Assembly: GCA_001643675.2 (NCBI GenBank)
Contig: LSRY02000013.1
Coordinates: forward strand, 1,178,001-1,242,000
Direction of reading: 5' to 3'
Origin: Monocercomonoides exilis PA203
Lineage: Eukaryota; Protista; Preaxostyla
DNA: 64,000 nt
Under the pieces are notes generated by a model. The model did not search any database. It saw nothing but the letters and a program-made list of their open reading frames with translations, and was not told where the DNA came from. The position numbers were made by a program, and so were the translations under genes. Shown piece by piece: positions 1 through 64,000 of this stretch; the stretch's first letter is position 1, and each line of letters opens with the position of its first letter.

Positions 1-153
1 AATGAATTTTCAGTGAATTCACTTGAATTCTGGATGGAAATTCTCGCGTGGTGCTTCCATAAATTGTTGCATTTTTCTTTGATTTAATTCTCTTCTACAG
101 AATAATTTCTCCTTTTGTTTTATCAAACGTTTTTCTGATTCATCAAAAATAAT

Positions 154-200
<47 letters not shown>

Positions 201-1567
201 TAGTTTTAACAAAGCAATGATAAAAACTCTTCGCAAGACAATAAAAGTGGAAAAGATTGAAAACGAAAAAAGTAGAAAGAATGTGTGGATATATTTTTTT
301 CATTTTTGATAAAAACTTTTTCTTAATCCAAACTTCTTCTCCATTATTATCGAAATGAATCTAACATTATGATCCAAAATTATAAAAAATTGAAAAATTA
401 TTGAATGATAAATTAAATTCAAAAATGAAGAATAGAAAAAATTTTGAAGCAAAAAAAAAGCATATTTATGGTTATAATTTTTTTACGGGACTATTTGACA
501 AATTGGAATTTTTTTGTTTTTGCTTTCCTTCTGCTGAAAAGCATTGTTTGGAATTCAATAATTTGAAAAACATTTTTGAAAGATTCACACAATTTATTTT
601 TAGTTTGTTTTTTTAAAATTGCTTATTTCACACTGAAAATTTTCGTTTTTCTGTTAAATAAAAAAGGACTATTTCCAACCAACCAGGCATAGCAAAAGAA
701 ATATATGACTTGTTTTTATTATCATGAACTATTATTTAGACTTTTTGGTTCTTTTTTTCAATAAGCAATTTCAATGAAATATTTTTTCGTTTATATTTTC
801 GAATAGCACGCAAGAACAAAATTGATTGTTTCTATGCAAATGTGTGATAATATTTGAAATTATGACTATTAAAGGTGTGTTGACTATTTTGAAAATTTCA
901 AGAAATAGAAAATATAATTTTCATTGGAATGTTTTGTTCGTCACAATTATTTTTTATGAAAAAGTTAGATGTGAAGGAAATACAAAGATGTTTTAAATCG
1001 GAGTTTTCACTTTTCTGTGTTCATCAACTGGCATTTGAAGTGAATATTCAAATCGAACTTTTAATTAATATAATTATGATATCAAAAAAAATCACCCATT
1101 TTTTTGAAAAGTTCCTTTTGTCAGATTTTAAAATAAAATAAAAAATTTTGATTTTAATCAAATTTCTGTTTCAGCTCACAAATCATCTCAAGAATGTTTG
1201 AAATAGCATTATCAAGTAACAGTTTCCATTTTTGTGAAGTTTGATATTAGTAAAAAAAAACATATTTAGCAAAATATGAAATTTTTGATTTATTCAAAAT
1301 TAAACATTTGAGACTTTTCAAAAAGAATCACGCATATATATATGAATTCAATTGATAAAAATAAACACATTTTGAAACAAACCAGATTTCGCATGGGGGA
1401 AGAGATGGGGGGGTTTAGCCCATTCGTTGAACTTCTGTGTGGAATTGGAGGGTAACATGGGGCATAAAACCTTCAGTTTGTTAAAAATATAATTTTTCGA
1501 TTTTTTTTCATTTCATTTCAATAAAAAAAATAAAAAATTTTTATGATCTTAAAAATATGATTAAAAA

Positions 1568-2834
1568 ATGAAAATATCAACAGAAATAAAATTAAAAGAA
1601 GGTAAGAAAAAACTGCAGCGCGCAATGTCTTCGCGTAAGTACAGGAAGAATCACAGTCGGCTGGAGTGAATGGCTCACAACGTTGTCGATGGAGTTGTTC
1701 ACATGACGGATGCAATTAATTCCAAGGAATTCAGCCGCACAGGTGTCAAAAATGCTGTGAGAGCTCTCAGAAAAGGAAGGCTGGCGGGAAAAGTTGGCAG
1801 ACCAGCAACAGTTGTTGGAGAAAAGGAACAAAGAGTTCTAGACATTATTCACATTGAAGCAAAGTCTGGAACACGTTAAACTCTAAAAAAAAAACAAGAG
1901 AATTGGTTTGTTTAATATTTATAAATATGTTTTTCCCATTTGTTTTTCAGATTGAAAATGTGAAAAACGACAACGATGATGAAGACGCACCATTTACTGA
2001 AGTTTCAATGTCTGCGGCATATAGTCTCGAAAAGCGTCATCCGGAGCTGTGGATGGGGACACCATTGAATTTGGACGTTTATCGCTTCTCTGTTTCATGC
2101 AGATGTGTAAAAAAAACACTGGAATAAAACACCGGACGAGCTGCATGAAACATATCATTATTATCCAGCTTTGGTTGTGAATGTTGATGAGTCTTCAACG
2201 CACGTTCCTGCAGATTCAAAACAGCTTGTGGTACATACAGCAGATACGAAAGCAGGTTTAACGAAAGAACGACCAAGAATGATAAATTTTTCATTCGTAG
2301 CAGCTGTTGCAGCAGATGGATATGCCTTTCCTTCTGTCATTTTGTGTCCAAGTGCAAAGCTGCCAGAAGAGCTGAAAAGCCTGATATCTCCAACGCTTGA
2401 GATATGGGCAAATGGAAGTAGCTGGATGGACAACGAGTACTTCAAAAGGGATGCTCTCACCGTTCTTCCACCTTCCATCATCGAAAGAAGATAGCGCATG
2501 TTACTTGAAAATGAGCACATTTTTCTCCTTGATTCACATGCATCTCGCGCAGATACATCGATCTGGAGAGAATTCCAAAAACAACAAGTCGACGTTTTAA
2601 CCTTTGTGCCACACAGTACACACCTCTGTCAACTTCTGAACAGAGGAGTGTTTGCTGTGTTCAAATCTGAACTGACAAACAGATTTGAGGTTCCATCTTT
2701 CTCTTCGTCAACTTTTCAACGAACTGCAATTGCAGACGTTCTGCCTCAATTCATCCGCACGGCATTATCGCCTTCTGTAATTCAGAAAGCTTTCGTATTC
2801 TGTGACGTTCAACACAATTCTTCTGGTCCAGTTC
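1568..2834 (+). pseudogene. pogo-like transposase, 5' part (pseudogene; 45-nt intron 1906-1950)
   Basis: ORF fragments 1670-1879, 1903-2127, 2171-2494 and 2498-2839 match consecutive parts of the 554-aa ORF at 37770. Confidence 0.9.
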
Positions 2835-4271
2835 GGTGAAATATTATCTAGGTGACAGTCGAATAGCGTGAAATTAATTATTAATATCGTCATATTTGTT
2901 GCTTCTAATATTTATAAAATTGTGATTATTGAACGACTCTTCTTTTTTATCGATCTTTCTTTTTTATGAACAACAAAATTTTATAATGGGTTGGATCAGC
3001 ATGATGAATTAGCTGTTTCCATATCTTTTAGTGGAAAACGAAAAACTCATTTATAGCTCGTATGCACGTGTTAATTTTTGATTTTTATTCATAATCTGTT
3101 TGTTATTTATGGAAAAACATTTTGAACAAAGGAAACAGAAGTCAAGATCATTGTTTACTTTGTTTTGTTGGAGATCAGCATAAATGAAAATCAAAAAGAA
3201 ACAGAACGTATGAAAGTTTTGCTTATATTTGTTTTTTTCTGATATTCATATTAAATTTATTTGTTATTAACATTTTTTTGCACAATAATAATATTAACAA
3301 TCAGAATAGCTGATGCGGCATTGAAATGAATCAGAAAACCGAAGAAATGAAAGGATTTGTGGAAGAAATAATGAAAGAAAAATTTTGTTCGATTTGCCCA
3401 AGAGAATTATTCATGAAAAGACACTTAATGATAGAAGAAAAGAAATATTCAATGAGAAATGCAGTTACATCGCTAACACGAAAAGAATATTGTTGTATGA
3501 TGAATATTGAATGTTATTAATGCTTTAACGATTCATTTTTGAAAAAAATATTTGGAGATCATTTTCAACGAAGATGTGAAGAAAATAAGAGGAGAAGAGC
3601 AAAAAGCTTCTAATTGATCTTTGCGAATGCTATATAACGCTTGGCTATGATTTCCTTTTGTGCTAACTATCATTTCGTGTGCTCTGCTTTTGAAAGTTGC
3701 ATTGAAGAAATAGGACGACAAGGCAACGCAAAAAGGAGTGGAAGTGGCATTGCTTGCTTTGAGTAGATCTGGATATTGCGTATGATAACTTCTATTTTTA
3801 TTCTTTTTGAAGTATTTTTTTTCTTATTTTTTGATTAGAAAATTGAAAAAGAAATTAACTTGAATGACATCAAAGAGATTATTCAATATCATCAGGAAAA
3901 TTGAATTTTGACAAGGCCTGCCTATCAATCGGTTTGTCAGTTTTTTATTAGGAGATTAAACAATGATTGCTGCTAGAAGGGAATGATTGAGAATGAGCTG
4001 CACTTTGTGCGAGAGGCAGTAGGAGAGCTGGAAGAGCTGGCGAAGTGTGTGGACTGGAAGAGAAAAGAAGAGGAAATGAGCGAAGAAGAAAAGAAGTAGA
4101 GGATAAGGAAGAGAAGGAGAAAATAAGGAGAAGAGGAAGATGATGAAACAGTGAGAGTAGCAGCTTATTTAAAGATAAATAATAGTTTTCTTCTATTGTC
4201 ATTGTTGTTGGAGTTGAGACAGACAGAGAGAGAAAGAAAGAAAGAGTAAGAGTAAGAAAAAGAGAGTGAAA

Positions 4272-4307
<36 letters not shown>

Positions 4308-4777
4308 AAGACACGAAAGAAACAGGAAAAGATGCAGCAGAGAAGATAGGAGAGGCAGCGATAGAGGCACAGGAGAAGGGTTAATCGAAGGAGTTTTTAG
4401 TGGAGGAGAGGGAAGAGACTTCATTGGGTCGATCATTCAATGAAGAGGATGAAGAAGAGGATGAAGAAGAGGAAGAGGTTGAAGAAGGAAAAGAGTTGAA
4501 CAAAATTTGAGATAGATTTACAGAACATTTTACTTGCAATATTTTGAAGTCTTTTTTATTTTTTGTTTACATCTTTCTTTTTCTGTCAATCTTTCTGTCT
4601 TTTCTTTCAGAAAGAAATGGAAGGAAGAAGAAAAAATAGAAATTGTTTTTGATGAATATGTAATTATCATGTGTTGAATTCATTTTTTATTTTTAACATT
4701 TTCTAATACTTCAGTTCATCAAAAGTTTGTTTTATCATTTGTTTTATTTTTTATTAAGTTCACGAAATGTTATTTAT
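2835..4777 (+). repeat. Left arm of giant inverted repeat (1943 bp)
   Basis: Reverse complement of 5823-7764. Mirror ORFs 3326+/7079- and 3948-/6164+ are identical; 3533-/6879+ differ only at a 1-bp indel. Confidence 0.97.
3300..4180 (+). pseudogene. Decayed 'LAYQSAW'-family gene carried in the left arm
   Basis: NQKTEEMKGFVEEI...MIEEKKYSMRNAV, 'gtggaagtggcattgcttgctttg' (VEVALLAL), intron-like stretch ~3780-3838, 'gcctatcaatcggtttgt' (AYQSVC), 'aatgagctgcactttgtg' (NELHFV). Multiple stops. Confidence 0.85.
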
Positions 4778-4882
4778 GGGTGTTAATGTTAGATTCTTTT
4801 TATCTGCTTGAGTTATTTTTGTTTTGAATTTTCTTTATATCACATTTATCAAATTTTGAAATTTGAATTTCTTTTTGAACAT

Positions 4883-5770
4883 ATGCAACCAAAAGTTAAC
4901 AGCAGATCGTATTTCAAAAAACTTTTCAAAATATTTTATTCCGAGAAAGAAACAATTCGATGGTTAATCGATGCCAAAATTTTGGAATCAGAACGGTTTT
5001 GTTGGAAATGCAAAAAAAACATGAAGATTTACATTTCCAATAATTTTACCAGTAGATTTCGGTGCAAACATCAACAAATAAATATGTGGAATAATACTAA
5101 TTTTGAAAGGTTTCGAATCAGAGTCAGTAACCAATGTTTAATAGCTTTGTGTTTTTGGGTTGGAATGTCTTCGTCACATTGTTCCATGATTTCTGGAAAA
5201 TCAGAACTCACAATTTCACGAATGTTTTCTTCATTTAGAAGATGTATTTCACAATATATGACAAGAAATCATTACATGCTTGGAGGTGAGGGAAAAGAAG
5301 TGGAAGTTGATGAAGCAGTTTTCCCGAAAAGAAAATACAACAGAGGGAGAATCAAACGACAAAATTGGATATTAGGAGGCATTGAGAGGCCAAAGCAGAA
5401 AGGTTTATAGTCAAGATTATTTCTTCTTCCAGTTTTGAAAAGAACAAGAGAAGTTTTGCATTCATCTATCAAAGAACATATTCAAAAGAATACAACAATT
5501 TTCACTGATTGCTGGAAAGGATACAACGGATTGGATAAAATTGGTTTCAGTCATTTAACTGTGAATCACAGCAAGCATTTTAGAGATCCCGAAACGAAAG
5601 CCCACACTCAAAGAATTGAAAGCACATGGAGTCTTTTAAGGAAATCTCTCCCACCAAATGGAGTTAGACAGAAATAATTAAATGATTATTTAAACACATT
5701 TACATTTAAAAGAAGTCCTTGTAATTCATTTAATAAATTATTGCACATGTACACATACACAAAATTCTAA
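4883..5770 (+). pseudogene. Merlin/IS1595 (ISXO2-like) DDE transposase, ~295 codons with two in-frame stops
   Basis: N-terminal CWKC...FRCKH Zn-ribbon, LGGEGKEVEVDE, RKYNRGR, WILGGIER, IFTDCWKGY, HLTVNHS, HTQRIESTW and LNDYLNTF, all in one frame. TAG at 5408-5410 and TAA at 5675-5677. Confidence 0.92.
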
Positions 5771-5822
5771 ATAAAAATCATTCATTATTATTATTATGAA
5801 ATCTATATTTTTCCGTTAATAT

Positions 5823-6292
5823 ATAAATAACATTTCGTGAACTTAATAAAAAATAAAACAAATGATAAAACAAACTTTTGATGAACTGAAGTATTAGAAA
5901 ATGTTAAAAATAAAAAATGAATTCAACACATGATAATTACATATTCATCAAAAACAATTTCTATTTTTTCTTCTTCCTTCCATTTCTTTCTGAAAGAAAA
6001 GACAGAAAGATTGACAGAAAAAGAAAGATGTAAACAAAAAATAAAAAAGACTTCAAAATATTGCAAGTAAAATGTTCTGTAAATCTATCTCAAATTTTGT
6101 TCAACTCTTTTCCTTCTTCAACCTCTTCCTCTTCTTCATCCTCTTCTTCATCCTCTTCATTGAATGATCGACCCAATGAAGTCTCTTCCCTCTCCTCCAC
6201 TAAAAACTCCTTCGATTAACCCTTCTCCTGTGCCTCTATCGCTGCCTCTCCTATCTTCTCTGCTGCATCTTTTCCTGTTTCTTTCGTGTCTT

Positions 6293-6328
<36 letters not shown>

Positions 6329-7764
6329 TTTCACTCTCTTTTTCTTACTCTTACTCTTTCTTTCTTTCTCTCTCTGTCTGTCTCAACTCCAACAACAATG
6401 ACAATAGAAGAAAACTATTATTTATCTTTAAATAAGCTGCTACTCTCACTGTTTCATCATCTTCCTCTTCTCCTTATTTTCTCCTTCTCTTCCTTATCCT
6501 CTACTTCTTTTCTTCTTCGCTCATTTCCTCTTCTTTTCTCTTCCAGTCCACACACTTCGCCAGCTCTTCCAGCTCTCCTACTGCCTCTCGCACAAAGTGC
6601 AGCTCATTCTCAATCATTCCCTTCTAGCAGCAATCATTGTTTAATCTCCTAATAAAAAACTGACAAACCGATTGATAGGCAGGCCTTGTCAAAATTCAAT
6701 TTTCCTGATGATATTGAATAATCTCTTTGATGTCATTCAAGTTAATTTCTTTTTCAATTTTCTAATCAAAAAATAAGAAAAAAAATACTTCAAAAAGAAT
6801 AAAAATAGAAGTTATCATACGCAATATCCAGATCTACTCAAAGCAAGCAATGCCACTTCCACTCCTTTTTGCGTTGCCTTGTCGTCCTATTTCTTCAATG
6901 CAACTTTCAAAAGCAGAGCACACGAAATGATAGTTAGCACAAAAGGAAATCATAGCCAAGCGTTATATAGCATTCGCAAAGATCAATTAGAAGCTTTTTG
7001 CTCTTCTCCTCTTATTTTCTTCACATCTTCGTTGAAAATGATCTCCAAATATTTTTTCAAAAATGAATCGTTAAAGCATTAATAACATTCAATATTCATC
7101 ATACAACAATATTCTTTTCGTGTTAGCGATGTAACTGCATTTCTCATTGAATATTTCTTTTCTTCTATCATTAAGTGTCTTTTCATGAATAATTCTCTTG
7201 GGCAAATCGAACAAAATTTTTCTTTCATTATTTCTTCTACAAATCCTTTCATTTCTTCGGTTTTCTGATTCATTTCAATGCCGCATCAGCTATTCTGATT
7301 GTTAATATTATTATTGTGCAAAAAAATGTTAATAACAAATAAATTTAATATGAATATCAGAAAAAAACAAATATAAGCAAAACTTTCATACGTTCTGTTT
7401 CTTTTTGATTTTCATTTATGCTGATCTCCAACAAAACAAAGTAAACAATGATCTTGACTTCTGTTTCCTTTGTTCAAAATGTTTTTCCATAAATAACAAA
7501 CAGATTATGAATAAAAATCAAAAATTAACACGTGCATACGAGCTATAAATGAGTTTTTCGTTTTCCACTAAAAGATATGGAAACAGCTAATTCATCATGC
7601 TGATCCAACCCATTATAAAATTTTGTTGTTCATAAAAAAGAAAGATCGATAAAAAAGAAGAGTCGTTCAATAATCACAATTTTATAAATATTAGAAGCAA
7701 CAAATATGACGATATTAATAATTAATTTCACGCTATTCGACTGTCACCTAGATAATATTTCGCC
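5823..7764 (-). repeat. Right arm of giant inverted repeat (1942 bp)
   Basis: Reverse complement of 2835-4777. Confidence 0.97.
6420..7299 (-). pseudogene. Mirror copy of the decayed 'LAYQSAW'-family gene in the right arm
   Basis: Reverse complement of 3300-4180. Confidence 0.85.
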
Positions 7765-8098
7765 GCCAGTTCTTTTGAAACTGCCCGAATCTTCGATTTA
7801 CCCTCTTCCCTCCCGAAGAAATAGATTCAACTTTTATGGAAAAGTGATAACTGACGAAAATCTTTTGGAGAAATGGGAAAATCATTTGAAAATGAATGTT
7901 CAAAAGAAGGATAAAATGGATGAAAAGGAGAAAGATGAAGTGAAGACTGTGGTGGATGAAAAGAAAAAAATAAAAAGAAGATTTCTTCATGTGAAAAACG
8001 ATGATTCTGACGATGAAAAGAAAGATCATGCGTCAAATCGAGCTGAAGGAAAACGGAAAGTTATCAGAAGAATTAATTCTGATTTTGTTTTTTCTTAA
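7765..8098 (+). pseudogene. pogo-like transposase, 3' remainder
   Basis: PVLLKLPESSIYPLPSRRNRFNFYGK...RRINSDFVFS matches the C-terminus of ORF 37770-39434. Confidence 0.92.
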
Positions 8099-8836
8099 TT
8101 ATGTTGTTTTTTAAATTTTTTTCACTTCATTTTTTTAAGGTCAGAATAAAGAAAAAGGGTCAGGAAAAAATAATAACCATATACAATAGATTGTTTCTTT
8201 TAAATGCTTCAATCCAATAAAAGATATCAACTTGTTTATGAGAATGAAAATTTTCAATTTCTTGTCTAAGATCAATATCTTCCACATCATTACAAATATT
8301 GCTTTATAAATGAAATTGCTGCAGTTATTCCATGTTAATAAAATGTTTGTGATTAAAGTTATGAATTGTTTGATATCGAACTAGTGCGAAAGACAAATTT
8401 ATCCATGATTTCGTTAATGATATTATAAAACGCTCATAATGACCATTTTTTTCATTTACAAGGCTTTGAAAAAGTCTTGGTAAATCACATTTTTTCATGA
8501 TAAATGAAAAAATAAAAAGCAGTTCAAGATATAATAAAAAAAGAAACATTTCAGTTATTGATCAAGATATAAAATTTTGAGCTGATTATATGTGAATATA
8601 AATGGTTTGTCTGCATTTGAATATGAGAAATCGTTTCAAACTTTTTCAAATGAATTTTTATATAGAATTTATAATTTATTATTTATTCTGAATGCAAATT
8701 AGAATGTTCTTTTTCACTTGCAATTCAGTTCAAATATTCCACTATTTTATGGAATTGTTGTTTCACAAAGCTTGAAAAAAATATTCAATAAATATTTGGA
8801 AACATTTTAGAATGGGCCATCATTCTTTTATAAAAA

Positions 8837-11135
8837 ATGTATTTTTTGAGCAATATAGTTGCTTTTTTATTGATTAAACAATTTGCATGTGAACAATATA
8901 TATCTTTTACGTTTTTGCATACAAATGACAGTTTATAGAATTTTTAATTGAGCTTGATTTTTCAATTTTTAATAAATAAAAATTTTTTTTAGTCCACGGA
9001 TGGATAAACGGAGATAGACATCAAAAAGAGAGAGACGCAGATTTAGGCGATTATCAGAGCCTTATCGAACATTTCAAAACGAATCAAAAAGAAAATGAAA
9101 AATTATTTGTATTTGACTCAGGCGATTGGACGCAAGTGTGCGTTTTAGAATAAAGATTAGAAACACTTATGATCCTTTTCTATGTTGCTTATACTTTGAA
9201 TAATCATTTTTAAATCTATTCTTTTTTATAATATTTTTAGGGAACTGGCTTAAGCGATTTAACAAAACCTGCTGGAGCATTTATATTAGATGTGGCAAAA
9301 AATATTTCAATTGACGTTATGACAATGGGAAATCATGAACTCTACGAAAACGATTTAATAGATCATATTGGAGTTAATGTATCATCTTTCTTGAGCGAAA
9401 AGTGTGCTTTTTTTGAAGTTTTTTTATATTACCAAAAATCTTAAAATAATGTCAAAATTAAACCAGATACGTTAACGGAAATGTGAAGCATATTAATGCT
9501 TCATTGCAAATGTCAAAGAATTATAAATTCTATTCCATTGAAGATTTTGGTAACATCACAGTTCTTGGATTCATTTATAATTTTCGTGATCATGGAGATC
9601 ATGTAACAATAACTCCTTTCAACGAAGTACTTTACTCTAACGAAGATTGGGTTCAAGAAGCGTTTGGCCTTCAAAATTTGCGTCTGATTGTATGCGTTGC
9701 CCACCTTATTCCTGAAGATACAGAAAAACCAGAAGAAGATGAATGGGAACAAAAAATACTACCTGCTCTTAAAGAGAGGACACAAGGTAACATCCCCATC
9801 ATTCTCCTTGGAGGGCATAATCATGTATTGTACAACTCAACGAAAGAAAAGCTTGTAAAGATGGAGAGTCACTGCTATTTTAATGAGGTTGGAGTACTAA
9901 CATTTCAGATGGAAAAACTGTCACAAAACTCTCCATCAAGTGCATCTTCGTTTTCTGATGCGTTAAACCCTCCTGCGAATGCAGCTTCTTCAATCATCCA
10001 CTCTCCTCAGATACGCTTCATTCACACGTCACGAGCTGATTTCCAGAAGGAGACGCACACAAACAGCTCGACTTTTGTCACGCAGAACGGACAGAGCATC
10101 AAAGACGCTATTGCTGCGAAGGCAAAAGAGCTAGGTGTGAGTGATGTGATCGGCTGTGCAGCAGACTTCTGGAACGGCAGCTACAAATACCACGGCGAGC
10201 ACAGCCTCTTCAGCTTGTATGTGGACGAGATGTACCCGCAGATGGCGCCTTTCAAGCGGAATGGCGATTCTTCTGAAGCAAAGCCTAAAAAGACAAGACT
10301 GGGAAACGTTAAAGCAGAGAAGGAAAACTCTTCTTCAAAGAACAATGGGCAGAATGCAGTTCTCTATTTTATCAACAGCGGATCCATCCGGAACCATTTG
10401 TATGCAGGCGAGATTCAATACGAAGACCTCCTGTCTGTTGAGCCGTTCGTGAACACTTTCTCTGCTATTCTCGATGTGGATGGTGAAGATGTGCAGAAGC
10501 TGATGGATGGAGACGTAGAAAAGTTGACGAATCCGGATGAACTTCCGGCAGCAATCAGAAAGGAGCTTTTGTTGAAGCAGAGCTGGCCAAATGTGAATGA
10601 GATGTTTGAGATGCCCTTTGAAAGAAGTGAATATGAGCAAAATCATCAGAAGGTGCTTCAGAATGGAGCAAATAAAGTGAAAGAGGGGAAGAGAAAATTG
10701 TCTAATACAACCCCATTTAAAGAATATTTTGCATACTCTAACACAACGATGGTGAATAAAAACCAAAAATATGATCTTGTTTCTAACAGCTATGCGCTTC
10801 CTGTCGCATTCAAAGCACTCAACAAATTTGCTCCTAACAAATACTCCATAAGCACCTCTGACATTATCACAAGAGATGTTTTGAAGCAATATGTTTCAAT
10901 GTATATGAAATGTGGATCAAACAATGATCCAAAAACGAAAGACACACCAAATAAGTTAAGTGCAGCAGCTACCGCTGGAATAATCGTTGGAGCTGTTGGT
11001 GGCACAGCATTAATTGGAGCTGGATCTACTGTGGCATATTTTACAGCAAGAAAACGAAAGCGGTATCAAACAATTGATTCAAAATACTCATCAATGGATA
11101 ACCTATCTGATAAATACGTGAACGCTCCAAGATGA
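8837..11135 (+). CDS. Calcineurin-like metallophosphoesterase / 5'-nucleotidase (YHR202W-like), signal peptide plus C-terminal TM helix; introns 8931-8992, 9136-9240, 9402-9466
   Basis: Spliced frame gives FLHTNDIHGW, DADLGD, FDSGDWTQGTGLSD, TMGNHELY, LGGHNH and INSGSIR, then a hydrophobic AGIIVGAVGGTALIGAG segment followed by RKRKR. Confidence 0.85.
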
Positions 11136-11302
11136 AATAATAAAAACAAAATGTAGAGATTCTATTTTTTACTATCTTGATTTATGTTTTCAGCCGAGAT
11201 TTGTATTTCTATCTGTAAAAAAAGTTTTGGTTTTTTTGAATAATTTTATTAAGGTACAGCTTTTTATTTATATCACTTTTTTCCGTATCCCAGTGTTGTG
11301 AA

Positions 11303-12427
11303 ATGGGAAATGAATGTCCTTACCCTCATTATTCACACATATATGAGCCTCCCTTGTCTATATGCTGGACTGAGTATATGAGGCAATGCTCCTTTGATCA
11401 TGATAAAATGATTGAAAATGACTTCGAACAGAACTTTAAAAATAAAACAGTCGAATGGGAAGGAATTGTTACTGAACTGAAAGATAATTACGCAAAATTT
11501 ATAATGAACCCGACGGAAGTTACCATTTCCAATTCAGAGCTAACGCTATTTTTTGATCCTCCAGTTAACAAGGCTGTTCCTCCTTTATTTGTTCTTCATC
11601 AACAAACAAAATTTCGCGGGAAACTTATTTCATTAGGGTTTTTCAAGAATCATGTTTTGGACTATGTTCCAATGGATTCTTTGCATCCTGTAGATGCACC
11701 AATTTCATACGAGCAGTTTTTATCAAGATTTGGATCCACACAGCAGACTGGAACAGCTAAATATTTTTTCCAAAATTGGAAAGTATAGTCGAACAATATT
11801 TATTTGCTTATTGAATTTCTTATCACTTTGTTATTCAATCTTTAGGGGAAATCAGTAGTTCTTGAAGGATTTATCAGTTTATTCAAACCTCGCAAAGAGA
11901 CAAGTGGATATATTGCAGAAGCACGTTTTGATTTAAATTCGCGATTTTCAGATGGTATTTTGCTCCATTATCTTTTAATATCAGTTCGTTATTAATATGA
12001 AATTTTCAATTTTTCATCTGAAAAATCAGTGAAGCAAGAACCTATACTTCTTTTGGTCACTGCTGAAAGGCCACGATTAGTTCCTTTTCTTCAAACAGCT
12101 AATTTTGTCGTTCCTTATACCATAACTGCTGTATTTCATGAGCGAGAATTTGGGAAGCATGTTATGATACTTCTCGATGCTCGTCCCACCACGTTAAGCG
12201 CTGAAGTTCAGGCGAACATTTATCCTCCGCAAACGAGCCAATCTGTAAATACGCCTGTATACTCCGAATCATCCTTATCTGATTCTTCATTACCATCGCC
12301 TTCTGAAATTCCTCCGCCTGTGCAGGTCTCTTCTGCAACTCCTTTAACTATCCTCCCTCCTCCTTCCATAACAAACCCGTTTGCCTCACAACCTTCCTTT
12401 GAAGACGTTTCTTCAAAATCAACTTAG
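11303..12427 (+). CDS. Hypothetical protein with two OB-fold-like repeats and a Pro/Ser-rich tail; introns 11783-11845, 11955-12029
   Basis: GT-AG introns join ORFs 11303 and 12029 in frame. Repeated pattern W/Y-x-E/Q-Y/F...(F/W)K(N/G)K(T/S)V(E/V)(W/L)EG. Confidence 0.7.
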
Positions 12428-12652
12428 ATATTGAAATTAATTTTTTTTTTTTTGGGAAGTTATATCATTCTAAATGATATTATATATTATATTTATCTTA
12501 ATTTGAGGTTCTTTAATAAATTTTTAAATTTTTTGTGGAGGCTATACATTATGAACTTTTTGTTTTTTCATCAATGAAGAATTTATTAGATTGATTTTGA
12601 GAAAATGTAATTCAGTTTGATCGAACAATACATAATCAATCAATATTTTTGA

Positions 12653-13906
12653 ATGGAATTTCCTTTTCCACTTCATCCAATCTTTAAAGGTCAACAAATT
12701 TCCATTTGGACACGAGACGAATTGAAATCTCTCTCGCCTCAACAAAAAATAAACATGGGAAAGATTATTGATGCGATGGGGGCTGGTTCAGCAAAAGCAC
12801 AGAATCTTCCTCAAATCATCACGACAATGAGCAAAATGACAACTTCTGATCATAAGCTTTTCATATATGCATCAGAATCAAAAATCATGGGGATTTTAAA
12901 AATGGGAAAAAAACATTTATTTATCAGAGACAGAGCAGGAACAATTGCAGAAATCAATCCTTATTGCTGCCTTGACTTTTATGTTCATGAATCGTGTCAA
13001 CGTGGAGGAATAGGTCATTCATTATTTGAAAAATGCATTGAGGTTATGATTTTTTTAAAATTTGCTGCTAAATATGTTTTTTTTTTTCATTTTCAGGTTG
13101 ATGGAATTCAACCTCACAGGATGGGTTATGATCGTCCATCACCTAAATTAATTGCATTTCTTAGAAAGCACTACGGACTTGTTTCATATGTTCCACAGGC
13201 AAATAATTTTGTTGTATTTGACGATTATTTTGGAGGCCATTTTCGAAGTGAGGTTGAAAGAAATTATATTCATGGAATGACAGGTGGAGGAATACAAAGA
13301 AGAGAATCGTTTCCTTCTATCCCTCCTTCAACGCAGTCCCGAGCTCGTGCTCAAGAAAAAATTGATGTGGAGAAAGAGATTGAGGAGAAAATTCCAAAAT
13401 CGCATGACGACTTTAAGCCAATAATTATTCATCCTCCTGTGTTTCTCGATCCATCAAAGCCACAAGACAAATCATCATACACATCATCATCTACCTCTTT
13501 CTCTTCTTCTTCTTCTTCGCCATCTTCACAAAGTTCTTCATCATTTCCTTCTTCTGCAACACCTGAATCAATAGCCGAATCAATTTCTTCAATGAAAATA
13601 TCCAAAGAACAAGAATCAGAGCCAACACCATCAACGTCCCAGCCTCCCTTTCCCACTGCCTACCAAAAGTCTCACATCATTTCATCATCGTCATCATCAT
13701 CATCTTCTTCTTCTTCCTCTTATTCTTCCTCTTCTTCTTCGAGAATGCCTTTAAATTCGTCTGTCATCTCATCACGGAATGCAACGTCTGCTCTTTTGAC
13801 AACTCCTGCCAGGAATAAGAGAGAGCCAACATTTATGTCCTCTCCTTTTGCTGTTGACCCAGCATTTGCTAATCCATTTGAGCGCAGTTCAAGAGCTTCC
13901 AAATGA
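12653..13906 (+). CDS. ATAT1: Alpha-tubulin N-acetyltransferase (MEC-17/ATAT1 family); probable 54-nt intron 13043-13096
   Basis: IIDAMGAGSAKAQNL, GILKMGKKHLF, LDFYVHESCQRGGIG, YDRPSPKLIAFLRKHYGL and PQANNFVVF are family signature motifs. Confidence 0.95.
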   Translation: MEFPFPLHPIFKGQQISIWTRDELKSLSPQQKINMGKIIDAMGAGSAKAQNLPQIITTMSKMTTSDHKLFIYASESKIMGILKMGKKHLFIRDRAGTIAEINPYCCLDFYVHESCQRGGIGHSLFEKCIEVMIFLKFAAKYVFFFHFQVDGIQPHRMGYDRPSPKLIAFLRKHYGLVSYVPQANNFVVFDDYFGGHFRSEVERNYIHGMTGGGIQRRESFPSIPPSTQSRARAQEKIDVEKEIEEKIPKSHDDFKPIIIHPPVFLDPSKPQDKSSYTSSSTSFSSSSSSPSSQSSSSFPSSATPESIAESISSMKISKEQESEPTPSTSQPPFPTAYQKSHIISSSSSSSSSSSSSYSSSSSSRMPLNSSVISSRNATSALLTTPARNKREPTFMSSPFAVDPAFANPFERSSRASK

Positions 13907-14321
13907 TTGTTATTCGTTTTTTTATTTTTCGTTTCTGATTTTATCGTTTCTTTCATGTCTTTCTTTATTTCTCTCTCTCTTTCTCTTTTCTTTCTCTCTT
14001 TCTCTTTTCTTTCTCTTTCTCTTTCTTTCTCTCTTTTTTTAAAAAAAATTTCTTTTCTTTTCTTTTTAATGAAAAAAAAAACACTCTTTTGGTATTCCAC
14101 AGTTATTTTTTCGTAGTTTGGTATTCAAAAAAAATCACTTAATCTTAATGTGAATTCTATCGTTCTTTTTTTTTTTTTTGCCATCACTCAATATCGGCAT
14201 AATGAATTTATAACAGAAACTTTTCAATTAAATAATTCATTTGTAATCATATTCATTTATTTGCTGCTTGGTAATTGTTGTTTTCCCTGGTGAATAGCTT
14301 TTGTTTATTGTTTCGTTTTTA

Positions 14322-14352
<31 letters not shown>

Positions 14353-14705
14353 TTATTTTATTTTTTTTTTTTTATTTTTTTTATTTTTTTTTATTTTTTT
14401 TTATTTTTTTCTATTTTAAAAATCCTTCTCCAACAACTTCATCATGCTTTCCCCTCATCTCCCTCCATTGTAATTTCCCCAAACAAGCAAATAAATACGT
14501 AGCATTTATAAACAATCAAATGAAAAAAAAAAATATTAATTATCAAAATAAAAATAATAATTAAAGAAGAAGAGATATAAAAAGAATAAAATTAAAGAAA
14601 TGAAAATCAAAATAAAAAAGATCAAAAAAAAGATTAATAAATCTTTAATTTATTTATTTATTTATTATTATTTTTTTAACTGATAAATTACTGTTCTTTA
14701 CTGTA

Positions 14706-14781
14706 TTAAAACTGTGTCATAGAGTTATGTATAAGACGAGAGGGAAGAGGAAGAGAAGGAAGAGAAGGAAGAGAAGAAGAG

Positions 14782-14813
<32 letters not shown>

Positions 14814-17800
14814 AGAAGAGGAAGAAGAAGAAGAACGAGGAGGAGGAGGAGGTGGTGGTGGTGGTGGGGGTGGAGGAGGAAGAGGAAGCTTCAGTCCAGA
14901 AAAGCTGGAGATGGAGCGAGGAAACAGAGAAGAAGAGGAAGAGGAAGAAGAGGAAGAAGAAGAAGAAGAGGAAGAGGAAGATAATGATGATAACGAAGAG
15001 CGAGAAGGAGAAGAAGTGGAAATAGAAGAAGGAGCAGAAAGGGAAGATTTCACAGAAACGGGAGAAGAAGAAGGTGAAGAAGAAGAAGAAGAAGAAGGTG
15101 ATGGTGAAGGTGAAGGTGTTGTCAACGAAGAAGATAATAAGGATGAAGAAGACATTGACAATTGAGATGATGATGATGATGATGATGATGAAATCGAAGA
15201 ACTTTCTTGATTTCCCTTCAGCAAGTTTCCTTGTTTCCCTCTCATATCAGTGGCAGCAGAAGAAGAATTAGAAGAAGAAACAGAAGAAGAATTAGAAGCA
15301 TTTGTATCATTGCTGTTGTTATTCTTTGACTTATTCTCCACAGCAGTTCCAGATGTATTCATTCCACCAATCGTTTTCTCGACTTCGGTATTTGTGATTG
15401 AAGAACTCACAGAACTCATAGAATTCACTGAATTCTTAGTAACAGCAGTATTCGATGCAGTTATTGCATTTGCTACGTTTGTGGTATTTGTAGCATTTGA
15501 AGCATTAGCAGCTTTATAGGCAGCCACTGCAGAGTCAGCAGCCTTTGAGAGATTAGCAACACTCGAAACATTAGAAACATTCGAAACATTAGAGACATTA
15601 GAAACATTAGAGACATTAGAGCTAATTGAAAGATTTGAAGTATTTGATGAATTTGAGGTGTTAGAAGATGAAGTTACATTAGATCCATTAGGAGATCTTG
15701 AAACTGAAGCAGCAGTTCCTGTACTCGACGCAATGGCTGCATTAGAACCGCCACCAGCTGGATGAAGTGGATTCGCAGAACTAGCAGGATTAACAGCATT
15801 TATTATGTTTGCTGCATTTCTTGAATTTCCAATAACTTCATAACTTTCATTGTTTATATCATTTCTTTCATTTCTATCATTTCTATCGCTTCTATTACTA
15901 ATATTACTCACATTACTTCCTCCACTGCTTCCTCCACTGCTTCTATCACTTCCTCCTCCTCCTCCTCCTCCACTCCCACTTGCTGCCTCGACAAAATCCA
16001 GCAAAAGAGAAGTCCGCTTGTTTGAGGCTGATCGGAGTGTTTTGACAGAAGGAGAAGGAGGAAATGTGGGGGAGGTTGGAGAGATGAGGAAAGAAGGAGG
16101 AAGAGAAGAAGAAGAAGAAGAAGAAGAAGAATTTATTCCTTTTGTTGGAGAATGAGAAGGTGAACGAACAGGTGTTTGTGTTTGTGTGTGTGGCTGAAAT
16201 TGAGAAGAAGGAGAAGGAGAAGGAGAAGGAAAAGCTCTCATTGGAGAAGAATTTGAATAAGAAGAGGGAGAAGAAGATGATGAGGAAGAAGAGGAGGAGG
16301 AGGAATTTTGATTAGAAGAAATATATGATCCTATCCTTGCATTTAAACTTATTCCTGTTCCTCCTCCTCCTCCTCCTCCTCTTTCTCTTTCTCTCTCCTT
16401 CTCCTTCTCCTTCTCCTTCTCCCTTCCATAGCTTCCTCTCCCGCTTCTTGCCGACAAAGAGCCATGCAAAGCAGAGGGCTGTCTTGTTAGCTGCTCTAAA
16501 GTGGCTGCATATTTCTTCGTGTAAGCAGATGTTGTGAGGGAAGAGGAGGAAGAAGTTGAAGCTAATGCAGCTGACAGGGTGGTGGCTAAGGGGGCAGAGG
16601 AGGAAGAGGAGGAAAGAGAAAGAGAAGAGGAAGGGAAAGAAGAAGAATAATCGTTTTCGGTGTCGTCTTCGTTGTAGCTGGAGTTGTATATTGGATTATT
16701 ATTATTGTTATTATTATTGCTTCCATCAAAACTATCATCATCAATGTTCCATAGCTGCTCTTCTGAACCATTCCGAGAAGAAGAAGAAGAAGAAGAGGAA
16801 GAGGAAGAAGAAGAAGAAGAAGAAAGGGTTTGCTGGAAAGCAGGGCTTAGCACATTCGAATGCCAGCCATCATTTCCCCTTCTTCCTCTTTCTTCTCTCT
16901 CTTCTCTTTCTCTGTCTCTTTCTCCTTCTCTTCCTCTTCCTCTTCCTCTGACTTGATCGGCTTTTGAACGGCTTCCTGGAAATAGTCCCAATTCCTGGCG
17001 AATCGAAGAAGGGGCAGAGGAAGATGAAGAGGAAGAAATGGAAGAGGAAGAGGAAGAGGAGGAAGAAGAAAGAGTGGAAGAAGAAGAATATACAGTTGCA
17101 TGTTCTAAGCTCCTCTTCAATGAAAAGGGGGCAGCGTGATGAAGAAACGGTGGAGCACTCAAAATAGACAGATAGTGCGGGAAATGGAGCGATGCTACTC
17201 CTTCTGGAGGAAGAGGAAGAGAAGAAGAGGAAGAAGAAGAAGAAGAAGAGGAGGAGGAGGAGGAAGAAAGAGAAGAGGAAGAAGAAGAAATTCCTCCTCC
17301 TCCTCTGTAGAACTGCAAGAGCTTCGGCGGGAGATGCAGCGAAGGAGGCACAGCAGGCGTTCCCTTTGGCAGCCTCCCTTGCTCGTCTGCTGTCTGCACC
17401 AGCCTCTGCACAAAATCAATAGGCGAGGCACGAGTTATCACTCCAATCGCCTTCAATCTTTCATTCTCCCTTTCAACTTCTTCTCTCTCTTTCCTCTCTT
17501 CCTCAGCTTCTTTCAATGGGGCAGATGTTGTTTGCCCTGTGCTGATGTTCCACCTGGCGCCATCGTTCTTCAGATCAGCCAAGACACACTCCATTACCAG
17601 CAGCCCATGCATGAAGACAGGAGAGAAAGGGGAAAAGGGTGACTGGAGAATGTCTGAGTAGCTGACATATCTCAGTGAATCTTGCAGTGTCGCATTTCCC
17701 TTGCCGTCCTTTTGCAGCCGCTGCAGACATTTCTGGATGCGCCACGTGTCGAGTGGAGTTGGGGATGGGATGAGAGGGTTGGGAGAAGAGGAAGAAGAGG

Positions 17801-20800
17801 AGGAAGAAGAAGAAGAAGAAGAGGAGGAAGATGATGATGAGGAAGAAGAAGAAGAAGAAAGAGGTTCAGAAGCATATGTTATCTTCAGCTTCTGCACAAC
17901 TTTTGACTGTCGTTTCTTCTTTCCTTCTTTACTGCTTTCACTTCCTCTTCCACCTCTTCCATTTCTTCCACCTCTTCCTCTTCCTTCTCTTCCTTCTCCT
18001 CCTTCTTCTTCTCCTTCTTCATTCCCTCCATCCAACTGGTGTTTCTTCGTTGTGTAGATCAACTCATCTGAGCTGTCACTTTCTATTTCTCCTTCTTCTC
18101 TTTCTTCTATTTCTTCTCCTCCTTCTCCTCCTTCTCTCTCTTGTTCTTCTGAAATGTTCTCTACATCTTCTATTGAACCCCCTTGCTTATCTGCATTTTC
18201 GCCATCGCCAAATCCTCCTCTTCCTTCTCCTACTCTTCTCACTCTCCCTCTGCCTCTGCCTCTTCCTCTTCCTCTTCCCCTCCCTCTGCCTCTTCCACTC
18301 ATCATCCTTTGAGATTCACTTATCCTCTCTTCATCTCCTTCTCCTTCTCTTCCTTCTCTTTCTCCCTCTTCTTCTCTTAACCCTTCTCCTTCTCCTTCTT
18401 CTCCCTCCTCCTCCTCCTCCTCCTCCTCCTCATCATCATCATCCTCAATCTCTATTCCCATCTTCGCTGACATCCCTTCTGTCGTCTCCCTCTCCACTTT
18501 CCTCGTATAAGGCCTTCCCACACTCACATCCACATTTACCCCCTTTCCCCCTTCATTCTCCTTCATCCTCTCCATTCTCTCCATCTTCTCTATCATCTCT
18601 AATTTCTCGATCCTCTCCATCTTCTTCCTCCACCCGATTCTTCCTCTTCCTCTGCCTCTTCCTCTTCCTGGTCCTGTTCCTATTTCTGTTCCTATTTCTG
18701 TTGCTTTCTCACTTTTTCTTCTTCCTCCTCTTCCACCTCCTCTTCCACCACCTCTTCTTCTTCCTCCTCTCCCTCCTCTCCCTCCTCTTCCTCTCTCCAT
18801 CATCTCTTCTGACTCGTTGTAGCTGGCATTGTTGCTGTCTCCATCGCTTCCTTCTCCACTCTCACTTTCACTTTCACTCTCACTCTCGCTGTAGCCATAT
18901 CCATACTCATATCCATATCCATATTTTTCTTCTTCTCCTCCTTCTCCTTCTTCTTCCTCCTCATCATCATCTTCCTCCTCTTCTTCTTCTCTTTCTGCTC
19001 CATCATTGTTTTCATCTCCTTCACCGTCACTTCTTCCATTCCCGCTTCCACTGCTGCTTTCATCGTTGTTAATAATCATCGTCCTTCTCTTCATCATCAT
19101 CTTTGTTGAAGCCAATTTCTTCTTCTTTCTTCTTCCTCTCTTCTTCTTCCCTATTCCTATCCTATTTCCTATTTCTTCCTCTCTTTCACTTTTTCTTCTC
19201 CTTTTGTATTTTTTCAACCCTTCTTTGGAAGCCACTTCTGTTTCATTGGCTGTTTGCTCATTGACTGCGATGCTGCCAAGAAGAGAAGGAGGTTGGAATA
19301 GAGAAGAAGATTGAGAAAAAGATTGAGAAAAAGAAGGAGAAGAAGAAGAAGATGAAGATAAAGTATTTGAAGTGGTATAAGATGATGAGGTATTTGAAGT
19401 GGAAGAAGAAGAAGAAAGCAAAGAAGAAGTTGTTGGGGTTGTTATTGTGGAAGTAACAGAGGAAAGAGAAGAAGGAGGAGGAGAAGAAGAACTTGAAGAG
19501 GAAGCAAAATATGCCAATGAAGAAGAAGCAGAAGAAGATAATGCCGAGGAAGATAAATACAAAGCAGACAGCTTTCCAGTTGTTGGATTTGTTGATATTG
19601 CAGCCAACTGCAAACTTTCTTCTCCTCTTTCTCCTTCTCCTCTTTCTCTTCCTTCTCTTTCTCCTCTTTCTCCTCTTCCTTCTGTTGTCCTTCTTCCTCT
19701 CCCTCTCCCTCTTCCTCTTCCTCTTCCTGTTGCTGCTCCTATTCCAATTCCAATTCCATTTCTTCCTTCACTTCCCAATTGATCATTAACAGCTTCTGCA
19801 CCAAGATTGCTATTAATTTCATTGTTCTTCTCCTCTTTCTCTTTCTCTTTCTCTCCCTTTTCTTTCTCCTCTTCTCTTTCTCTCTTCTCCTTCTCCTTCT
19901 TCTCTTCCTCTTCCTCATCTTCATCATCGCCATCCAACGAGAATCCACCCTTGTTCTTCTCCCTCTTATGAATAAAAGGAAGATCCAATGCTGCTGATTC
20001 GCCTGTGCTGCTTTCTCCTTCTCCTTCTCTGTCTCTTTCTCCTTCTCCTTCTCCTTCTCTATCAATATCTTTATCATTATCATCAACATCAACATCTTCT
20101 TCTTCATCATCATCTTCTTCTTCTTCATTTTCATCTCCATTGCTATTGTCATTCTCATTCTCATTGTCTTCCCTTCCACTCATCATTTCTCTTCCTTCCC
20201 CAAAACTATCAGCAGCACCAAAAGCACCAGACAAACGCCTCCTTCCTCTTCTTCCTCTTCCTCCTCTTTCTCCTTCTCCTCCTTCTCCTTCTCCTCTTCC
20301 TTCCTTCTTCTTCTTCTTCTTCCCTGAGCCTGCCTTTCTCCCTCTCTTCTTCAATCCTTGCTGTGTTTCTGCCTCTTTGCTCTCCATCGCCTTCATCTTC
20401 GCCTCAATTTCAGCTGCATCCAACGACATCAGCGCCATCTCCAGCTCAATTTCTCTTTGCGTTCTTCTCTTTTTGTACTTCTTCTTCTTCTTCTTCTTAT
20501 CCATATCCTTATCCAAATCCTTATTCTTCATCATTTTCTCAATGTTTTCATTCATTTCGCTCTTCATCTTCCTCATTCTCTTCTTCTTCTTCTTGTTGTT
20601 GTTGTTGCTCTGTTTTTCGTTTATTTCATCTTTTTCTTCCTTCTCGTTCTCTTTCATCATTTCATTCAATTCATTCTTCTTCTTCCGCCCTCTTTTCTTC
20701 TTCACAGGCGTCATATTCAACTCCAGCAACTCTTTCAGTTTTGCCAATTCGTCTTTGCCTTCACCATCTGAAGCAAAAGAAGAAGAAGACAAAGAAGATG

Positions 20801-22293
20801 ATGAAAAAGCTGTTGGTTGTGATTTTCTTGTCCATTTTTTGCGAATTTTCTTTTCGTGCTCAACTTCTTCCTTCTTATTCACTTTTGAATACCTCCTTTT
20901 CACATTGACTCTTTGACTTTCTGCTCCTTCACCGATATTTTTATAGCCTTCTTCAGCATTTTCTTCTCCTTCTTTTTCTTCCTCTCCTTCATCTTCTTCC
21001 TCCTCCTCTTCTTCTTCTTCATCCTCTTCTTCCTCTTCCTCCTCCTCCTCCTCTTCATCCTCTTCATCTTCATCTTCATTTCCTTTCCTCTCATTCTTCT
21101 TTTCATTCATAACTGTCCCTTCCTCATCATCTTCTCCTTCTCTTCTTTCTCCTCCTTCTCCCCCTTCCTCTTCCCCATCTCCCCCATATCCAAGCATCTC
21201 CTCCATCTGCTCCGCCTTCTGCCTCCGCACGCTGTCAATCACTTCTCTCAGAGGAGCAGCAGCCAGCTCAGCTGCCTCATCAACAGCATCAACAGCATCA
21301 ACTCCTTCATTTGCACTCCCATCAGCACACGAGCTGCTGCCACTTCTGTCTTCTCCCTTGTGACTGTCGCTACTGCTGCCCTTCTGCTCTGCTTCTCTTT
21401 GCTTCTTCAGCAGCGCCTCTTCTGCACCTCGCTCTCTGTTGAACTCGTTCATAAACACAGACGCCACAGAGACATGTGGCGAATGCTTCGACTTCAGCAC
21501 TACAAAGTAGTTTGTTGCTGGAAAGACCAGTCCGTTCATCCGCTTGATCTGATGCATCCGCGCCTGCTTGCATTGAAGCCGCGTTCGCTCTGCCTCGTCA
21601 GCTTGCTTTGTCTTGATGTCATTCCTGCCAAAATCAGAACCGAACATTTCTGATAACTGCATTTCATCGCCTATCTCTTGCTTTGAAAAAGATGTATCAT
21701 CTTCAACGGTCTCCAATGGCTTGTAAGCCCATTTCCCACTAAATTCGATTTCTTCTTCAATCGGTGCAAGAAAAGCTTTTTCATCTTCATCATCAAGTTC
21801 AGTGAGATCAATTGTTGGCGCAAAAACTTCAGTTTTCAAGCGTTTGCTTGGTGTTAAAAATGCTGGAAGCATAGAGCGTTGCTTTGAACGGTACAAAGAA
21901 GAAGGGGTGGATAAAGATCTTGGAGTGGTGCATGCTCGCTGTGAAAATGAAGAAGTAATTTTTTCATTTTCATCTGATTCAATAATGTTTAATTGTTCTG
22001 AGGCTTCGTATGGCAAAGGATAATCTATGACAACTGAAGCTTGCTTAATTGCGGTAACCAATGAGAAAAAAGGAAGAAAAAAAAATACATTCTTTAATAA
22101 TGAAATAATTAAAATTTACACCTCTGGCAAGATTCCTTCTTCTATATATTTGTTAGGAAACACAAAAAACATAATGAACAACAAAATAAGTTGTAAATTT
22201 CCCTTTTTACTGTTTCAATAAAAACAAACGAGAATGAGCAACAAGATTATCCAATCCTTCAAAACTGAAATTCACTGAGTTACCGTATTCCAT
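14706..22293 (-). CDS. Very large low-complexity, probably nuclear protein (~2,470 aa; poly-E, poly-S, RGRG/AT-hook-like and basic tracts); two small 5' exons inferred
   Basis: 7.3-kb uninterrupted ORF. Upstream ATG at 22293 (MEYGNSVNFSFEGLDNLVAHS) joins through two GT-AG introns (~22229-22142 and ~22121-22044). Confidence 0.75.
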
Positions 22294-22875
22294 TTCAACG
22301 AATTTCCTTGGATATTTATATAAATATTAAACCGAAAATTAAACTTAATTACTTATTGTTATGTTTAAAAACGAAAGATCAAATAAGTCTGATCCTTTAA
22401 TAAGTAATAATGGAAGAGCTTTGAATAAAACAACTTGAAAGTTTTTTCAACGCACAGACACAATTTCTATTTAATTTCAGAATAAAAAATATGACTTTTT
22501 CAAAAGAATTGTATTTTAATTACAATAAATATGAGATGTTCAATAATAACTGAAACTTATATTACAACAATGCTCTTCTTTCAGAGTTTAAAAATTTTAT
22601 CCTAAAATAAGATTAATAGCAATGAATTTTTCAAGCAATATAATTTTTCTAATTTTGAAATGATTTCACGTTTCATTATTTCGTTTTATCAAAAATGAAA
22701 TGAATTTCTGCAATTTATGCATCAATAAAAGAACTTAGAAAATCAATAAATTACAAATTTCGCTCCCTATCTCTCCATTAATAAATTTATAGACAAATTT
22801 CTGTCGAATTCATCAAAAATCGTTGAGCTGAACTGACGGTCGCATTCCCTTCAAACGAAATATCTTATTCGATAT

Positions 22876-23785
22876 CTATTGCTTATCTTTTTTCCCCTTT
22901 GAACTTTTGTTCTCTCCTTTTGGGTTTCCATGTTTTGTCTGTTTGTGTTGCATAAGACCTTGTTCAGATGCGAATGTTTTGCCACATGCGTCACATTTGC
23001 AAGATGCGTTTTTTTCTTTCTTAGCAGTCTCTTTTCCTTTTTCTGCACTTTTTTCTTTTTTCTTTAAGTCTCCTTTATTTTCTTTTTTGATATCCTTATT
23101 CTTTTTGCTTTTTTGTTCTTTCTTCATTTCTTTAAGAGACATTTTTTGCTTTCCAGCATTCTTGCTTTTTTCAGCATCACTTTCATCTTCGTCTTCTTCA
23201 TCATCTGAGTCAAAATCGTCAATACCAACGCTTGAGTCATCTTCGTTATCTTCAGATTCTTCTTCAAATTCTTCAGAGATTTCAGAATCAGAATCATCAT
23301 TTTCAGCGTGATGATCAAACTTCATTTTTTTCCCTTTTTTATTTGCCTTTTTTCCAAATTCAATTGAATCTTCATCTTCTTCTTCTTCATCTTCATCGTC
23401 AGATAAATCATCAAAATCTTCCTGTGGTAGTGATTCAACGTACCCTGTTATGGAAATGCTTCCATCTCCTTTTACTTTCAAATGGGCATCTGATCCTCCT
23501 TGAAGAACAATATTTAAAGGATGATCTCTACATCTTTCTTTGTTCAGAGAACAAATTGGGTATTCGACGTCTTTGTCAACAAAATAAAGAGTTGTTGAAC
23601 CACTTCCCTCTTCATTCAAGCATGCGCTTGTCCAATGAATAATTTCATCATCATTTACCGTACTGATAAAATCTTTTCCTTCTTTCACCACAACACCAAA
23701 AACTAGAAAAAGAATAATTTGTGAAACAATAATATAACAATATCGAAAGAAAATGACATCTTAAACATTAAAGCATACAGGTCAT
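22876..23785 (-). CDS. Nucleoplasmin-like domain + acidic + basic tract + C2H2 zinc finger (HD2/HD-tuin-like architecture); intron 23703-23778
   Basis: Spliced N-terminus MTFFGVVVK. WTSACL, PICSL, LNIVL and VKGDGSISITGY fit the NPL beta-sandwich pattern. CDACGKTFASEQGLMQHKQTKH is a C2H2 finger. Confidence 0.85.
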
Positions 23786-24436
23786 CAATAACTTCAGAAA
23801 AATAAAAAATTAATTTCTCTCAGGTCCAAACAGGCATTTACGTCTAATATATATATTGGTTGTAAGATCATAAAAATCAATTTGAAGGTTTCGTTTTTTC
23901 TATTTCATTAACATGAATAAGTCATATATAAATCATTGTGATTTAATTTTTATATAAGCTCATCTTTTTTTTTTTAAACGCAGTTTATGCTTGTTTACAG
24001 TTGAAGTTTTTCTTTTTTCACAAATGAAATAAAATGATGCAAAAACTTTTATAAACAAATTTATTCTTTTTTCTTAAAACAGCAAAAATAAAAAAAATAT
24101 TTCGAACGATTTTGTGAAATTTGATATTCAAGAAAAATGCGTCCGAAGTTTGGAATAACTTTTGATAAAAGTTTATTCTTTGAAAATGCTAAAGCGATAA
24201 TTAAAAAAAACACTCAAAAAAAGAAAAGAAAAGAAAAGAAATAAAGAAAAAAGAAGTCGCTCATTTTAAAAGAAAACCATTTATTTTGTGTGAAGTGATT
24301 TGAAAAAAAAAAGATTGAAAATGAAAAATGGATTCATTCTATTTCCATAAAATTGAAACGTTCAATTTTTTTATATAAAAAAATAATAACAGAGTGAAGA
24401 ACAAATTGAAGGCAATTTATTTGGTTCATAAACTTA

Positions 24437-25835
24437 TCAACACACCGAAAAAGAAGAAAGAATTGCTCTTGCGCTCTGGATGACTCCATAAAATGATATT
24501 TTTAAGAAACTGACAATGTTCTCTTCGAATCCGTCTTCCTCTATTTTGTCAATTAGCATTTTCTTCTCCTCCTTCCTTTTTGCTTCAGCGCTTTCATCGA
24601 GTTTCATTCCATGAAATCTGCCCAAAAGAGACACGAGCACACTCAAGCTTCTGTAAATTGAGCATACATCTAATGATGATTGGTTATTAATCTCTAAAAG
24701 CATATCAGCAACTCCTCCTTTCAAAATGTCTTCCATGTCCACTGCTCTTGAAAGTGCCATCTTCCCAATCACTTTCGTGCAAATATCGGAAATTGTTCCG
24801 TTGTAACCATTTGCTTTGTTGTGCAGCTTTATTACACACGCAACCAGCTCAGCGCTTCCGCTTGAACGAACATTTCGCAATTCATAACTCTTCTCGATTG
24901 TGCAAAGCCATCTCTTTGCAACGTAGTATTCTTTTGTCTCTTTCATTTCGAATTCATTCGTCTTCCATTCCACTTGCTTTATCAGTTCTTCCATTTCTCT
25001 TGTTGCTTCTTCCACAAAATGTAGTTCATTCATTAGCGGTTCTAAATTCTCGCTTTCGAATAATCTGCTCATTATAAATTGCCAAGCTGACTGATAAGCA
25101 AGATGTGTCAAATTTCGATGCTCTTGATGATAACGAATAATTTCTGCAATCTCATTCAGATAGATCTTTTTCTTAACTTTCCATCAAATGTTTATACAAA
25201 AGCAATGAAGAAGATTCGCAAAATGATTCAAACCAGATGGTCACATATGCAACTTAAAGCCAATAAAGCCATTTCCACCTCTATTTGTGCTTTCTCTCCT
25301 TTCTCCTGGCTCGAAGCTCCTTTAAACAGGCAATTCACACAAAAAGAATCAAATGTCCTTTGAAAATAATCGGAATCTTCTCTTAATGTGAGATAGCACT
25401 CAAAAATAGCAATAAACAGCTTTTCATTTCTTTTGTCTTTTGCTTTCCGATTTTCATTCTTGAGCATCTTTTCGAATTTCATCTTCAGCAATGATTTTTC
25501 AAAACAGGAGTTTTGAATGCCTTTCATCTGTTTGTAGCGTCCAACATGCTTTAGCAAATCCAAGGCATTCTCAAGAGACAATTTCTCTTCATCCATCATT
25601 TTGTTTGTTTCATTGAACAAATTTTTCGTTATAATATTCTGCATCTTCCACTTTTTCATCTCCTCCATCATTTCGTTCATTTTTGATATCTTCACATTTT
25701 GCTCTGAATAGGAGCAAGTTTTCAATTCAAAAAATTCTTCTAAGAAAAAGTATGAAAAGCAAAGGTTTCTAAACATAATATCATTTGAAAAATAATTCTA
25801 AGCATACTCCAAAACATATCTTTTTGCTGTGCCAT
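24437..25835 (-). CDS. 'LAYQSAW'-family protein (lineage-expanded helical protein of unknown function), 3 exons
   Basis: ORFs 25228-25776 (...EVEMALLALSCI) and 24437-25111 (HLAYQSAWQF...NELHFVEEATRE) share the family layout. Start inferred. Confidence 0.75.
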
Positions 25836-26749
25836 CAGTTTCGGTGAAATTATTCCACAAATACATAAACAAGGTGCGTTTTTAAAAAAATTTTTTGTGT
25901 TGAAAGCATGCAAATCACCACTTGCTGGAAAATTCAGAAAGAAATTGAACAATCACTCAAACATGTTCCATTGCCTGTCTCTTTTTAAAGTCAGAGCTCA
26001 AAAGTCTTGAAAATTGATAACACAAATAAATGTTAAGGGAACAAATAAATTGAATGATTATTTGTTTAATAGATAAATTGTGAAATAAAAATATATTTCA
26101 AAATAAACTATTTATTTCAAGATCCCCCAGTAATTTTAAATTAAAGGCAGTGTTTTTAAGAAAAACCAGTTTTTTTCAATTGTGACCTGACAGTCTTGCA
26201 TTTATCAAAAAACAATGTTTTGAGGGTGGAAGTCAAAAACGCATCAACATTAAATATTACGTTATATTTTAAGCAAATAAAGCATTTTTTGCTTGTTTTC
26301 CAAAAAAGCTTGATCTTTTAACATGAAAGTGAAAAAATATCATTTTTTCACAAAATAATTAATTCAAACATGAAGACAAATGTTATACAAAGAATTGAAT
26401 CCATTTAAAAATGAGTTTGAACTTATTTATATTTAAATACACATTTTTTGAATTCAAAAATTTCAGTTTTTAATTGTGACAGTAAAATAAACAAAAACGA
26501 TTGATTCTGTTTTAATCAACAAACAATATAAAACAATACTATATATTTCTTAGTCATATTTTGAGTTATTCTGATTGATTAACATAAAGTTATGCAAATG
26601 ATCAATATATTTTCATGATTTTCCGACATATATTGTATGAAAACAATAATACATTCAAAAACTGAGTGACATCAACTGCTTATATCTATAGTTAATATTT
26701 TTTATTAATGTCGTTCTCTTCTTTCAAGATTTCTCTCATTTTGGTTTTG

Positions 26750-27860
26750 AAAATAGATATTGAATCTTTCTGTATTTAACGCTTTTGCTAATATAAAAAA
26801 TATTCAAAAATACAAAATTCTTAGCTGGTGCGAAACAGTTATTAAATGAATTATTGAATCTTATAAATCATTCTTTCTTTTTTTTCGAAGACAATAGCTT
26901 TTTGAATTTGGACTTTGTTAAAAGAAACAGCAGAAACAGAAAGTTTTCAGAATGAAAGGACTGATTGATTTTTGTGTGTGTTTCATTTATCTGAGCTGCA
27001 TATTCATTAATATTTCTTTTGATTTACGTGGTTTGTCTTTTGAAAGTTTCCTATGAAGAAAGAAGAAAATAATTAAACTCAAAAGAAGTGGAATTATCAA
27101 AGCTGATGGTGAGCAACGTTGATATGTGGAAAGTTTGTAATCGAATTATTTTTGTTCATTTATTAATTTCTTTCTCGTTGTTTGAAAGCATGTTGAACAA
27201 GAATTGCATTTGAAGGAGATGGCAGAAGTCATTCAAAATCATCGAGAACATCGAAACTCGAAACGCCTTATCAATCAGTTTGTTTGACAGTTATTGATAA
27301 GCATTTAAGTTTTCAACGAGATTACAAAGATGTAATTTCAAAAGAGTTAAGTTTTGGAAGAGATGCAAGAGAGAATTGTCAGAGTTTGAAAAGGGTTTTG
27401 ATTGGCAGAGGAAGGGACAAATGAAAGTGGGAAAAGAAGACTAAGTGAAATGTTGATAATTATTGCATCAAAGCATTATCTTTGCTTTTACCAGTTGAAG
27501 AATGAAGAATTTGAAGTGCTCACGTGCATCGTTGTATGGAATTCAGGGAAGCTAAGTGGGATGATGGAGAAATCAGCAAGCAATGCATGAATTTTCTTAA
27601 ATGCGCAGTTGATAATCAATATGTGAAGCTGAAGTTTTGTCAGAAATCTGAGAAGCCGATGCAGTCTTGGTGAAAAAGATCGATCAGATGAGCATATGAG
27701 GGACTTGTGGATGATACAAAGATTTTCTAAAATATTCATGCAAAACCGAAAATACGGAGAATGAAAGCCTCTTGGCAAAACGAAAAGTTACGAAACTTTT
27801 GTTATTGAAAAAGATGGAAAAAGAAGTGTTCGATAATTGCATTGTTGTGAATGGTGATAA
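26750..27860 (+). pseudogene. Highly decayed 'LAYQSAW'-family copy
   Basis: 'aaagaagtggaa' (KEVE), 'gaattgcatttgaaggagatggcagaagtcattcaaaatcatcgagaacat', 'gccttatcaatcag' and 'atggaaaaagaag'. Many stops. Confidence 0.65.
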
Positions 27861-28559
27861 ATTTGAAAATGGATTGTTTTTTCAAACAAATTACTAAATA
27901 TGAAGTTGTTTGTTTTTGAGTAACTAGTTTTTTGAAATTTTTCTTTTTATTTGACTTGAGAAGAACATTCAATTGCCTGAATTTCAAAGAAATATTTTTA
28001 TTTGAAAAATATCTATTTTAAAACTTAAACATAAAAATCACGAGTCTTTTAAAGTATTTGCAATCTTCAAAAATTCATTAAAACAACATTTTTCAAAAAT
28101 GAAATGTGAAACTTTTCACTTTGAACTTTCACAAGTGAAAAAGATTACAAAATCATGTTTTGAGAAATCATTAACGCAAGTGAAAAGTATTTTCTTTTTT
28201 TTAAAAAACATTCGAAAGAATTATGAATTTTGAAAATCGTTAAAATATAGCGACTTCATTGCTTCTGCAACATTTTCTTGCATTTTTGAACTGAATTCTT
28301 TCGTCTTTATTGACTTGCGTAAATTGAATTTTGTCACCTCCATGATCAGCCGTTTGATTCCTGCTCGCAGCTTGCCTTCATTTCTGTAGACTTGACAATT
28401 GTCCCACAACTGCTATCATAAAACTTTCTATCTTCTTTTGGAATGCTCCATGAAATGAAAGTTCCCAGTTTCTGTAAGCTCCATCACCACATTAGATGAA
28501 TAACCAGTCGTTGTTTTGCAATAAATCTTTTTGAAATTCATTCTTAAATGGTATCTCGA

Positions 28560-29280
28560 TAAACTGAACACTTCTTCTGTTTTTGAAAGAAGAAGAAGAA
28601 AGTGAACTCGTCCCAATCACATTCACCTCTTTCCCTCTCCCTGTATTAATCATCTTCTTTTCCTCAATGCTTTTCTTCTTCTCTTCTCTTATACGCTTCC
28701 CTTATGCAACGTTATCGAGAAGCTCAGCTGCACCATGCTCGACTCCACTGCATGCCCCACTGTCTTGCAAGGTGCTGCCTCACTCATCCCACACAGATTG
28801 TTTGTATCATCTCCACTCACCCCAACATACCGATCATTCATCCCTTCCTTCAGCCAATCCTTCTTTTCTGTATGCTGATATGCTCCATTTTCTCAATAGC
28901 ACACTTTCTTATCGTTGCTATTCGTTGTGGACGATTCATAGAACGGATTGTCCGACGAGAAGAGATTGTAATCATCTTCACTATAAACATCGTGTCCATA
29001 TGAAGTGGAAGTAGTTGTGCATCTGCTATCATGGAAGAAGAAGAAGAAGTAGCAATAAAGGTTGTTGCTTGGGATTGTTTGTTGATTTGTTTAAAATACA
29101 ATCCTCCACCTGTTGATGTTGTGTTTCACGAAATAAACTGGATGTTCCTCATTTTGAATGCAGCTGGAACACCATAACAATACATCCTTCCACCATTATT
29201 ATTTGTGAGTGTACACGAAGTGAATGAGCACTCAAACACACATGCACTCTCTCCATTACCGTTCGCAATTCCAAGACAGA
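28560..29280 (-). pseudogene. Decayed fragment paralogous to the beta-helix surface receptor at 56360+
   Basis: Minus strand reads ESACVFECSFTSCTLTNNNGG... and 'aaaagaaggattggctgaaggaaggg', matching ~57795-58330. Confidence 0.75.
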
Positions 29281-30439
29281 TTTTCAGTTCTGAAAAATTT
29301 TGAGAATAAGTCGTTTTTCATTGTTTCTATAGCATTTCTTCTTTCAACTAAATTCACTCTTCAAATTTAGGATTTCATCTTCATATGCCCAAATTTTCAT
29401 AAATATAATCTTATCTTTTTGTCGAATTTCGCGCAAATCATTTGACATAAAATCCTTTTGACAGAATTTCACGCTTTCTTTTTTTTGGAAGACCATAACT
29501 GTTTGACAAAAAATATTTGGAAATGATTTCTTCGAGTCATTACAAAATAAAATCGATAATTTCTGTTTTCCACATGTTTATTTTGACAAAAGAAGATCAT
29601 TGAATATGTAGATACGTTTATAGGGAAATCTTTTGTGATTTGTCAAAAGCTTTAGAAGTAAGGAATCAACAATTACCATTCAAGCAAACTGATGATATTT
29701 GAAACGAATGGGAACAATCTTCATATATATATTTCGTTTTTTGCAATCTTAAAACTTTTTTCATTATCACAAACAAAAAAAAAGTTTCCAATAATTAATC
29801 TAATGCAAATTTTCATAATAAAGATAGGTCAAATATTCAAATTCAAAATATAGTTGAAACCATTTTTATATCAAAAATATTTTTATTTAATGTTTTTAAA
29901 AAACGTCCAGTAGATTTAAGTTTTTCAAGGTTATTTCAAAATAACTGGGTTAATTCAAAATTCGTGGCTGAAACTTGAAATAACACAAATAATTTGAAAT
30001 AACCAATTCATTTCACATTTTATCTAATGAAAGATGCAATAATCTTCGGTTTTAAATATGGGACAAATAATGAATACATATTGATAAAACGAATAAGGAA
30101 AAATTTTGACAATCAATGTTTTTCAATGAAAAAAAAGGGATATAAAAATTCGTGTCGTTCCCTTTATTTTTTTTTTTTGTTTTGTTTTGTTTTGTCTTGT
30201 TTTGTTTTGTTTTGTTTGTTTGTTTGTTTGTTTGGTGTGTCACAAATCAGGGACAATGAATAAACTTCAGCAGTTTTTATTATTTCGTTCATTAAATAAA
30301 TTAAATAAAGAAAAAAAAAGAAGCTTTTTTAATTATATTGTATGTTTCTTAAAAATATGAGCAAAAAATTATGTCAAAATATAATTTGTTTTTATATTTT
30401 TTAAGAAAAATAAGGGTGAACATCTTTATCAATGTGATC

Positions 30440-31860
30440 AGTTGGATGAGACGATATAAAAATTTTTCCAGGAAAAAGGCTTTGCTGGATCTATTTTTTT
30501 TTCTGAAAATTTAATCCATTCTGGTTTCTTCTCAGATACTTTTGATAACACAATTTCCGGATTGAATGGTCATATTTCTGAATCTCTGAATGAAGCTTTT
30601 ATTGTTGAAGACTTGAATGCTGAGTGTAATGAATTAATATATTTGTCGAGAAATGATTTTCTTTTTTCACTCTCATAAGGATCAGGCGTTTAATAATTCA
30701 TTGTTCTAAGCGAATTTTTGAATGTTGCGTTGACATATAGATCCAATGGCTGGGCGAGATGTGAAGTATGAGATGGTGGGAAGCACAAGTCAATGTTATG
30801 AATTTTTGATTGTTGCATAATCTGAGGGGACAAATGGGCTGCAAGAGAATCCATAAACAGCAAACAGTGTGTGTTCTTTTCACACAAAATAATTCTTCTG
30901 TGAATAATGGAGTGTTTAATTACTCTGTAAAATATCATCTGGAAGCTTTCTTTCGTCATTGCGCAAGTTTCATCAGTAGCAAATCTCAACTGGGGCTCGC
31001 TTGCTTTTTGAAATTCAATAGAAAGCTTTTTTGCTTTCATTTTTGTGACAACAGGATACCTCACACCATCGGCTGAAATAAGGAAGAGAGAAGAAATTGA
31101 TGGAGGTAAGACTGGTTCCGGAACAAAGGGCACATGCATCTTCATTATTTACCACTTTGACAGGCCTGACATCAGAAACAGATTAATACACTTCATCAAG
31201 ATTAAAAATGAGTTCAGGCAAATATCTGAACTCATTATATAATGATTTAACTTTTTCGAACCATGGAGCAAGACACTCTTTTGTTGAGTGTGCTGCTCGA
31301 GCAGCTGGAAGTTTCATTGGATGTTTGGAAAACAAATCTGATTGATCATTCAAAAATCGATAGAGCCATGTCCTTGATATTAGTGTTTCATCCATTGGTT
31401 TCCCTGAACTTTCAGATATTGTCAATTGAGCCTGAAAATACAGTGAAAGAAAAAATAACAAAACAATAAAATATATAACGATATACCATCTCTCTAACTT
31501 GCTTTGCGCAAGGATATGCACCTTGCCTGACTTCCTCCTTTATTGATTCTTTCACAATTGATCTGTTTTGTTGGTTTAATTAAGGAGGTCGTCCAACAGA
31601 GCACACATCTCTTCCATTTGATTTCGCTGAAAGTGCTCTGTAAAAGCTGCTTTTATGAATTATTCCTGAGTCGAATAATTATTTTTTGGTTATCACTCTT
31701 TTTTCGACAAGATCAAGTGCTTTTTTCATAATTGCCTCTCTATTTCCCTTTCATTCTTCAAACATGATTGGAATTACATCCGTATTGATGCATTTCATAT
31801 CCTTTTCATCAATAAAATCATGATCATCTTCCATCAACGTCAATTCAACTTCACCCATTT
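30440..31860 (-). pseudogene. DDE_1 (pogo/Fot1-like) transposase relic
   Basis: ELIFNLDE, LISADG and FMDSLAAH-x-PSHTSHLAQPLD (35-residue D-D spacing). Frameshifts and stops. Confidence 0.85.
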
Positions 31861-32199
31861 TTAATTTCTTTCATTTATAGTGCAACTTGGGATTATTTAT
31901 TATTTTCAATAATGGTTATTGAAATATTCTCCCTAAACAAAAATAATTTATTCAGAAAGTCTTTTTGATAATGAAAACAAGACATTATTATAATTTGAAA
32001 TAAACAAGGCAATGCCCAAATAATATGTGGAATCCTTCTTCTGTTGTGCAACTCCAGTTTGGCTCTTTTTTATGAAAATACAAGAGGAGGTTTGTTAATA
32101 TTTTTTATGTTGACTGAAACAACAGTTTTTAAGCTAGAAAAAGCAATAACTGTGATTTATGAAATGGCGCTTCTTTGTATCTGAAATTTTCGATTAATT

Positions 32200-32453
32200 G
32201 GGTGATTATTTTTGAAATTATAACTTTTTTCTGGGTGTTTATTTTACAATGGTTTTCATTGTTTGGTTAGAAGGGTTTCACAAAAATGGTTCATCCATTT
32301 TTATTGTTTCAAAAAACCGATTTTTTAATGAAAGTGAGAAATTAATACTACAAATTTTTCGATAATTTGTCGGTGTTTAATCACAACTATTCTTCACTAA
32401 ATTACGAACCGAATTTTTTTAATGAAAGAATATGATTTCAAAAATAATCACCC
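32200..32453. mobile_element. ~250-bp MITE-like element, copy A
   Basis: gggtgattatttttgaaattata ... tatgatttcaaaaataatcaccc inverted repeat, with AATT on both flanks. Confidence 0.7.
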
Positions 32454-33842
32454 AATTATTATTTCAATTTCCCTTGATTTGTTCGATATTTTGATAACCT
32501 CGCATTCTGAATCTCTGCATCCGTTAAATTCCAAACATTCAACTATTTTTAATAATCCTAGGATGAAAGACACTATTCCAGTGAAAAATTAAAGTCACAT
32601 TCAAATTGAAAAAAAGTCATAAAGAAACTAATTAATGCAAACTTCTTCTGCCAAAGTGTTTAATATTTTTTCGCATCACTCGAAATTTGCACATTCGAGT
32701 ATAAATTTTTGAATAACTGAATAGCTGTTAAAATATATAATAAAGTAAAAAATTTTCAACGATCAATATGTTAATCCAACTTTGATAACAAAAGGATTTT
32801 TGGATATCAAATGGAATCGATTAGTGACCACAATTATTTCTTTATTCTTTGCGATATTACAAAATAACAATGAACTTTTCTACATTGCACGTTCACTTTT
32901 TATTTTTGATAATGAAGATTGCTGATATGTAAATAAATAAGGTATTTATTTGTGAATGAAACCTTTTGTTCACATTGAAAAACAAAACGGGTTTCATTTA
33001 TGAAAACGCTTTTATTCGCTCAAACTCGTATTGACAATAACATTATTCCATTGTTTTTGACACAATAACACACGCTTGGAAAAAAAAAGTTTGATTGAAT
33101 TAGATATTCAGGAAATATAAAAATCAGAGAAACATTTGATTTGGATATTTCATTAGAAACAACAGCAAACCAATTTCAAATCACTTTCTGCAGTTCAATT
33201 GCACAATGACATCACAAGCGAGAAAATTTCTCCTTTCATTTTTTTGAAAAGTTTTTCAACATATTTTTTTCGATCATTTACACCAAAAATATTTCAATTT
33301 TGAAAAAGAATAAATCAATTTCGAAATTAATATAAAACAAAATTTTCTTCCATCTTGAGAATGGATTTCAGAAAATTTCAAGTTGTTATTTAATAAATCA
33401 AATATTATGACTCAAATAAAACTGTTTCTTCAAGTTGAAACAATCTTTAAATCAATTTTTCGAATTTATTTTTTAAAAAAAACATAAATCATCCTCTGAC
33501 GATAAATTAATGGCAAATAATTCATTCTATTGAATAACCAAACAAAAATATTAGTTTATCAATCACATTTATTGAATTGCATAAAACATAAGTTTTATTA
33601 CCAATAATTAAAACAAGTCTCTTTGGTGAAAAATGAGAAAAACAACAATTTTTTGTATGAAAATGAATTCATTTCCTTATTAATTAACTTCAATTAAAAT
33701 ATTTTCGTTCAAAATAAATAAATTTTGATAAAATGAAAAAACGTCATTTTTGAAATATTGGTGAACAAAGTGAATAGATAAGTGAAAAATAAAGAGAATT
33801 ATTACTCAAAAACGCAAGTTATTCATTCATCAAATCAAAAAA

Positions 33843-33970
33843 ATTATTGTTTCGAAATCGATTTATTTTTTTTCGAATTAGAATTAATAAATAACGAAAT
33901 AGAATAATTAATTTTTGATAATGAATTATTTTTTTTCGAAAATGAATTATTATTTTTGGAATTTGAAATA
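33843..33970. repeat. Degenerate ~21-bp tandem minisatellite (~6 units)
   Basis: Units resembling tattttttttcgaaaatgaat. Confidence 0.6.
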
Positions 33971-34431
33971 TTTTTTGTGTATTCATTATTATTGAAATTT
34001 GTCCCATGTTTCCCGGATTTGTGACAAATTGTTCACAATTTTTCTTTTTCTTTTCTTTTCTTTTCTTTTCTTTTCTTTTTTTTGAATGAGAAATGATTTA
34101 TGAGACCATATTATTCCTATCTGAATTTTTGATATAATAATTCGTATTGAAACATTTTGAATGAACATAATTAAGTTATTTCGAAATTGTTGGATTATTT
34201 CATCACAGTCCTTCTCTAACCTTAATTTATGAAAACAAAATTATTCAACTCACATTTGAATAAGAATCAATTCTCAATAACAGATAACATTTTCGAAATA
34301 ACCATTCAGAAATAGGTCATGAATTCAAAAATTATCACACAGATCCATAATTATTGTAATGATATTGCTACAAACCAAAAATTAAATTCGACAAGTGTTA
34401 TTTCGAAAATTATTGTATATAGTTGGTGTTG

Positions 34432-34822
34432 ATAATAGTGGACTCTATCAATAACTGTGGACAGTTGTGTTATCTCAACAACCATTGACACTTGCATTTT
34501 GACAATAAACTAAATTATTCACATTTGATATTTTTTTAAATAAACACTTATAAGACATTCAGAAATGAAACAACTTGCTTTAAAGAATGAAAAACTTAAC
34601 ATTTTCAATTTTTGAGAAACTCGGAGAATCTTATTTCTCCTTGTTTCTCCGAAAATATAAAATGTGTCTTTCTTTATTCAAAAAAGTTTATTGATTCATT
34701 TTCATATGATACATAAGTTTGTATTCAATAAGTGAATAATATGGTTTATTGTCAAAATGCAACTGTCAATGGTTGTTGAGATAATGCGACTGTCAACAGT
34801 TATTGAACATGTCCACCATTAT
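34432..34822. repeat. ~390-bp imperfect palindrome (foldback/MITE-like)
   Basis: 'ttatctcaacaaccattgacacttgcattttgacaataaac' pairs with 'gtttattgtcaaaatgcaactgtcaatggttgttgagataa'. Weaker pairing continues to a centre near 34630. Confidence 0.8.
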
Positions 34823-35060
34823 TTTCACTGACAATATTATTATAAGGTTGGATGCATAATGTTTTTGAATATTAATTTTTCTGAAAAGAAACCTGTATTT
34901 TTTGATTTGTTTTTTTTGATCAATGAATCGCACGTGTATCCACAAGCTTTAGAAAAGTGATATTTTTCTTGTTCGCATTATTTTTTAAATCTCCTTTTGA
35001 ACTTTTTTTGAAATTTCTGAACCTAAAATACTCTTTTTTTATCAATAGTTTTCGCACTTC

Positions 35061-35117
<57 letters not shown>

Positions 35118-36937
35118 AAAAACTCTTTTGTTTACGAATAAAATTAATAATTTCTTTGATTTCATGAAACAATCATGCGACATCAATTAATGAAATATTA
35201 CATATATCGGGGAAAATACTGCCATTCAAACTTTTTTTTTACACAATGAATACAATTTTTGTTTCAATGTTGACTTAATATCTCACAATCAGATTTCATA
35301 ACAAATATAATTATCAAATCTGTTAACATGTCCTAATGATATAACAAAAAATGTTTTGCTTCCTCACACTTATTTCAAAAGAAGAATCCATATTATTTGA
35401 ATTTTTGTTTTGAAAAAGTTCATCCACAGATCAAGACTTTCAGCGAAAATGTGGAAAAAAATGCAATAATTTGTTCCATTTTTTCCAATTTCTGTTAATT
35501 TGAAAAAAGCATGAAGACTATTGTGAAAAAATGTGTTTGGAAATGATTAAAAACAGTCAAAATCGAATATAATCATATCGTGTTTTGGACAACTTTTAAT
35601 AACTATATCCGATTGTGATAATAATTGATGTCTATTGACACAGGAATTAATTGAAAATTATTTTTGACAAAATTTATTTTATGGATAATTTTTTATTTTC
35701 TGAATTTTATAACAAAAACTTATCTAAAACATCGATTCCAATTATTTCTTTTTGCAATGTTATTCAGACAAACATTAACAACACTTTGCGAAATTGAATC
35801 TTTGAAATTTTTGATCTAAAAATCAAGACCTCTGTGACACGACAAGAGAAATTTGAAACAATTAAAAATTGGCTACAAATAATCTTATCAATTTGTGAAA
35901 AATTGAAAATTTTAAGGGTTTCCACAATTTTTGATCATGCAATAATGTTATCAATGAATCAACATATAACGATTCAATAAATTCGTCAAAAATCTAATTT
36001 ACAAATTTGACAATCATTCTTCCAACAGTTATTTTTTTTATTGACTGGAAATGACAGTTGAGGAATTTAAATCATATTATATCTTTGACAGTCAATGACG
36101 GTCAATGACAAAATGGAAAATGATAGGTATTTCCGATGCAATAAAAATAATTTTCAGCAAAGTTCTTTATTAAGTCTCGAGAAGTCTTTAATGTTATGTG
36201 CATAATTTCATTTTCACATTATTAAATCTATCAAATCATTATTGAAATTGATTTTTTTGAAAGAGAATAACAATTGTCAGAATGAAGCAACAATCAGTGA
36301 AACAAATGCCAATGAAACGAAAAACAAACAAAATGAATTTTCTTTTAGTCGATGGAAAATAATTGTATCCAAAAGGCTTGAACAATGAAAAGATCCAGAA
36401 AATATTAATGATCCAATGCAGTTTCAAGAGATAAATATAAGAAGCTGCAAAATAATAAAAATAAAAAAAAAATTAAAAAAACGATATAAATAAAAAGATA
36501 AAAATAATGATTCATTGTTTTCAAGAATGAAATTTCCCCATCGTTGTTATCTCTATCATAATCAAGAGTTTCGAATGGGTAATTCTTTTTGAAAAGTCGC
36601 AAATGTTCAATTTTCAAATTACAAAAAATTTCATATTTTGCTCAAATTTCTGTTTCTGCTCACGAATCTTCTTTGGAATGAATAAAATAACACCATCCAG
36701 AAATATATTCATTATTAATGAAGTTTGGTATAAGTTAACAAAAATTTGAGTAAAATATGACATTTTTTATTTGTTTAAATATCATTCATTTGCGACTTTT
36801 CAAAAAGAATTACCCATATTTTTATTTGATTAATCGATCTGGCAACTTCATTTTCATTTCCTTCATTTTCGAACATCAAGCTCCTTTTGATTTTCGATTC
36901 TGATGCAACAACAGTGAAAGAAGTGATGATGACTTTA

Positions 36938-37190
36938 GTGATTATTTTTGAAATCATAACTTATTTCTGGGTGTGAAAAATTTTTAAAATTTTTTTGTCA
37001 TTGGAAAGTATTTTTGAATTCAGATGCTTAATATATCCCAATTGTTTCATTAAAAAATGTCTTTGCAGTAATAAAGATGATGACGTCTTCATTAAGTCAT
37101 TTCATTTTTCAGTGTTCATTTGTGAATGTTCAAAGAAAGCTTTCGATAAGAAATATTTGAATGAAAAATTATGACTTCAAAAATAATCAC
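36938..37190. mobile_element. ~250-bp MITE-like element, copy B
   Basis: gtgattatttttgaaatcataa ... ttatgacttcaaaaataatcac. Same TIR, length and 'ttctgggtgt' subterminal motif as copy A. Confidence 0.7.
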
Positions 37191-37596
37191 ACACTTAGAA
37201 GAATTTACGAATATGAATAATTTTCAGGACAATCAAAGTGTCAAATAATTTTTCATATTTTGCTCAAATCGCTCACTAAACAAATGAAGCACCTGAGTGA
37301 AGTGGAATCAGAGAAGAGAAGTGTTCAATTCTGCAGAAAGAAATGAAAACTTCAATGAGGAAATGTGAGAAGATGGAAGAGGAAAAAGGAAGGAAATGAG
37401 ACAGAAAAAGCACAGAATAGAAGGCCTGTGAATCCGAAATGTGGAAACAGGATGCAAAGAATACATGCTGTCGCAGAGAATCAACATTCGATTATGGAAT
37501 AGTGTTATGATTTTTTTTATTGACCTATTTTAAAAAAGACATTATATCGTCTTATTAAAAACTTTTCCTTCAATTTCGTATTTTTAAAGAATTTTT

Positions 37597-39515
37597 CGCA
37601 TATATATGAATTCAATTGATTTTAATGAATACATGTTGAAACAAACCCAATTTCGCATGGGGGGGAGATGGGGGGGGGGGGGGGGTTAAGCCCCTTCATT
37701 GAACTTCTGTGTGGAATTGGAGGGTTGCATGGGGCATAAAACCTTAAGCTTGTTAAAAAATGTTATTTTTTGATTTTTTTTCATTTCATTTCAATTAAAA
37801 AAATAAAAAATTATTATGATCTTAAAAATATTATTAAAAAAATGAAAATATCAACAGAAATAAAATTAAAAGAAGGAAAGAAAAAATTACAGAGAGCAAT
37901 GTCTTCGCGCAAGGATAGAAAATACAACAGTCGGCTGGAGCGAATGGCTCACATCGTTGTTGATGGAGTTGTTCGTATAACTGATGCCATTAATTCCAAG
38001 GAATTCAGCCGTCCAGGTATCAAAAATGAAGTTAGAGCGATGAGAAAAGGAAGCCTGGTTGGAAAAGTTGGCAGACCTGCAGCAGTCGTTGGCGAAAAGG
38101 AACAAAGAGTTTTGGATATTATTCACATTGAAGCAAAGTCTGGAACATGTTTAACTTTAAGAAAAACAAGAGAATTGGTTTGCTTTATTTTTATTTATAT
38201 GTTTTTATTATTTGTTTTTCAGATAGAAAATGTTATAAACGACAACGATGATGAAGACGCACCATTTACTGAAGTTTCAATGTCTGCTACGTACAGCTTT
38301 GTCAAGCGTCATCCTGAGCTGATGACTGGAACGCTGAAGAATTTGGACATCAATAGACTGGCTGTTTCGTACAGAAGTGTTTCAAAACCCTGGTGCAAAA
38401 CACTCAACGCGTTGCATGAAAAGTTCCATTATAATCCAGCTTTGATGATAAATGTCGATGAATCTTCAACGCGCGTTCCTACAGATTCAAAACAGCTTGT
38501 TGTGCATTCATCAGACACAAAAGCAGGTTTTTCGAGTGAGACACCGAGAATGATAAATTCCACATTCGTGGCAGCTGTTACAGCAGATGGATATGCCTTT
38601 CCTTCTGTCATTTTGTGTCCAAGTGCAAAGCTGCCAGAAGAGCTGAAAAGCCTCAAATCTCCAACGCTTGAAATATGGGCAAATGGAAGCGGCTGGATGG
38701 ATAACGAGTGCTTAAAAATGTCTGCTCTCACCAATCATCTTTTTTTGATTGTCAAAAGAAGAAAGCACATGTTATTTGAAAATGAACGTATTCTTCTCCT
38801 TCTTGATTCTCATGCATCTCGCGCAGATCCATCTATCTGGCGAGAATTCCAAAAACAACAAGTCGACGTTTTAACCTTCGTGCCACACAGCACACATCTC
38901 TGTCAACCACTGGACAGAGGAGTGTTTGCAGTGTTCAAATTTGAATTAACAAACAGATTTGAAGCTCCACATTCCTCTTCATCTTCCTCCAAACGAGCGG
39001 AAATTTCTTTCGTTCTGCCTCAAGCCATCCACACTGCATCACCTCCTTCTGTAATTCAGAAAGCTTTCGTCTGCAGTGGTGTTCTTCACAATTCTTCTGG
39101 GAAAGTTCTTTTGAAACTGCCAGAATCATCAATTTTCCCTCTTCCATCCCGAAGAAATAGATTCAACTTTTATGGAAAAGTGATAACCGACGAAAATCTT
39201 TTAGAGAAATGGGAAAATCATTTGAAAATGAATATTGAAAGGAAAAATGAAATGGATGAAAATGAGAAAGTTGAAGAGAAGACTGTTGTGGATGAAAAGA
39301 AAAAAATAAAAAGAAAAAGTCTCCATGTGAAAAACGATGAATCTGACGATGAAAAGAAAGATCATGCATTAAATCGAGGTGAAGGAAAAAGAAAAGTTAT
39401 CAGAAGAATTAATTCTGATTTTGTTTTGTATTAATTTTGTTGTTTTTTTTGAATTTCTTTCACATCAATTTTTGTGTCAGAAAAAAGAAAAAGGATCAAA
39501 ATGAAATTTTAACCC
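37597..39515 (+). mobile_element. pogo/Fot1-like DNA transposon, copy 2 (open reading frame)
   Basis: Homologous end to end with copy 1. Boundaries taken from the extent of copy-to-copy homology; no clear long TIR. Confidence 0.85.
37842..39434 (+). CDS. pogo-like DDE_1 transposase (DD35D), catalytic triad intact; 45-nt intron 38178-38222
   Basis: INVDES, AVTADG, NGSGWMD and LLLDSH-x-PHSTHLCQPLD. N-terminal GRPA/HTH-like region. Confidence 0.9.
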   Translation: MKISTEIKLKEGKKKLQRAMSSRKDRKYNSRLERMAHIVVDGVVRITDAINSKEFSRPGIKNEVRAMRKGSLVGKVGRPAAVVGEKEQRVLDIIHIEAKSGTCLTLRKTRELVCFIFIYMFLLFVFQIENVINDNDDEDAPFTEVSMSATYSFVKRHPELMTGTLKNLDINRLAVSYRSVSKPWCKTLNALHEKFHYNPALMINVDESSTRVPTDSKQLVVHSSDTKAGFSSETPRMINSTFVAAVTADGYAFPSVILCPSAKLPEELKSLKSPTLEIWANGSGWMDNECLKMSALTNHLFLIVKRRKHMLFENERILLLLDSHASRADPSIWREFQKQQVDVLTFVPHSTHLCQPLDRGVFAVFKFELTNRFEAPHSSSSSSKRAEISFVLPQAIHTASPPSVIQKAFVCSGVLHNSSGKVLLKLPESSIFPLPSRRNRFNFYGKVITDENLLEKWENHLKMNIERKNEMDENEKVEEKTVVDEKKKIKRKSLHVKNDESDDEKKDHALNRGEGKRKVIRRINSDFVLY

Positions 39516-39671
39516 TGTTCATGTGACTTTTCTTTTTTTGATTGTTTCACTCCATTTCAAAAAAGATAAAAATAAAGATCATAAAACAGTTCAAATGTTC
39601 ATTGAGTTTTGAAATGAAGAATAAAAGAAAATAAAAATTTTGAGTTGACAAAATAAAAGCTTTTCATTTCT

Positions 39672-41078
39672 TCATGCATTCACAAAATAATCTGAAATGT
39701 AAAACGATAAATCTGGACCAAATTCACCTTTAAGAAAATCAAATATTTCATGAAAACTTGCGACAGCATCTTCGTATCCTTCTTCTTCCATCTTTTCAAG
39801 CACTTTCCTTTTTGTTGCTTTTCGTTCCTCTTCCTCCATTTCATCATCCCCTTCTTTGTTCAATCTTTTGGTAATATTCACAAAGAAATTCAAACAAATC
39901 TCTATATATTCATCTTCCAAAGTTGTCTGATTCATTTCCTCGAAAAATAGATCTATGACATTCCCCTTCACAAAAGCATTAATTTTCGTGTTTCTCGTTT
40001 CTGCGGCACTTCCAAATAAATGAATGCAATTCTTGCTAATCATTCTGTTGCAATCCCTTGATGCTTGAAACACTCGAACGATGCTTTCTATTAGCTCAAC
40101 AATTTCCTCGCTCTTCAATTTACAGGAGTTAAAGAAATTCTCCAAAATATGTATCCATCCCATCAAAATAAACTCTTTTTTCTCTTCTTTTCCTCCATTT
40201 TCTTTATCTTTTCTCGTCCAATCAACACATTTTGATAATTCTTCCAGTTCTCTTGCTGCCTCTCTCACAAAATGCAGCTCATTCACAATCACTTCTTCCA
40301 AACAATTGTCAACCCAAAGTCGGTTAACTAAAAGCCTCCAAGCAGACTGATAGGCGAGCTGCGTCAGATTGTGATGTTCTTGATGATATTTGATGATTTC
40401 TGTAATCTTATTCAAATGCAGTTCTTTGTCATTTTTCTAACAAAAGATAAGAAACAAACAATAACATCAAAAAGGAAATTGAAAAGCACATACAATTAAT
40501 CCTGTATTATTCAGAGCCAGCAATGCCAATTCCACTTCTTTTTGTGTTTCTTCATCTTCCTGTTTGTTCAATGCAATTTTAAGAAGGCAAGACATGCAAA
40601 TAGGTATCAGTTCTGAATTTAATATGTTGACAAACAAAAGATAGCATTCACAAAGGTCAGTCAGAAGATTATCAATCTTTTCTTCTTTTTTCTCGTTTTC
40701 TTCAATTATCATCTTCTCAATTCTTTCGCGCAGCGAAGAACAATAAAAGCCATAACACCACAAGTTCAAAATAACCTTACAAAATCCAACATGCTTTAAC
40801 AATCTTATGACATTTTCCATTGATATTTTCTTTTCTTCAATCATTTTGTCCATTTTGTTGAACAATTCTTTTGTAAAAGTCCAATGAATTTCAATTCCAT
40901 CCATTTCATCGATTATTCCATTCATTTCTGCGATTTTCTGCTTTTGATCTTCCTCTCTGCAATGCTCCGGTTCAGAAAGCAAATCTGAAAAAATAAAGAA
41001 AAAATTACGTCATCAAAAATTCAAATGCAACAGCAATTGAAGACCTGTGAACTTTTTTGTGTTGTCCGTCTCCTGCAT
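39672..41078 (-). CDS. 'LAYQSAW'-family protein, 3 exons (left copy of inverted pair)
   Basis: MQETDNTKKFT|DLLSEPEHC...EVELALLAL...|...LTQLAYQSAW...ISDYFVNA. Confidence 0.8.
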
Positions 41079-41479
41079 TTTTAAAAATCCATTGCATTCA
41101 AAAAACAATACCATTTTTATCATTAACATTGAATTCGCATATGAACAGATGGAAGAAATTGGAGAACAGGTTAAACAAGAAAAGAATCATAAAAAATATC
41201 CGCTTTCACGCCATCGGATTATGCATTTCCATTGGCAAGTATTGTAATAAAAAGTGATGTTTTGTCTTTTTTCTTTATAAGTTATGGATGAAATGATCAA
41301 ATCATTTTCTTTGAACAAAAATATCAACATTCAAAATGAGTGATCAGTGAGTTAATTTGTCAAGCAAAATGGGATATATTCTTTCCCATGTTTGCATGAA
41401 TCACTGAAAAAACAATTTTGGAAATCGACAAGACGTTATTAAAAATTGGATAATCAAGGATAATACAACAATAACATGA
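39685..41479 (-). repeat. Left arm (1795 bp) of second large inverted duplication
   Basis: Reverse complement of 47554-49349; mirror ORFs identical except at the last residues. Confidence 0.95.
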
Positions 41480-43299
41480 TTTGATGAAAATATCTTCATG
41501 TGTGTATTTTTTCATTGTTATGTTGACTGTTTCGATATTTCTATCGGAAATCTGTTTGAACCCCATGACTCAAATATTTTCAATAAATTATCAATCTTTT
41601 CTTTTCAGAGAAATAAGTTGAGAATGGGGATGTTCTGAATTCCAATTTTGGAAAACAGATTTCATGAACATGGGCTGTGAAACAACTCAATTTTCTTTTG
41701 AGCATGAGATAAAAACAAATTCAACTGACAATTTATTTGTTGAATATGAAAAGAGGAAAGAATTCAATGAAAAAGAAAGCAGGAACAAAAAAGACTGAAT
41801 TTTGGAACACAAAGGAGAAGAACAGTTTGTAACGTTTTTGGACAAGGAAAGTGACGGGAAATGTGGAAAGCAGAATATTAACAGCGAAAAAAGACCAAGA
41901 AATGAATGCAAAGCAATGTGTTGGAGTTTCGTTCAAGTATTGTTACGCCAGCCATCTTCTGCTTTGGCAGTCAATAAGATGTGCCTGTGGTTTTTGAAAT
42001 ATGTTTTCAGCGAAGCACAGTCGTTTTTTCATCATGCTGTTGGGACAGGGGAAATGAAGACCAACAGATTCTGCTCCAGCTCATTCCTTTGAAAGGACAA
42101 TAAAACTTGAGAGGATTGCTTCAATCACCATCCATCTGGTGCCTTTATGGGATTTGATAAATGAGCAGACAGAAGTCTTGGAACTTCAGCAACAGACACA
42201 AAGTTGAAGACAGAACTCGAAGAAATCAGAGGCTGAGCAGAAATTGTCTGCGCAGAATCAGAGGAGGGAGCGTGCACATACAAAGCAGCAGTGCCAGATA
42301 AACGCAGAAGGAGGTTGTTTCCAGACTCTATCTTGATGCCTTGAAGCAGAAAATATAACATTCGCAGGAACACAAACTACACTGCCAACGACTCCCACTC
42401 GTCCATAAACACACAATACCAAACACGAAACACCAGAATCATCCCTTTCCCATGGCACACTTGTACGATCGCATTCATCGCATCCCACAGAAAGATCGAC
42501 GGAACACTTTCCTGATGCACAACGTCCTCAATCGCAACAAACTCATCCACCATCTCACTCTGCCTGTCTTTATTAAAATGCTACAACGCTCAATCCGATG
42601 TCAAACACCCACTCCAACCCCCCTTCTCTTCTCTTCTCTTCACTCTCTCTGAATTTGACTCTCCCTAGTAAACGTGATGATCATCGTCCCGTCCAGCTGT
42701 ATCATCCCTTCCACAACCGGCTTCCCCACAATCCTCTCCTGCTCAGCACACAGCTCCACTACCACATCCAACACCTTCTTCATCACAAGATAGTTACTAT
42801 AGCTCCCATGCACACACTCATCAATCAAAATCAAAAACCTCAAATACAGCGATTCCATATCAAGAATTTGCTCTTCCTTCTTTCTCCAAATCAATAGATC
42901 CGCCCTTTCCCCCTTGTTCCTCATTCATCCCTAATTCATTCTTCGATATTTACTCCTGTTCCTCATCTTTTCTCACATTTTCTTCTCTTCCATCTGAAGT
43001 TATGTCAAAAGATCCATATGCTGCTGCTTCTTCTGCTGCTCTTCTGTTCTCCTGTTGGATGCCATCAGATGGAGAAAAACTGCACACTTCTGGTTCAACT
43101 GAATGCTGCTTGTCTGCACCCGCCTCAGCATCAGCCTTCACAAACCTCAGCCGACTCAGCCCAAGTGCCTCCACAACCAGCAGTGTCATCGCTTCTTCCA
43201 GCTTCCCCTGTTTCTCTTTGATTCTTTTAGCATTTTCTCTGTGAGCTGTCGGATAGCCGCCTTTCTCCTCGTTCTCATCTCCTTCCTCTGCCTCTTCTC

Positions 43300-44000
43300 A
43301 CTCTTCCAGCTCCTCCAGCACATTCGCTGCTTGTGACAGAACCACATCCTCCATCCTCAGCCCCGCAGCATCCAACCCTTTCTCCACAATCTCCCACACT
43401 TCATTCACGCACTGCAACCCCTCGCCCCATCGCTTCCTCGTCCATCTTTACCACCACACGCCTCGACTGTTGCGATAGCCATATCTGCATTAAAGAGTTA
43501 AATAGATCATAGACCAACGGGAACGCATTCACATCTTCCTCCGCAAAGATCCGCTTGCCCTTCAACTTCGTTCTCCACCAACTCTGCAAGAGTATGAAGT
43601 GTCACCACTCTCAAAACCAAAAGCATCTCCAAAAGCACCACGTGGTACACACACAACACCCCCATACAGCACTTCCCGCCGCGCCTCAGCATAACCTAGC
43701 GGAGCTTGTGGAACCCTCAGCTTCGATTTCTTTTGAATTGTATTCACTTCATCTGATTTTTCAACAACAATTCCAAGCTGCCTTTTGATGTTGTACATCT
43801 CATCTGCTGATATATATGATGCTACCACGTCAGAGGCATCCGAAGAGGAAATTGAAGGTGCGGATGAAGATTATGAATTCTCTGAAGATTTCTTCTCTTC
43901 GCTTCTTTGCATCAGCAATAGTGAAGAAGACAATGAATACCTAAGGCGCTGAGTACAGAGAAGAATTCTGCGCTTCGATGGTAAAGTGAAGCTTTCTCGT
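43300..44000. repeat. Decayed dispersed repeat related to 53990-54720
   Basis: Shared colinear words 'ttctccacaa', 'ccacacgcctcgac' / 'acacacgcctcgac', 'gatgaaga' and 'cagagaagaatt'. Confidence 0.55.
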
Positions 44001-45424
44001 GAATCCAACAATTTTTGCTTGAAGCTCCTCAAGTTACACAATCACAATTTCCTCATTTCCTTGCAAAGGTCAATCAGTCACAAACGCTCTCATTTTTTAA
44101 GTGGTGGGAAAAGAAAGAATTGGGTTTCTTAAGGTGAGGAGTTGAAATGAGAAGATGAAGAAGAAGCAATGCTGATAATGAATGAATTATCGTTCAGAAC
44201 CAAAATCAGAAGTATTAGATGAGAGGCATATGAAAAGATCAACTCAGAAATGGGGAATAATGCAGTTGCTGTTATCTGTTCAATCTGTTGGATTAAGGCA
44301 AAAATCCCACAGAAGCCATGAGGCATTAGAAAGATTCTATAAAATGTGTTCCACTTCGATCTCAAAATCTGAATTCTGTCAAGCTCTTGTTCATGATGAA
44401 AAACATCTTCTCTGGTTTGGGGCGTGTTTTCTTGCCTGCCTTCATTCCCCTTTCGAAAAATACTGTATTTTCAATTTCTGAACAAAATATCCTTCCTCAA
44501 GAAAGTTTCTTCGTTTCCATTTCATTTTTCTCTTTATCTCTGATGCTGATGCAATTGATGAAGAATTCACAACAGATGAAGTGGATGACGATAAAGAAGG
44601 AGAAGCTGAGTGACGTGACGTTGAATAATTTGAAGCAGAAGAAGAAGATGATGATGAAAGAATCGAAAGGCGTGATTGAAGGTTGAAAATTGAGAAGATG
44701 AGATCCAATAAATATCAACAGAGAAATTCGGTGAAATTCTCTTCTTCAGGCTTTTATCTTTTTCTGGAAAACATAATTCCTCGAATTCATAACAATCTCA
44801 GCATGACCGTTTCTCTCTCTCCAACAAAAAATAGGAAAGATTGAAAAATTCATTTTTCATTCCATCTCTTCCATTTTCGCTTCCCTTATTTCCAAAAAAA
44901 ATCATCTTTCTTCAAAAACTTTTCATCATAAAAGCATAATGCCAGGCATCTTCGAAATACCTCGCATTTCATCAATCTTCATTTCATTTTTCCTTCCTCG
45001 CCTTTCTTTTTCTTCTTCAAAGCCATCTGATTCCTCATTCTATCAACAGCCCGAATGAAAAAAAATTAATCACTTCAAAAATAATAATAATAATAATTAT
45101 ATCAAACCTTCAGAAACTTGTAAAAGCTGTTATCCACGATTTAATTCCATTGATAAAGATTTTCTTTTGAAATATCATTATTCCTTCTCTTTTCAAGTGT
45201 TTCCTCATCTGATTCGCAAAATGTCATTTCCAGAAGTCTTTTCACATTCAATTTCTCCGACTTCTGAACGATCTGATATAAGATAAATCCATGTTTTCTT
45301 TTCAATACTGTCGATTTTGTCAATATTAATCTTATTGACATCATTCCATTTTTTTTTTGTTGTTGTTGTTGTGCACTTTCCCCAGATATCAACTTCTCGA
45401 ATCCGATATTCAACACAGAAAATG

Positions 45425-47335
45425 ACATAGGGTCATATTTTTATTAGTACCCATTTTTTGTTAGTACCAAAATTTTTCGAAATGAAAAATTCTAAAAAAA
45501 ATTCAAAAAAATTCAAAACTCGAATCTGATTTGCGAATGACTTTTCTTTTTCTCTATTCTCTCTCAGTTTTATCAGTCTATTCTTTCTCAATATTGCTTT
45601 CATCTGCAGTATTTTGAATTTTCTTTTCAGCTTTTTTGTGAGATTCATTGCAACATCATTTTCTTCATCAGAAATATTTTCTTTTTCTTTTTCCATTTCG
45701 CTTTTCTTTCTCAAATAATCATCCAACTCATTTTAAAGCTTTTCTTCTGTTATTTCTTTACCGAAGAAGTCAAATCGATTTTTGTGAGAAGGAAGAGGAT
45801 AAATCGATGCTTGAGGAAGCTTCATCAGAACTGGCCCAGAAGAGTCTTTCAACATGCCGCTTCATTTGCAAGCTCTTTTGATAACTGAAGGTGATAACAC
45901 CGAATGAATTGGTTGTTGGAGAGCTTTCGCAAGAGCTGTTCTCTTCGCTGTTGAAGATGAAGATGAAGGTGCTTCGAACTGATAACTCAGCTCTGATTTG
46001 AAAACTGCAAATAATCCTTGTTTAAGTGGCTTGCAGATGAGTGTGCTGTTAGGGATTATTGTGACAACATTCACATTTTCTTTTTTGAACTCTCGCCAGA
46101 TTGTTGGATCTGCACGAGAAATGCAGGAGTCGATAAGAAGCAAGCAGTGTGATTCGTCGAGTGACATGCGTTGCCTTCTTTCTTTGATTGAAGGGAGAAG
46201 AATTGTGAGTGCATATTTTCTAAACGTTGAAGATTCCATTTATCAGCATTTGTTCGGCCATATCTCAAGATTTGAAGATAGAAGAGGCTTCAAGTCATCA
46301 GGAAGTTTGAGACTCGTCCACAGAATCACTGAAGGAAGTTATTGTCCATCAGCTGCCATTTCCGCAATCAGTGTTGAATTCACCATTCGCGCAGCAAATA
46401 TAGCGACACCGGGTTTTGCATTTGCCGGATGAACAACATTCCGATTGGAGCTATCGGGAACCCTGAGTGAAGACTCGTCCACGTTGAAAAATCAGATCGT
46501 TGTTGAAACTGTTGTACTGATGTGATCCGTTGAGCATATCATACCAGGGCTTTAGAACTTGTTGGCATGATACTGCAAGCCTGTCAACATCAACAATTTT
46601 CGGCTTTGAAGTCTTCAGCTCTGGATGTCGTTTGATGAAATCGTAGGCAACTGATACAAAATCTGAAACAATTGGAGTGTTTTCTGGCTTCAAATCATAA
46701 ATAACATTTTCGATCTTATTCTTAATTATTAATGCATTTCAAAGAATATTTATTCAAACCAGTTCACGCATTTTCTTGATGGTTAAGCTTGCTACAAACA
46801 GTGATTCTATTTTTATTTCGTCCAGCACTGTTTGCTATTTTTCGCCAATGACCGCAGCAGGTATTCCAATTTTGGATACAAATCAGCCTTGCTGAACAGC
46901 CTTCACAGCACGCCTTATTCGAATTTTGCTGAATTTTTTGCTGTTGTATGCATCCACCATTCGCACAGCTCCATTGTTAACAATATGCGCCATTCGCTCC
47001 AGCGAATTCCAAAATAACAGATATTTGAATAACAGCATCTCCTCCCGCAGCTTCATTTGACCAGCAGTTGATTTCCTTTCAACTTCCTTTTTCATTTTTT
47101 TTATGTGTTATGATCATAAAGCCCATTTGTTTAATTTATTATTATAAATTTCAATTTTCATTGAAATTTAATTTTTTGAACATTAAATGCATATTTTTTT
47201 GTATTTAATTCATTGGAACCAACCTGTAACTGATAGAATTTCAACGGGAGGCTTTTAACCCCCCACCCCTCCTCATTAGAAACAGGTTATGCATTTAAAT
47301 GTATTTATTCAGTTGCTAATTCTTTTTCTTATATA
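45425..47335 (-). mobile_element. Diverged, degenerate pogo-like transposon, copy 3
   Basis: LERMAHIV, FIKRHPEL, LAVSCQQVLKPW, LLLIDS and IPNSTLICKPL; 45-nt intron 46715-46759; G-rich 5' motif at ~47257-47273. Confidence 0.88.
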
Positions 47336-47553
47336 CAAAAAATACTATTTATAAATCGAAATGTGTGTGGCAGAATAATTGATTTTTAAAAAAATAAAAT
47401 CGAATAAAAAAAATAGGATCTGATGAAAATATGACTCTATTTTCTTTTCTTCAAATAACTCACATTTCTGATCTCTGAAAAGGAAACAGATTGAAGCACC
47501 TTCAAAGTGAATAGAACAAAGGAAAATACACGAATTCATATTTTTTCATTCAT

Positions 47554-49349
47554 TCATGTTATTGTTGTATTATCCTTGATTATCCAATTTTTAATAACGT
47601 CTTGTCGATTTCCAAAATTGTTTTTTCAGTGATTCATGCAAACATGGGAAAGAATATATCCCATTTTGCTTGACAAATTAACTCACTGATCACTCATTTT
47701 GAATGTTGATATTTTTGTTCAAAGAAAATGATTTGATCATTTCATCCATAACTTATAAAGAAAAAAGACAAAACATCACTTTTTATTACAATACTTGCCA
47801 ATGGAAATGCATAATCCGATGGCGTGAAAGCGGATATTTTTTATGATTCTTTTCTTGTTTAACCTGTTCTCCAATTTCTTCCATCTGTTCATATGCGAAT
47901 TCAATGTTAATGATAAAAATGGTATTGTTTTTTGAATGCAATGGATTTTTAAAAATGCAGGAGACGGACAACACAAAAAAGTTCACAGGTCTTCAATTGC
48001 TGTTGCATTTGAATTTTTGATGACGTAATTTTTTCTTTATTTTTTCAGATTTGCTTTCTGAACCGGAGCATTGCAGAGAGGAAGATCAAAAGCAGAAAAT
48101 CGCAGAAATGAATGGAATAATCGATGAAATGGATGGAATTGAAATTCATTGGACTTTTACAAAAGAATTGTTCAACAAAATGGACAAAATGATTGAAGAA
48201 AAGAAAATATCAATGGAAAATGTCATAAGATTGTTAAAGCATGTTGGATTTTGTAAGGTTATTTTGAACTTGTGGTGTTATGGCTTTTATTGTTCTTCGC
48301 TGCGCGAAAGAATTGAGAAGATGATAATTGAAGAAAACGAGAAAAAAGAAGAAAAGATTGATAATCTTCTGACTGACCTTTGTGAATGCTATCTTTTGTT
48401 TGTCAACATATTAAATTCAGAACTGATACCTATTTGCATGTCTTGCCTTCTTAAAATTGCATTGAACAAACAGGAAGATGAAGAAACACAAAAAGAAGTG
48501 GAATTGGCATTGCTGGCTCTGAATAATACAGGATTAATTGTATGTGCTTTTCAATTTCCTTTTTGATGTTATTGTTTGTTTCTTATCTTTTTGTTAGAAA
48601 AATGACAAAGAACTGCATTTGAATAAGATTACAGAAATCATCAAATATCATCAAGAACATCACAATCTGACGCAGCTCGCCTATCAGTCTGCTTGGAGGC
48701 TTTTAGTTAACCGACTTTGGGTTGACAATTGTTTGGAAGAAGTGATTGTGAATGAGCTGCATTTTGTGAGAGAGGCAGCAAGAGAACTGGAAGAATTATC
48801 AAAATGTGTTGATTGGACGAGAAAAGATAAAGAAAATGGAGGAAAAGAAGAGAAAAAAGAGTTTATTTTGATGGGATGGATACATATTTTGGAGAATTTC
48901 TTTAACTCCTGTAAATTGAAGAGCGAGGAAATTGTTGAGCTAATAGAAAGCATCGTTCGAGTGTTTCAAGCATCAAGGGATTGCAACAGAATGATTAGCA
49001 AGAATTGCATTCATTTATTTGGAAGTGCCGCAGAAACGAGAAACACGAAAATTAATGCTTTTGTGAAGGGGAATGTCATAGATCTATTTTTCGAGGAAAT
49101 GAATCAGACAACTTTGGAAGATGAATATATAGAGATTTGTTTGAATTTCTTTGTGAATATTACCAAAAGATTGAACAAAGAAGGGGATGATGAAATGGAG
49201 GAAGAGGAACGAAAAGCAACAAAAAGGAAAGTGCTTGAAAAGATGGAAGAAGAAGGATACGAAGATGCTGTCGCAAGTTTTCATGAAATATTTGATTTTC
49301 TTAAAGGTGAATTTGGTCCAGATTTATCGTTTCACATTTCAGATTATTT
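47554..49349 (+). repeat. Right arm (1796 bp) of second large inverted duplication
   Basis: Reverse complement of 39685-41479. Confidence 0.95.
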
Positions 49350-49362
49350 AGCATTCGTTTAA
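47955..49362 (+). CDS. 'LAYQSAW'-family protein, 3 exons (introns 47989-48048, 48540-48597); C-terminal residues replaced at the duplication breakpoint
   Basis: Same as 39672-41078 except ...SFHISDYLAFV vs ...SFYISDYFVNA. Confidence 0.8.
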
Positions 49363-49544
49363 ATCAAAAGAGCTTTTTCTATTTCTGACTTTTTTGAAAC
49401 TGCATTTGCTCAGTCAGAACAAGAAAGGAAACAGAAGAAGAAGAAGAAGAAATTTATAACAAGCTGAAAAGTGTCTTTTTCAGCAGTGCGGTCAATTCCA
49501 ATTCATTCGTTCTTCTGCACCTTTTTCTTCACCTTCTTCTCTTT

Positions 49545-49626
49545 CTTCTTCTTCTTCATCCTCTTCATCCTCTTCATCCTCTTCATCCTCTTCATCCTCT
49601 TCATCCTCTTCATCCTCTTCATCCTC

Positions 49627-49665
<39 letters not shown>

Positions 49666-49684
49666 TTCTTCTTCTTCTTCTTCT

Positions 49685-49723
<39 letters not shown>

Positions 49724-49747
49724 TCTTCCTCTTCTTCCTCTTCTTCC

Positions 49748-49782
<35 letters not shown>

Positions 49783-49822
49783 CTCTTCTTCCTCTTCTTC
49801 TTCCTCTTCTTCCTCTTCTTCC

Positions 49823-49857
<35 letters not shown>

Positions 49858-49978
49858 CTCTTCTTCCTCTTCTTCTTCCTCTTCTTCCTCTTCTTCCTCT
49901 TCTTCCTCTTCTTCCTCTTCTTCCTCTTCTTCCTCTTCTTCCTCTTCTTCCTCTTCTTCCTCTTCTTCCTCTTCTTCT
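49545..49978. repeat. Compound trinucleotide microsatellite (TCTTCATCC)n-(TCA)n-(TCT/TCC)n, poly-Glu/Asp on the minus strand
   Basis: Seen directly. Confidence 0.95.
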
Positions 49979-50298
49979 TTCAAGCGAAATAATCTTTCAA
50001 CAATTAAAATAATATTTCCTAACTCAATCAAATTCTGCAATTTTTAATTTCAATTCGCTTTTCTTAAATAACCAAAAAAGATAAAGAACTTTATAACCAT
50101 CGTTGGGGGATTTAAACTTCAGGATTTTTTAGCACTTTGTTTTTTCAATTTTATTCAATTGCTTTGTTGCATTTTGAAGTTATGGGGGGAAAAATATTTA
50201 ATTAAAGATTCAAACGACTGTTTGTTTTCTCTTTTGTGAAATGGCAAAAAAAGAAAAAATAAAATTTTGAGTTACAAAACAAATAACATCTCATTTAC

Positions 50299-51685
50299 TC
50301 AAACATTCATAAAATATTCAGATAAGTCTTCAGACAGTATAAAAGGATAATATAATCTGTGATGATATTTAAATCTTTCATGAATGCTTGCGATGATATC
50401 TTCTGATCCTTCTTCTTCCATCTTTTCAAACATTTTCCTTTTCATCTCTTTTATTTTTGCTTTTTCCATTCCATAACGCTCCTCTTCATTCAATCCACTT
50501 GAAATCGTTTTAAAAAATTCAAAGGCATAAAATATCATAATGTCATTCAAAGTTGATGGCTTCATTTCTTCCAAATAGAGATCAACAGATCCGTCACAGA
50601 GAAACGCTTCATCTTTCATAACTTCATTTTCTGTTGCCATCCTCATGGAACAAATGCACCAATCGCTAAGTTCTCTTTGATTTTCTCTTGCTGCTCGATA
50701 TATCTGAACAACACTGTTGCAAAGCTCAATATATTCTTCGTCCCACAAATGACAATTTGCAAAGAAAAAAGAGAGTAATTCGATCCATATCATGATTACC
50801 AGCACTTCATTCGCTTCTTCTGCTCATTTCCTCTTCTTTTCTTTTCCAATCAATACATTCTCCCAGCTCTCTCAGTTCTCTTATTGCCTCTCTTCCAAAA
50901 TGCAGCTCATTCGCAACAACTCTTTCGATGGGTTCGTCTCCGTAGAATCTGCAAATCAAAAAGTACCAAGCAGACTGATAGGCAAGTCGAGTCAGATTCT
51001 TGTGCTTCTGTTGATGCTTAATGATTTCTGTAATTTCCTTCAAATACAGTTCTTGTTTAATTTTCTATTTAAAAATAAAGGGAAAAAAACAATTCAATAA
51101 TGTCAAAAATGAAAAAGAAGTGCCCATACATAAAATTTGTTAATGCAGCTCAAAGACAACAAGGCAATTTCCACTTCTTTTCGAGTCTCTTCGCTTTCCT
51201 CTTTATTCAACGCAACTTTGAGGAGACAAGGCACACAAATCGATAACAATTCAGATGGGAAATCATGATGAAGAGAAATATAGCATTCGCAAAGATCAGC
51301 CAGAAGCTTTTCATTCTTTTCCTCTTTTTTCTCAAGATCTTCCTCAATAATCATCTTTTCAAAAAAATTGTTCAATGAAGATTTCTTGAAGCAATCAATC
51401 CAAATCCCTTTCAGCGCTTTGCAAAATCCAATGTGCTTCAACAGCAAAATAGCATTTCCAAAATCCATTTTCTTTTCTTCTATCATTTTATGTATTTTGT
51501 TGAATAGTTCTTCTGATAAAACGGATTCTAATTCTTCTTCTTCCATTTCATCCAATATCCCATTCATTTCTTCGATAATCTGTTTCTGCTCTGCTTCGGT
51601 GAATTGTTCCAACTGCGAAAGTTTCTCTAAAAAAATTGAAAAATCAAAAGAGAAAAAAGAAGCATTTGTTCATTCAACCATTCAT
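50299..51685 (-). pseudogene. 'LAYQSAW'-family copy with a frameshift near 50810
   Basis: EVEIALLSLSCI and LTRLAYQSAW. The last exon is split between ORFs 50807-51043 and 50299-50805. Start approximate. Confidence 0.8.
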
Positions 51686-53989
51686 TTCTTATAACACTTT
51701 ACAAACCAAGATATATTTGCTTTTTTGAAGGTGACTGCGAAATTGAAAAATACATCCAAAACAAATAATAAATACATTTTTTGTATTGGAGATAATATTC
51801 GCATCAAACGAATTAAAAATCACAAAATCAAATATGCAAAACAAAGAAGAATATACATTTTCATTTTCTATCATTGCTTTTGCCTCAAAATTAGAAAATC
51901 TTTGAATTAAAAAATTTCCTTTTTGAACAAATAAATAAGGGTGAGCAACCTTTAATTTTTTAAGTGAAGAATTTTTATTGGTGATTTTCAGCAGCCTGAG
52001 CATGTTTGAGCTGCTTAGGCACACAGCCACAGATGCATCCATGCGAGTTATGGCACTGCCGAAGAACAGGTACTTTTCTTGCAGATGGAAGAGAGAGTGA
52101 CTGTTTGCATCCATTGCTTTCGAAAAGTGAATTGGTGGAGAAAATTGCATGAAATATGAGCATGGTTGTATATTATAAAGCATATGATGCAACATCGGCT
52201 GTGATATTTTGAATGAAAAATAACTCAAGCAAGATGCAGAAAAAGCGAGCAAAATACCAGAAAGATTAAATTGAACAGCTTATTCATTTTAAGGGAAGTA
52301 CGGTGCACTAGGCATATCATTTGAGTGGGATTTGTTTTGTGAAATTTTTTATTGGGAGTTTGGTTTTGTGGAAAAAGAAAGGGAATTGGGGGATTGAACA
52401 ATGGAGGAAGCGAACAGAATGAAGCTCCCAGAATGCCTTTTCAACAATCTCATTTGCATTTTGAACGAAGTCTGCTGCAAAACCATCAACAAAGACATGA
52501 CGTTGAACAAGTCATTGAAAAGGAGTTCATTACTTTATCATTTGGATAATATAATCTTTCACTTGCATCATTATCGGTTTCATAAAGGATTTTCTGCTTT
52601 CGATGATGTTCTTTACCAACCATTTGTTATCCAGTAGTCTGTTTTTTTATGTGGCAAGAGGCAATTTTGGAGAGCAAAAAAGCCAGCTGGGCTGATAATT
52701 ACCAATCCATTGGAGATGGGAAAATATTTCGAGGCCAAAAAAATGGTTTGACTTTTTTTCTTTCATTCATGTTTCTTTAATGGTGTTCTTTGAATGAGCG
52801 CAGATCGGTCACGAACAGGAATGACACGGAAAGAAACCTTCTAAACATTTCGCAAAAGATTCAGAAGTTTTGAGGAAATTCTTGTTTGCATTACATTCAA
52901 CGATGACATTCGTCCTTCTGCCGTCTTCTTTGAATGACACATAGCCTGACAATGTTTTGCATGAGCTTGAAAGAGAGAGAAAGCAGTTTGTTTGACTCAT
53001 TTGTTGAGAGCGTTCGGCAGAAGCGACTCTTTCATCAGAGCTGATGATTAGGCTGGGCATTCTCATTCACAACAAATTCATCTTTTTCTGTTGCTCAACA
53101 TGACTTGGAAAAGCTGATATCTTCTCTTCTTCTTCACCTTCCTTATCTTTCTCAACAGTCTCACTTCAACAAAAGATGTTCATTGCCAGAATCGAGACAT
53201 CAATCACATCATCATAAAATTCATCTTTTTTTCCCCCTTTTCTTTGAAAATTTTGCTGTTGATTACAACCTCTTCAATCGTCAACGCCTTCTTCGATTTC
53301 GAATTCTTCTTTGCCCATACCCTCATCAGACGTTTCGTTCGTTTGAATTGTTGACAGCATTGGACAAACACAATTTTCTTTTTCTGAGGGGCAAAGCAGT
53401 TCAACCACACAAAGGCAGTCGATGTTTTGTGGACTTCCTTCTTCATCAGTTTGTATCTCTCTTCCTTTCATAAATTTTGTGATAAGGATTGTTTATTTCA
53501 TCTGAAATCAATTCAGCGAATGTAATATTTTTGTCAATCGATATGACACAAGTTATTTTCAACATCTTTATAAATAGGATTGCAATCGTTTCACAATTCT
53601 CAATTGCTCCGTCTTATTCTTCTCCTCCTCCTTCTCCTCCATTCCCTTCTTTCGCATTTCTGCTGCTCCTTCTTTTTTCTTTTTTTCCTTCTCTTCTCCT
53701 TCTTATTTCTTCTCCTTCTTATTTCTTCTCCTTCTTATTTCTTCTTCTTCGTCTTCTTCTTCTCCTTCTTCTCCTTCTTCTTCTTATTCTTTTTCTTTTT
53801 CTTTTTCTTCTTCTTCTTCTTTTTCTTCTTCTTCTTCTTCATCTTCATCTTCTTCGTCTTCGTCTTCGTCTTCTTCTTCTTCTTCTGCCATTTCACCGCA
53901 AACTTCCTCTTCTACAATTACACAATCATATCTAAAATCACCATCACCATCATCTTCTTCTTTTTCCTTTTCTTCTTCTTCTTTCATCC

Positions 53990-54720
53990 AACACAGCAAG
54001 TTTAATCGCTTCTGTGATGGAACCTCTTCGTTGATCCTTCTCCCCATCTCGCTCAGCTCATTCTCCACAACATTCTCAACAGTTCACAAAACAAAATATT
54101 TTTATCTCCTTTTTGAATTGCTTCATCGCCACACACGCCTCGACAGCTGCAGCTGCCACTTCAGTTGAATGAATGGTGACGGCGAATGCGACAGACCAAG
54201 CAGATGATTGGCAGATGGGAACACACTCACATCAGCCACTGTCAAGATCTGCTTGTATTTTTATTTTTATTTTTTTTTTTTAAATCGATTTTGTGCCAGT
54301 CGATGAAGCAAGCGAAGGAAGCAGCTCTGCCAGAGGAACTGAAAGAATGGCTGAAAACACCACATTGTTCACAGAATAGCTCATTGAGTGACAACAACAC
54401 AGCCCTTCAGCTTCAGCAGTGTGCGAAGAGACAGAAGCAGCAGCAGCAGATATGGAAATCAGCGCAGAGCATGGAAGCAACTTGTTTCAAGCACTTCAAT
54501 CAACAGACAGATCTCAATGTTATGCAATGCAACAAAAGAAGTTTGGGATGTGATTGGTGCAGATGCTTCAAAAGAATCAATAACAGTTGCTGATGAAAAT
54601 GATGATGAAGACTGTTCATCCTCTGCCAATGCATCTTCTGTCTTCTCTTCGTGTTTGGACAGTCGAAGTGGAGAAGGAGACAGGCATCTGCTTCAGAGAA
54701 GAATTTGCATGTTTTGAGCA
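53990..54720. repeat. Decayed dispersed repeat related to 43300-44000, next to a TCT-rich tract (53620-53985)
   Basis: See 43300-44000. Confidence 0.55.
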
Positions 54721-56359
54721 AATCAGAAGACAATATCAGGAAAATCATATTTTATGGGAAAAAATGAATAATAAAAAAATTCATCTTTTTTCACTTTTTT
54801 CATTTTTTTTCTTGAATCATCTTTTCGAAAGATGAGACATATTTTATTTTTATAAGTTTTACTTTCTTGTCTTTCTTTTTCCTTCAATCTGACTCAATTT
54901 CAACATTGAATAAAAATACAAATTTGTGAAAGATTCAATCTAACTTGTCTAAAATTAACTCAATTTGCTTAATTGATGGTTCGTTCAAGTCACACAAAAG
55001 ATTATTATTCCTGATGTTATTCAGTTAATCTTTGGAATTCGCAATTGTTTTTCTTACTCTGTTTATTGTCAAGCATTAGTGAATAAGTAATAATTATGTT
55101 ACCGTCTTCCTTATTGAAAGTGTCAACGATATTTAACGTTTTTGTGTAATTTTCAATTTGACAAATATTTCAGACAAGCAAACAATTTTTTTGTTTCACA
55201 GACAATGAAAACAAGTTGAGATAAATGGAAGAGATTTGGTAGTCAAGAGATGCTCCCATTAAGAAGTCATCAAGTTTTTTGTTTTCGAGCTTGACAAATC
55301 AGAAATATTTGAATTCACATGATTCTTGAAGTGCTACGAACTGATTATGAATTGCAAGCAAAAATCGAACAAAGAAAGAAAATCGAAGAAATTCGAAAAT
55401 CAAGTGAATAATTGAATGAAGAAGAAATATTGATAAGTTTTCTCAAAAAAAACTGTTCTTCAAATTGCACAAAACGATTGAAAAAGGAAGCTGTTGATGG
55501 TGAAGGCCATTTTCCTTGAGAACACAAAGACAAAAACAGACATGAAAATTCAAAAAAAAAATGCTCAAAAACAAATAATTCCGTTTTTCTTGAAAACATT
55601 CAATAAAGGCAGAATTTATCACAAACATGTTGCAGTTTCTTCCCTTCGATAATCTTGTTGTCTCCTTGATAAAATTATATTCTAGGTACGTTTTGCAAAA
55701 ACAAACTTTCCTTTGAATGAAATTGAATCTCATATTCCTCAAAACGCACAAAGGATTTCAATATTTCATATTAAAAAACAGTGATGAAGACTCCTATAAG
55801 CTTCTTCGATGCAGCTCGTTCCTTTGGTCATGAATGTTCATTTTGACTGAGACAAGAAGAAAATTACATCGCTTTCAAAATATCTCCACAGCTTCTGATT
55901 TTTGTGAATGAATATACAAATACGATACAGGCAAACATAAATGAAATAAAACCGTTGAAGCAGCACAAAAGTTTTCGATATTCAAACTTTATTATTTCCT
56001 TTGATAAAAGAATGTTTTAAAAACTTTTCAGCCCAGTTGATGCACATGATTCAAATACAACTTCTGCTTCAAGCACTTCAAAAAAAATTGCGTCAACAAT
56101 TGAACCGAGTTCAAGCATTGAATACCCTGTGATTACTTAAATATCAAGGCATCAAATGAAATGGATCAATCGTTTTGCATTATGCTTTTGATCGAATATT
56201 GATGTTTTTTAAACTTATTCGAAACTGAATAAAAATGCATATGCTCATTATTCATTGAGAGTGAACAAAATATTAATTTTTTTCAAATCATTCTCCCCAT
56301 TATTAAAGAATAAAATCTGGAAAAATAGAAAAGGATATTCCTCGTGTGTTCTGGTGACA

Positions 56360-59300
56360 ATGTTGTCAGGAATATGCTGCTTTGTTTGGATAATATGTGT
56401 GCAATGCATGTGCAATGGAGCAACAAACGATGAAACATTTCTGACGAAGGAATTGAAGAAATATGGACTTTCTAACAAACTTGAAAGAATTTGGTTGGAT
56501 ACTTTTCAAGAAGTCAAATATTCCAATAAAATAACATTTGAAACAAGCAGTGATGGAAGAGAAGGTGGAACGATGAAAACTGAGAAAGTGAAAAAGGCGA
56601 TGAATGGAGAAGGAAAAGAAGGGAATGAAGAAAAACAAAAAGTTCAAGAAATCAGTCCCAATGAAATGATGAAAGGGACAAACATGCATGATGAACGAAA
56701 AATCTGGAAAAAACAAAGATTAGGAGATGAAAGTTGGATTGAAGGATGTTTGATATTTGACAATTCTTCAATAAAGCTCCACTCCCTAGGATTGGTGCCA
56801 AATGATAGCCAAAGTGTCTTGAATGTTGTGAAAGGATGTTTCGTTGAACTGAGTGGATGTTGGATAGAAAATGGAGGAGAAATGCCACCATTTTGTTTGA
56901 GTGGAAGTTGTGGGCTGTTCGCCAACATATCTCTCCGATTCTCTTTGGATTCACACTTGCAGAAATGCTCATCTCTCTTCTCTTCAAAATCATTCAAAAG
57001 AGATCTTTTTGAAAAATATCATGTTTCTGTTCGTTCCTCTCATTTCTCATCTTTTCGTGTGTCTTCTGCCCCATTCCTGTCATCCCCTTCAATACCCCTA
57101 ATATCCCTCTCCAGACTCACTTTTTTCAACATCTCAACAGCAAATGATGCATGTTCACCTCCAACCACAATGTCAACCCAAACAAATTGTATGATGAGCA
57201 GTTGTTCCTTTTCATCGGTTTGCGATGTGTATGATGGAGGGATTGTTCATTCCCTCAACAATCCCTTGGCCTCTTTGGCTGTTTCAAACACCTCGTTTAT
57301 TAAATGTTGTCGGACAAGAAATGTTGAATGCGCCGGAACTGAAACTAATATGAAACAGCCAGGGAGACAGAACACAACAGCCAATGGAGCTAATTCATTC
57401 ATTTGGTGCGAATGGAATGGATCAAATGCAACAGGAACAGAAAATACATGTGAAGACATTGCTTCAAATGGAGGGGCTATTTGCATGCACAGTCAGTCAT
57501 CAGCCACTGTTTCAATAAAGCACTGCTCATTCAATGATTGTTATGCCAATTATGATGGAGGGGGAATCATGTGCTATAAAATTAAATCCGTTGAAATTGT
57601 GAACAATTTGTTCAACTCATGCACAGCTCAAAATCAATGCGGAGGAGGGATGTTCATTAATTTAATTTCGTCGTGCGTTCGGATCAGCGGATGTGAATTT
57701 CAAAAATGTTCTTCATATGGCTGGGGAGGAGGGCTTCATCTCGATAATTTTCAGGTTTCAAGTTCAGGATGTATTGGGGAAGAAAACGGAGAAGGGGAGA
57801 GTGCATGCATGTTTGAATGCAATTTCACTTCGTGTTCGGTTACAAATACAGGAGGTGGAGGCATGCGTTGTGTTATCGTTCCCTATCTGTTCAAGATAAG
57901 GAGCATTCAGTTTATTTCCTGCAATGCAATGTCAAGTGCAGGAGGGTTGAGTCTGGAACCATGGATAACAACAACTCCAAATGATGTGATTTATTGTTAT
58001 TTTTTGTTTTTCCATGAATGCCAGTGCACAACTGCAGATGTGCCATGTGGACATGATTTGGCATATAATGATCCATTTAATGTTTTCTTGTCTTCTGACA
58101 ATCCGTTCTGTGAATGTTATACCACAAATACGAATGAACAGAGAGTGTGCTATGGATATGATTATTCGAGTTCAACAGGTTGGACATATCAACACACGGA
58201 AAAGAAGGATTGGTTGAAGAGAGGAGTTCTCAATCGATTTGTGGCAGTGAGTGGAGGAAACGCAGAAGAGTTTTGTGGGGCGAACAAATCATATGCATGC
58301 AGAACTATTGGTGTTGCAGTCATTCGGAGCGTGATTCAAGTGAGTCTGTCAGTCACACTGATGGGCGGAGATCACACAAGCGAGACAGCAACAATTGAGA
58401 TTGGGACAAAGAAGATTTCAGTCATTGGGACGGGCAAAGATAAGAGTTCGATTGGAACAGGAGCACTTTCATCTGTAGGAACGCTGTTCAGTGTATCAAC
58501 AGGTCATCTTGGAATGAGTCATTTGAAGGTTGACTGCAATTCAAATTCAAGTCCTTCGCCGAGTGTGGTTGTGGTGTCTGATGGAAGTGGATCACTTTCG
58601 TTGGAGGATGTTTTGATCACCACGAGTAAAACAGGAGAATATGTGATGTCGTTGTCGGCGTTTGTGGTGCTGCTGTCACAGCTGTCGATGGTTGATGTGG
58701 AGATCAAAGATATGAATGTCTCAAAACCATTGTTATCTGAACCGGATCCATCTTCTTCTTCATCCTCCTCATCTTCCCTTTTTTTGACAGCCATAGCATC
58801 AAGAGATAGCGTGCTTGCGAATGTGAAGGTGACGAATGTGAAGTTGACTGAAGGAGATGGGGTGGTTGCTGCAAAGAGTGTGAAGGCTGGGGAGACGTTT
58901 GTTGTTCGGAATGTGACAATTGAGGATTGTGAGTGTGTGGATGGCAGTGGCGGAGGGATTAAGATTGATTTATCATCGCCCACAAGCAAAGCTCGAATTG
59001 GAGCATCATCCACGACAAGCGAAGCAACAAAATTCAACAGATGCAATTGCAGTGGATATGGAGGAGGGGTGATGATGAGTTTGGCTGACAATTCATATGA
59101 CTTTTCAATAACAACAGTGAGTTTTGATGATTGCGCTGCAACGTGGGGAGGGAAGAATCTGTTTATTGAAGCACAGGATTTGTCAGCTCCTATCAACAGC
59201 ACTTCAGTTGGATTCAACCCAGAAATCGGAATAAATGTTGCAGACTTGAATGAACTTTGTGGAAGAGAAAGAGACAAGGCAGAGCTGATTGTTCCACTTG

Positions 59301-62300
59301 TTGTGTTTCTTCGGACATTTTCATCACCAGCATATGTGAGTGGGAGAGAACAAGGAAGTGAATTCAGGCTGTGTGGATATGAAGATTATCCATGCCGAAC
59401 AATTGGAGAAGCGAGTGAATATCGATATCCGAGTTCAAAGAGAGTGATCAGACTGACAAACACATTTTCATTTGATGAAGAAGTGGAGTTGGATGGGCAG
59501 CCATATGAGATTGATTCGACCAACAAAGATGTTGGATTGAAAGTTGGAGGAACAGGAACAAATACACAAGAAGCGTTGGTGATGAACAGCGTTTCATCAA
59601 CATTCACAAAAATATTATTTGAATTGGGAGGATCGATTGGAGATCGATCATCATTTATTCATTCTTCGAGTAGCACATTGAGATTTGCTGATTGTGGGAT
59701 AAAGATGGGAAATGGAGTGGATGCAGTGAGTTATGCTTTTGTGAGTGGGAGTGGAGGGAATGTGGAGATTATTCGGATGAGTTGTGGAGGGAGTGTGGGA
59801 AAAGTGAGATTTGGAGGGTGCATGATTGTTGTGAATGGGAGTTGTGAATGGATGATGGATGAGGTGATTTCGAATCAAATAGATACAGATGGAGTGAATG
59901 GATTGATTGAGATTGCTACAAGCAGCTCAGCCACAATCCAGAATTGCTCGATAATGAATTCCATTCTGCCAAATTGTGGAGCGATTCATGTTGAGAAGTG
60001 CTCATCAATCACATTGAAGAACACATCATTTGAGAACATCACGAGAGAAGCAGGAGATGGTGGATGCCTTTTTGTGAGTCCTAATAATGACAGAACGAAC
60101 ACAATAAGGGTTGAGAATTGCACATTCCTAATATGTGAGGTGAGTGAGAATGGAAAAGGAGGGGGAGGATTGTCAGTTTCGTTGGAGAATCTATCCGAAT
60201 TGCGTGTCTCATCAACAAGATTTGAAAAGTGTACTGCACCCTCAACGAGTGGAAGTGAAGGGAAAGGAGGAGGGATATTTCTTTCTCTAGCAGATGCAGA
60301 TGCAAAGTTTGAGTTATCAAGAAATATGATATTTGATCAGAATAAAGCAGAATATGGAAAGAACATGTTCATTTCAGCAACTGATTTGAACAAAACAGTC
60401 ACAAATGACTCATTCAACTTCGATTATTCATCAATGGCAAATAACAAAACTCTGTTTATGGGAAGTGATAACTTTCATTCAAATAAAGATCTGTTTATGT
60501 TTCTGATTCCATTCAGCTCATCTGAGATATTTATTTCATCAGAAGGATTTGATGTGGAGCGTTGTGGAAGCGAAGAAGAACCGTGCTTCACAATATGGAA
60601 AGGGATGGAAAATGTGAAAGATGGAGATGATATGAATACAATTCAAATATCAGGATTAACAAGTATTCAAGATTCATATGAGCTATCCAATTACCAGATC
60701 AAAAAAGCTTCTTCAATGGGAGAAGAGAATGTGAAAGCGATATTGAATTTTGAAAAGGCAACTGATAGTCAACTGGAATATTTCATGAAAAATGATATTC
60801 ATCTTGAATTGACAAATATCCAACTTCGACTATCAACTGGATTTGACAACTCAGCCAAAACAATTATATCAAACAAAAATGGAAATTTAGTGATAAGTGG
60901 ATGTTCATTCCATTCAGAAGCGGGAGTGAACAATGGATTTGATTGCGTGTTTGTGGATGCAATTGGAGGAAGCGTGGAAGTGAATGATTTGTCGATGGAA
61001 TCATGTAATATTGGAAACAGCATTTTTGTCATTCACGATGCTGGAGTTTCTTGCCATATTGTGAATGTTCGAGTGGAATCGTTGAATGAAAGCAGAGGAT
61101 GCATTTTGTCAATCAAGAAATCTGAATCAATTACAAAGATAAATGAAGTGGGTGAGGAAATGAATCTCAATATTGATAATTCATCATTTTCAGGAGTGAA
61201 GAGAAGTGACAATGGAGCAAGCATTTTGGAGTCAAAGAGTGAGAAAAAGAAAGATTTGGTTGTGGATGAGAGCAACATCACAGAAGGCAAAGCAGAAACA
61301 AGTGAAAAAGGAGGGGCAATATTTTTCACATTGTGTTCTTCAGGATCAATGAAGATGATTGACTTGACAATCAGTCAATGCAGCTGCACCAATGGGAAAG
61401 GAGGAGGGGTGTATTTGGCAACAAAGGAAAGAGGGGATTTGAATTTCATATTTACGGGAATGAAATTCAGTTCAAACACAGCAAGAGTGGGAAATGATAT
61501 TTTCATTGAATGTTTCAACATCACATTGCAGATCAATGAAAGGCAATTTCAGTTTGATCTTCGAGAAGGTCATTATTCACGAATTAATGCAATCTATGGA
61601 ATTGATAGTTGTGAACACAAAGAAGATACAAATCTGATTGATTTTGTGACTATCCATCAGAGTGACGCAATTGTTGTGAGCAGTGTGAATGGATCGAATG
61701 ACAGACAATGTGGAACAAACACACATCCTTGTGCTTCGATCGAGTATGGACTGATTCACTTGACTTCAGAGCTGATTAGCCAAATACTCATGATTGAAGA
61801 GAGTGTGATTGGAAGAGAAATTAATCTAGAGGAAATGAGTTTGAGCTCGAAGAGCAGAGAAATGTGTGAAGTTGAAGTGAAATCAAGTATTGAAAAAACA
61901 AAGGATTCTTTGATAACGACAGATGGAACAGTCTCGTTGGTGAGAGTGTATTTTGTGTTTGATTCGTTTTTCATCTCTTCACATGAATCACTGATATCGC
62001 CAGAGGGAGGAATTCTTGAAATTGTGAATTGCTCATTCACCACAAAACAATTGACGGACGGAGTTAATGCAACTGTTGCAAACATTCCATTTCACATTAT
62101 CAACATGGAAAAAGGAGAATTTCAACTTGATGGATGCACAATATCAAATCTCAATCTTCGTGAATCAGCTTTGCATCTTTCATCTTCTCTTCCATCAGTT
62201 ATTTATTTATTAACGATTAACAATTCAACAATAGAAACCTCTTTGATAGGTATTAATGAATGTGGACAATTAACAATCAAGGATTTCAATACAGAAAATA

Positions 62301-64000
62301 TTTCAGTTGAAGGAAATGAAGAATCATTGATATCTTGCTTGACAATGAAAAAGACAGTGCAATTGGCAAATTGCACAATGAGAAAAACAAATTCAAAGAC
62401 CACAAAAGGAAAATTGATAAAACTGGAGGATTGTTTGGATGTGAAAATTGATAGTTGCATTTTCGATGGAATGACAAAGGAAAGAAACGAGAAGAATTTG
62501 AATATTGAAGAAGAGATATGCAGATGGGAAGGATCTCTTGTGGATATTGTGAAGAGTTCTGTGTTTATGAAAGACATAATATTCTCGAATTCAGCAGAAG
62601 GTGGAATAACAATGAGTGGAGGAAATGTGATAATTGAAGCCGGGAATTTATCAAGCAATAATCCATTCATTGAAAAATATCCCTCACTTCGTAGAAACAT
62701 CATTTGTTCGGAGTCTGCATCGCTGTCCATTTCCAGCTTGAAAGGAGGAGATGGGTTGATGCCCAATTCTTCTCTTTGGATCCTGAATGATGGATGCATC
62801 CTCGAAGGAATTATTGGAGAAAGGCCATCTCCATTTTTCATTCCAAAGCTCGAAGAGGCGTCTCTCATTGATAATGGAAACAATGTTTCAATAAAATTCA
62901 AGGGATCTCTTTTTGTGCCATGTGACTTGTCATTCAGACTGGTGTATAAAACAGGGGATGTGGAGTTGGTTGAGACATATCCTTTTGAGGATGATGATTT
63001 TGTATCTGAAGATGAAGTGATTGGAACAATCCCATCAGAAAATATTTCAAAGATCGGAGATGAAACAGAGGTTTCTGTGATGATTCTGTTTGGAAAACAA
63101 TTGGCTGCGACTTCTCCACAGATACTGAAGAACAGAAGTGAGTCCAATGTGAATGGAGATGAAAGGATTTCTGAGGGAGGAAAAGAAGGAAAATCTTATT
63201 TGTTGCTCATTGTTATCATCCTTGTTGTGGTTTTGTTGATTGTTCTTATTGTTTCTGTTATTCTTGCAGTCAGATGGAGAAAGGCAAAGAATGAAAACAA
63301 AGATCTGAGAGAGATTGTGAATGATACTGTGAGAAAAGATCCAAAGCTGATTGAAATGACAACAATGGAGATGTCTCCTGAGGAGCAGTGGAGGAGAGCT
63401 GAGAGAGAGGCTGAGAAGAAGAATGAAGAGAGGATCAAGAAGAGAATATATGATACGAACATGCAACACTCTGAGTCATCAGAGCATTTGCTGGCTGAGA
63501 GCGGATCAACTGAATATATATTGGGGAGAGATTCAGACAAGATTCCTGATTGGGCATTGGAAAAAGTGGAAGAGGAAGAGATTAGAAAGAAAACACCATC
63601 ACCATCAATTTCTTCAACATGTTCAACTGATTCAGATTCAACATTTGTTCGGAGAGAGGATCTGTGCCCAACCACATCATCGATGTCGAATCTGGTGGAT
63701 GCAATGGCCTGTTCATCGCCTCATGAGAAACTGATTGTTGATCTGAGGGATTCGTTGTTTATGTTGTTGCACGGAAGGAATAAGACAAAGGAGATGGCGA
63801 TTGGCACATTGAAGGAGAGGGAACAGACAGCTGCTCAAATCTTGTTCTGTGTGGCTAATCTCTCACTTCACTCGTTTGATGAAATGGAAAGCCCTCTTCA
63901 ATCTCTTGCCAATCTGAGCCCTCACATTGTATTATTCTCGGAGCACATGGTCATCTGCATCGTGATGTATTCAGACTTATTGTCTGATGATGATTCTGAT
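56360..64000 (+). CDS. Giant type-I membrane protein: signal peptide, beta-helix/pectin-lyase-like adhesin repeats, TM helix, pseudokinase-like cytoplasmic domain (3' end outside window)
   Basis: ATG 56360 (MLSGICCFVWIICVQC). The same frame is open at the window end and no stop-terminated ORF is listed in it. GGAI/GGGI repeats, four VS..G....CG....C.TI modules, TM YLLLIVIILVVVLLIVLIVSVILAV-RWRK (~63198-63282), then SLFMLLH...LANLSPHIVLF. Confidence 0.88.
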   Translation, partial: MLSGICCFVWIICVQCMCNGATNDETFLTKELKKYGLSNKLERIWLDTFQEVKYSNKITFETSSDGREGGTMKTEKVKKAMNGEGKEGNEEKQKVQEISPNEMMKGTNMHDERKIWKKQRLGDESWIEGCLIFDNSSIKLHSLGLVPNDSQSVLNVVKGCFVELSGCWIENGGEMPPFCLSGSCGLFANISLRFSLDSHLQKCSSLFSSKSFKRDLFEKYHVSVRSSHFSSFRVSSAPFLSSPSIPLISLSRLTFFNISTANDACSPPTTMSTQTNCMMSSCSFSSVCDVYDGGIVHSLNNPLASLAVSNTSFIKCCRTRNVECAGTETNMKQPGRQNTTANGANSFIWCEWNGSNATGTENTCEDIASNGGAICMHSQSSATVSIKHCSFNDCYANYDGGGIMCYKIKSVEIVNNLFNSCTAQNQCGGGMFINLISSCVRISGCEFQKCSSYGWGGGLHLDNFQVSSSGCIGEENGEGESACMFECNFTSCSVTNTGGGGMRCVIVPYLFKIRSIQFISCNAMSSAGGLSLEPWITTTPNDVIYCYFLFFHECQCTTADVPCGHDLAYNDPFNVFLSSDNPFCECYTTNTNEQRVCYGYDYSSSTGWTYQHTEKKDWLKRGVLNRFVAVSGGNAEEFCGANKSYACRTIGVAVIRSVIQVSLSVTLMGGDHTSETATIEIGTKKISVIGTGKDKSSIGTGALSSVGTLFSVSTGHLGMSHLKVDCNSNSSPSPSVVVVSDGSGSLSLEDVLITTSKTGEYVMSLSAFVVLLSQLSMVDVEIKDMNVSKPLLSEPDPSSSSSSSSSLFLTAIASRDSVLANVKVTNVKLTEGDGVVAAKSVKAGETFVVRNVTIEDCECVDGSGGGIKIDLSSPTSKARIGASSTTSEATKFNRCNCSGYGGGVMMSLADNSYDFSITTVSFDDCAATWGGKNLFIEAQDLSAPINSTSVGFNPEIGINVADLNELCGRERDKAELIVPLVVFLRTFSSPAYVSGREQGSEFRLCGYEDYPCRTIGEASEYRYPSSKRVIRLTNTFSFDEEVELDGQPYEIDSTNKDVGLKVGGTGTNTQEALVMNSVSSTFTKILFELGGSIGDRSSFIHSSSSTLRFADCGIKMGNGVDAVSYAFVSGSGGNVEIIRMSCGGSVGKVRFGGCMIVVNGSCEWMMDEVISNQIDTDGVNGLIEIATSSSATIQNCSIMNSILPNCGAIHVEKCSSITLKNTSFENITREAGDGGCLFVSPNNDRTNTIRVENCTFLICEVSENGKGGGGLSVSLENLSELRVSSTRFEKCTAPSTSGSEGKGGGIFLSLADADAKFELSRNMIFDQNKAEYGKNMFISATDLNKTVTNDSFNFDYSSMANNKTLFMGSDNFHSNKDLFMFLIPFSSSEIFISSEGFDVERCGSEEEPCFTIWKGMENVKDGDDMNTIQISGLTSIQDSYELSNYQIKKASSMGEENVKAILNFEKATDSQLEYFMKNDIHLELTNIQLRLSTGFDNSAKTIISNKNGNLVISGCSFHSEAGVNNGFDCVFVDAIGGSVEVNDLSMESCNIGNSIFVIHDAGVSCHIVNVRVESLNESRGCILSIKKSESITKINEVGEEMNLNIDNSSFSGVKRSDNGASILESKSEKKKDLVVDESNITEGKAETSEKGGAIFFTLCSSGSMKMIDLTISQCSCTNGKGGGVYLATKERGDLNFIFTGMKFSSNTARVGNDIFIECFNITLQINERQFQFDLREGHYSRINAIYGIDSCEHKEDTNLIDFVTIHQSDAIVVSSVNGSNDRQCGTNTHPCASIEYGLIHLTSELISQILMIEESVIGREINLEEMSLSSKSREMCEVEVKSSIEKTKDSLITTDGTVSLVRVYFVFDSFFISSHESLISPEGGILEIVNCSFTTKQLTDGVNATVANIPFHIINMEKGEFQLDGCTISNLNLRESALHLSSSLPSVIYLLTINNSTIETSLIGINECGQLTIKDFNTENISVEGNEESLISCLTMKKTVQLANCTMRKTNSKTTKGKLIKLEDCLDVKIDSCIFDGMTKERNEKNLNIEEEICRWEGSLVDIVKSSVFMKDIIFSNSAEGGITMSGGNVIIEAGNLSSNNPFIEKYPSLRRNIICSESASLSISSLKGGDGLMPNSSLWILNDGCILEGIIGERPSPFFIPKLEEASLIDNGNNVSIKFKGSLFVPCDLSFRLVYKTGDVELVETYPFEDDDFVSEDEVIGTIPSENISKIGDETEVSVMILFGKQLAATSPQILKNRSESNVNGDERISEGGKEGKSYLLLIVIILVVVLLIVLIVSVILAVRWRKAKNENKDLREIVNDTVRKDPKLIEMTTMEMSPEEQWRRAEREAEKKNEERIKKRIYDTNMQHSESSEHLLAESGSTEYILGRDSDKIPDWALEKVEEEEIRKKTPSPSISSTCSTDSDSTFVRREDLCPTTSSMSNLVDAMACSSPHEKLIVDLRDSLFMLLHGRNKTKEMAIGTLKEREQTAAQILFCVANLSLHSFDEMESPLQSLANLSPHIVLFSEHMVICIVMYSDLLSDDDSD

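Follow-up and report, generated by a model that had tools for sequence, protein, structure and literature searches.

Published Merlin transposons have terminal inverted repeats (TIRs) of 24-462 bp, and the Monocercomonoides families F1-F7 mostly have TIRs of 23-29 bp (Lopes et al. 2021, PMC8101967). The lineage described here shares with F1-F7 (PMC8101967) the organism, a DDE transposase with an IS1595 domain, GG ends and an 8-bp target duplication, but it has, where read, arms of 0.48-2.0 kb with host cargo, and the F1-F7 ends shown begin differently. With neither a matching terminal sequence nor a TIR of 23-29 bp, the element found in the window (the whole 64,000-nucleotide stretch of Monocercomonoides exilis DNA that was analysed) falls outside these families. 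The GGCGAAAT/GGCGAGAT ends were not found in the Monocercomonoides supplement files of PMC8101967, and the unbounded group G1 of Lopes et al. (PMC8101967) contains part of the end typical of C9, a sister element. The lineage may have been missed because the earlier genome survey was based on the old 454 assembly.

The described foldback elements (FB, Galileo and Tetris; PMC4079207) belong for the most part to Mutator, and Galileo to the P superfamily. They resemble the lineage in that their arms are very long (as much as 1,735 bp in Tetris), vary in length and are homogenised, and, as far as sister elements are concerned, perhaps in internal tandem repeats of the arms: a 30-bp minisatellite is present in the arms of the sister elements C23, C32 and C17, and the arms of the window copy contain simple repeats only. 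Pack-MULEs and animal Pack-TIRs (PMC3310237, PMC8277862) are, like the window element, TIR transposons with a broken, intron-containing, often transcribed host-gene fragment; the extended TIRs of MULEs can take in acquired sequence (PMC3310237), and the gap-filling and template-switch models for the origin of Pack elements (PMC3310237, PMC8277862) are applicable to the lineage. The lineage differs from them in its superfamily (Merlin is unmentioned in PMC8277862), in retaining a transposase gene, and in carrying cargo in both arms that has apparently been replaced in register by paralogues; the window element behaves like a Pack element but is not classed as a Pack-MULE. In maize MuDR, which cycles between heteromorph and homomorph TIRs (PMC10401008), recombination likewise gives TIRs and transposase separate evolutionary histories and matching arms form anew, but the exchange is between element clades and concerns TIRs of 150-250 nt, whereas here host paralogues are involved inside kilobase arms. 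Neither a Merlin foldback nor a gene-capturing Merlin was found in the literature searched.

Structure and insertion of the window element

The evidence supports a Merlin with foldback-like structure and host-derived, intron-bearing sequence in both arms. Its features and those of its target are as follows (positions in the window):

2498-2826, + strand: left part of the insertion target, a pogo-like DDE_1 transposase relic that begins further left, at ~1650
2827-2834, + strand: left copy of the target site duplication (TSD), TCCAGTTC, supported by the empty-site reconstruction
2835-4777, + strand: left terminal inverted repeat, 1,943 nt
2835-2857, + strand: terminal motif GGYGARATA...TGACA, common to the lineage and likely the end recognised by the transposase
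3170-4096, + strand: cargo, a broken stretch corresponding to the 5' ~60% of a gene of an ARM-like M. exilis family (matches at 3332-3517, 3714-3782 and 3860-4057)
3208-3304, + strand: GT-AG intron, 97 nt; an RNA contig shows it spliced out
3780-3838, + strand: GT-AG intron, 59 nt, which in the family separates the two main exons; spliced out in RNA
3932-3976, + strand: cryptic GT-AG intron, 45 nt, in former coding sequence, from an RNA contig
4100-4777, + strand: inner arm, GA-rich and (GT)n simple repeats and AT-rich DNA
4778-5822, + strand: unique core, 1,045 nt
4883-5770, + strand: Merlin/IS1595 transposase, 295 codons (ATG at 4883, end at 5770), with VDE, TDCW and RIES
5823-7764, - strand: right terminal inverted repeat, 1,942 nt; the mirror cargo lies at ~6505-7430
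7765-7772, + strand: right TSD copy, GCCAGTTC, 7/8 against the left copy
7773-8098, + strand: right part of the insertion target, the same DDE_1 relic continued

The TIRs start with 5'-GG, as in Merlin, the termini of the whole 4.93-kb unit are GG...CC, and very long arms flank a middle domain, as in foldbacks. The arms lie outside the published Merlin TIR range, which is descriptive and not diagnostic. The initial annotation had placed core, arms and ends exactly here and had noted the excessive TIR length, and both observations hold; the 8-bp flanking duplication that it reported is present in imperfect form (Merlin duplications being of 8 or 9 bp), the transposase is recognisable but broken, and its intron-bearing member of a gene family is indeed host-derived and spliced, but is a fragment. 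A perfect 6-bp duplication with C...G ends fits the window locus alone; it was rejected because exact 8-bp duplications flank GG...CC ends in the sister elements C25, C28 and C9.

When the element and one TSD copy were removed in silico, the rejoined flanks aligned without gaps, at 87%, with an intact pogo-like paralogue (37770-39434), showing that the element entered the pogo relic as a single unit of 4.93 kb and produced an 8-bp duplication. The probability that the palindrome is an artefact of assembly or fold-back reads is practically nil: the assembly is nanopore-based (PMC8767320) and a single record spanning the element is absent, but the distinct flanks rejoin into one gene with a target duplication, the arms differ at three places, a second locus has its own perfect duplication, 26 paired ends occur genome-wide, and the RNA data of an independent study include a contig that runs across the junction of left arm and core.

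The last piece of the core matches PF12762 (DDE_Tnp_IS1595) with 49.3 bits (cut-off 27), and an alignment that included an intact sister ORF and two outside homologues shows the D-D-E motifs VDE, TDCW and RIES. The reading frame is interrupted by two in-frame stops, at 5408-5410 and 5675-5677, and the window copy is now a non-autonomous member of a Merlin (IS1595-type) lineage; the transposase of C25 also contains stops, and intact ORFs are present in C28/C31, C32, C35a and C9. Outside this genome the only relatives of the transposase were two distant matches (35-38%), on contigs of 1-2 kb that are too short for a test of arm length.

The arms of described foldbacks are built of element-derived repeats and are not known to consist of a host gene. 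In the window copy, a 5'-truncated fragment with multiple breaks takes up ~0.8-0.9 kb of each 1.94-kb arm; it spans approximately residues 30-260 of a ~440-aa family protein and contains stops (3518-3520 and later ones) and frameshifts, several of which are common to the C25 copy. As in Pack elements, an intron-bearing host-gene fragment lies inside an element that was later transposed. The host ARM-like family comprises ~1,950 candidate loci in M. exilis, and a Pfam search returned no name for it; the best host paralogue of the cargo reaches 71%, so the parental gene of high identity expected of a Pack-type capture was not found. The cargo is a decayed gene fragment and not a gene, yet it is transcribed over at least 3170-4212 and spliced: all three GT-AG joints were found in RNA contigs of the independent study. 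Searches with spliced models were run one exon at a time. The acceptor of the cryptic intron is present in the window copy and missing from the left arm of C25.

Sister elements and concerted evolution of the arms

A second full copy, C25 (5,074 bp), with its own perfect 8-bp duplication GGATTATT, was also inserted as a unit, elsewhere in the genome. Since the window copy (C7) and C25 have different duplications of their own, the element has moved as a unit, as had been proposed in the initial annotation for a cargo-carrying, foldback-type Merlin; related loci with long arms and exact 8-bp TSDs, by which that proposal could be checked, were found in C25, C28 and C9. The terminal motif of the lineage occurs at 62 ends genome-wide (reversed control: 0), and the lineage numbers about 30-36 elements, at least 8 of which have cargo in both arms. 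The sister subfamilies C28/C31 and C9 have long arms without ARM-like cargo. For C19, for the short derivatives and for the outer right end in several sister elements, the assessment is based on coordinates only.

The two arms of one element have been kept identical after insertion. The window arms differ from each other by 2 substitutions (2837, 3361; 2/1,942) and one 1-nt indel (~3542), and those of C25 by none (0/1,430), i.e., by 0-0.1%, whereas the two elements differ at 42 of 446 positions (9.4%) in the inner arm and at 53 of 993 (5.3%) in the core. Their outer arms differ by only 1.4%, which, against 5.3% in the core, requires either that the two elements exchanged sequence later or that rates were uneven. 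The window arm reaches 27-28 nt further inward than that of C25, in which the gained sequence is one-sided. In C19, ~3.77-kb gaps interrupt both arms at the same place (nt 229-236, from coordinates), which looks like an insertion copied from one arm to the other. In principle, differences between arms could be flattened when a nanopore assembly is polished. Because the arms evolve in concert, arm identity is unusable for dating such insertions.

Probable origin and replacement of the cargo

The sister elements C17 and C23 are 95-96% alike over arm nt 1-490 and 89.5% in the core, but only 67% in the cargo, where the similarity changes abruptly near nt 490 and 1265 and the differences favour the third codon position (46/36/26 for positions 3/1/2). 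In six elements with four cargo types the main exon starts at arm nt 1026-1028; the cargos of sister elements are as divergent as unrelated paralogues, yet lie at an equal distance from the end. The arms of C17 are identical except for a ~290-nt patch at 68%, with the frame kept, a mild third-position bias and substitutions making up 90 of the 95 differences, features that disfavour in-place hypermutation or nanopore error. These comparisons suggest that the cargo in sister elements was replaced in register by other paralogues, and that C17 may be a half-converted element. A host donor with near-identical match was not found for the swapped cargos or the C17 patches (best 74-85%), and the donors must therefore be old, lost or themselves converted. 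It is the register, and only the register, that would point to a single ancestral capture.

We consider it probable (roughly three in four) that a foldback Merlin moved as a unit with a captured host fragment that was mirrored, homogenised between the arms, replaced in register and carried as a decaying passenger, and the evidence points to a flow of sequence from the host family into the element. In an ancestor, template switching in gap or break repair would have brought the 5' end of a family gene into the element, close to one terminus, and the capture might have been mirrored by intramolecular repair between the arms (breakage of a hairpin or cruciform, then copying from the other arm), a process by which the arms would continue to be lengthened and homogenised. 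With ~2,000 paralogues available as homologous sequence, a host paralogue may occasionally serve as repair template, whereby the cargo would be replaced in register and then copied to the other arm. The transposase probably requires just the terminal tens of bases, and the cargo would thus be carried along as a decaying passenger.

It is unlikely, in our view, that selection maintains the cargo within the element as a host promoter and 5' gene end that drive inward transcription, serving transposase expression or a self-limiting double-stranded RNA, so that the register is kept and refreshed. Such selection would agree with a register that has persisted although the transposases of the subfamilies are only ~70% alike, with a cargo that is transcribed and spliced, with the RNA contig over the arm/core junction, and with the mere 105 nt of unique core ahead of the transposase ATG. 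However, C28/C31 and C9 combine intact transposase ORFs with long arms that lack ARM-like cargo, no RNA contig covers the transposase body (an absence that is weak evidence), and homologous replacement maintains the register without selection. An extended form, which we regard as improbable, makes the cargo a selected, exchangeable module and the giant arms a hub of conversion, transcribed and prone to breakage, that takes in-register samples of the ~2,000-member ARM-like family and relocates them, and that may also feed sequence back to host genes or make hairpin RNA against them; if true, the transposon arm would be a two-way device for diversification or regulation of a host family. A statement on RNAi machinery was not found in PMC6759080.

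Alternatively, each subfamily might have captured a different paralogue independently, without replacement in register, which seems very improbable. The cargos are equally distant from each other and from host genes, a tree of 14 rows with little support weakly rejects a single clade of arm cargo (p-AU 0.037), a result that also fits replacement in register, and the upstream arm DNA is barely alignable between subfamilies (51-57% alike over nt 166-490, against 46-52% in controls). Independent captures would, however, not have put the main exon within 3 nt across four cargo types, nor left C17 and C23 so alike at the arm end while differing only over a homologous block.

Implications for the gene family and for Merlin

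The initial annotation had further suggested that each jump adds two cargo genes and that the large family was built in this way, a reading that is largely refuted and retains hardly any probability. Each jump does duplicate two fragments (C7, C25), and at least 8 elements have cargo in both arms, as noted above, but these are not gene copies: each of the 8 cargos read breaks off at roughly 60% of the protein and is at least partly broken. Roughly 1-2% of the family matches lie in the arms, the few dozen elements face ~1,950 family candidates, and the best 150 of these candidates mostly have an intact main exon. Seven of the seven free-standing family genes examined lack element ends and share no upstream sequence with the arms, none of the seven lying within Merlin ends, and the inverted pair at 39685-49349, considered as a Merlin-bounded unit, faces outward and is without Merlin ends. 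The large host family is thus not explained by this lineage; its arms overwrite each other and apparently take up pieces of related host genes without making new working genes.

The lineage extends the combined body plan of foldback and gene capture to the Merlin superfamily, in which we found neither described, with arms that at 1.9-2.0 kb are about four times as long as the longest published Merlin TIR (462 bp). It also offers snapshots of how giant TIRs grow and are kept up: an inward creep of 27-28 nt, arms that are identical despite a 5% difference in the core, an arm that appears half converted, and an insertion that is apparently mirrored.

The window element and its insertion site

The genome searched was the nanopore assembly of Monocercomonoides exilis (82.3 Mb, 101 contigs; PMC8767320). 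The arms, core and GG...CC ends described in the initial annotation were all seen again, and the two arms differ by two substitutions and one 1-nt indel.

2835-4777: left arm
between the two arms: unique core, 1,045 nt
5823-7764: right arm

The 8-bp flanking duplication is also present, although imperfect (7/8 bases match). The flanks are the two halves of one pogo-like DDE_1 relic and, joined with one copy of the duplication, give an ungapped 87% alignment to an intact paralogue at 37770-39434. This paralogue of the insertion target is a 554-codon uninterrupted pogo-like DDE_1 ORF. Contigs from two DNA runs, which are short unitigs, cover 30/30 bins in one run and 29/30 in the other; none spans the element, and loose ends at 7764 are compatible with the flanks of a second full copy on contig C25. 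The window element is real.

The core codes for a 295-codon transposase that matched PF12762 in a Pfam domain search and has the D-D-E motifs, bearing out the ISXO2/IS1595-type enzyme first proposed; by domain, motifs, ends and duplication the element is a Merlin. In-frame stops lie at 5408 and 5675, where the C25 copy has sense codons; C25 has a separate break of its own, and both copies are non-autonomous. Intact transposase ORFs (290-305 codons) occur in sister elements on C28/C31, C32, C35a and C9.

Movement as a unit and the wider lineage

The second copy (C25:244026-249099) has arms of ~2.0 kb and a left flank ending in GGATTATT; the right end plus duplication predicted from this flank, searched as a pattern, gave a single exact match (C25:249076-249107). 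The element has moved as a unit, as had been claimed, the C25 copy carrying its own exact duplication. Five shorter derivatives (C15, C91, C30, C67, C6) have the outer arm in common with it at 76-82%, in inverted pairs, and the terminal consensus found 62 ends genome-wide (26 pairs and 10 singles) versus 0 for a reversed control. Sister subfamilies, with transposases ~70% alike, have likewise long arms.

Arm length of sister elements
C28/C31: 483 nt
C9 type: 860-970 nt
C5: 923 nt
C8, C17, C35a, C23, C36, C32: 1.2-1.7 kb

The C28 and C9 elements have exact 8-bp flanking duplications, and other loci with ends of this kind, their own duplications and long arms, suggested earlier as a check, exist (C25, C28, C9). 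Published Merlin TIRs measure 24-462 bp, and those of the seven described Monocercomonoides families, whose terminal sequences differ from those of the window element, mostly 23-29 bp (PMC8101967).

The C31 and C28 elements (L024/L025; 2,410 bp, 483-bp arms) are 99.6% identical with intact ORFs, the target duplication being present at C28 only; judged from sequence, they are the strongest candidates for having been active recently. Three ~1,993-bp elements with a common terminal 23-mer (C18:1007351-1009343, C21:1311619-1313610, C91:1240370-1242363) are, from their ends and lengths, probably a recent non-autonomous family. Paired ends 34 kb (C9:346160-379882) and 25 kb apart (C35:244071-269122) could reflect rearrangement, the nesting of one insertion in another, or composite elements of very large size.

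Homogenised arms and a broken, transcribed cargo

Substitutions between a copy's own arms number 2/1,942 in the window copy and 0/1,430 in the C25 copy, whereas the two copies differ from each other by 9.4% in the inner arm, 5.3% in the core and 1.4% in the outer arm. Because free drift since insertion could not leave arms so alike, the arms are, on these comparisons, homogenised by copying of one onto the other. The window arm reaches 27-28 nt further inward than that of C25, where the added sequence is one-sided. In a C32-type element (C19:1094866-1105678), each arm breaks off at nt 229-236, with gaps of 3,775 and 3,767 nt in match coordinates; a single insertion, mirrored from one arm to the other, probably accounts for both gaps. 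The C26 element (L039:3584-10000), with a pogo-like DDE element inserted in its transposase and no target duplication, continues as a palindrome for at least 790 nt past its ends, the outer flanks being inverted repeats; this suggests that inverted-repeat extension is a general tendency of the M. exilis genome.

Merlin transposase matches also occur as inverted pairs with identical scores (C16:1002503/1012414, C19:624302/625146, C80:178071/180449, C25:1119886/1149312), suggesting that inverted duplication is frequent around Merlins. A 30-bp minisatellite is expanded in the inner arms of C32 (many units), C23 and C17 (L027, L030, L032), as in classic foldback elements. A second inverted duplication in the window (39685-49349; ~1.8-kb arms, 99%) lacks Merlin ends. 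Its copies of a full-length family gene face outward from a 6-kb core that contains a pogo-like relic, and the last codons of the right copy are replaced at the breakpoint.

The cargo belongs to the LAYQSAW family, with ~1,950 candidate loci, full-length proteins of ~430-450 aa and a near-invariant block (HQE..NLT.LAYQSAW). All five members that were looked up are hypothetical proteins of M. exilis, mutual identity among checked members is about 45-55%, and we found no description of the family. The predicted structure is an all-helical solenoid (pLDDT 92) with armadillo-repeat proteins as best structural matches (TM ~0.4), and the family is thus ARM-like in predicted fold. The intron-bearing member initially placed in the arms is correct as to introns and family; it is, however, a truncated fragment that covers about residues 30-260 and contains stops and frameshifts. 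The window and C25 copies have in common the stop at 3518-3520, the in-frame stop that follows it in the main exon and the frame breaks of the first exon, so the cargo was broken before the copies split. In two runs of an independent study, RNA contigs join the sequences on either side of three introns in the arm; spliced models were searched one exon at a time.

48051-49362: family member in the window
3208-3304: GT-AG intron (left-arm coordinates)
3780-3838: GT-AG intron (left-arm coordinates)
3932-3976: GT-AG intron (left-arm coordinates)

The splicing shows that there is genuine RNA in the cargo's sense. As the third intron's acceptor is present in the window copy and absent from the C25 left arm, while other letters of the contigs are C25 alleles, both loci are, from these sequences, probably transcribed. 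No RNA contigs were seen over the transposase body (4961-5748) in the two runs, which is weak evidence.

Proposed cargo replacement, the rejected expansion reading and a probable mechanism

In six elements (the window copy, C25, C32, C35a, C23 and C17) the main exon begins at arm nt 1026-1028, and cargo differences are in register: four cargo types are mutually 62-67% alike, as unrelated paralogues are. C17 and C23 are 95-96% alike over nt 1-490, 89.5% in the core and 67% across the cargo, where the drop has sharp edges and differences are biased to third codon positions. A single clade for all arm cargo was weakly rejected (p-AU 0.037, small tree of 14 rows). The C17 arms are identical apart from a ~290-nt in-frame patch of 68% identity (L032:6653-6940 vs L032:9425-9720), which we read, from the alignment, as a conversion still incomplete. 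The cargo-replacement reading is weakest in that the assembly holds no near-identical donor for any cargo or either version of the patch (best 74-85%).

The element had also been seen as an engine of gene-family expansion. This reading fails, because the lineage comprises about 30-36 elements versus the ~1,950 family candidates, every cargo read (at least 8 elements) is truncated, and no element ends were found at free-standing family genes among the members examined.

The element works in a manner like that of foldback elements (PMC4079207) and of Pack-MULEs, whose extended TIRs can take in acquired DNA (PMC3310237); maize MuDR is a known case of recombination-driven TIR cycling (PMC10401008). 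A Merlin combining foldback structure and capture was not found in the literature searched, which omits most subscription journals. We consider it fairly likely (about three chances in four) that a joint mechanism operates, in which the cargo would have been captured once, long ago, by template switching, repair from the opposite arm would mirror changes and extend the arms inward, and now and then a host paralogue may serve as the repair template instead.
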